A stretch of DNA of 64,000 nt, from the UHGV virus genome UHGV-1375844; one strand, given 5' to 3'. This DNA comes from a virus. The notes below the pieces were generated by a model that was not told where the DNA came from, searched no databases, and worked only from the letters and a program-made list of their open reading frames with translations. Position numbers and translations under genes: made by a program. Of the stretch, positions 1-64,000 are shown in pieces (the stretch's first letter is position 1; the number at the start of each line of letters is the position of its first letter).

Positions 1-9775: not shown

Positions 9776-12089
9776 AGATTTTGCACGCGCCATCGCATTC
9801 ATCTTCCGGCTCAACCGCCTCTGCATGAGGCTGTTCTGATGCCAGGTTATCTTCTTCGCGTTTGCCCGCCCCATCGCGAGTGTTGTGGTAATAAAGAGTT
9901 TTCACACCTTGCTGATAGGCATACAGCAGGTCTTCCAGCAGCTTCATCATGGGAACTTTATCGCCAGGGAAGCGAGTGGGGTCGTAGTTGGTATTTGCGG
10001 AAATAGCCTGATCAAAGAACTTCTGGATGATGGCGACCTTAGTCAGATAACCGCGGTTATCCGGCATATCCCAGAGATACTCGTAGTCCCCTTTTAGGGT
10101 TTCGAAATCCGGAACCACCATTTTCACAATACCGTCCTTAGACGACTTAATGGAAACCGGGCCGCGCGGCGGCTCGATACCATTGGTGGAATTGGTGATC
10201 TGACTGGAGGTCTCACACGGCATTTGTGCGGTCAGAGTCGAGTTACGCAGACCATGCTCACGGATGCGGCCACGCAATTCCTCCCACGGCATTTTCAGCT
10301 CGAAAGAGGTCTCCGGGTTGGCATCCAGTGTTTTACGATAATGGTCAACTGGCAGCTGGCCCTGCGCGTATTTGGTATGCGAGAACCAGTCACACGCACC
10401 TTTTGCTTCGGCCAGGCGGTTGCTTGCATCAAGCAGGTAATACTGAATGGCTTCGAAGGTTTCATGCACCAGTTGGTTGCCGGCAGCGTCAGAATAGTTA
10501 AAGCCGTTCTTCGCCAGATAGTAGGCAAAATTGGTCACGCCAATCCCCAGACTACGACGTGCTTTGGCAGGGAGTTCTGCAGCGGCCATAGGGTAGTCCT
10601 GATAATCGAGCAGAGAGTCCAGCGCCGCCACAGCATAGAACGCCACGTCTTTAAGTGCGTCCAGCGTGCGGATCGCACCCAGGTTAAACGCAGATAGGGT
10701 GCAAAGCGCGATTTCCCCGTTCGGATCGTCAGTGAATGCCAGTGGTTTAGTCGGCAGCGTGATCTCCATGCAGAGGTTGGACTGGTGTACCGGCGCAATT
10801 TCCGGAACGAACGCGCCGTGATCGTTCATGTGGTCGACGTTCGCAATATAAACGCGACCAGTAGAGGCACGCTCCTGCATCAGCGTCGAGAACAGTTCGA
10901 CAGCCGGGATGGACTTCTTGCGAATGCTGTCATCGGCCTCGTATTGCAGGTACATCTCTTCAAACTTATCCTGGTCAACAAAGAACGCTTCATACAGACC
11001 CGGTACATCGTGTGGGCTGAACAGAGTAATGTTTTCGTTGCGCACCAGGCGGCGATACATCAGACGGTTAATCATTACGCCATAGTCGAGATGGCGAACG
11101 CGGTTTTCTTCGATGCCACGGTTGTTTTTCAGCACCAGCAGACTTTCAACTTCCAGATGCCAGATCGGATAGAACGCTGTAGCAGCACCGCCGCGCACGC
11201 CGCCCTGGGAGCAGGACTTCACCGCCGTCTGGAAGTGTTTCAGGAATGGAATAACACCAGTATGGGTGGCCTCGCCATTGCGGATCTCACTTCCCAGCGC
11301 TCGCAGGCGTCCAAAGCCAATACCAATGCCTGCGCGACGTGACACGTAATCGATGATTGCGGAAGATGCAGCGCTAATGCCCTTCAGACTATCTTCAGCT
11401 TCAATGAGAACACAACTGGAGAACTGGCGAGTAGGCGTGCGCACACCTGCCATGATTGGCGTTGGCAAAGAAAGTTTGAATGTACTGGTTACATCGTAAA
11501 ATCCTTTGACCATTTCCAGGCGAGTTTTGCCGGCACAACCATCTTCCCAATTTTGAAAGAGGCACATGCCCACCAGCATATACAGCTGTTGCGGTCCTTC
11601 GTAGATTTCACCCGTAACGCGGTTTTGAACAAGGTATTTGCTCGCCAGTTGTACAGTGGCAGCGTAACCAAAGTATTCGTCGCGCTTAGGTTTGATGTAG
11701 GCGCCCAGCTCTGCAATCTCTTCCACAGAGTAGAATTTGAGAAGGTCTTCATCGTAAACACCCCGGCTCACGTTGCTCACGATGTGGTTGTAAAAATTTG
11801 GATAGTCGTATTGGCCAAAGGCATCTTTACGAAGTTTGAACAGATTCAGCCGCGCAGCGACCTTTGAATAATTCGGCGTTTCTGGAGAGATCAGATCGGC
11901 AGCAGACTTTACCAGGGCCTCATGCAGTTGGCAGGTAGTCATACCATCAAAGATACTTGCTGCGGCGCCCATAGCGACTGCGGAAGCGCTAACGTTGCGG
12001 ATATTTTCTACACCCCACATTACAACGCGGTTGTATTTTTCTTCAGATAGCGGTTCTACTGAACCGTCACGTTTTACGATGCTTATCAT
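9774..12089 (-). CDS. nrdA: ribonucleoside-diphosphate reductase alpha subunit (class Ia)
   Basis: 771 aa with N-terminal ATP-cone and typical NrdA regions; upstream of nrdB. Confidence 0.95.
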   Translation of the reverse strand: MISIVKRDGSVEPLSEEKYNRVVMWGVENIRNVSASAVAMGAAASIFDGMTTCQLHEALVKSAADLISPETPNYSKVAARLNLFKLRKDAFGQYDYPNFYNHIVSNVSRGVYDEDLLKFYSVEEIAELGAYIKPKRDEYFGYAATVQLASKYLVQNRVTGEIYEGPQQLYMLVGMCLFQNWEDGCAGKTRLEMVKGFYDVTSTFKLSLPTPIMAGVRTPTRQFSSCVLIEAEDSLKGISAASSAIIDYVSRRAGIGIGFGRLRALGSEIRNGEATHTGVIPFLKHFQTAVKSCSQGGVRGGAATAFYPIWHLEVESLLVLKNNRGIEENRVRHLDYGVMINRLMYRRLVRNENITLFSPHDVPGLYEAFFVDQDKFEEMYLQYEADDSIRKKSIPAVELFSTLMQERASTGRVYIANVDHMNDHGAFVPEIAPVHQSNLCMEITLPTKPLAFTDDPNGEIALCTLSAFNLGAIRTLDALKDVAFYAVAALDSLLDYQDYPMAAAELPAKARRSLGIGVTNFAYYLAKNGFNYSDAAGNQLVHETFEAIQYYLLDASNRLAEAKGACDWFSHTKYAQGQLPVDHYRKTLDANPETSFELKMPWEELRGRIREHGLRNSTLTAQMPCETSSQITNSTNGIEPPRGPVSIKSSKDGIVKMVVPDFETLKGDYEYLWDMPDNRGYLTKVAIIQKFFDQAISANTNYDPTRFPGDKVPMMKLLEDLLYAYQQGVKTLYYHNTRDGAGKREEDNLASEQPHAEAVEPEDECDGACKI

Positions 12090-12100
12090 GTATCACCCAA

Positions 12101-12130
12101 TTAAAAAGGCCACTATATCTAGTGGCCTCA
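12101..12130 (-). terminator. rho-independent terminator (GGCCACTA stem, T5 tract)
   Basis: Hairpin plus TTTTT on minus strand just downstream of the RuvC-like gene. Confidence 0.55.
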
Positions 12131-12134
12131 TGTT

Positions 12135-12155
12135 AATAGATAAGTACTTACCTAT
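12135..12155. promoter_or_regulatory. dispersed palindromic motif copy (ATAGATAAGTACTTACCTATC) upstream of nrdA
   Basis: One of ~20 copies of the TAAGTA..TACTTA palindrome, ~45 bp upstream of the nrdA start. Confidence 0.5.
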
Positions 12156-12166
12156 CAATCCGGAGC

Positions 12167-12736
12167 TTATAAAATTCCTGAAAGAACGTCTCGAACCTGT
12201 CGGAATTGGTCTGTCTGCATACCGGTGTAAATCGACGCCACGGCATCTGCAAGGTGCTCGTTTTTACCCACCAGCACTTCTTTGCCAGATTGTTTCCGTC
12301 GAAGCCACGGGGCATTTGGTTGCTTCTGCGTAGCCCATTGTATGATTTCTTCTTTCGATGTAGTCAGCTTGTTTCCGACATAATGCTTGATCTCATTTGG
12401 TGTAACCTGAATGAGCGGCTTATCTACGCACGCGAGCACGCCAATGCAGATACCATATGAGGTCTGAGCACGACTCGATTGACTGCCAACCGGCAGCTCG
12501 CAAAAGACCATGTGTGCCTGCTCAATAATGGGCTTGGCTGTACGCCATATTTCATTGGCGCGGCGAAGATCGTCGCTGTTCACACGGACTGTTTTTTTAT
12601 TGCCACCGGCTTTGGTTTCTACCAGCGTTAGTCCGGTAATATCAAGATTACCCGTCTCCAGATCCAGCGTACCAATCGCCAGGCCAAAGTTGCTCATTGA
12701 AGGGTCTACACCGACCACCCGAATAGTTTTACTCAT
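12167..12736 (-). CDS. RuvC-like Holliday junction resolvase
   Basis: VGVDPSMSNFGLAIG N-terminus and EHLADAVASIY acidic motif typical of the RuvC/RNase H fold. Confidence 0.6.
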   Translation of the reverse strand: MSKTIRVVGVDPSMSNFGLAIGTLDLETGNLDITGLTLVETKAGGNKKTVRVNSDDLRRANEIWRTAKPIIEQAHMVFCELPVGSQSSRAQTSYGICIGVLACVDKPLIQVTPNEIKHYVGNKLTTSKEEIIQWATQKQPNAPWLRRKQSGKEVLVGKNEHLADAVASIYTGMQTDQFRQVRDVLSGIL

Positions 12737-12746
12737 TTTGGTCTCC

Positions 12747-13496
12747 TTACCACGAAGCCCAGACAGGGCACTCCATTAATTTCTGCTCAAGGGTCTTCTC
12801 CACCGCACGAGCCGCCGAAGATGCGTGTGACTTGTCCACAACGTTAACGATGTCATTAGTGAAAGAACCTGTCGCAATGTCTGCGCTGATCATGCTTTGC
12901 CCGATGAAGCAGCTCAGGATGTCGATCAACCGCCGCGCTTTTCGTCTATCAGCATAAAACACATGCGGGAGAGCGACTTCGATCCTCGCTACACTGCCAT
13001 CCTCACCTACAAAGCACAGTTTTGCTCGCTCATGAGCAGGTCCCTCTGGATTGTACTCTATGTGGAAGTTGGCAAACGCAACGCCCGGCATCGTAACGTG
13101 GCCGGCGCTCTCGTTAGCTTTGCGAATCAGATTGGTGAAAGCGATGCTGAGGTGCGACTCCATCGCGCCGAAAAGCGCACTTTCGTTGATGTTCAACTCA
13201 CCAGTTTCAGGGATCGTTACAAAACCCGGCCCAGAATATGGAAGATAACCGCCTTCCGCGAATGGGTTGATCAGGATTGGCGCGGTGCTTCCTGACGGCA
13301 GAGCGTCCAGGTTTGGCATCGTCGGAGTCGCGGCCAAAAGGTTTGTCAGAACCGAAAACTGGTCAGTGAGAACATTGCCGTTGTACCAGGCAAGCCTCGG
13401 AGATGCACCAACTGACGTATGACTATTGATCAGCCTGATGGACTGCATAACTGCAAACATCTGCAAAAACTGTGTGCGGCTCAAATTAAACGACAT
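12747..13496 (-). CDS. hypothetical protein (~249 aa)
   Basis: Internal ATG at ~13496 with AAGAGGG RBS; short overlap with the upstream Rad50-like gene. Confidence 0.45.
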   Translation of the reverse strand: MSFNLSRTQFLQMFAVMQSIRLINSHTSVGASPRLAWYNGNVLTDQFSVLTNLLAATPTMPNLDALPSGSTAPILINPFAEGGYLPYSGPGFVTIPETGELNINESALFGAMESHLSIAFTNLIRKANESAGHVTMPGVAFANFHIEYNPEGPAHERAKLCFVGEDGSVARIEVALPHVFYADRRKARRLIDILSCFIGQSMISADIATGSFTNDIVNVVDKSHASSAARAVEKTLEQKLMECPVWASW

Positions 13497-15402
13497 AGCT
13501 GCGGCCCTCTTTGACTTCAACAGTGATTGTTTCCCTGAACCACGACTTCATCTCCTTATGCGAAATGATCATCACTGTGCCGCGCTCGCGCGCTTTTGAC
13601 TCAAGAATCCCCATGAGACGTTCAAGGCCGGCAGTGTCCAGCGCATCGTCAATCTCATCGCCGATAAACAGTTCAATGCTCTTGCTGGCGCGACTGGCGA
13701 CCAAATCCTGCAAGGCAAGTGAGCACGCTATGCGCACCTTTCGCTTCTCTCCTCCTGATAATGTCTGGAAGGATTTGCTGGCGCCGGTTTTCGTCACGCT
13801 GATATTAAACTTATCGCGATATTCCCCTTTCTTGGTGGTCTCCATCGTTGACCATTCAGCAACAATATTCCCGTCAGAAAGCGTGTTGAGATACTCCGCA
13901 GTTCTGATATTCAGGAACGGTGTCACAGATGTCAAAATGTGGGAGCGCACTCCTGCTGGGGAATAAACCTGGCGTGCCTTCTCCAGTAGCAAAGCCTGCT
14001 CCTGTATATTCTTTAGCTCTGTTTTTAATACTGCGTAATTAGATTTATTGGCAGCCAGGCTCTCTTCGTGACGCTTAATGACTGCGGTAAAAGGGTTAAC
14101 CTCCGCAATGATTCTGTTCACCTCAGAACGTGCTCTGGCGACCACAGCTTCTACAGCGGCAAGCTCGCGTTCACGGTGGTTCAATGCACTCAGTTCATTG
14201 GTCAGCCGCTCAATTTTGGCGATAATGGCTGACACATCGGGAGCGGCTGCGACCATTGCGGATTCGATACCGAGCGCTTTTTCAAGATGCTCTTTGTATT
14301 TAACCACTGCCGCTGCTGATGCCTGCGCCTGGCTGATCTCGTTACGCGCTTGTTCAATGAAACTCTCCTTTACGGTGGATAAATCTTCTTCACAGTAGGG
14401 TTTGCCACACGTCGCGCAAGGGGCGCCAACTTTGGTACCTACCTCTTCTGCTTTTGCTTTGAATGCACGAGCGCGGCCTGTGGAATTGTTCTGGGCGGCT
14501 TCCGCGCTACGGATACTGGCGCGAATATCCGTGATCACAGTTCGCACTTTTAACAACTTTGAATCATGTTCTTCTTTGGAGGCCAGCTTCTCGCGCTCAG
14601 AAATAATTGCTCTTTCCGTATCACGAATTTGCTCAGGGAGTGTGCGGATCTCCATCTCCACTTCGGAAAGAGTTACTTCTGCGCCGGCCAAGTCTACGCG
14701 AGCCTTATCCAGACGATCGCCGCGCTCACGTTCCCAGCTTTCAGAAGACGCTTTAGCCGACTCAATTTCCGACTGTGCCGTTTCAATGAGTGTGATGCAG
14801 GCGTCCATTTTGGTCTTCGTAACATCCATTCGTGCGGCAGCTGCATTGGCTCGTTCACGGGCAATCGCGTAGGCACGAGTGAGTCTGTCAACGCCCGCAG
14901 CCTCCTCTACAATGGTTTTGAGGTTCTTATCTGACATGCCGGGAAGATCTGGCATCGCCTCCTGACTGGCATAGATTGACGCCATAAAGACCTCTTTTGA
15001 GGCGCCAATCAGACGTTCAACGAACTCCTGCGTCAACGTATCCTTGCCTTTAGTCATATCGCCGTCTTCGCCACGGACGATTAGCCTGTTTTTGAACTCT
15101 TTATGTTTGCGATGGCGAATGATGGCGTAGCGCTTGCCTTCATCTTCAACAGTCACCATCACTCGACAATTTTTTTCATGGCCCGTCGACAGAACATCGT
15201 CCCCTTTAACGCCATGCGCAGTTTCGCCATAAAGACACCACATCAAGCTGTTCATCAGGGTGGATTTCCCCGCGCCATTACTGGCAGCAGACGTATCGCC
15301 ACTGTTCACGCCCTGGATTAACACCAGCCCACGCTGATCTAACTCAACTTCGGCGCTGGCCAGCGCCATAAAGTTCTCAACCTGGAGCTTAAGAAATTTC
15401 AT
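13486..15402 (-). CDS. SbcC/Rad50-like recombination ATPase
   Basis: Walker A GVNSGDTSAASNGAGKST, long coiled coil, LSGGEKRK signature, Walker B LFIGDEIDDALD. Confidence 0.8.
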   Translation of the reverse strand: MKFLKLQVENFMALASAEVELDQRGLVLIQGVNSGDTSAASNGAGKSTLMNSLMWCLYGETAHGVKGDDVLSTGHEKNCRVMVTVEDEGKRYAIIRHRKHKEFKNRLIVRGEDGDMTKGKDTLTQEFVERLIGASKEVFMASIYASQEAMPDLPGMSDKNLKTIVEEAAGVDRLTRAYAIARERANAAAARMDVTKTKMDACITLIETAQSEIESAKASSESWERERGDRLDKARVDLAGAEVTLSEVEMEIRTLPEQIRDTERAIISEREKLASKEEHDSKLLKVRTVITDIRASIRSAEAAQNNSTGRARAFKAKAEEVGTKVGAPCATCGKPYCEEDLSTVKESFIEQARNEISQAQASAAAVVKYKEHLEKALGIESAMVAAAPDVSAIIAKIERLTNELSALNHRERELAAVEAVVARARSEVNRIIAEVNPFTAVIKRHEESLAANKSNYAVLKTELKNIQEQALLLEKARQVYSPAGVRSHILTSVTPFLNIRTAEYLNTLSDGNIVAEWSTMETTKKGEYRDKFNISVTKTGASKSFQTLSGGEKRKVRIACSLALQDLVASRASKSIELFIGDEIDDALDTAGLERLMGILESKARERGTVMIISHKEMKSWFRETITVEVKEGRSYVV

Positions 15403-15590
15403 ACAACACCTCTGATCCCGTGAGTCAGTTTCTGACCTTTTTTCAATCTAAACTCCGTGTGCGCCGGGAAGGACTTACGCTTTAGCAAGCCTTGTTCAGT
15501 AAGTCTCCCCAGATAAAACGCCATTGGATTTCCGTCTGGCGGATAGGGCTTGTGGAACATCACCGTCTGGCCTCGTTCAAGTCTTTTCAT
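15399..15590 (-). CDS. small hypothetical protein (~63 aa)
   Basis: Fills the gap between the Mre11-like stop and the Rad50-like start; ATGA overlap with the Rad50-like start. Confidence 0.3.
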   Translation of the reverse strand: MKRLERGQTVMFHKPYPPDGNPMAFYLGRLTEQGLLKRKSFPAHTEFRLKKGQKLTHGIRGVV

Positions 15591-15631
15591 CGTGATGGCA
15601 AAGTCCCGAAAGCTCCCAGCATGATTTCTGC

Positions 15632-16717
15632 TCACACTGCCTCCGCGCTCTCCGCTTCGGTAAGAATTTCCTGACACAGCATGTCCAGTTTGCTTAAGTC
15701 GAAGCCGCCGTCCGTGTCGTGGACAATCTTGCAATACGCCGCGACGGACTCACCCAGACTGTCAATTTTGCTGGTCTCCGATGTACTGGCAGAACCCTCC
15801 ATCATTGACGCCTTACGAATGAAGTTGCAGACAATGCCTTTCGCGCCCATTGTTTTCAGGACGTTCTGGATTTTGATCCCTTCCTCATCGCTATCAACGA
15901 CGGCGCGGAAACGCACGTAATTCCCGCGGATCTGCGTGTCGTCCACATCATCTTCAAGGTTCACGAATTTGGGTGCAGAGGTTTCATGGTGGCTGAAAGA
16001 GCCGTCCGGATTGACGATCATGAAACCGGCCAGCGAGCCTACATCTCCCCAATTCTGGTGTGTCAGAGCGCCGATACTCACGACGCCAGGCAGCACCTCT
16101 TTGTGGTTGTGGTAATGCCCGGACAGCAGCAGGCGAAAGCCAATGTCTTTCAGTTCTTGTGCGTCTATGCCCACATCAGGCATGGTTGGAATGGCTTTAT
16201 TGATCGAGGTATGCACTACTACGTCATGCTTTCCGTCGTCCAGACCAGACCGCAGCGTCTTCAGGTCGCTAATCAGTTCCGCGTGGTTGTTTCGCCAGCT
16301 CACCATATGGACTGAAACATCGCCCATTTTGATGGTATGGGGGCGTTTGCCGCAGACGATCTCCACCCCAATCGAGCGCAAAGATGCCGCGGCGTTAGCG
16401 CTGTAAACGGAGTCGTTTGTTTCAAGGTCGTGATTGCCCGCCAACATAGCTACTTTGAGGCCAAGCTCTTTGATAATCCATTCGTATGTTTCCGTGACGA
16501 AATGCAGAACAGAAGGCGATACGGCGCCACGAACATGAAACGTATCGCCAGCCACCAACATGTACTTGCAACCGACCGCTTTCATGGCTTTCGCAGCTTC
16601 TTTGGTGGCGTCGAGTTGAATCTCCAGTCTGGAGTTCAAGCCGTCAGCGTTTGTTGTCGCAAAAGCATCCCAACGATGATAATGGGGATCTGAAATCACC
16701 CCGTATGGAACAGTCAT
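15632..16717 (-). CDS. SbcD/Mre11-like nuclease (calcineurin-like phosphoesterase)
   Basis: Motifs ISDPHYH, VAGDTFH, LAGNHD; start at internal ATG ~16717 with AAGGAAAG RBS. Confidence 0.8.
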   Translation of the reverse strand: MTVPYGVISDPHYHRWDAFATTNADGLNSRLEIQLDATKEAAKAMKAVGCKYMLVAGDTFHVRGAVSPSVLHFVTETYEWIIKELGLKVAMLAGNHDLETNDSVYSANAAASLRSIGVEIVCGKRPHTIKMGDVSVHMVSWRNNHAELISDLKTLRSGLDDGKHDVVVHTSINKAIPTMPDVGIDAQELKDIGFRLLLSGHYHNHKEVLPGVVSIGALTHQNWGDVGSLAGFMIVNPDGSFSHHETSAPKFVNLEDDVDDTQIRGNYVRFRAVVDSDEEGIKIQNVLKTMGAKGIVCNFIRKASMMEGSASTSETSKIDSLGESVAAYCKIVHDTDGGFDLSKLDMLCQEILTEAESAEAV

Positions 16718-16832
16718 GTGTCTTTCCTTTGTGGTTATTTTGATACAGATTTTATGCGTGTCAGAAAGGCGAGCAATCCAGACATAAAGGCGCATTAGGA
16801 AATGTACAGGCACATGATTATGACAAAATATA

Positions 16833-16852
16833 TAAGTAATTACCTACTTATT
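16833..16852. promoter_or_regulatory. dispersed palindromic motif copy (ATAAGTAATTACCTACTTAT)
   Basis: Upstream of the Mre11/Rad50 operon. Confidence 0.5.
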
Positions 16853-16888
16853 TTTGAGTTGCTTAGAATCGCCCATATAGGGCGATCC

Positions 16889-17383
16889 TCAACTTGGATC
16901 GCGAAAAAGAAGTTGTGTACCAGTTGGCGAGGTGTCAATGAGACGGAAACCGCGGCGTTTTAGCATATCGGCCATTTGAGAGGATTTGATGTAGCACTTC
17001 GCCATCATCGGCTGGCTCGGGTTTGAAGCGAGCATGTCGGACACCAGCATTGACCCATAGCCTTTCCCGCGAAGCTCTTTGGCGATACTGACGGCACGGA
17101 GTTCAAGTCGTGGCGCACCGGTTGGATCGAGTGCGGCGCAGAACCAAATTAGCCCGGCTTTTCTGTCATCAGAACGGCGCAGTAGGATGTAAATAAAATG
17201 CCCAGAGTATTGGCCCTGCTCGTTCGTCTTGATTGCCAGCCTGATTTGCTTCTCAAAGGTTTTACCCCCGTTGGATGTGAGGATATCTTCGTAGAAGTGA
17301 CCTTTGCGTGCGCCGTCTTCAAACTCACCCATGATAAATGGCATGTCTGCCACAGTTGCTGCCCTTGAATAAAATTCACTCAT
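16889..17383 (-). CDS. GNAT-family N-acetyltransferase
   Basis: Acetyl-CoA binding motif RGKGYGSMLV; ~164 aa. Confidence 0.6.
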   Translation of the reverse strand: MSEFYSRAATVADMPFIMGEFEDGARKGHFYEDILTSNGGKTFEKQIRLAIKTNEQGQYSGHFIYILLRRSDDRKAGLIWFCAALDPTGAPRLELRAVSIAKELRGKGYGSMLVSDMLASNPSQPMMAKCYIKSSQMADMLKRRGFRLIDTSPTGTQLLFRDPS

Positions 17384-17458
17384 GTATTAACCCCTAAAGC
17401 TCTCAGCGCCTTTCTAAGACACCATATTTTATGCCCCGGTAAAACCATGAGTTTACGT

Positions 17459-18103
17459 TTAAAACGTCTCAGGGGGCTTCTGACGCGCTACGCTGATGTC
17501 GATCACCCCAGCTTTTGGTCGAGGGTCGAAAAGATTCAGCTCTTCAGCGCTGTGATACTCCGTATCGAACTCCCGATCGACATGGCGGATATAGATGGCT
17601 GTGAGCAGGCTGTCATCATTCAGGAAGTGTCCGTAGGATTTGCGGATCACTTCGCCCACCTTCTCGATCTTTTCCCCGCCTATGCAGAGATGGTTAAATC
17701 GACTGTGTTTCCGCAGCATCTCATCCACCGGGCCGGAGTATACCTTATCGACTCTTCCGAACCGGATGATACTTCCCTTTTCAGCCTCGACCAGACAAAC
17801 GAGCTTGCCAGGCTCGACTCTGTCTTTCCACGTTACACCAGAGCGTAGCGTGTTGAAGTAGGGTGCATCTAATCCGATGATCGGTTTACGAAATGCCAGC
17901 AGTGGAACATACCTGATGCAGCTGTTCAGGTGAAAGTGAGCACCGGCATCATGTAATTTTAAGCGAGCCTCATTGATAGGGCATTTCGATGCTATGCCGC
18001 AAAGGTCACAGAGTAGCTTCAGCTTGTTCAGGCTACTGTTGGACTCAATAGTGTATGAACCGTCTTCAAGACGGCGAACCCATCGCGTGCGTTTAAGATC
18101 CAT
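17459..18103 (-). CDS. hypothetical Cys/His-rich protein
   Basis: CDLCGIASKCP...HDAGAHFHLNSC cluster; start placed at internal ATG ~18103. Confidence 0.4.
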   Translation of the reverse strand: MDLKRTRWVRRLEDGSYTIESNSSLNKLKLLCDLCGIASKCPINEARLKLHDAGAHFHLNSCIRYVPLLAFRKPIIGLDAPYFNTLRSGVTWKDRVEPGKLVCLVEAEKGSIIRFGRVDKVYSGPVDEMLRKHSRFNHLCIGGEKIEKVGEVIRKSYGHFLNDDSLLTAIYIRHVDREFDTEYHSAEELNLFDPRPKAGVIDISVARQKPPETF

Positions 18104-18180
18104 TTTTGCTTTCTGATAGTGATTGTCGGTGCCACGATAACTTACAAGGCGCACCGATGTTTGCAAACGCCTGTTTTACT

Positions 18181-18262
18181 TATTCCCATTATTCACAGGA
18201 CCGATCCAATAATAAGATCCCCAGAGAGATCATACAGAAGATCAAAAGAGATCCCCGATCGT
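18181..18262. promoter_or_regulatory. origin-associated GATC cluster (6 GATC in ~60 bp) with a DnaA-box-like TTATTCACA
   Basis: GATC sites counted directly; resembles the methylation-sensitive P1 oriR layout. Confidence 0.5.
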
Positions 18263-18295
18263 CTCCAGCCCTTGGGGTTACTGGTCTGAGAAGGG

Positions 18296-18405
18296 TTTAC
18301 TATCCACTATGGGGAGGAAAGTAACCTCTGTAGAGAGCGTAATAACCGCTGTGGGTAGCAAAACAACCTCGCTGGAGAGCGGCTACTATCCACTGTAGAG
18401 AGTAG
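18296..18405. repeat. iteron array I (5 x ~21 bp, core CCACTrTrGrGAG)
   Basis: Five direct repeats at 21 bp spacing. Confidence 0.7.
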
Positions 18406-18584
18406 AACAGTATGTCTTCCCTGAATAACTACATGCCTTTAATTTTGGCTCATATAGCTGATTTACAAAGATAAATGCCAAATCCTGCCAGCAAAAATTC
18501 TGTTTCAGACACAAATTATCCCCAGAGAGGGCGGCCAATCTCACTCTGCAATTGCCTGATTTTTATAAACAGGCCCGATCCAGT

Positions 18585-18640
18585 AATTCAGATCCTAAAG
18601 AGAACCTAAGAGACCCACAAAGACCCAAAAAGATCCCCGC
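18585..18640. promoter_or_regulatory. second GATC-containing cluster
   Basis: Three GATC sites with A-rich spacers upstream of iteron array II. Confidence 0.4.
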
Positions 18641-18679
18641 ACCCCGCAAACCCTTATCGTGTCTGGCTTTAAGGATGAT

Positions 18680-18805
18680 CGTTATCCACTATAGAGAGCA
18701 AATCAACCACTGTAATGAGTAAGACAACCACTATGGAGAGCAGAAAAACCACTATAGACAGTGTATTAACCGCTATGTTGAGTGATACTATCCACTATAA
18801 CCAGT
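18680..18805. repeat. iteron array II (6 x ~21 bp) immediately upstream of repA (incC-like)
   Basis: Six direct repeats such as CGTTATCCACTATAGAGAGCA and AAGACAACCACTATGGAGAGC. Confidence 0.75.
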
Positions 18806-18845
18806 AAAAGACGCTGCCTGCGGCCACGCATTAGAGACTATCTGG

Positions 18846-19901
18846 ATGAGCGAAAACGACAATAAAAACATTGCGATAAGCGAAGCATTTTCCGAAACAG
18901 ACAAAAAAACCGGCGAACTTGTTACGTTAGTTCCTAACACCAACAACACAGTCCAGCCCGTTGCTCTCATGCGTTTAGGACTCTTTGTACCCACGCTTAA
19001 ATCCACAGCAAGGGGTAGAAAGGGACAAATGGTCTCAATGGATGCCACAGCTGAACTCAAACAACTTTCTCTGGCCAAAGCCGAAGGGTATGAGGACATA
19101 CGGATCTCCGGGATGCGCCTGGATATGGATAATGACTTCAAAACCTGGGTCGGCATCATTCATGCCTTTGCCAAACATAAGGTAGTTGGCGACACTGTCA
19201 CGTTATCGTTTGTCGAGTTCGTCAGGCTTTGCGGCATCCCGACTGCAAGGTCATCAGCGAGGCTGCGTAAGCGTCTTGAAGACTCTCTCAACCGTATTGC
19301 CACAAACACCATCAAGTTCCGAAGCAAAGGCTCTGAAGAGGTTTACGTAACGCACCTGGTGCAAACAGCGAAGTACAGCATCAAGAAAGACACCGTCGAG
19401 CTGAAGGCTGATCCTAAAATTTTCGAACTCTACCAGTTCGACAAAAAGGTCCTTCTTCAACTACGAGCGATCAACGAACTTTCCAGAAAAGAATCCGCGC
19501 AGGCGCTCTACACTTTCATCGAAAGTTTGCCTCCTGACCCGGCGCCTATCTCAATGGCCCGCTTACGCGCCAGGCTCAATCTAACCAGTCGCACCATTAC
19601 CCAGAACGCGACAGTCAGGAAGGCGATGGAGCAGCTGCGGGAGATCGGCTATCTCGACTACACAGAAGTGAAACGCGGTAGTTCTGTTTATTTCATTATC
19701 CACTATAGACGGCCAAAGTTGCGACCGGCTCAGATACCGGTCAAAGCCGGGCCAGACGAGCCTGAAGATAATTTCCCTGATGAAACTCAGGAGGACATCA
19801 TCGATGTTGTCCCGGAAGAAAAAGAATGCAAGATGGTCATGTTGAGCAAAGAAGAACTGGCGATTCTCGAAGAACTGCGTAAGGCAAAAGCGCGTAAATG
19901 A
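18846..19901 (+). CDS. repA: plasmid replication initiator RepA (P1 type)
   Basis: Clear similarity to P1 RepA as I recall it ([47 protein letters not shown]); flanked by iterons. Confidence 0.9.
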
Positions 19902-20478
19902 CCTAACCGCTGTAGAGAGTAAAAGGCTCGCTAACCACTGTAGCGAGCCTTTTTTTATTCATAATCTGCCATCCGCTGTAGTGAGCAGCAGACCACACAT
20001 CCTATCCACTGCAGGCAGTAAAGTGGCTCAGGACTGATTATGTTAGTGTTCGCAAACATAGACGTGTCAAGGGCTGCGGAGTTAGTGGTCACTGGGTAGC
20101 AGGGTAGTCGCACTATCCACAGTGGATATCTTGGCCCCTCATCCTTTGACTAACCACTATAGAGAGCAAACCCGGCTGATCGATATTGCCAACCACTATG
20201 GGGAGTACATATCCGCTGAAAACAGCAAAGGTTTACTCCCCATAGTGGATACCTGCTGGCGGGCGCAGTTTTCCACTCTCTATAGTGGTTGTTCATCGAG
20301 AATGAACGTCTGTTTACTCACTACAGTGGATAGAGTTTCCGGCAATCACGGCTTCACTCACTACAGTGGTTGGATCGTCAATAGGGATGGCACTCTACTC
20401 TCTACAGTGGATATGAGCCGGTACGCACGCGGTGAGCTAATTACTCACCGCAGTGGTTAATGCTATCAGTGGATGTTC
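19902..20478. repeat. iteron array III (incA-like; ~12 copies in both orientations)
   Basis: Repeated AACCACTATAGAGAG / CCACTGTAGAGAG and inverted CTCTCTATAGTGG cores. Confidence 0.75.
19922..19957 (+). terminator. rho-independent terminator after repA (GGCTCGCTA stem, T7 tract)
   Basis: Stem-loop followed by TTTTTTT right after the repA stop. Confidence 0.7.
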
Positions 20479-20678
20479 TTCAGTAAACCCCAGAGCGTTC
20501 CGGCCTTTTTGGTGAGCTTTCCTGTTTCCGGATCGTACATGCGCCACTCCCGCCTCTGATGGATAATGTACCCATCTTCACGCTCAAGTCGTTCCAGCGC
20601 ACCGGTTTGTTTAAAGCCCTTTGCCCGCCAGTAGCCACTTGCTTTTTCGATTTCCAGACCTGCCAGCGTAACTGCCAT
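20466..20678 (-). CDS. hypothetical protein (70 aa)
   Basis: ORF abutting the next gene upstream. Confidence 0.35.
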   Translation of the reverse strand: MAVTLAGLEIEKASGYWRAKGFKQTGALERLEREDGYIIHQRREWRMYDPETGKLTKKAGTLWGLLKNIH

Positions 20679-21013
20679 TAACCAACCTCCTTGCAGTCAT
20701 CGAAAAGATAGCTCGCGTCCTTTACGTGAACGCCATAAAAATCACCGGACTTGTTATAAATAAATTTATCCTCGCCGGTACCAGAATATTTCCCATCACG
20801 TTTGGTCAGGGTTGGGGAAGACAAGACACGATCATCACGAACGACATAAAACTGATCCCCACTGTCGACGACCATTGCCCCGTATGACGCTCTCATAACG
20901 TTTGAGATGCTGCCATTTTTTGTTTCTGCTACAGACATTGCACATTCATAGACGCGTGTCTCAGCGCAAACAGGCTGTATCAGCAATAACATTGCCAGGC
21001 CAATTTTCTTCAC
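20678..21013 (-). CDS. putative secreted protein (signal peptide), GTG start
   Basis: N-terminal MKKIGLAMLLLIQPVCAE; GTGA overlap with the upstream small ORF. Confidence 0.45.
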   Translation of the reverse strand: MKKIGLAMLLLIQPVCAETRVYECAMSVAETKNGSISNVMRASYGAMVVDSGDQFYVVRDDRVLSSPTLTKRDGKYSGTGEDKFIYNKSGDFYGVHVKDASYLFDDCKEVG

Positions 21014-21189
21014 GCTGCCACCCCTTGAAATACGTCAAATGCCGAATTGAACACGAGTACTATGGCGAGCGCGTTGACCATTGTGCCGTTTACGGGCGCC
21101 AGCGCTTTTCGGATCGCCCCTGTAAAGAGACAGTCGAGAACAAACGCTATCGAGATAATAAGTAATAAGATGTCTAATATGTTAATCAT
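21013..21189 (-). CDS. small hydrophobic membrane protein (~58 aa, below track cutoff)
   Basis: Hand-translated MINILDILLLIISIAFVLD...; two hydrophobic segments; coupled to the downstream gene. Confidence 0.3.
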
Positions 21190-21229
21190 GATAGGTAGAT
21201 ACTAACTTATATATTTTAGGCTGTAAATA

Positions 21230-21505
21230 TCACTCGAAAGTGCTTATCCCCAAGATACGCTGAAGATGCTCGGCGTCCTCTTCGCTAATCGGGCGCGTTT
21301 CATCTACGTACCAGCAACAACCGTTGTGCCAGCAAACACCATCTTCATCAACAAATACCGAGTCTGCGTCATGGCCTGTGTATTCAACCAGAATGCGCTG
21401 TATTGCTGTCAGAACCTCTTCCTCGTTCATCCCGTCGCAACGCACCATAAACAGAGGGTACACGTCATAATCATTGCTGACTGAAATGCGAACCAAAATT
21501 TTCAT
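21230..21505 (-). CDS. hypothetical protein (91 aa)
   Basis: ORF with the palindromic motif just upstream (~21519-21537). Confidence 0.4.
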   Translation of the reverse strand: MKILVRISVSNDYDVYPLFMVRCDGMNEEEVLTAIQRILVEYTGHDADSVFVDEDGVCWHNGCCWYVDETRPISEEDAEHLQRILGISTFE

Positions 21506-21572
21506 GTGTTTTTCCTTATTGGTAAGTACTTATTCATTTTATTGTGTGCCAGAAGGCACACAATAAGCGTGT

Positions 21573-21983
21573 TTAGGCTGGTGGAAAGAACTTTGTCAGG
21601 GTGCGATCGATAGCTTTATCAAGGTGCATGAGGTGCCAGACAACCATATCTTTGCTACCCAGACCGCGGTTGTAGATTACGTCGAATTTTCGCCAGGCAG
21701 CATGAAACCAGTGAGGTGTGTCATCGACCGGCAGATTCTCTCCTGCCTCCTTGAAGTACTTGAGCAGCATGGCCTGTTCAGCGGTTGGCGTCGGGCCAAT
21801 CTCTTCCGCATACATTCTGATGAAACGTTGCCAGTCGGCTTCGTCATCTGCAGGCTCCGGCGCGTTCATTTCGGCAATTGCCTCACGCAGCTGCGTCGCC
21901 CATTCTGGTTCGGGGAAGCCTTGAGCAATTTCGGCATCAACGACATCAAGTGCGGCATTGGCCGCTTCATATAGCTTTTTCAC
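21573..21983 (-). CDS. hypothetical protein (136 aa), GTG start
   Basis: ORF followed by a 12 bp-stem hairpin at ~21544-21571. Confidence 0.4.
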   Translation of the reverse strand: MKKLYEAANAALDVVDAEIAQGFPEPEWATQLREAIAEMNAPEPADDEADWQRFIRMYAEEIGPTPTAEQAMLLKYFKEAGENLPVDDTPHWFHAAWRKFDVIYNRGLGSKDMVVWHLMHLDKAIDRTLTKFFPPA

Positions 21984-22100
21984 TCTGTTTCTCCTGCATC
22001 TAACAAATGTTGAATATCGATTTGTAGGCTTTCTGGACCTGCTAACGCTTCGGACATTCCAGCTCGCATAGCCGGATCTTCTTTTCTTCGAATGCTCATA

Positions 22101-22346
22101 TCATCCTCTGTACTCGATAAATGCCAGGGCAAGCTGCTCTACGCTGTACCCGTCCTTCAACTGCTTCCCAAATACTCTTTCAACAACGCGCTTGTCTGGA
22201 TTAAAGATGTAGTTGCCGGGAAACTTGGTTCTGAAAACCTGCCCGTCTTTTACTAGCCACCAGGCGTTTACGATTGCCACTCTGTAACTGCGTGGCACTG
22301 TCACTTCTGATATTGCGATCGGTATTAATTCCATATGAGTAACCAA
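22101..22346 (-). CDS. hypothetical protein (81 aa)
   Basis: ORF upstream of the RecA-like terminator. Confidence 0.4.
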   Translation of the reverse strand: MVTHMELIPIAISEVTVPRSYRVAIVNAWWLVKDGQVFRTKFPGNYIFNPDKRVVERVFGKQLKDGYSVEQLALAFIEYRG

Positions 22347-22390
22347 TTTGTTTTCTTGTATGTGATATTAATCAGAAAAAAACGGCGTCC

Positions 22391-22420
22391 TACTGGACGC
22401 CTTTACGTTTATTAATCAGC
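22391..22420 (-). terminator. rho-independent terminator (GGCGTCC stem, T7 tract)
   Basis: Hairpin plus TTTTTTT on minus strand directly after the RecA-like gene. Confidence 0.65.
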
Positions 22421-23482
22421 CACGGCTGGCGCTGACTCCTTTGCCCGTCGCTCATCGACTGCTTGAAGCGCCGCTATGATTTCTGGAAGTGGCTTATCGC
22501 GGTACATCTCGACGATCTGCGATTTCGTGTATTTCTTATCGCCAATTTCTACGCGCCCGCTGGCGTTCTTGGGCAGGTATCCTTCCTCCAACATGTACTC
22601 AACCAGTGATTCGATGACGTCCAGCCCGCGGGTCGGATCGAAGTAGAATTTCCATGAGCATTTGCCAAACGGAGGCGCAACTTTGTTTTTAATGCACTCG
22701 GCGCCCACGTCCTGTCCGATCTTCTCTTTCCCATCCTTCATAACGGATGCACCCAGACGGATGCGTACCGACGCGTAGAACTTCGGAGAGTCGCCACCCG
22801 GAGAGGTTGTCGGATCGCCAAACATCACGCCAATTTTGGTACGCACTTGGTTCAAGAAGATGATGCAGGCGTTGTACTTACGTGCCCATAGCGCCAAAGT
22901 AGGGAAGTTGGCACTTGTGGCCCGCGCCAGCGCCGTGTTGTCGTTCATGTTCAGCTGGTCTTTGTCCTTCGCGGTACCTTCTGCCATCTTGTCGAACTTC
23001 TCAGCCTTTGAGTTCGGAACCATCGACGCCAGAGAATCGGCAACGATACAGATAGGTGCTGATTCCGGAATCAGCTCTTCATCACGAACCAGTTTGAGGA
23101 TGGTGCCGATCAGCTCAACAGACTCTTCAAAAGTGTCAGGCTGTTTGTAAACCCACTGGCCGTCGTCTTCATCCGCGTTCAGACCGTTCGCTACAGCTAA
23201 GCCAACGTCAAAACTGTTTTCGTGGTCGAGGAACACAGCCAGACCTTCCTGCCTTTGTGCGGAAACCATCGCTGCCGTGGCCAGAAACGTTTTACCGGCG
23301 CTTGGCGGCCCGAAAATCTCAACGATACGCCCTGATGGGAAGCCGCCGTCATAACGCCCTGAAATGGCTTTGTTGAGCGGAGGGAAACCGGAGTCAATCC
23401 AGTGGGAGACCTTCTGGATCTCGTCATTGCTGCCGATTTTCTTTTTCAGCGCCAGCGCCAGTGCGGATTTGCCTTTTGCCAT
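22412..23482 (-). CDS. RecA-like recombinase (UvsX/Sak4 class)
   Basis: Walker A GPPSAGKTFLA and RecA-fold features. Confidence 0.8.
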   Translation of the reverse strand: MAKGKSALALALKKKIGSNDEIQKVSHWIDSGFPPLNKAISGRYDGGFPSGRIVEIFGPPSAGKTFLATAAMVSAQRQEGLAVFLDHENSFDVGLAVANGLNADEDDGQWVYKQPDTFEESVELIGTILKLVRDEELIPESAPICIVADSLASMVPNSKAEKFDKMAEGTAKDKDQLNMNDNTALARATSANFPTLALWARKYNACIIFLNQVRTKIGVMFGDPTTSPGGDSPKFYASVRIRLGASVMKDGKEKIGQDVGAECIKNKVAPPFGKCSWKFYFDPTRGLDVIESLVEYMLEEGYLPKNASGRVEIGDKKYTKSQIVEMYRDKPLPEIIAALQAVDERRAKESAPAVAD

Positions 23483-23484
23483 GA

Positions 23485-23751
23485 TTAGGCTCCTTTTGAT
23501 TCGTTGATTCGCTTCGAAGCAGCGGCTTCGTCAAACTTGATTGCGTCGTGGTTCAGGTGTTTGGCGACGCGAGCGATGATCTTCACGACCTGCTCGCTGA
23601 CCAGCGCGAACTCACGCTCAGTAGCAGAAATGCCAGCAGCGCCCAGAATGTTCGGCAGCGCCACCACAGCGTGCTCGCCGTGGCAGAAGACAATCTCTTT
23701 AGCCAGCATGGTTGGCGTAGTTGCCCCGCCATTAATGATGGATTTCAGCAT
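23485..23751 (-). CDS. hypothetical protein (88 aa)
   Basis: ORF between RecA-like and flap endonuclease genes. Confidence 0.4.
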   Translation of the reverse strand: MLKSIINGGATTPTMLAKEIVFCHGEHAVVALPNILGAAGISATEREFALVSEQVVKIIARVAKHLNHDAIKFDEAAASKRINESKGA

Positions 23752-24695
23752 CAGCAGTACCTCTCAAACGGAAGTACAAAGACTTCCAGGTCTTCCAGAA
23801 AAGAACGGAAATTCAGCTCATGGCACATCTGTTCGAACGCCTTCATATCCCGAACGCCTTTAATCGACTCGATCTCGCTGGGCGGGAATTTGGTTTCAAT
23901 CAGGTTCATCAGCGTCATATTGCGTTTGAAGGCTTCCAGCATTCGACAGCCCGTCTTCTCGTTGAAGGCGTTCTTTGCCAGCTTGTTGAATGCCGTTTTG
24001 TACCGGCCTTTGTCGATTACGATTGAGCCGTTATTGATGCCTCGCACCATTGAGGCGACGCTTCCCCATTCATGCAGCAGCTCTTTCGCACCACCATCAC
24101 CGATACCACCAACACCTTTGATGTTGTCCGATGTATCACCCTGTAGCGCTTTGGCTTCCAGAAACGCGCGCGGAGTGGGCAGGCCAGTCAGTTCAGCGAA
24201 TTGTTCAAAATTCACCTGCTTGTGCTTGGCATCTTCACGCAGGCTTACCCAGCTCACGTTTTCGCGAACCAGCTGGAGCCAGTCGCCATCGCCTGTCAGC
24301 AGGTAGATATGATCAACGGTCGGCTGCGGGGCCAGACGAGAGACCAGCATTCCGGCCAGGTCGTCAGCTTCTGCGTCCTTTGCGATGAGTTGGTTAACGC
24401 CCAGAGCGGTCATCATTTTCAAGATGTATGGCTTCTGGATGGCAAAGCCTTCTTTCATCTTTTTCATATCCGGATCGTCATCGCGGTTAGCTTTGTATTC
24501 CGGGTAATAGTCGCGACGTTTGTCGCTGAATCCATCCCATAAGATCATCGGCCGGGCATGGAGAATTGAGGCGTAACGACGAACGTTCTTCACGAAGCCA
24601 AACGCAGCCTGAACTTCCATTTCGCCGTTATGTAATTTGTCGGATTGCTGGTGGTAATAGCCCAGGCTGTTACCATCCACTAAGAGATAATTCAC
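23751..24695 (-). CDS. 5'-3' exonuclease / flap endonuclease
   Basis: N-terminal LLVDGNSLGY, acidic clusters, helix-hairpin-helix GVGGIGDGGAKELL. Confidence 0.85.
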   Translation of the reverse strand: MNYLLVDGNSLGYYHQQSDKLHNGEMEVQAAFGFVKNVRRYASILHARPMILWDGFSDKRRDYYPEYKANRDDDPDMKKMKEGFAIQKPYILKMMTALGVNQLIAKDAEADDLAGMLVSRLAPQPTVDHIYLLTGDGDWLQLVRENVSWVSLREDAKHKQVNFEQFAELTGLPTPRAFLEAKALQGDTSDNIKGVGGIGDGGAKELLHEWGSVASMVRGINNGSIVIDKGRYKTAFNKLAKNAFNEKTGCRMLEAFKRNMTLMNLIETKFPPSEIESIKGVRDMKAFEQMCHELNFRSFLEDLEVFVLPFERYC

Positions 24696-24715
24696 CGGTC
24701 ACTCCTTCCAAAAAG

Positions 24716-24742
24716 TAAGGCGTCCGTAGACGCCTTACTGGT
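24716..24742 (-). terminator. rho-independent terminator (GTAAGGCGTC stem, T5 tract)
   Basis: 10 bp stem plus TTTTT on minus strand after the SSB gene. Confidence 0.6.
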
Positions 24743-24754
24743 TACGTTATGGGA

Positions 24755-25777
24755 TTACAGAGCGTCCAGTTCAGCCAGCAGGTCATCGAGACCTTCGTCA
24801 GCTGGTGCAGTCGCGGCGGCTGCGGATGCGCTTGCAGCTGCGGCAGCTTCTGGTGCTTTCGCTTCTTCTGGCTTCGTTTCTGGTTTGAACTCAGCTTCTG
24901 CGGCACGCAAGATCTCTTCGTCAACCAGGCTGCTGGTTTCCGTAGCAGGGGTGTGCGCTGTCGCAACCGCAGCGGCGCCTTCTGTATGACCAGTGATAGT
25001 GCCAAAGCCTGGCAGTTCAGCAGCAGCGGATTTCGCCGTAGAGGAAATAGCTGGCGTGGACATGGTGGCGGCCGGCGCCGCGATACCAATCAGACGACCC
25101 ATAGTGCGAGCGGTGGAAAGCAGGCGAGTCTCATCAGCCTGGTTCGCGTAAGCGATCAGGTCGTGCTGGGTAGTCCAGAGCTTCTCAGCAATATCGCCTT
25201 TGTAGACTTTACGCTTCGGTGAGACATCGTATTTGGTGTCACGACCAGAGCCGGTACGCTTAATCAGGAATGCATAGCCTTCTTCCTTGCTAAGCGGATT
25301 GCCGATGTCATCAGCGATGTCTTCAGACATCACCTTACAGATGTCGTCGAAAACAGTGGACGGCAGTTCAATCAGCTGGCATTTCTCAGCATCGCCAAAG
25401 TCTTCACGAGCAGACAGTACGCCGTTGACCAGATAACGCGGGGTAGCACGCATAGAGTTGATGCGCTCTTCCATTGGCTTGTTGCCTTTGTGACGAGCAC
25501 GACCTTCCATCACCATCTCGCACAGCTGGCAGGCGCGACCGTGAGTGTGTTGCTCACAGACATAAGCAGTGGTTACTTCTTTGCCTTCCTCATTCTGATG
25601 CTTGACGTAGTGCATACCGAAAGTTTGGAAAAACACACCATTCGGATCGTCCTTGTTAGGGAAAATTCGAAGATAGTTATTGCCGTCTTTCAGACGAGTC
25701 AGATCAACGTTATTGCCGCGCTTTGAGGCAATATCACCACGGGTCTTGTTCAGCAGATCGAGTAATGACTTAGACAT
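24755..25777 (-). CDS. single-stranded DNA-binding protein (gp32-like), tentative
   Basis: Cys/His cluster CEQHTHGRACQLC, Ala-rich linker and acidic C-terminal tail DEGLDDLLAELDAL; start at internal ATG with AAGGAGAAA RBS. Confidence 0.55.
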   Translation of the reverse strand: MSKSLLDLLNKTRGDIASKRGNNVDLTRLKDGNNYLRIFPNKDDPNGVFFQTFGMHYVKHQNEEGKEVTTAYVCEQHTHGRACQLCEMVMEGRARHKGNKPMEERINSMRATPRYLVNGVLSAREDFGDAEKCQLIELPSTVFDDICKVMSEDIADDIGNPLSKEEGYAFLIKRTGSGRDTKYDVSPKRKVYKGDIAEKLWTTQHDLIAYANQADETRLLSTARTMGRLIGIAAPAATMSTPAISSTAKSAAAELPGFGTITGHTEGAAAVATAHTPATETSSLVDEEILRAAEAEFKPETKPEEAKAPEAAAAASASAAAATAPADEGLDDLLAELDAL

Positions 25778-25896
25778 GTGTTTCTCCTTGTTATGATTGT
25801 GGCCATTGGCGCGGTGCGCTTTGGGCATTCGTTTGTTACTGGCTCCTGCGAGCGCATAGAATAATAGATCAGTACTTACTTACGATCTACTATAAA

Positions 25897-26328
25897 TTAA
25901 CGGGTGGAGTGGAATCGTTCGGCACCCAATCGCTCTATCTCCACGATAGCCATTTTTGACGCCTGGACGATCATGTCACGACGATGGGAAAATGCAGAGA
26001 CCGCGTGCTTGTACAGGTCTGCTACGTATCGGGCTTCATCTAATTTTTGCCGTTTGGCGAGGTATTGCGGATTCGTTTTAACCTTTGCGTCGAGCACAGA
26101 CTCGTTGAACTTAATGCCATTCATACTCAGGTTCTTACGTTCGTTATCATAGATTTTTGCCTCTATTGCATCCAGTGAGAGTTTCGCATCAGCGACTTCT
26201 CTTTCGGCCCAGGCAAGTTTGGAACCGTACTCCATCAGCAGACGAGGTTGTTGTCGCCAGACCTCCTCAAGATTGTCACGGTCAAACTCAAGATCGGTCA
26301 TGATTTTATCGTAAATTGTGGTGTCCAT
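25897..26328 (-). CDS. hypothetical protein (143 aa)
   Basis: ORF between SSB and polymerase genes. Confidence 0.4.
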   Translation of the reverse strand: MDTTIYDKIMTDLEFDRDNLEEVWRQQPRLLMEYGSKLAWAEREVADAKLSLDAIEAKIYDNERKNLSMNGIKFNESVLDAKVKTNPQYLAKRQKLDEARYVADLYKHAVSAFSHRRDMIVQASKMAIVEIERLGAERFHSTR

Positions 26329-26405
26329 TCGTTAGGTACTCGCTTATTTATCTATATCAATTATACAATCGATCATCATGCCTTCAAATCAAGACCGTTA
26401 CAAAA

Positions 26406-26431
26406 AACCCGCCAAGCGGCGGGTTTGTTTT
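26406..26431. terminator. bidirectional hairpin CCCGCC-aagc-GGCGGG with T tracts
   Basis: Stem-loop flanked by A-run and T-run. Confidence 0.55.
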
Positions 26432-26873
26432 AAGCGACTCGCTTCCTGAAAATGTTCGAAAGCGTAACTCTGGTCTGACGTCGCAACCTGTATTTCCTCA
26501 CATCGCCAATCTTATTCACTTCCATGAACTCTTTGGCCACCTTCAGTACCAGTCGATTGCGGAACACTTTGAACGCCTCCAGCTGTTCCTCTGGGTTATC
26601 CGATTCGTAGATCTCTAACAGATACTGGCACGCCTTCGGATCTTGCGTTTTGAGCGCCAGCGCTCTGGCACATTTACGCAAGCGACTGACTTTATCGGCT
26701 CCATCCAGCCCGGCAAACGCCAGTGCCAGATCTAACGTGACCGGGCAGTCGATGATTTCCCAGAACTGCGAGCGCATGGTGGCCGCTACCGCTTTGTCTT
26801 GAAAGTCCGCTGGAATTGCCGCCAGCTCGTGTGCAATCTTCTGTGCCTCACTCATGTTGTTCTCTTTGCTCAT
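26430..26873 (-). CDS. hypothetical protein (147 aa)
   Basis: ORF ending 4 nt inside the polymerase gene. Confidence 0.4.
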   Translation of the reverse strand: MSKENNMSEAQKIAHELAAIPADFQDKAVAATMRSQFWEIIDCPVTLDLALAFAGLDGADKVSRLRKCARALALKTQDPKACQYLLEIYESDNPEEQLEAFKVFRNRLVLKVAKEFMEVNKIGDVRKYRLRRQTRVTLSNIFRKRVA

Positions 26874-29800
26874 TTGCCAATCGTCTCCGCTACCTCGGCC
26901 AGAATCGCCTCCAGCTTCTCTCCTTCCTCTGGGCGGAAGTACAAAATGTTTGGGTTAAAACCGTAGAAGACGGTCACATCCAGATCCGGCAGATACTCTT
27001 TGCGACCAACCAGATCAGAGGGTTTGCTCTTATTGTTGAAAAGAGATGTCGCCCGGCTGCCACACGTCAGCACATAGGTCGGACGTACCAGATTGATTTC
27101 TTCACGCATGAAGTCGGTGAACTGGCCGATCTCATCTTTGGTGTAGTCCTTCTCCTTGTCCTTTACCTTCTTGCACACGCCAGTGACGTAGAGGTCTCCC
27201 ATACGCAGATCGCCTGCAGTAAGCAGCTTCGCCTTAAAATCGTCGTAACCGTTCTCCATGAAGTAGCCAGTACGTCCATCATTGCCGTTCGCGTTGTCCA
27301 GAATGACCATGATTTTCGGCTTAATGCCAATGCTCGGGCGGATCAGGTCGTCACCCAGCCCCATTTCGGCCGCCATGCGAGTCATCAGTACATTCACTTC
27401 GGCAGAACGCTTAGGGTTCATCTCGAACGGGCGAGAGGCTTTTACAGCGTCGATCACCAGATTGCCCATCAACTCTGCCTGGTCGCGCAGCCGTTCCGGA
27501 TCTGTCGCTGGCAGACTACCAGGTTCAATCGATGCGAACGCACCTACCTTTTGCAGTGACTCGCGTACCCGGCTGTTACATGCACGCTTCTCGACCGCTT
27601 CCTCGAATTGCGCCAGTGACTCGAATTTACCGCCGACTTTTTCTCTCGCCCGCATAATGGCCTGACAGCCATTCTCAGAACAGCCTTTGACTGCGGAGAA
27701 GGGGGCATAAAGAACCTGGCTACCATCTTCCAGTGTGCGGATCTCGATGCGGTTCGACGACACGTTTACATCTGGTGGTAAGACGCGGATGCCATAGGTG
27801 AGCGCATCCTTTACCAGACCCTGGTGTTTGTCCTCGCCCAGAATAGTGAGCGCAGCAGCAAAGAACTCAGCAGGGAAATGAGTTTTCAGCCACATGGATT
27901 GATAACTGATCAGCGAATAGGCCACAGAGTGTGATTTGTTGAACTGGTAAGCACCGTTCTTCTCGAATGCCTCCCAAATTTCTTTCGCTTTCATTTCTGA
28001 CAAACCTGCGTGTGAGCCTGTCACGCGCACAATTGCCATAGGTAACTTCACGCCTTTCTCAAGAGCCTCTTCCACTGTTAGCAGTGTTCCGTCTTCACAT
28101 TTGAAATGTTCGGCTCGATGAACGCGCTGCGTTGTGCCGTCTGCCAGCTCAACATCAATCCATCCAGCTTGAGCCTGGGCGATAAATCTTTCCCCCATGC
28201 TCTTCATTTTCTCCATATCTTTCTTACCGATCGCCTTACGTACCCCATCTGCCTCAGCCATTGTGAAGCCGGCCAGCAAACGAGTCGCACTCATGGTTTG
28301 CTCCTGATAGAGAATGACGCCATTTGTTTCGGCGGTTAACTCATCCAGTACCGGGTGCAGTGATTGCGGAGTCATGAAGCCTTTGGCAACTGCGACGTAA
28401 TCATCCAACATGCCTGACTGAATTGGGCCAGGGCGAAATAGTGCGGTCGTAGCGACAACGGTTTTAAAGCTCATTGGCTCAATGCCACCGCCCAGATCTT
28501 TAAGTAACTTGCGCATGGGGCCGGACTCCAGCTGGAAGACACCCTGCGTATATCCGGCAGCAAACCCATCCAGAACCTTACGATCGTCAAGCGGAATGGC
28601 GTCGAGATTGATGTCTTCCCCTGTGCTTTCTTTGATGTATCGCTTCGCGCTGTCCAGAAGGTCGAGCGTTGCCAGACCGAGAACGTCCAGCTTAATCAGC
28701 CCCATCGCCTCGCAGTAACGCTTGTCGAATGCGATACAACGAGCATTGCCTCGCAGCTCGACAGGGGTTCTTTCAATCAGTGGTACGCCAGCAACGATCA
28801 TCCCCGCAGCATGGCGGCCGAAGCCACGCATCAGATTTTGAAGTTTGCAGGCGGCTTTGAAAGCATCCGGGTTTTTGGTGGCGTATTTATCCAGGCTGGC
28901 CAGTTGTTCACGCAGCTCTTCAAGGGACAGGCTGTCGTCTTCCAGATTTTTAAACTCTTTAGAAACGGCCATGTCCGCGGCGTCGACACCGAAAATGCGC
29001 GCGGTGTCGCGCAAAGCAGAGGCGGCGCCCAGATAGGTAAAGTTAGGAATGCCGGCGACATATTCTTCGCCATAGCGTTCATTCAGATACTCGATCACCT
29101 CATGGCGACGCGCCTGGCTGAAGTCCAGATCCGCATCCGGAAGGTCAAGACGTTCTGGGTTAATGAAACGCTCAAACAGCAGACCGTGGCGAATAGGGTC
29201 TACGTTTGTGATGCCAATGCACCACGCCACCAGAGAACCAGCAGAAGAACCACGCCCAGGCCCAACGGGAATACCGGCTTCACGACTGTGATTCATCAGA
29301 TCGCGAACCATCAGAAAATAGCCGCAGAAACCCAGCCGAGTCAGCGTGTCCATCTCGTATTTGAGGCGATCGACATACACGCGGTGTTCAGAAGCTGGTG
29401 GGGTGTAGCCAAACTCTTTGGTAGTAAGACGCTTGCGCAGCCCTGCGACTGCCAGCTTCATCAGCGTTGCAGGTTCGTCGTCTGCCATCTTTGGCAGTGC
29501 TGGGGGCAATTCATGCCAGCGCCAGGTGCAGGCTTCAACAATGGCGTCCTGAGTGGAAGAGGCCATTGCAGCTGTGACCGGCACATCCATACGAACGGAG
29601 AACGCTTTCAGCGCTTCCAACAGATGACGGCGCCCATTAACGGCATTATCACGCTGGTGGGGAATACGCAGACGATGCGGCTGGTCGATTTTGATGTTGT
29701 TCGTCACCATGTGCGCAATGTCTTTAATGTCAGCATCGTCGACCGCTTCGTAATAAGCTGGGTAGAACGCCACTGGCTCAATTTTTAGTGCGCTTGCCAC

Positions 29801-39045: not shown

Positions 39046-39066
39046 GATAAGTAAGTCATTACTTAT
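39046..39066. promoter_or_regulatory. dispersed palindromic motif copy (GATAAGTAAGTCATTACTTAT)
   Basis: Between the PhoH start and the plus-strand AT-rich gene. Confidence 0.5.
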
Positions 39067-39205
39067 TTATCGTGGCTTTGTGCTAGGTTAAAACAGCTTT
39101 GGGGAGCTGGTGCGCTTAAGGCCTTCCAGAAAACTCAAACTAGCTGAAATAGTAGGGTCAATTAGGTATCATTCCTTTTCAAATTTAACCAAAGACTCTT
39201 ATAAA

Positions 39206-40438
39206 ATGCCTGCTTTGTTAATTCTCATAATTGGGACATTGATGATTATTTTCTGGGATGTGATTAAGGAAAACGTAGAGGTTATAGGTACGCTTGCCAC
39301 TTCACTTGCCTTTTTTGCTACTGCCTGGGCTGCTTACGAGGCAAGGCATAGTGCAAAGGCGGCAATGAAGGCGACCCAGCTGACGGCTGATTCACTTCTT
39401 GAAATGAAAAAAGCCTCTTTTAAGGAGTGGTACGGCATTTTACTTGAACAGCATAATAAATTACTTGAGGATGTTAATAAGACCTTATTGGATGACAATG
39501 AACTTAATACCAGGTTGAATATTAATGTCATAAGAGGTATTTATTATCACGTAACCAAAAATCCTGCTTACATTAAGTATATTAATCACATAATTTTAAT
39601 CCTGAATTATGTAGATAAAGACTTTTATCTGCCGTCCTCGGCGGAAAATGAAAAGAGATCTTATATAGAACAGTTGCGCAACAGCATTAGCCCAAAAGTA
39701 AGCCTGCTGATTGCTATTTTTGGCCTTAATATCGACAATAATAAAACTTATGATGCAAAGAAACTTTACAACCTTCTAAGCAAATATAACTTTTTTGAAA
39801 ATGAGCTATTTTTTGAAGTTGCAATATCAAAAGTTCATTACTTAGACACTTATGTCGCCGAGATATTTGACAAAGAATACCGAAAAGACGTTGAATTTTA
39901 TGTTGATGAAACGGTTTGTGGTCGTGCGCTCTCTTTTATCAATACGACATGCCGACACCATAGGATTACTTTCGCAGTTCAGTGGTCTTACAACAACCCC
40001 TGCCAAAAGCATTTGCTGAAAAGATTCAATGACCTACCTATGCACATGAGAAACGTCATTGGGCTGAACATGGAAAAAGCAGCCGAGAAAGTGGCTACGT
40101 TTAATTCTGAGTTGCCTGGTTTTGTCGGCTGGGAAATTAAGATTGCTAATAATAAGGTGAGAGTAATTAAGGATGAAAAAGAACTGAAAAGGCTAATAAA
40201 GCTTTACTATAAATACCCCTTTGACCCTCGACAAACTGGTATCGTGTTAACCAATGGTTTCACCAATAGATTCGCCGATGAGATTAGGAATAGTATGTCT
40301 AGCTATGCTTTACATAAAGCCTATCTAGAACTCAGCTCTAATCCGAACAAAGATCAGGTAATTGATGAGATTGTGTCAGAGGTTGAAAAAATGGTCGATA
40401 AATTTAAAACAGAACTTAATTCTTTCTGCTTTAACTGA
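39206..40438 (+). CDS. membrane-anchored protein of unknown function (two N-terminal TM helices plus ~350 aa domain); AT-rich moron
   Basis: Hydrophobic segments MPALLILIIGTLMIIFW and VIGTLATSLAFFATAWAAY; plus strand; visibly AT-rich; followed by terminator. Confidence 0.5.
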   Translation: MPALLILIIGTLMIIFWDVIKENVEVIGTLATSLAFFATAWAAYEARHSAKAAMKATQLTADSLLEMKKASFKEWYGILLEQHNKLLEDVNKTLLDDNELNTRLNINVIRGIYYHVTKNPAYIKYINHIILILNYVDKDFYLPSSAENEKRSYIEQLRNSISPKVSLLIAIFGLNIDNNKTYDAKKLYNLLSKYNFFENELFFEVAISKVHYLDTYVAEIFDKEYRKDVEFYVDETVCGRALSFINTTCRHHRITFAVQWSYNNPCQKHLLKRFNDLPMHMRNVIGLNMEKAAEKVATFNSELPGFVGWEIKIANNKVRVIKDEKELKRLIKLYYKYPFDPRQTGIVLTNGFTNRFADEIRNSMSSYALHKAYLELSSNPNKDQVIDEIVSEVEKMVDKFKTELNSFCFN

Positions 40439-40448
40439 CTAAAAGAAA

Positions 40449-40475
40449 AGGGGCCGAAGCCCCTTTGGATTTTGC
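40449..40475 (+). terminator. rho-independent terminator (AGGGGC-cgaa-GCCCCT, T-rich tail)
   Basis: Hairpin followed by TTTGGATTTT directly after the AT-rich gene. Confidence 0.65.
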
Positions 40476-40638
40476 GCTGAAAAAAGTCTAACTACGATGC
40501 TAAGAAGCACTATGGTTAAGAACGTCTGCCGTGTCTATCACAGCGTTGAACGGTCTGGGTGACGTTAGCGGAGTCATTTAGTGAATGGAATCCCAAACCG
40601 TTCAGCGATGTGCTGGCCTCCGCAGAGGCCAGTCGGTA

Positions 40639-41250
40639 TTACGATTTGCCGGCGTTAACTACCACGCCCTGGCGACGAGAGTCAGCTTCGGCAATCTTCA
40701 GTCGAGTTTCGCGTTCGGCCTTCAGCTCGCCCTGCAATTGGGCCACCTGCGACTCAAGGAACTCGATACGAGAGTCTTTCGCGGCGCTGGATGCGTTCAG
40801 TTCCGCCATTTCCACACGATGATCAGACTTCAGCTGGTTGACTTCCGCAGTAAATTTGCTGGCAGCTGCGCTATAGCCAGCTTCGCGAGCTGTGTTAACC
40901 GCCTCTTCGTTGTTGTCCAGCGCGTTTTCAAGATCGCGCTTAAGCTGAGTCAGCTCGACGTTGGAAATGCTGGCCAGACCGCGCTTCTTCATCAGATCCG
41001 CAAGTACGCCATCTTCGTTTTCGATTACCTTCAGACGCAGTTCCGCAGCCTTTTCTCGCTCTTTACTTGCGAACTGGCTATCCAGACCAGCCAGCTCAGC
41101 CTGGCGATATTCAATTTCTTCGGCCAACGTAACGCTGGTTTGTGAAAGGGTGTTCAGCTCGGTCGCAACCTTCGCCATATCACCGGCAGCTTTAACCATT
41201 GCTTTGGTGGAACGCTCAGTTAGGGAGATGACTTTCTTAACTTCGGACAT
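40639..41250 (-). CDS. coiled-coil protein of unknown function
   Basis: Heptad-like, charge-rich sequence throughout. Confidence 0.4.
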   Translation of the reverse strand: MSEVKKVISLTERSTKAMVKAAGDMAKVATELNTLSQTSVTLAEEIEYRQAELAGLDSQFASKEREKAAELRLKVIENEDGVLADLMKKRGLASISNVELTQLKRDLENALDNNEEAVNTAREAGYSAAASKFTAEVNQLKSDHRVEMAELNASSAAKDSRIEFLESQVAQLQGELKAERETRLKIAEADSRRQGVVVNAGKS

Positions 41251-41275
41251 GTGTTTTCCTTCGTCGCTTTTATAT

Positions 41276-41362
41276 TGGCGGAAGGTAATGGAATCGAACC
41301 ATCACCGCGCTCGCAGTGGGACGGTTTTCAAGACCGCTTGAGCACCATGCTCCCTACCTTCC
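41276..41362 (-). tRNA. tRNA-Ser (anticodon TGA), type II with long variable arm
   Basis: Hand-folded: 7 bp acceptor GGAAGGT/ACCTTCC, anticodon loop CTTGAAA, T-loop TTCGATT, encoded CCA. Confidence 0.7.
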
Positions 41363-41604
41363 GTTATTTAGTGTGGTGGCCGGCGCTGATCTCCGGCATA
41401 ACAACCCGACTTAAATTCGCGACTTTAAATCGGTTCCTCCGTTTGTCCACTTTAGCCCGGAGTTAGCAACCTCAGTCACTCACCGATATGCCTATCGGTG
41501 GCGCGCATCAGCCTGCGCATTCACCACAACGGTGAGAGCACTCTTGGCGAACCTGTAGATTGGGCTATGATCCCGTTACAAGCGAATGCTCTTACCTGTT
41601 GTGT

Positions 41605-41737
41605 TGGTGCCGGTTAACGGACTCGAACCGTTGACCTCTGGCCTAACATCGGATCGTTGTCATTGACCAGCCATGCTGTCTACCGAAGTAGAAACGATGC
41701 TTTGGCTCTCGCGCTCTACCAACTGAGCTAAACCGGC
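41605..41737 (-). tRNA. tRNA-like gene with ~57 nt insertion between D-arm and T-arm (possible pseudogene or interrupted tRNA)
   Basis: Canonical acceptor GCCGGTT/AACCGGC, D-arm TAGCTCAGTTGGTAGAGC, T-arm AACGG-TTCGAGT-CCGTT and CCA, but 133 nt long and no canonical anticodon arm found. Confidence 0.4.
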
Positions 41738-41739
41738 AT

Positions 41740-41814
41740 TGGCGATGATGGGTGGATTCGAACCACCGACCAGTTGATTAACAGTCAACCGCTCTACCAC
41801 TGAGCTACACCATC
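41740..41814 (-). tRNA. tRNA-Asn (anticodon GTT)
   Basis: Hand-folded cloverleaf: D-arm GCTC/GAGC, anticodon arm GTTGA-CTGTTAA-TCAAC, T-arm GGTGG-TTCGAAT-CCACC, encoded CCA. Confidence 0.8.
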
Positions 41815-42533
41815 AATTTCGCAGCGGTACTGGCTTCAAAGATGAAGTTTTCCCGCAACTTGCACTTTGCGTTAGTGCCAGACGAGGCTTGCGGCTCGCT
41901 CAAATAGAGCGAAGATCTTAAACACTGCTCGGTGCTTCAGAGAGCGCCGGGGAGTCAGATCTTATTGGATGTATGGAATCATCCGTGTTGTGGCAGCTAC
42001 ATGCTAAAACCAGAGGGTATTACTATTGCCACAACGTTGAGGCCACTAAACCAGTAATGTTTGCCCAACATCTTTGTCAGTCGCTACAGCCTCTGTGGAT
42101 TCACCTGTATGATTGAAAGAAACAGTGGCCTCAACGTTGTGTGCTGGCTAACCAGGCCAGCCGGGTTACGTCGCCGATCTTCTTTAACCCAAGACAAAAC
42201 GACATAAGTAATGGAAATGACGTAACAGGATGAACGGTCGATAACTGAAACCGGGATAGGTGAATGGAATGAGGAAACCAACCGCCCATCCTGTTACTTC
42301 ATCGGAGAGGGCATGGGTGGTGCCGTATCATGCCCTCTCCTGCGTTCTGCAATCACACTCGCTCAGTGTGTCCCATTTCGGTGACGAGGCTGGAAACTGA
42401 CCTCGCTGGTGTTTGGCTTATTATGCTACTGCCAGATACTGATTGTCGTTTGCAGTTATCTTTAAACGTTCAAACAGTCGCGTACTAACGAAAACAAAGC
42501 AATCTTATACATATCATAAAAATAAGTAAATAC

Positions 42534-42839
42534 TTATCTATCGGTTATGCGTTCAGTTGATAACTTTTTGATCAGAGTCCCCTTCGAAGAGGGGGTTCGT
42601 GAGACAGTGGCGGTAAATCGCTTACCGTGGATAGTAATACTCTCGTGCTCCTTCAGTTCCCCATAGCGGATTTCCAATAGGGCGCCAAGACGCCATAGTC
42701 CATCATCGATACGCTTTTTACTGGCAAACTTTATCAGCAACCATTTCACAATAAATTGGCCTGCAGCGAATGCGCACGCAACGCCAGCTGCCGTAAAGTA
42801 GGCGACCAGCCACCAGTCGAGTGAGGTCAGTTCCGTCAT
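42534..42839 (-). CDS. membrane protein (N-terminal TM helix, 101 aa)
   Basis: WWLVAYFTAAGVACAFAAGQFIV hydrophobic segment; ATGA overlap with the upstream small ORF. Confidence 0.4.
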   Translation of the reverse strand: MTELTSLDWWLVAYFTAAGVACAFAAGQFIVKWLLIKFASKKRIDDGLWRLGALLEIRYGELKEHESITIHGKRFTATVSRTPSSKGTLIKKLSTERITDR

Positions 42840-42988
42840 TTTGGCGCCCCTGTTTCATGAACTACACGATATACACGCTTGCCTATGCGCATAGATTTTG
42901 TTTTAAGCTGCTGCTTAACCAGATGTCGATGTGCGATGAAGCCGAGGCTCGCGCCAACAATCAAAGCTAATGTGATGTATGGAATCAT
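42836..42988 (-). CDS. small membrane protein (~50 aa, below track cutoff)
   Basis: Hand-translated MIPYITLALIVGASLGFIAHRH...; start overlaps the upstream stop. Confidence 0.3.
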   Translation of the reverse strand: MIPYITLALIVGASLGFIAHRHLVKQQLKTKSMRIGKRVYRVVHETGAPK

Positions 42989-43194
42989 GAGTAAGCACCT
43001 GTTTCCGTCAGTTGTTTCAGTAATTCTCGGCCTTTTTTGGTCAACTGATAGTTCTCTGTTTTGCCCTCTGGCTCGACGTTGGCGACAAGGTTCATCCTCT
43101 CAAGTTTGGCACGCGTTTTTGGCTGCCAGTGTGCGTAGAAACACGACCATTTGCTGATTTCTCGAAGGGTGTCTCGTTCCCGCTTACTAAGCAT
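42985..43194 (-). CDS. small basic protein (~69 aa)
   Basis: Shorter start chosen where the ATG overlaps the upstream ORF stop; track lists a longer 82 aa form. Confidence 0.35.
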   Translation of the reverse strand: MLSKRERDTLREISKWSCFYAHWQPKTRAKLERMNLVANVEPEGKTENYQLTKKGRELLKQLTETGAYS

Positions 43195-43360
43195 GATCAT
43201 CATTAACCCCCTGCAACTTATCAGTAATATCAATGATGCGATAAATGCGCCCTCTTCTCTGCATGATGCCCTCTTTCACGTAATCATTGAGACAACTACT
43301 CATCACCATGCTGCCGATAACAATCCCCAACCCCAAAAAAGCAATCATCCAGCCAAGCAT
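43187..43360 (-). CDS. small membrane protein (~57 aa, below track cutoff)
   Basis: Hand-translated MLGWMIAFLGLGIVIGSMVM...; TGATG overlap with the ligase stop. Confidence 0.3.
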   Translation of the reverse strand: MLGWMIAFLGLGIVIGSMVMSSCLNDYVKEGIMQRRGRIYRIIDITDKLQGVNDDHA

Positions 43361-44682
43361 CATTCCTTGTCTCCTATGCGATCTTCCGTATCACGTAAGC
43401 AGCGCGGCCACTTCAATCGAGGGTGACGCAAACTACCGTCTGGCGTTTTCTCGTGACAGTGAACCTCTACAATGCGCCCGCGATACTTCTCCTGATTGTT
43501 CCAAATTTCATCCAGGTAACGGTGCTTTATGCCACTGGCTCGAACGACAACTCCATTCTCCAGCCGGATAACGATTTTCCCCAATGTATGTGCAAAACCA
43601 GAGTCCGGATCGCCTGGCTCGAAGTCGATAATTTCCCCGTCTTCAGAGTCTTCGTCTTTTAGCTTCCACCAGCTGCGGGAGCGCTTAAACTCATAAACAG
43701 AATCCGGATCTTTGCCCATCTCCCCTTCTTCATTGTCATCGAGGCGTTTCATAAAGCGCTCAATGAAGTCTTCATGGCTATGGATTATGTAGAACGGGTG
43801 CAAATGGATGTCCGGTGCATAGTCTTCACCGCGGGTGTTTCTGAACCATGCCACCAGCGAGGACAGGCGTTCTTTCAGCTTCATGCCCGTCTTCGCATAT
43901 TCTTTTGACTTAGCCAGAGAGCGCCATTCCGGCAAGAAGAAGTCAAAAATGTGATAGACCGCGCCGATCGCTTTTACGTTTTTCTTCCGCAGCGCGGAAA
44001 CAGACTGATTGAACGAACCTGCAGTTCCCTCTCCATCAAAGAAAATGTGTTTGTGGCCAGTGAGTCTCCCCAGCTCTAACATGGCCGGCTTTAAGTGATC
44101 GAGCGAAGTGATCGGGTTGCCTGTACGTGAAAGGAAATTAACCTCTTCCTCATCGACAATGACCTCACAAATGACGCGCAGCCCATCCAGCTTGAGGCTG
44201 CCGATCATTGGCCATTTTGCCTTCGGATTTGGCTTGAACGGATATTTGTCGCCTTTCTCCTTATATGCTGTTGCCAGCTGCACCTCGAACTTGGGAATTG
44301 GGGTTTCAAATACCTTGTTGCATAAACTTATGCCAACGCCGGCTTTCGGATCTTTGAGCAGAAAGCGGCGAAAAACATCCTGCCCATCAGCGCACATCGA
44401 GGCCACAATAGACTCAACGGCAGTGATGGCCGCATTACCGGTTAGTTCGCGTGCTGCGAGTTTCTCCAGTAACTCAACTGCCTTTTCATCGCTTGGAACC
44501 GACTGTTCCAGCGGCATGGCCACTTTATATTTCTTTACCCCGAATCGAATAAACGGGTTGAGCATCAGCGAAACCATGCTCTGTTCGAAAGCATCCATGC
44601 TGGCCAATGCCTCTTTTTTGGCATTGGTTCCCATCGTTTTAATGGCATCCAGCTTATGCTTCAAGGCGATCAATTTTTCCAT
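43360..44682 (-). CDS. ATP-dependent DNA ligase
   Basis: Adenylation motif I GSLKLDGLR and ligase fold size (440 aa). Confidence 0.85.
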   Translation of the reverse strand: MEKLIALKHKLDAIKTMGTNAKKEALASMDAFEQSMVSLMLNPFIRFGVKKYKVAMPLEQSVPSDEKAVELLEKLAARELTGNAAITAVESIVASMCADGQDVFRRFLLKDPKAGVGISLCNKVFETPIPKFEVQLATAYKEKGDKYPFKPNPKAKWPMIGSLKLDGLRVICEVIVDEEEVNFLSRTGNPITSLDHLKPAMLELGRLTGHKHIFFDGEGTAGSFNQSVSALRKKNVKAIGAVYHIFDFFLPEWRSLAKSKEYAKTGMKLKERLSSLVAWFRNTRGEDYAPDIHLHPFYIIHSHEDFIERFMKRLDDNEEGEMGKDPDSVYEFKRSRSWWKLKDEDSEDGEIIDFEPGDPDSGFAHTLGKIVIRLENGVVVRASGIKHRYLDEIWNNQEKYRGRIVEVHCHEKTPDGSLRHPRLKWPRCLRDTEDRIGDKE

Positions 44683-44716
44683 AGCTATTCAACCTCCATC
44701 GGTCGCTCGGGAGTTC

Positions 44717-45184
44717 TCATGTGTTTTCTTTTGTTGCTTCTTCAACAAGTGCCGCGTACACGTCAGTGACGGGCGCCAGTGATTCTTTAGATGTGGTATC
44801 TGGGTTCGCTTTCTTAGTACGCTTGACCAGACTGTTTATGTTTGTGGAATTGCGTTTGCGGTGGTTGGTTGTGGCGTTCCTGTTGCGCTCTTCAACTTCC
44901 TTAATGAGAGCTGCCATATCGACGAAGTAGATGGGTTCCCCTTTGCGGATCTCCTCAACCATCATCTTTACCGCTTTGCATTTGCCAGCGGCAATAGCCG
45001 TGGCGCAGGATGTAAAGGACGTTGCCGGCAAACGCTTCTCTTTGTAAGCGAGTATGGTGTGCTGGCAGACGGTGTAGCTGCAATGCGCATCATCACCGCC
45101 TATCTTCACTTCGGGACAGCGAAGCGAATAGCCGTTGTTTCCGGAGATGGACGGGATTTTAGAAAAATCTGTTCTTGTGGACAT
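44717..45184 (-). CDS. hypothetical Cys-rich protein
   Basis: Track ORF has a TTG start; internal ATG start more likely; no motif recognised. Confidence 0.4.
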   Translation of the reverse strand: MSTRTDFSKIPSISGNNGYSLRCPEVKIGGDDAHCSYTVCQHTILAYKEKRLPATSFTSCATAIAAGKCKAVKMMVEEIRKGEPIYFVDMAALIKEVEERNRNATTNHRKRNSTNINSLVKRTKKANPDTTSKESLAPVTDVYAALVEEATKENT

Positions 45185-45265
45185 ATAACAAACCGTAGTC
45201 TTGTACTTACTTAATAAGTGGATTCTAAACAAGCCCCATCAGGGGGCTAAGTGTTTAAGTAAGGC

Positions 45266-46060
45266 TTACCAGGTCGCCCAGCCGGTCATCTTGCCTTGTG
45301 CGGCCTCGAATCTAAACGGCTCAAGTAGTTCATTGGCGTGGTGGACGGCATATGATTTGGCCTCCTGCTTAACCATTGGGAGATCATTAGCCAGACGGAC
45401 AACCTGCCCCGCAAAGCTCGCGAGGACGCCATCGCAAGCCTGTCCTGCATCGACAATGATGCGCACCAGGTCAAGGTCGCTATGACACATATCGCAGATG
45501 GTGCCGTATTCAACCTCACGAACACGCTCCACAGCCTTCTTGGTGTCAGCATTTACAACTAAATCCAGCAGACCAGGCGGGGTCTTCAGCTCAGAAGAAC
45601 GTTCCATTACTTCAGGCAATTCGATGATGCTTAAGAATGCGGCGCAGGCTGTGTCCTCTTCCGTTTCCGCTCTGTTTTTGATCGCTCTTAGGGTGATGTC
45701 TACGACACTAAGAAGATCTTCACCATGCAGGCATTGGGCGTAATTTGTGAAGACGATACGGCCGTCGTACCAGGCACCGGTACGTATCTCCATCGCTCCA
45801 TTCTCAGCCTTCTTCATGAAAGCCACCAACGCGGCACGCTTCGGTTTAATGCCCGGTAATTCAGGGGACTCTCCAAAGCGAACCCACACCCGCATGTAAG
45901 AAGAACCTTCAGCAAGCGATACGGTCTTTAGCACCTGTGCAATATGCTTCAACGCCGCATCGATGGCTTCACCAACAATTTTCTGGCGTTCGTCAGCGTC
46001 GATTTCCACGCCCGATTTATCAATCATCTCTGTCACGGATTTTTGAATGTCTTCTTTCAT
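45266..46060 (-). CDS. hypothetical protein (264 aa)
   Basis: ORF in the replication module between ligase and primase. Confidence 0.45.
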   Translation of the reverse strand: MKEDIQKSVTEMIDKSGVEIDADERQKIVGEAIDAALKHIAQVLKTVSLAEGSSYMRVWVRFGESPELPGIKPKRAALVAFMKKAENGAMEIRTGAWYDGRIVFTNYAQCLHGEDLLSVVDITLRAIKNRAETEEDTACAAFLSIIELPEVMERSSELKTPPGLLDLVVNADTKKAVERVREVEYGTICDMCHSDLDLVRIIVDAGQACDGVLASFAGQVVRLANDLPMVKQEAKSYAVHHANELLEPFRFEAAQGKMTGWATW

Positions 46061-46102
46061 CGGTATTCCTCACTCAACAATGCGCTTATTCTTACAGAAA
46101 TA

Positions 46103-46122
46103 TAAGTAAGCATCTACTTATC
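46103..46122. promoter_or_regulatory. dispersed palindromic motif copy (ATAAGTAAGCATCTACTTAT)
   Basis: Between the primase stop and the next gene start. Confidence 0.5.
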
Positions 46123-46138
46123 ATAAAGGCTATAAAAC

Positions 46139-47254
46139 CTACACGAGAGCTTTGATGCCAAGCACCTTGCTTTGCAGTTCAAGCTGTCTTGTGTAGGGTT
46201 TCGCACGATAATAGGCTTTGAGGATTTGCTCTGGCGTCGCGTCGCCCGGGTCAAGTCCTTCCTCTCCTAAGCAGGCGACTTTAACGTTGATGCCCAGACT
46301 GGCGAGTCGTCTGGCCGCCGACATCGTGTTGCGGATCGCTTGCTTCTCGCTATCCCACATCATAATGACGTTTCGCAGACCACGGGCCTTCAGTGTCAGG
46401 AACGCGCCCAGCTGGTCTTCTGCATCTTCCGTTGTATTTCCGGATAAGTGCATCCCGAACGTACCTATTGGCTCGACGTACTCTCGCAACGTCTCTTCTT
46501 CGAATATGGCGCGCTTAACCCCCATGACATCAAACGCACCTTCACACACGACGACCGTCTGCTTTCCGACCGCGTTATGGCCGTTGTAGAGAAACTTTCC
46601 GGAGGCTGGCAGCTGCATGGGGAAAAGGTAGCGACGTTCTGCTGTGCCGGTGACATCACGCCCCTGGAATGTCTTCATGACACCATCCAGATCGTAAACC
46701 GGTATGAGAATGCGCATGTCAAACACCTGCCCCTTCACCTGGTCGGTGTAGGGATCGACATACGCGTGCTTGCCTTCCACGCAATAACGAAGGTCAAAGT
46801 ATCTGGCCATTTCCGGCGTTATGAGACGCTTAACGAGATAATCAGGAAGTCGCCCATCGATAGGCAGTTCATAGTGGCGCGGAAGAGCAACTGGCCCCTC
46901 AAGCTCAACACCACTGGATAACACCACTTCTTCTTTCTTCGGCGCCCACCCCTGCGAGATTAAGGCATTCTGAACGTATGCCTCGAAATCCCGGCGTGAT
47001 TTGCCACTGTAGTGCTTGAGAAAAACCAGCTTGTTAAACTGAATCTCTTCGGGGTGATCGCCCGCAAAACATTTACCTACGCCATGAGAGAGGTTGAAAT
47101 ACACTTTCCAGTTTGAGCTGCCGCATACCGGACACTCTTTGATGTTAATTTCTCGTCCGCGCGTACTCACTCCGCCGCGACGATAGATAACGCCTTCAGT
47201 ATCGAGCCATTGTTCAAAATCCAGCTCGGTCAGTAACTCTTTCAGGTCGCTCAC
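46139..47254 (-). CDS. DNA primase (zinc-binding domain plus TOPRIM)
   Basis: Zn motif CPVCGSSNWKV...CFAGDH; TOPRIM-like VVCEGAFDVMG. Confidence 0.75.
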   Translation of the reverse strand: MSDLKELLTELDFEQWLDTEGVIYRRGGVSTRGREINIKECPVCGSSNWKVYFNLSHGVGKCFAGDHPEEIQFNKLVFLKHYSGKSRRDFEAYVQNALISQGWAPKKEEVVLSSGVELEGPVALPRHYELPIDGRLPDYLVKRLITPEMARYFDLRYCVEGKHAYVDPYTDQVKGQVFDMRILIPVYDLDGVMKTFQGRDVTGTAERRYLFPMQLPASGKFLYNGHNAVGKQTVVVCEGAFDVMGVKRAIFEEETLREYVEPIGTFGMHLSGNTTEDAEDQLGAFLTLKARGLRNVIMMWDSEKQAIRNTMSAARRLASLGINVKVACLGEEGLDPGDATPEQILKAYYRAKPYTRQLELQSKVLGIKALV

Positions 47255-47404
47255 GTTTAAACCTACTTTTTTCAGGCAATATTTTGATTACTCTCGGTTT
47301 TTAGTTACCATAGAGGCTCATGTGTTTTTCTTTTGTGGTTTTGGCAAAAGAAAACTTAAATCTCTGATGGATTAAGGCGTGGAGAGACTTTCCACGCCTG
47401 TTTT

Positions 47405-48745
47405 TTATAAAACATCCATGATTCTTTCGATAAACCGCATTTGTTCCAGGTTCTGTTTGACACGGATGCTCACCCCGCCCTTCTGGTTACGTGAACCAGC
47501 AAAGTAGAGTCTTGCCTCGCCTTTTGCTTCTTCCTCTTCCGTTTTGTTGATAGTGATGACCAGGTCAGCGATACGCACCTTCTCGATGTTGTCTGCTGCG
47601 TGCATCATGGTCGCCACTTCCGATGCCCCACCTTCCCTGTTTGTTTGGGATGCGGTGATGCCGGCAACGTTGTGCTTGTCGTACAGCGCACGAAGATCGG
47701 TGTAAATGCTTCGTATGTTTGCCCGGTCATCACGGAGGTCGTAGCTCGGCCGCATCAGATCGGCATAATCGACAACCACCATATCCGGGATCATGCCATT
47801 TGCCTTCATGCCACCCAGCATACGGTCAAGATCTGCAGGCGATACGCTTCCGGATGGCCGCTCAACAATCCACAAGCTCCCAACCCCTTTCGTCGCCCCC
47901 AGCTCCGCCAGTTTGCGGTGGACGTCGTCGCGGCGCTCCACCAGCTTGGACATTTCCGTCTCGGACAGACGGGCGTCGAAACGGTCTGACAGAATAGAGG
48001 TGTGTACTTCCAGCGACAGATACAGGACGTTGTAACCGGCAAGCGTGGCGTTGACAGAGAACTCACCCATCGCCGTCGATTTACCAGACTTCGCGAAGCC
48101 CATGAACAGCACCATTTCACGCTTGGCCCAGCCTTTCTGGTAAAGCAGTTTATCGAGCAGGGGGAGACCCGTTGTGATGCTGTTTGGCACGTAATCGTCA
48201 GATGCCTCGTACTCACGCGTCTTGTAACGCTCTGCTGACTCAGAGAAGTAATCGTAGATGCCGGTCGCTTCGTTAGAGCCGATTTGCTGGACTTTGGCCA
48301 TGATTGCCATCGCGCCCTGGAAATCGCCCTTCTCCTTCATCTCAGCCGCTTTGATTAGCGCGTCGTCGAACGCCACGCTTTTGGCGAACGTCGCGACCTG
48401 GTCGACCATGTACGCCGTGTCTGACAGCTTCTCAGCGAGAATCCGCTTAAACGCCTCAACAACATCGGGGAACAGCTCTTCGCGGATCGTCTTATCGCGT
48501 TTGGCGCGTTTGAGCATGTCGAGGATGGCCGACGACGAAGGTGCGCTTTTGTACATTCTGTAATAGCCAGACACCATATTCACCAGCAGGGCATTGGCCG
48601 CGTTGGAGAACTGGTTAGGTGCAACCAAATCGCCTGCACGAGTCAGAAACTCATGGTCGCGACAGAAATAGGCTGCGAGCCGGTTCTGGAAGTCGTCATC
48701 GAACTCTTCTGACAACCCTCGTCCTGTGTGGCAAAGTTCGGTCAT
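47405..48745 (-). CDS. replicative DNA helicase (DnaB-like)
   Basis: Walker A GFAKSGKST and RecA-like helicase motifs in a 446 aa protein. Confidence 0.85.
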   Translation of the reverse strand: MTELCHTGRGLSEEFDDDFQNRLAAYFCRDHEFLTRAGDLVAPNQFSNAANALLVNMVSGYYRMYKSAPSSSAILDMLKRAKRDKTIREELFPDVVEAFKRILAEKLSDTAYMVDQVATFAKSVAFDDALIKAAEMKEKGDFQGAMAIMAKVQQIGSNEATGIYDYFSESAERYKTREYEASDDYVPNSITTGLPLLDKLLYQKGWAKREMVLFMGFAKSGKSTAMGEFSVNATLAGYNVLYLSLEVHTSILSDRFDARLSETEMSKLVERRDDVHRKLAELGATKGVGSLWIVERPSGSVSPADLDRMLGGMKANGMIPDMVVVDYADLMRPSYDLRDDRANIRSIYTDLRALYDKHNVAGITASQTNREGGASEVATMMHAADNIEKVRIADLVITINKTEEEEAKGEARLYFAGSRNQKGGVSIRVKQNLEQMRFIERIMDVL

Positions 48746-48805
48746 GTGCTTTCCTTTAGTTCTTAAACAAATTGTTTTCTAATGCTAAAAAAGCCAGATA
48801 GGGGA

Positions 48806-49531
48806 TCAACAGAAACGCCGCGCTTCTTCCAGCTCTTCCGGAAAGTGGGCGTAGATAACTCGCTCAGGCACAACTTCCATGAGCCAGATGGCAGAAAAAA
48901 TTATGCGTATGCGCTTATCCCGGGTGATGCCACGTAAACGCTCCAGAACCCACTCAAAATAGCTTTCCTGAATCGGGTCGTGCTGCATGTCTCCCATATG
49001 CTTAAAACTCACCAGAGAGTCATCCAGACGGGTTACAGCGCGTTTAGCTAACTTCTCTTCGAATATCTCGATTAGCTCTGGCTGCCAGAGATGTTGTGGG
49101 CGAGGTAATTTGTCCCACAACCGGCGTGCAGCTGCGGAGAGAACGGTGGAGATGAAGTAGTCATAAGAGCAGCAATAACGATCTGCGAACTGCCTGGCTT
49201 TCCAGAGAGAAGTCTTATTGGCTGTGGATAGCTCCTGATATGGCAAACGCTTCAGGCCAGTTGTAAACGGTGCTGTCTCGAAGTGTTCACGTCCATGCGA
49301 CAGCATGATGTAGGAGTACTGCCGCTTGTATGCTTCGGTGAACAGACATGTCGCCATTAGCGGGTGCATATCGCGGTAGTCGAACCACTTGGAGTCATAC
49401 AACTCGGCCTCATCCTTACAGCGCGAAAGACCGATGTTTTCGGCCACCCACTTGTCCATGACAGCGGTGTCCCACTCCTTCATGAAGGCGTACTGGTCGT
49501 TGTCGATAGTGTTGAAGAAAATCTGGCTCAT
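48806..49531 (-). CDS. hypothetical protein (241 aa)
   Basis: ORF upstream of helicase; palindromic motif just upstream at ~49544-49566. Confidence 0.45.
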   Translation of the reverse strand: MSQIFFNTIDNDQYAFMKEWDTAVMDKWVAENIGLSRCKDEAELYDSKWFDYRDMHPLMATCLFTEAYKRQYSYIMLSHGREHFETAPFTTGLKRLPYQELSTANKTSLWKARQFADRYCCSYDYFISTVLSAAARRLWDKLPRPQHLWQPELIEIFEEKLAKRAVTRLDDSLVSFKHMGDMQHDPIQESYFEWVLERLRGITRDKRIRIIFSAIWLMEVVPERVIYAHFPEELEEARRFC

Positions 49532-49650
49532 GTGATCCGCTATGGTAGGTAGTTACTTACTTATCAAAGTGAGCGAATCATAACGACTGGAGACAGCTTT
49601 TGGAAGTGGCAACTGAAGGGAATGTGTCTGGGAAGCTCGTTGTGAAAAGA

Positions 49651-49704
49651 CCTGCTTCCGTATAAATAATAATAAGTAACTTAGTATTTATATACAGAAG
49701 CAGG
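49651..49704. repeat. ~54 bp palindromic element (copy B; inverted relative to copy A at 563-612)
   Basis: CCTGCTTCCGTATA ... TATACAGAAGCAGG stems around an AT-rich loop containing AATAAGTAACTTAGTATT. Confidence 0.6.
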
Positions 49705-49720
49705 TTATAAAATCCTTTAT

Positions 49721-50131
49721 CTATTTTTCGATAACTCTTTGTTCAACTTCTTGCATCTGCTTTTCAGTGAGACTAGAAATGTGTTGATTCAGCAACAGAT
49801 TGCGGTAGAAACTTTTTTGAGCCTCCGATAAATCCTGTCGCTTATCAATGTTTCTCAAAGCATTGCCGTAACTCTCGCTGATCGCATCACCATTGAATGC
49901 CTCAATAATGGTTTTCACATTCATAGCCAAGACGCCAAAGATAAAACAACCAGTGTTGTATACCCAGTCTACAACAAACCCTTTGGCGTACAAGAAAGGG
50001 GTTAAAATGTGAAGAATAACCCAAAGCAAAGCGCCAATTATTATTCCAAAAGCAGTTCTAAGCGGATAGCCCAAAAACAGAATATCTATTGCCCGATTTA
50101 AATTCCGACTAAAGAAATCATGATCTGGCAT
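49721..50131 (-). CDS. small integral membrane protein (2-3 TM), AT-rich
   Basis: Hydrophobic segments IIIGALLWVILHILTPFLY and GCFIFGVLAM; visibly AT-rich. Confidence 0.45.
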   Translation of the reverse strand: MPDHDFFSRNLNRAIDILFLGYPLRTAFGIIIGALLWVILHILTPFLYAKGFVVDWVYNTGCFIFGVLAMNVKTIIEAFNGDAISESYGNALRNIDKRQDLSEAQKSFYRNLLLNQHISSLTEKQMQEVEQRVIEK

Positions 50132-50762
50132 CTAAAACCCCCTTTCCCAATTCTTCCCCTGGAATTTCTTCCGAGGCAGGGGTATTAAATATTTTACGCC
50201 TTCTGCCGCTTCCACCATCATCGATCTTGTCGATATTATTTTCGATGAACTTTAAAAGCTGTATAGCCTCTGTACTATTGTTGCCGTAAAACCCTTTGGA
50301 AATACGATATGTCAGAACGCGCTCTTTCAGCTCAAGTAAAACAAAGACAACAATCCCGATAATAGTTACAATGGGGCTAAAGCCCCAAAAGTAACCCATT
50401 GAAGCACCAAGAAAAATCATCAGCACCGATAAAAACTTAACCTTAAGGAAGGTTTTTTTCTCATATAAAAGATAAAGCTCGGAAATAGTTTTCCTTTTCA
50501 AAAACTCTTGCTCTTTCTTTAAATTGTCCTCATGTTTTGCTTTTATCTCTTGTAATTTTATTCTGTACTCTTCTGATTTTATATAACTCAATGTATTACG
50601 ATACAAGAAACTACATACCATACCTATCATTGAGCCAATAACAGAAATGACACCTTGGTTTGAAATTCCCAACAACCCCATAACCTTTCCAAAGATCACG
50701 GCGGCTATAATGGCTAACATTAGACCTACGAACCATCCGAAATGTCTATTCAGGAATTTCAT
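50118..50762 (-). CDS. integral membrane protein (~4 TM), AT-rich
   Basis: Hydrophobic segments near N-terminus and mid-protein, K/E-rich loop; overlaps the downstream gene. Confidence 0.45.
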   Translation of the reverse strand: MKFLNRHFGWFVGLMLAIIAAVIFGKVMGLLGISNQGVISVIGSMIGMVCSFLYRNTLSYIKSEEYRIKLQEIKAKHEDNLKKEQEFLKRKTISELYLLYEKKTFLKVKFLSVLMIFLGASMGYFWGFSPIVTIIGIVVFVLLELKERVLTYRISKGFYGNNSTEAIQLLKFIENNIDKIDDGGSGRRRKIFNTPASEEIPGEELGKGVLDARS

Positions 50763-50766
50763 TATA

Positions 50767-51126
50767 TTAGCCTTTCTTCATCAGCTCGCGCTTGATCTCG
50801 TCTGTGCGCATCGTGACGTCAGCAGCGGTGATCGCCTCGTTCAGTTTCACAATGTCCTCGATTTCCTGCGGCGACTTCTCTGCCAGATGGTAAATGGCTG
50901 CACGAATCACGTCAGAACGGGTGAACTTCTCAAAGCGAGGGATGAATTTCATCATCTCCAGCAGATCGAAGTATTCGTCCTCCAGCGACATGGTACGGCT
51001 CTTTATTTTCTCTTTCCCACGAGTCGGGCGGCCCTGTGGTCTGACTGGCTGGCGCAACGGCGTGCTGTTTTTGGCCGGAGCATCCGGTTCTTTGCGCTTG
51101 GCAAGGTCTCCCATCTTCATGGACAT
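50767..51126 (-). CDS. putative partition centromere-binding protein (ParG/ParB-like partner of ParA)
   Basis: Small basic protein immediately downstream of parA with overlapping stop/start. Confidence 0.45.
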   Translation of the reverse strand: MSMKMGDLAKRKEPDAPAKNSTPLRQPVRPQGRPTRGKEKIKSRTMSLEDEYFDLLEMMKFIPRFEKFTRSDVIRAAIYHLAEKSPQEIEDIVKLNEAITAADVTMRTDEIKRELMKKG

Positions 51127-51791
51127 TACTCTTCCTCCAGACTCAAGATATAATCAACAAACTGTTCAAACTCGGCTTCTGCCTTCTTGTCGCGTTCGGC
51201 GCCAGTCATTTCAAAGATAGAGCGACCAGCCTCTTCTGCATCATCGTAAACGTTACGGTTGTACAAATTGACCGGTGCAGCTTCGATACCAAACGTCTCA
51301 ACGATTTCTTTGGCGGCCAGAATACGCGACACCTGGGAAGGTAGTGACGGGCACTGGTTGATAACGGCACGTATTTTCACCTTCTCGTTCACATTGCGTA
51401 CATTGTCGATAATCGGGTCGATGTCGCGCAGCGATTTCAGGTCACGACGTTTAGGGCGCAGCGGTATGACGATAACATCAGCCATCAGCATAGCTTGTCG
51501 CTGGATTTCGGAGTCGAAGCCCCCTGCGTCTACAACCACGTAATCGAAGCGCCCCTGAAGCGATTTGAGATGCTTAACGACGTCTTCCTGAACGTAAGCG
51601 AAAGGAATGAGATCGAGATCTTCATTCTGTCGACGGTCTTCGCACCAGCTGGTAGTGGTGCGCTGGATGTCGATGTCGGTAACTTGGATTTTCTTTTTCT
51701 TTTTGACTTTCAGGCAAACCGCTATTTGCTGGGCAACGGTCGATTTACCCGGGCCACCCTTCGTGCCGCCAACCACAATGATCCTAGTCAT
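51126..51791 (-). CDS. parA: ParA/Soj-family partition ATPase (small type Ib)
   Basis: Deviant Walker A VVGGTKGGPGKST; 221 aa. Confidence 0.85.
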   Translation of the reverse strand: MTRIIVVGGTKGGPGKSTVAQQIAVCLKVKKKKKIQVTDIDIQRTTTSWCEDRRQNEDLDLIPFAYVQEDVVKHLKSLQGRFDYVVVDAGGFDSEIQRQAMLMADVIVIPLRPKRRDLKSLRDIDPIIDNVRNVNEKVKIRAVINQCPSLPSQVSRILAAKEIVETFGIEAAPVNLYNRNVYDDAEEAGRSIFEMTGAERDKKAEAEFEQFVDYILSLEEE

Positions 51792-51986
51792 TGAATAGTT
51801 CCCTTTGCGTGAATTATTGTCGTATGAAACAACTTGTTTTCTTATATGCGATATAGCCTAAATGCCTACGGCTGCGGTGTAAAGGTGAAATGGTAGGTAT
51901 TATCGAGATAGAGAGGGTCTTGAGATTAAGAATGAGAAGAGGTAAACAACTTTTGGCGAGAAGGCGGCACATAGCCGCCAGACTGT

Positions 51987-52736
51987 TTATTTAGTGTATA
52001 GGCCGACAGGTGCTCTTGAGCAACGAGAGATGATTAGAACAATGAACTTCTGTACATTGACCTGAACTTTGTTAGGCAGCCATGAACTGAGTTCGGGATC
52101 GAGCAGTAACCCACGATTCCAAGGTAAAAAACCCGTGTTCTTGCCCATGCCGTATTCACCCAGCACGTCCTCGAACGTTTCTGTTTTGGCATTGTATATA
52201 CGCACATCGCCGGTACGCATGAGAGGGCCAGCCCAGATCTTAGCGCCAGGAATGGTTTGTTTATCGTCGCAGACTAAATGCTCGTACCAATGAAGAAGGA
52301 AAAGATAGGTACGGTGACACAATCCTCGCTGACGAAGCGCTCTGACGGTTTCGACCCCTGCTACCTGGTAACAGTCAATCTCGTTGCCGTCTTCAATAAA
52401 ACTATATCCACGCAGAGCTATCCTGCCGGCGATCGTGTTTTTGCTTTCGTCCAGCAGTCCGGACTGGAGCGCCTCTTTGATGATCTCTTCTTCAGGGGCA
52501 TCTTCATCAGCTCGATCTAAGATAAATTCACTCAGGTCGCCCTGGTCGTGCGCGCCGACTCGCTCCATAGAGACATACAGGCAAATGTCATCTTCTGGCT
52601 CGATGATTTCAATTTCTGAGATTTTATAGAGGGAGGCTTCGTTGATGAGAAAGCCAAAACGAGCAACACGAGTCTCCCCTTGATGAGGAAACTCGCTTAG
52701 ATCTTTTGAATATGCGGTATCTAGTGTAGGAGCCAT
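51987..52736 (-). CDS. hypothetical protein (249 aa)
   Basis: ORF only. Confidence 0.4.
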   Translation of the reverse strand: MAPTLDTAYSKDLSEFPHQGETRVARFGFLINEASLYKISEIEIIEPEDDICLYVSMERVGAHDQGDLSEFILDRADEDAPEEEIIKEALQSGLLDESKNTIAGRIALRGYSFIEDGNEIDCYQVAGVETVRALRQRGLCHRTYLFLLHWYEHLVCDDKQTIPGAKIWAGPLMRTGDVRIYNAKTETFEDVLGEYGMGKNTGFLPWNRGLLLDPELSSWLPNKVQVNVQKFIVLIISRCSRAPVGLYTK

Positions 52737-53104
52737 CTTGTAGCAGAGTCATCAGCCTTAACCGTACTGACAATGCTACCATGATTACGTAAGAAGCGGC
52801 GAATAGAATGTTCAATAACCTCCGAAAAAGCCTCGATAAAACGAGACAGCTCAGGGTACTGTTTGGCTGGCTTCACTACAAAACGAACACGACCATTCAG
52901 GTAAATTGCTTCAGCCAACGGTTTCACGCTTGCACCGGCGCGCTCGACATCGTCTTTAAAGGTAACGATGAAGCGTGAGTCTTCAGGTTCAATAGCGTCG
53001 TTATTGAGCTTACGTACTTCGAGCTTGTGCTGATGCAGCACATGAGTCTCGATAATACTCGTGCAATCGCGAATAGTTTGTATAGAACGTTTCTCGTTCA
53101 GCAT
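52721..53104 (-). CDS. hypothetical protein (127 aa)
   Basis: ORF only. Confidence 0.4.
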   Translation of the reverse strand: MLNEKRSIQTIRDCTSIIETHVLHQHKLEVRKLNNDAIEPEDSRFIVTFKDDVERAGASVKPLAEAIYLNGRVRFVVKPAKQYPELSRFIEAFSEVIEHSIRRFLRNHGSIVSTVKADDSATRWLLH

Positions 53105-53346
53105 GTGTCCACCTTAGCCGTTAACACAAGTGTCATTGCGGCACCCCTTCCGGGGTTAAAGGCTACGAGTATGCGTAGCTTGTATGTGTCCCACTTACGT
53201 GGATGCCTAATAAATCTACATCAAATTGCTAAATGGTTCAACATGAGGTTGCGTGAACAGGCGTGTATACGGGTGAAGATGCCATCTTTAGGATAAAAGG
53301 TAAATTGGAGGCGCCACATAATTTCTGGCGCCCATAAATCACCAAC

Positions 53347-53574
53347 TCAGCTCCGGTGCTCCCACTTACACAACCTTTCACCTATCGTATTGTGGATAAG
53401 CAGCTGTCGCTCTGTTTCCTCGGTCATAAAATCCTCTCTACTCACATAGATAGGATTTGCGGCATCGCAGAATTGTACGCCCAAGGTCTGGGGTTTAATC
53501 ACGCATCCACTTATCGCGAAGCTCGCGATGAATGGCAGAAGCATCCTTAGCCCTGACTTCATTAATCGTTTCAT
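53347..53574 (-). CDS. o-spanin-like outer-membrane lipoprotein (Rz1-like)
   Basis: Signal peptide with lipobox (FAISGC); overlaps the 3' end of the i-spanin-like gene in another frame. Confidence 0.55.
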   Translation of the reverse strand: MKRLMKSGLRMLLPFIASFAISGCVIKPQTLGVQFCDAANPIYVSREDFMTEETERQLLIHNTIGERLCKWEHRS

Positions 53575-53746
53575 TTTTCACATCCACTGTGTTCTGAAGC
53601 CGTTTCCTGTCGTCTTGCCGCGCCTTTTCTTCCATTGCTTGCCGCGCCGCACGACCACCCATCGTATAGGCGCCTGCAAGCACTAAAAGAACGGCAGCCG
53701 CGGTAATCAGAGCAATCTTTAGCTTCGAAAATAGGCTGCCGAACAT
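53495..53746 (-). CDS. i-spanin-like protein (Rz-like; N-terminal TM plus charged helix)
   Basis: Internal start MFGSLFSKLKIALITAAAVLLVLAG with AAAGGAA RBS; embedded o-spanin-like ORF. Confidence 0.55.
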   Translation of the reverse strand: MFGSLFSKLKIALITAAAVLLVLAGAYTMGGRAARQAMEEKARQDDRKRLQNTVDVKNETINEVRAKDASAIHRELRDKWMRD

Positions 53747-53747
53747 A

Positions 53748-54440
53748 TCAGACGATTCCTTTCTGATGCTTTCTGACCTGCGACCAGGCAATGAAGCCGG
53801 CCACGACGATAGTTGCGATCCCGAAGACGATGCGGATCGTGTCACCGCTGGTAATGTGGCCCTGTGCCTTGTCCATTGCCACCGATACCTGTGGCATGAC
53901 ATCGGCCAGCTGCGCCAGGCCAATACCTGCCGTAACGGTCGCACCGGCAGTCTCTTTGGTAACGGGAACAGCTTTTACAGTCTTTACCGGTTTGACAATG
54001 CCGGCACGTCGCAGACCTTCTTCGATAAGCTCGGATGCATACCAGGTATTTGGTGTTTTCAGCGGACCTCGACCATTTTCGTGTCTGATGATCGCCTCTA
54101 CCAGCGGTCTTAGGGTCTCGTAGTCATGTAAATCGATCACCATGTCCGGCGTGACACCAACAGCTTTGGCCACCTCATTCACGTAAGCCACAGTGTTGTT
54201 CTCATGTGGAGGCGCCCAGCGCTCAATAACTTCGCGGATCGTGTCGATGCTTGAGCCGTCTTTGGCTCGACGTTTGTCATGGTAGGTGATGAGCGTAACT
54301 GCCAATGCGCGAATCCCCCATACGGGATCTTTGAAAGTGCAGAAGCGCGGTTCTGAAGGGTTGTCGACTAAGCCCTGCCACGGCGAACCTTTATCAAGAT
54401 TGCCAGGGTTGTTGTTGCGAATACCTCTTGGAGTTTTCAT
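53748..54440 (-). CDS. putative peptidoglycan hydrolase (endolysin candidate) with C-terminal hydrophobic segment
   Basis: N-terminal RNNNPGNL motif and position within the lysis cassette; family not confirmed. Confidence 0.4.
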   Translation of the reverse strand: MKTPRGIRNNNPGNLDKGSPWQGLVDNPSEPRFCTFKDPVWGIRALAVTLITYHDKRRAKDGSSIDTIREVIERWAPPHENNTVAYVNEVAKAVGVTPDMVIDLHDYETLRPLVEAIIRHENGRGPLKTPNTWYASELIEEGLRRAGIVKPVKTVKAVPVTKETAGATVTAGIGLAQLADVMPQVSVAMDKAQGHITSGDTIRIVFGIATIVVAGFIAWSQVRKHQKGIV

Positions 54441-54451
54441 CCTTGATCTCC

Positions 54452-54775
54452 TTATTGCAGTCCATTTTTAACGCCGTAAGCGGCCAGCCCCAACAGCAGT
54501 ACGGTAATCAGGAACGACGTAATCTTTGAGACAATGCCGCCAAAAAACCCGCTGGAGATGGAGTCGAGCCGATTAAGAAGTTTGTCCAGATTTGAATGCT
54601 GGATGCTGTGTTGTGCCGGGGTCATATCGCCAAAGTAGGTCTTGAGCTGATCGTTAACTTCCTGACCAATCTCCTCGCGCAGTTCTTTGCCCAATTTGCC
54701 GACTACCTCGCGGGCAACAATCGCGGCAATGCGCTCTACCTGCTCTGGCGTTACGCCTGCCATCTCGTTCGACAT
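54452..54775 (-). CDS. holin-like small membrane protein
   Basis: C-terminal TM ITSFLITVLLLGLAAYGV; start at M5 with GGAGG RBS; first gene of the lysis cassette. Confidence 0.4.
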   Translation of the reverse strand: MSNEMAGVTPEQVERIAAIVAREVVGKLGKELREEIGQEVNDQLKTYFGDMTPAQHSIQHSNLDKLLNRLDSISSGFFGGIVSKITSFLITVLLLGLAAYGVKNGLQ

Positions 54776-54837
54776 TATTTCCTCCATGAAAAGTCAAATC
54801 GGGATGGCAGGGTTATAACACATTAGCAAACAATTTT

Positions 54838-54857
54838 GTAGGTAAGCACTTACTTAT
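54838..54857. promoter_or_regulatory. dispersed palindromic motif copy (GTAGGTAAGCACTTACTTAT)
   Basis: Upstream of the lysis cassette. Confidence 0.5.
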
Positions 54858-54865
54858 TAATGCAT

Positions 54866-55690
54866 TTAAACACGGGTGCCATGAATTGTGCCAACCGTCA
54901 CCCACGTTGGGGCATTACCATTAACAGCAGCGCCACCAGCCCCACCTGCATACGGGGTGATATTCTTCCCCCCTCCAGACTGCGAAGCAGCTGCACCAGC
55001 GGAACCCAAGTCACCACCTTTCCCGCCAACAGATGTTCCAAGGCTTGTGGAGGTATTCCCTGCACCTGGAGCCGTAAGCGAAGCATTGCTGCCGTTGCCA
55101 CCGCCGCCGCTGGGGTAGGTTTTTGTACCACCGACGCCAAATGGTCGCCCGCCGCCGCCGCCTGAATAAGTTGGTTTATTATTACCAGCCCCAACAGCGC
55201 CGCCGCCTCCACCACCGCCTCCAATAATGCCGTTATTTTGGATGCGCAGTTTGCTTCCGATGGCATTGGTGATCGCAGGACCGCCCGGCTTACCTTTGTT
55301 GGCATCGCCGTTTCCTCCACCGCCGCCATTTCCCCCACGGCCAAGCACCATTTGTCCCGAGTTAATCACAAGCAAGATATAAGCGCAGCTGGCAAGCTCG
55401 CTTGTAAAATTGAGACAGGGCGCACTGGCAGAACTCGACACAATGGTACCGGTGATGTTGACTCTGATGGCGTTGTCCTTCACGCCTAAAGACTTAATCT
55501 GATTGACTAGAGTAGACCAGGAATAGTTGTTGTTCGCTGAAACATTGATGACCTGCTCTCTGGACTTGCCTACCAGGGTTTTCATCCAGAAAGGGGCGCC
55601 AACCCGTACAGATCTGCCGGCAGCTGACATCCATCGTTGCCCAGTCTCACTTACTGCGGAGGAGCCAACCCATCCGGAGTTGATGGTCAT
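54866..55690 (-). CDS. tail fibre tip protein, glycine-rich (alternate tip 2)
   Basis: N-terminal ~25 aa (SGWVGSSAVS.TGQRWMSAAG) shared with the 57124-57681 protein; poly-Gly tracts; start at internal ATG with AAGGAG RBS. Confidence 0.55.
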   Translation of the reverse strand: MTINSGWVGSSAVSETGQRWMSAAGRSVRVGAPFWMKTLVGKSREQVINVSANNNYSWSTLVNQIKSLGVKDNAIRVNITGTIVSSSASAPCLNFTSELASCAYILLVINSGQMVLGRGGNGGGGGNGDANKGKPGGPAITNAIGSKLRIQNNGIIGGGGGGGGAVGAGNNKPTYSGGGGGRPFGVGGTKTYPSGGGGNGSNASLTAPGAGNTSTSLGTSVGGKGGDLGSAGAAASQSGGGKNITPYAGGAGGAAVNGNAPTWVTVGTIHGTRV

Positions 55691-55755
55691 TTTCTCATCT
55701 CCTTGAGTTCCATAACCTCTTTTTCGACGCTTTAACAGCTTCGACCATAATCCCA

Positions 55756-55890
55756 ATGATACCGTTACATTTCAGACGAAGGCGTTCTTCTCCTGAATGG
55801 TCGTTTTTATCGGCTGTAACCAGCTCTGGTTGCAACTTTTACATCTCGGGCGGTCAAGCTACCCGCCATCTTGCCCGACATCATTTCCTT
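55756..55890 (-). pseudogene. remnant 3' end of a tail-fibre gene (intramolecular chaperone C-terminus)
   Basis: ~80% nucleotide identity by eye to the last ~130 nt of the 57681-61880 gene; in-frame stop upstream leaves ~45 codons. Confidence 0.5.
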
Positions 55891-55940
55891 AATGAAAGTC
55901 AGTTCAGATGGCAGGTAATACTATACTTTTTTTACCGGTC

Positions 55941-55962
55941 TATAGGTAAGCACTTACCTATA
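55941..55962. promoter_or_regulatory. dispersed palindromic motif copy (TATAGGTAAGCACTTACCTATA)
   Basis: Near-perfect palindrome between the lipoprotein gene and the tail-fibre remnant. Confidence 0.5.
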
Positions 55963-55975
55963 TAACAAGCTAATT

Positions 55976-56221
55976 TTAGGATTTTGGGCAGTTGATGGAG
56001 GTGAACGCCCCTTGCCCCACCCAACGCCAGTTAAAAATACTCCCGGCCCGATAAAGCGTATACTTACCTTCTTTCTTGATCGCATAAATTGGCACACTCG
56101 TTGACGAACCGCCAACCATTGCCTTCCCATAGCAAACAGGCTCTGGTAATTTTTGACAGGCGCTCAATGTAAGTGTTACGCCTAGTAATAAAACTAATTT
56201 CTTCATTTTATATTCCATCAT
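55976..56221 (-). CDS. lipoprotein (signal peptide plus lipobox), superinfection-exclusion candidate
   Basis: MKKLVLLLGVTLTLSAC lipobox; 81 aa; sits beside tail-fibre tip genes. Confidence 0.55.
   Translation of the reverse strand: MMEYKMKKLVLLLGVTLTLSACQKLPEPVCYGKAMVGGSSTSVPIYAIKKEGKYTLYRAGSIFNWRWVGQGAFTSINCPKS

Positions 56222-64000: not shown

What the first reader, a model, noticed from the sequence alone, without database searches (positions are those of the whole stretch)
55976..56221. Lipoprotein gene embedded between tail-fibre tip modules (Llp-like superinfection exclusion candidate)
An 81 aa lipobox protein sits next to the receptor-binding candidates. In T5 the receptor-blocking lipoprotein Llp is encoded beside the receptor-binding protein gene, so a similar self-exclusion role is plausible here.
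Basis: partly seen in the sequence, partly recalled or inferred. Interest (0 to 1): 0.5.

Follow-up and report, generated by a model that had tools for sequence, protein, structure and literature searches.

The report
Cor-type phage receptor-blocking lipoprotein

Summary

The gene is the last of a conserved three-gene cassette, homologous to N15 gp22-gp23-cor. That cassette is linked in the literature to FhuA-dependent siphophages. All three genes occur at 60% identity or more in 126 SSU5-like phage-plasmids each, whatever side-fibre adhesin is present. Its likely partner is therefore the adjacent 202-aa and 84-aa proteins, not the flanking gp38-like adhesins.

Most likely mechanism: an outer-membrane inner-leaflet lipoprotein that inactivates FhuA from the periplasmic side. 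The target is inferred, not shown. Known family, new member, low interest.

The parts
55976..56206 (-). cor gene: Cor-family superinfection-exclusion lipoprotein precursor, 76 aa plus stop. The maximal ORF extends to 56221 (81 aa).
   Evidence: ORF. PHROG 1119 E=6.8e-30. NCBIfam NF047972 83.6 bits against a cut-off of 31. 75% (tblastn) to 79% (alignment) identity to SSU5 gp25; 47% to N15 Cor. dN/dS about 0.07.
56159..56206 (-). Signal peptide, residues 1-16: MKK n-region plus hydrophobic LVLLLGVTLTL.
   Evidence: Read directly from the sequence. Pfam LPAM_1 matches residues 6-23 of the 81-aa ORF.
56156..56167 (-). Lipobox L14-S15-A16-C17. Cys17 becomes the acylated N-terminus. The +2 residue is Gln, not Asp, so sorting to the outer membrane is expected.
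   Evidence: Sequence. Cys17 is invariant in 96 homologues. Outer-membrane sorting is inferred from the established Lol +2 rule.
55979..56158 (-). Mature lipoprotein, 60 aa: a small beta-rich domain. Cys25 and Cys73 are invariant and are the presumed N-to-C disulfide, as in Llp C11-C58. Contains the conserved YRAG..F.W.WV motif.
56218..56826 (-). 202-aa homologue of N15 gp23 (PHROG 425, 'membrane associated protein'). This is the candidate terminal receptor-binding protein of the cassette. Its stop is 12 nt upstream of the cor start.
   Evidence: PHROG 425 E=2.1e-48 over the full length. 24% identity to the N-terminal half of N15 gp23, E=3e-6. 91% identity to SSU5_024. dN/dS about 0.03. The RBP role is inferred from PMC8594841 and bioRxiv 10.64898/2026.04.02.716166.
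56826..57080 (-). 84-aa homologue of N15 gp22 (PHROG 557, 'outer membrane protein'), the first gene of the cassette.
   Evidence: PHROG 557 E=4.4e-23. Weak pairwise match to N15 gp22, E=0.005. dN/dS about 0.10.
57124..57681 (-). Side-fibre adhesin A, 185 aa: Gp38_N domain plus an SSU5 gp22-like C-terminal part.
   Evidence: Pfam Gp38_N E=1.4e-20 and PHROG 1121. 50% identity to SSU5_022. SSU5 gp22 is reported to bind the LPS core (cited in PMC12312913).
57681..61880 (-). Long side tail fibre, 1399 aa, with a C-terminal Peptidase_S74 intramolecular chaperone.
   Evidence: Pfam PF21446 and PF13884. PHROG 22609.
55688..55875 (-). Decayed, frameshifted remnant of a second tail-fibre 3' end, lying between cor and adhesin B.
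   Evidence: 68.5% DNA identity between 57857-57557 and 55863-55566. Mosaic junction at about 55856-55862. Translation in two frames matches the fibre C-terminus.
54866..55690 (-). Side-fibre adhesin B, 274 aa: a T2-type gp38 adhesin ('receptor-recognizing protein').
   Evidence: Pfam GP38 E=1.5e-49 plus Gp38_N. Lies inside the 2.5-kb stretch (53362-55856) that is 91% identical to the Enterobacter ludwigii plasmid, where the gene directly follows the fibre gene.
61968..64000 (-). C-terminal part of the J-like central tail fibre, cut by the window end. Its last ~80 residues align to the end of N15 gp21.
   Evidence: BLASTP E=2e-18 (31% identity over 263 columns), running to the last residues of both proteins. 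Annotated as 'phage tail protein'.

Best explanation
The gene encodes a Cor-family superinfection-exclusion lipoprotein carried by an SSU5-like phage-plasmid of Salmonella enterica.

The proposed mechanism runs as follows. The 76-aa precursor is exported. It is lipidated at Cys17 and cleaved by signal peptidase II. Because residue +2 is Gln, it is sorted to the periplasmic leaflet of the outer membrane. There the 60-aa disulfide-stapled beta domain binds the periplasmic face of the phage's protein receptor, most probably the TonB-dependent ferrichrome transporter FhuA. That locks the receptor in a state its extracellular binding partner can no longer use. This is how T5 Llp folds FhuA loops 7 and 8 inward.

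The result is exclusion of the phage itself and of other phages using that receptor. It also prevents loss of progeny on cell debris.

The gene is the third member of a mobile cassette with the 84-aa and 202-aa proteins upstream. Their homologues sit at the RBP locus of FhuA-dependent siphophages.

Shown here: the ORF, the lipobox, family membership, purifying selection, the Llp-like predicted fold, and cassette synteny and co-occurrence.

Inferred: outer-membrane localisation, the disulfide, binding from the periplasm, the identity of the target, and when the gene is expressed.
For: Family membership:
- NCBIfam equivalog NF047972, 83.6 bits against a cut-off of 31.
- PHROG 1119, E=6.8e-30.
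- tblastn/alignment identities: 75-79% to SSU5 Cor, 47% to N15, 46% to HK022, 43% full-length (52% local) to phi80, 32% to T1.
- Identity to N15 Cor (47%) exceeds the identity between the two FhuA-associated extremes T1 and N15 (36%).

Conserved features: the lipobox Cys and two further cysteines are invariant in 96 sequences, and the YRAG..F.W.WV motif is conserved.

Selection: dN/dS is about 0.07.

Fold:
- The AF2 model has mean pLDDT 84.7.
- The BFVD top hits are exclusion or lipoprotein proteins of a T1-like and of T5-like phages.

Synteny: the gp22-like, gp23-like, cor order is the same as in N15 and phi80 and SSU5. The same three genes occur in T1, ES18 and Dhillonvirus.

Co-occurrence: 126 plasmids each carry a homologue at 60% identity or more of cor, the 202-aa gene and the 84-aa gene. 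The host-genus counts match except Enterobacter. I did not intersect the accession lists.

Literature:
- Cor of HK022, N15 and phi80 inactivates FhuA and reduces ferrichrome uptake (PMC3594210).
- The three-gene cor cassette tracks FhuA use (PMC13164509).
- RBP loci are encoded together with their cognate exclusion lipoproteins (PMC8594841; bioRxiv 10.64898/2026.04.02.716166).
- The Llp mechanism is described in PMC9586334.
Against: - No experiment exists on this protein or on any Cor from an SSU5-group element.
- SSU5 itself is reported to adsorb to the LPS core through its fibre adhesin gp22 (cited in PMC12312913). No protein receptor has been reported for this phage group.
- The 202-aa protein matches the FhuA-associated N15 and T1 homologues only weakly. 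It is 24% identical over the N-terminal 114 residues of N15 gp23, and gives E=0.003 against T1.
- It aligns over its full length at 25-27% with homologues in Stx podophages and Warwickvirus-type phages that are not known FhuA users (PMC10373560).
- Cor-like proteins also occur in BtuB-dependent phages.
- No promoter or terminator stands out above shuffled controls, so the time of expression is unknown.
Confidence: 0.75

Rival explanations
1. Same family and same periplasmic-side mechanism, but the target is not FhuA. It could be another TonB-dependent transporter such as BtuB, or another outer-membrane protein used as terminal receptor by SSU5-like phages.
For: - Cor-like proteins occur in BtuB-dependent Markadamsvirinae and in a Tempevirinae phage (PMC13164509).
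- The unrelated lipoprotein Rtp45 does the same job on LptD (PMC12685063).
- The C-terminal half of the 202-aa protein does not align with the N15 or T1 homologues.
- Its closest full-length relatives outside SSU5 are in Stx phages and Warwickvirus-type phages.
- The closest phage Cor relatives after SSU5 (59% identity) are in Stx podophages, whose receptor use differs.
Against: - The hit is to an equivalog-level Cor model.
- Identity to FhuA-validated N15 and HK022 Cor is 46-47%. That is higher than the T1-N15 distance, and both of those act on FhuA.
- All three cassette genes are present. In the BASEL set this was seen only in FhuA users.
Confidence: 0.2
2. The lipoprotein excludes by masking the receptors of the flanking gp38-type side-fibre adhesins (LPS core or a porin).
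For: The gene is physically flanked by both adhesin genes. By its title, Arguijo-Hernandez et al. 2018 reports that Cor interacts with outer-membrane proteps other than FhuA, i.e. other outer-membrane proteins. I saw only the reference and did not read the paper.
Against: - The cassette occurs with adhesin A (SSU5) and with no separate adhesin (pAVS0968-B).
- It is absent where only adhesin B is present (E. ludwigii plasmid).
- cor is found in the same number of plasmids (126) as the 84-aa and 202-aa genes, not with an adhesin type.
- The SSU5 homologue of adhesin A binds the LPS core, which a periplasmic-leaflet lipoprotein cannot mask.
- Adhesin B arrived by a separate recombination, shown by the remnant and the junction at about 55860.
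Confidence: 0.04
3. It is not an exclusion factor. It is either a lysis protein (o-spanin), a structural or assembly accessory of the tail tip, or a non-functional ORF.
For: It lies about 1.2 kb from the holin gene (about 90 nt in SSU5), and o-spanins are also small outer-membrane lipoproteins. The KanT1 authors note that the function of the cassette's two upstream proteins is unknown.
Against: - The lysis cassette has its own spanin pair, including a separate lipobox protein at 53347-53574.
- The profile hits are specific to Cor.
- Strong purifying selection rules out a dead ORF.
- In T1, ES18 and Dhillonvirus, cor is transcribed opposite to the structural genes. That fits a separately expressed accessory gene, not a virion part.
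Confidence: 0.01

Closest known systems
Cor superinfection-exclusion lipoproteins of N15 (gp24), HK022, phi80, mEp167 and T1 (NCBIfam NF047972; PHROG 1119)
   Same: - 43-47% identity to the lambdoid members and 32% to T1.
- Same length, lipobox, two conserved cysteines and YRAG..F.W.WV motif.
- Same position as the last gene of the gp22-like/gp23-like/cor cassette.
   Different: - It is carried on an SSU5-like phage-plasmid.
- The cassette follows the side tail fibre and its adhesin, about 4.9 kb downstream of J, rather than following J directly.
- The upstream 202-aa gene ends 12 nt before the cor start. In N15 and phi80 an intergenic gap of about 110 nt separates the two genes.
- The partner 202-aa protein is only distantly related to N15 gp23.
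- Neither function nor target has been tested.
SSU5 gp25 (SSU5_025), annotated 'Cor superinfection exclusion protein'
   Same: 75% (tblastn) to 79% (alignment) identical, with the same three-gene cassette and the same downstream intergenic sequence.
   Different: In SSU5 the holin gene follows cor directly. Here a fibre-gene remnant and a second, T2-type gp38 adhesin are inserted between them.
T5 Llp (lytic conversion lipoprotein; PDB 8A60 chain B, 7QJF)
   Same: - The lipobox is the identical LSAC.
- The mature size is about 60 aa.
- One Cys lies 8-10 residues after the lipid Cys and one lies 4-5 residues from the C-terminus.
- Both are encoded next to receptor-recognition genes.
- Published work places Cor and Llp in one structural family.
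   Different: - There is no detectable sequence similarity beyond the signal peptide.
- There is no pb5-type RBP here.
- T5 llp is divergent from pb5 with its own mapped promoter. Here the gene is co-directional with, and abuts, the upstream gene.
Rtp45 of phage Rtp (LptD-directed exclusion lipoprotein, PDB 9RPS)
   Same: It follows the same genetic logic: a small periplasmic lipoprotein encoded at the RBP locus that disables the phage's own outer-membrane receptor (PMC12685063).
   Different: The target (LptDE) is different. Rtp45 did not appear among the best structural matches listed.

Membership tests
Cor (phage exclusion lipoprotein Cor, NF047972 / PHROG 1119) | Scores above the curated cut-off of the family profile | tested here: met
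   NF047972 (equivalog): 83.6 bits against a cut-off of 31, E=7e-24, profile positions 1-77 of 78. PHROG 1119: E=6.8e-30.
Cor (phage exclusion lipoprotein Cor, NF047972 / PHROG 1119) | Lipoprotein signal peptide with a lipobox cysteine | tested here: met
   MKKLVLLLGVTLTLSA|C. The Cys is invariant in 96 homologues. Pfam LPAM_1 scores 19.7 bits, just under its 20-bit cut-off.
Cor (phage exclusion lipoprotein Cor, NF047972 / PHROG 1119) | Two further conserved cysteines (intramolecular disulfide) and the conserved C-terminal aromatic motif | tested here: met
   C25 and C73 are invariant. A54, G55, P57, F58, W60, W62 and V63 are invariant or nearly so. Actual disulfide formation was not testable.
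Cor (phage exclusion lipoprotein Cor, NF047972 / PHROG 1119) | Location at the tail-tip receptor-recognition locus, after homologues of N15 gp22 and gp23 | tested here: met
   PHROG 557 and PHROG 425 genes lie immediately upstream, in the same order as in N15, phi80 and SSU5. Close homologues of each of the three genes occur in 126 plasmids.
Cor (phage exclusion lipoprotein Cor, NF047972 / PHROG 1119) | Expression excludes FhuA-dependent phages and impairs FhuA functions | not testable with these tools
   This needs plating, adsorption and ferrichrome-uptake assays. It is known for HK022, N15 and phi80 Cor (PMC3594210).
T5 Llp family | Detectable sequence similarity to T5 Llp | tested here: not met
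   BLASTP finds no alignment at E<=100. hhalign of the 96-sequence profile aligns only 38 columns, covering the signal peptide and the first Cys. The Cor profile does not retrieve Llp from the PDB at E<=10.
T5 Llp family | Llp fold: a small beta-rich domain stapled N-to-C by a disulfide | tested here: met
   [not shown]
T5 Llp family | Encoded divergently next to a pb5-type receptor-binding protein gene | tested here: not met
   None of the five neighbouring proteins scanned gave a pb5-type hit. The gene is co-directional with its neighbours. The T5 arrangement is shown.
T5 Llp family | [quoted passage not shown] | not testable with these tools
   Complex prediction and binding assays were not available.

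The most novel reading that the evidence does not exclude
SSU5-like phage-plasmids are at present described as LPS-core binders through their fibre adhesin. They may in fact finish adsorption on a protein receptor recognised by the 84-aa and 202-aa cassette proteins at the central tail tip, with Cor as the matching receptor lock.

The C-terminal half of the 202-aa protein is unlike that of the FhuA-associated N15 and T1 homologues. The pair could therefore target a receptor other than FhuA. That would give a new RBP/exclusion-lipoprotein specificity within the Cor family.
Probability: 0.2. Interest if true: 0.45.

Novelty: new member of a known kind. Interest (0 to 1): 0.2.

Why it matters
The gene is probably a lysogenic- or lytic-conversion function on a widespread group of enterobacterial phage-plasmids. 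At least 126 PLSDB plasmids carry close homologues of each cassette gene. If active, it would make carriers resistant to FhuA-dependent phages (T1, T5, phi80 types), colicin M and albomycin, at the cost of ferrichrome uptake. That is relevant to phage-therapy cocktails for Salmonella, E. coli and Enterobacter.

It also predicts that these phage-plasmids use a protein terminal receptor that nobody has looked for. Conceptually it adds nothing new. The Cor family, its cassette and its kinship with Llp are all already described.

Tried and rejected
1. **Direct Llp homology by sequence.** BLASTP, hhalign and a profile search of PDB sequences found nothing beyond the signal peptide. Only the fold comparison links the two proteins.
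3. **Own promoter or terminator for cor.** Promoter-like hits matched shuffled controls (5 found against 4.8 expected), and the five terminator-like hits (2.7 expected) all lie on the opposite strand. The hairpin just after the stop codon is not unusual (z = -0.72) and has no U-tract.
4. **First single-sequence search of the large protein database.** It found only 3 proteins because the query is short. A profile of 11 Cor sequences found 363.
5. **o-spanin reading.** Rejected, because the lysis cassette has its own spanin pair.
6. **Cor as partner of the gp38-type adhesins.** Rejected on co-occurrence and mosaic structure.
7. **Stx phage 86 orf22, upstream of its cor.** It is not a homologue of the 202-aa protein.
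8. **Paralogues of the cassette genes elsewhere in the window.** None found.
9. **Primary Cor, Rtp and SSU5 papers.** Two look-ups (PMC1367250, PMC3911222) showed the papers are not held. I also did not read Uc-Mass 2004 or Arguijo-Hernandez 2018. Their content is cited only through papers that quote them.

Full report
**1. The observation**

The minus strand carries an ATG-initiated ORF at exactly 55976-56221. It encodes 81 aa: MMEYKMKKLVLLLGVTLTLSACQKLPEPVCYGKAMVGGSSTSVPIYAIKKEGKYTLYRAGSIFNWRWVGQGAFTSINCPKS.

- It has a basic n-region, a hydrophobic core and the lipobox L-S-A-C.
- Pfam's lipid-attachment model matches residues 6-23 at 19.7 bits, just below its 20-bit cut-off.
- Both family profiles begin at Met6. 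All aligned relatives start there too.
- RefSeq uses that start on the near-identical plasmid (231 nt).
- The product is therefore most likely 76 aa (55976-56206), maturing to 60 aa after cleavage before Cys17.
- Against the SSU5 orthologue, synonymous sites are nearly saturated (pS 0.72) while pN is 0.155. That gives dN/dS of about 0.07. This is a selected coding gene, not a chance ORF.

**2. Where the window comes from**

The region is 99.4% identical to plasmid pSA20094620.2 of Salmonella enterica (NZ_CP030187.1). That plasmid is 106.6 kb, IncFIB and non-mobilizable.

The gene order matches Salmonella phage SSU5: ParA, spanins, endolysin, holin, then tail genes. The element is therefore an SSU5-like phage-plasmid. 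On that plasmid the gene is annotated only as 'lipoprotein'.

**3. What the protein is**

- It hits PHROG 1119 'Cor superinfection exclusion protein' at E=6.8e-30.
- It hits the NCBIfam equivalog NF047972 'phage exclusion lipoprotein Cor' at 83.6 bits against a cut-off of 31.
- tblastn against 50,697 phage records finds 153 records.
- Identities: SSU5 gp25 75% by tblastn and 79% in the alignment; Cor-like proteins of some Stx phages 59%; N15 gp24 47%; HK022 46%; phi80 43% full-length (52% local); T1 32%.
- In an alignment of 96 homologues the lipobox Cys and two further cysteines (C25, C73) are invariant. The motif around YRAG..F.W.WV is nearly invariant.
- Identity to N15 Cor (47%) is higher than that between T1 Cor and N15 Cor (36%). 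Both of those belong to FhuA-dependent phages.

**4. Relation to T5 Llp**

By sequence there is none beyond the signal peptide.

- BLASTP finds nothing.
- hhalign aligns only 38 columns, covering the signal peptide and the first Cys.
- A Cor profile does not retrieve Llp from PDB sequences at E<=10.

By architecture the two are alike. Both have the identical LSAC lipobox and a mature length of about 60 aa. Both have one Cys 8-10 residues after the lipid Cys and one 4-5 residues from the C-terminus.

An AlphaFold2 model built on the 96-sequence alignment is confident in the mature domain. Mean pLDDT is 84.7, with block means of 92-93 over residues 21-70.

| Search | Result |
|---|---|
| Foldseek, PDB | Did not rank Llp in its top 50 |
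| Foldseek, BFVD | Top hits are an exclusion protein of a T1-like phage and lipoproteins of T5-like phages |

Two papers reach the same conclusion for other Cor proteins. One reports TM 0.69 between KanT1 Cor and Llp and an AF3 model docking Cor on the periplasmic face of FhuA (PMC13164509). [quoted passage not shown]

**5. The surroundings: a three-gene cassette**

Immediately upstream and co-directional lie two genes.

- An 84-aa gene at 56826-57080 hits PHROG 557 at E=4e-23.
- A 202-aa gene at 56218-56826 hits PHROG 425 at E=2e-48.

These are the families of N15 gp22 and gp23, which precede cor in N15 and phi80. The same trio occurs in SSU5. It also occurs in T1, ES18 and a Dhillonvirus, where cor is convergent to the other two genes.

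The literature describes this as a conserved 'cor cassette'. It is found in T1, HK022, N15, ES18 and phi80, and in the FhuA-using BASEL Drexlerviridae and Dhillonvirus phages. The locus downstream of the J-like gene is described as the place where small siphophages encode their receptor-binding proteins together with cognate exclusion factors.

In PLSDB, close homologues (60% identity or more) of cor, the 202-aa gene and the 84-aa gene are each found in 126 plasmids. The host-genus counts match except for Enterobacter. This compares with 642 plasmids that match the 5-kb region at all. I did not intersect the accession lists, so co-occurrence rests on matching counts and on the loci I inspected. 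All three genes are under purifying selection (dN/dS 0.03-0.10).

**6. Which gene is the partner?**

The flanking gp38-type adhesins are side-fibre tips.

- Adhesin A (57124-57681) is 50% identical to SSU5 gp22. SSU5 gp22 is reported to bind the LPS core.
- Adhesin B (54866-55690) is a full T2-type GP38 adhesin.

The cassette occurs with adhesin A (SSU5), with no separate adhesin (E. coli pAVS0968-B) and with both (this window). It is absent from plasmids that have only adhesin B.

DNA comparison shows a mosaic.

- 55862-57080 is SSU5-like (78% identity).
- 53362-55856 is like an Enterobacter ludwigii plasmid (91% identity).
- That second segment begins with a decayed, frameshifted remnant of a tail-fibre 3' end.

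Cor therefore travels with the 84-aa and 202-aa genes, not with an adhesin type. A periplasmic-leaflet lipoprotein also could not mask the LPS core. The J-like central fibre ends with a domain that aligns to the very C-terminus of N15 gp21. That fits the cassette proteins sitting on the central tip as in N15, though this was not shown.

**7. Mechanism and its weak points**

Best-supported reading: this is an outer-membrane inner-leaflet lipoprotein that binds its receptor from the periplasm and disables it. Llp does this to FhuA and Rtp45 does it to LptD. Cor of HK022, N15 and phi80 is known to inactivate FhuA and to reduce ferrichrome uptake.

FhuA is therefore the most likely target here, but it is inferred.

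- The 202-aa protein resembles N15 gp23 only in its N-terminal half (24% identity).
- It barely matches the T1 homologue.
- It aligns over its full length at 25-27% with homologues in Stx podophages and Warwickvirus-type phages that are not known FhuA users.
- Cor-like proteins also exist in BtuB-dependent phages.

I put about 0.9 on 'Cor-family exclusion lipoprotein' and about 0.6 on FhuA as its target.

Expression timing is unknown. The upstream gene's stop lies 12 nt before the cor start, and there is no convincing promoter or terminator. The gene may simply be read with the late tail operon. By contrast, N15 and phi80 have an intergenic gap of about 110 nt before cor. T5 llp has its own mapped promoter.

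**8. Verdict**

- The correct family name is Cor. Llp is a structural and functional relative, not a sequence relative.
- The SSU5 orthologue has been annotated as Cor-like since that genome was deposited.
- This is a new, untested member of a known kind and of low interest.
- The only mildly open point is which receptor SSU5-like phage-plasmids use at the tail tip.

Noticed in passing
window 54866-55875 and 57124-57857: Two gp38-type adhesin genes lie in tandem after one tail-fibre gene. The second is preceded by a decayed, frameshifted remnant of a fibre 3' end (QPELVTADKNDHSGEERLRLKCNGIIGIMVEAVK, against the intact QPELVTVDKNDQSGEERLRLNYNGVIGLLVEAVK). Both adhesins share the Gp38_N attachment domain, so one fibre might carry either tip. 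Only this Salmonella plasmid (two records) among 642 matching PLSDB plasmids has this layout.
   Followed up: partly
window 56784-56826: The RefSeq start of the 202-aa gene on the near-identical plasmid (equivalent to 56784, 188 aa) looks too short. The 14 extra N-terminal residues are conserved in SSU5 DNA and align with the N-terminus of N15 gp23. The longer start overlaps the stop of the 84-aa gene.
   Followed up: partly
window 53347-53574 (-): This is a second lipobox protein (MKRLMKSGLRMLLPFIASFAISGC...). It corresponds to the Rz1-type o-spanin of the lysis cassette (holin 54452-54787, endolysin 53748-54440, i-spanin within 53495-53944). It should not be confused with the Cor lipoprotein.
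   Followed up: partly
L007 (T1), L009 (ES18), L011 (Dhillonvirus) against L005 (N15), L006 (phi80), L001 (SSU5): cor is convergent to the gp22-like and gp23-like genes in T1, ES18 and Dhillonvirus, but co-directional in N15, phi80 and SSU5-like elements. This suggests cor is a separate transcription unit in some lineages and part of the tail operon in others.
   Followed up: no
PLSDB plasmids, e.g. NZ_CP058356.1 83535-83966: 128 plasmids hold only a distant relative of the 202-aa protein (below 60% identity; about 27% over 72% of the query in those listed). In this plasmid it lies about 50 kb from the tail-fibre locus, and this plasmid has adhesin B and no cor cassette. No such paralogue exists in this window.
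   Followed up: no
P0003 (Enterobacter roggenkampii, named 'phage exclusion lipoprotein Cor'): Its N-terminus is replaced (MFAGKKSAQIREILISESAWEEM...). It has no signal peptide or lipobox, while the mature part is intact. This is either a disrupted gene or a wrong start call.
   Followed up: no
Phage records (933W/Sakai-type Stx phages, Warwickvirus-type phages): The PHROG 425 family (N15 gp23-like) also occurs in short-tailed Stx phages and in T1-like phages reported not to depend on FhuA alone. The family as a whole is therefore not FhuA-specific. Its N-terminal half is the conserved part.
   Followed up: partly
window 60300-61400 (-), tail fibre residues ~150-450: The 1399-aa tail fibre has a long Ala/Ser/Glu-rich low-complexity stretch with recurring 'SETNAA'/'AAAS' units. 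It generates many spurious overlapping ORFs on both strands.
   Followed up: no
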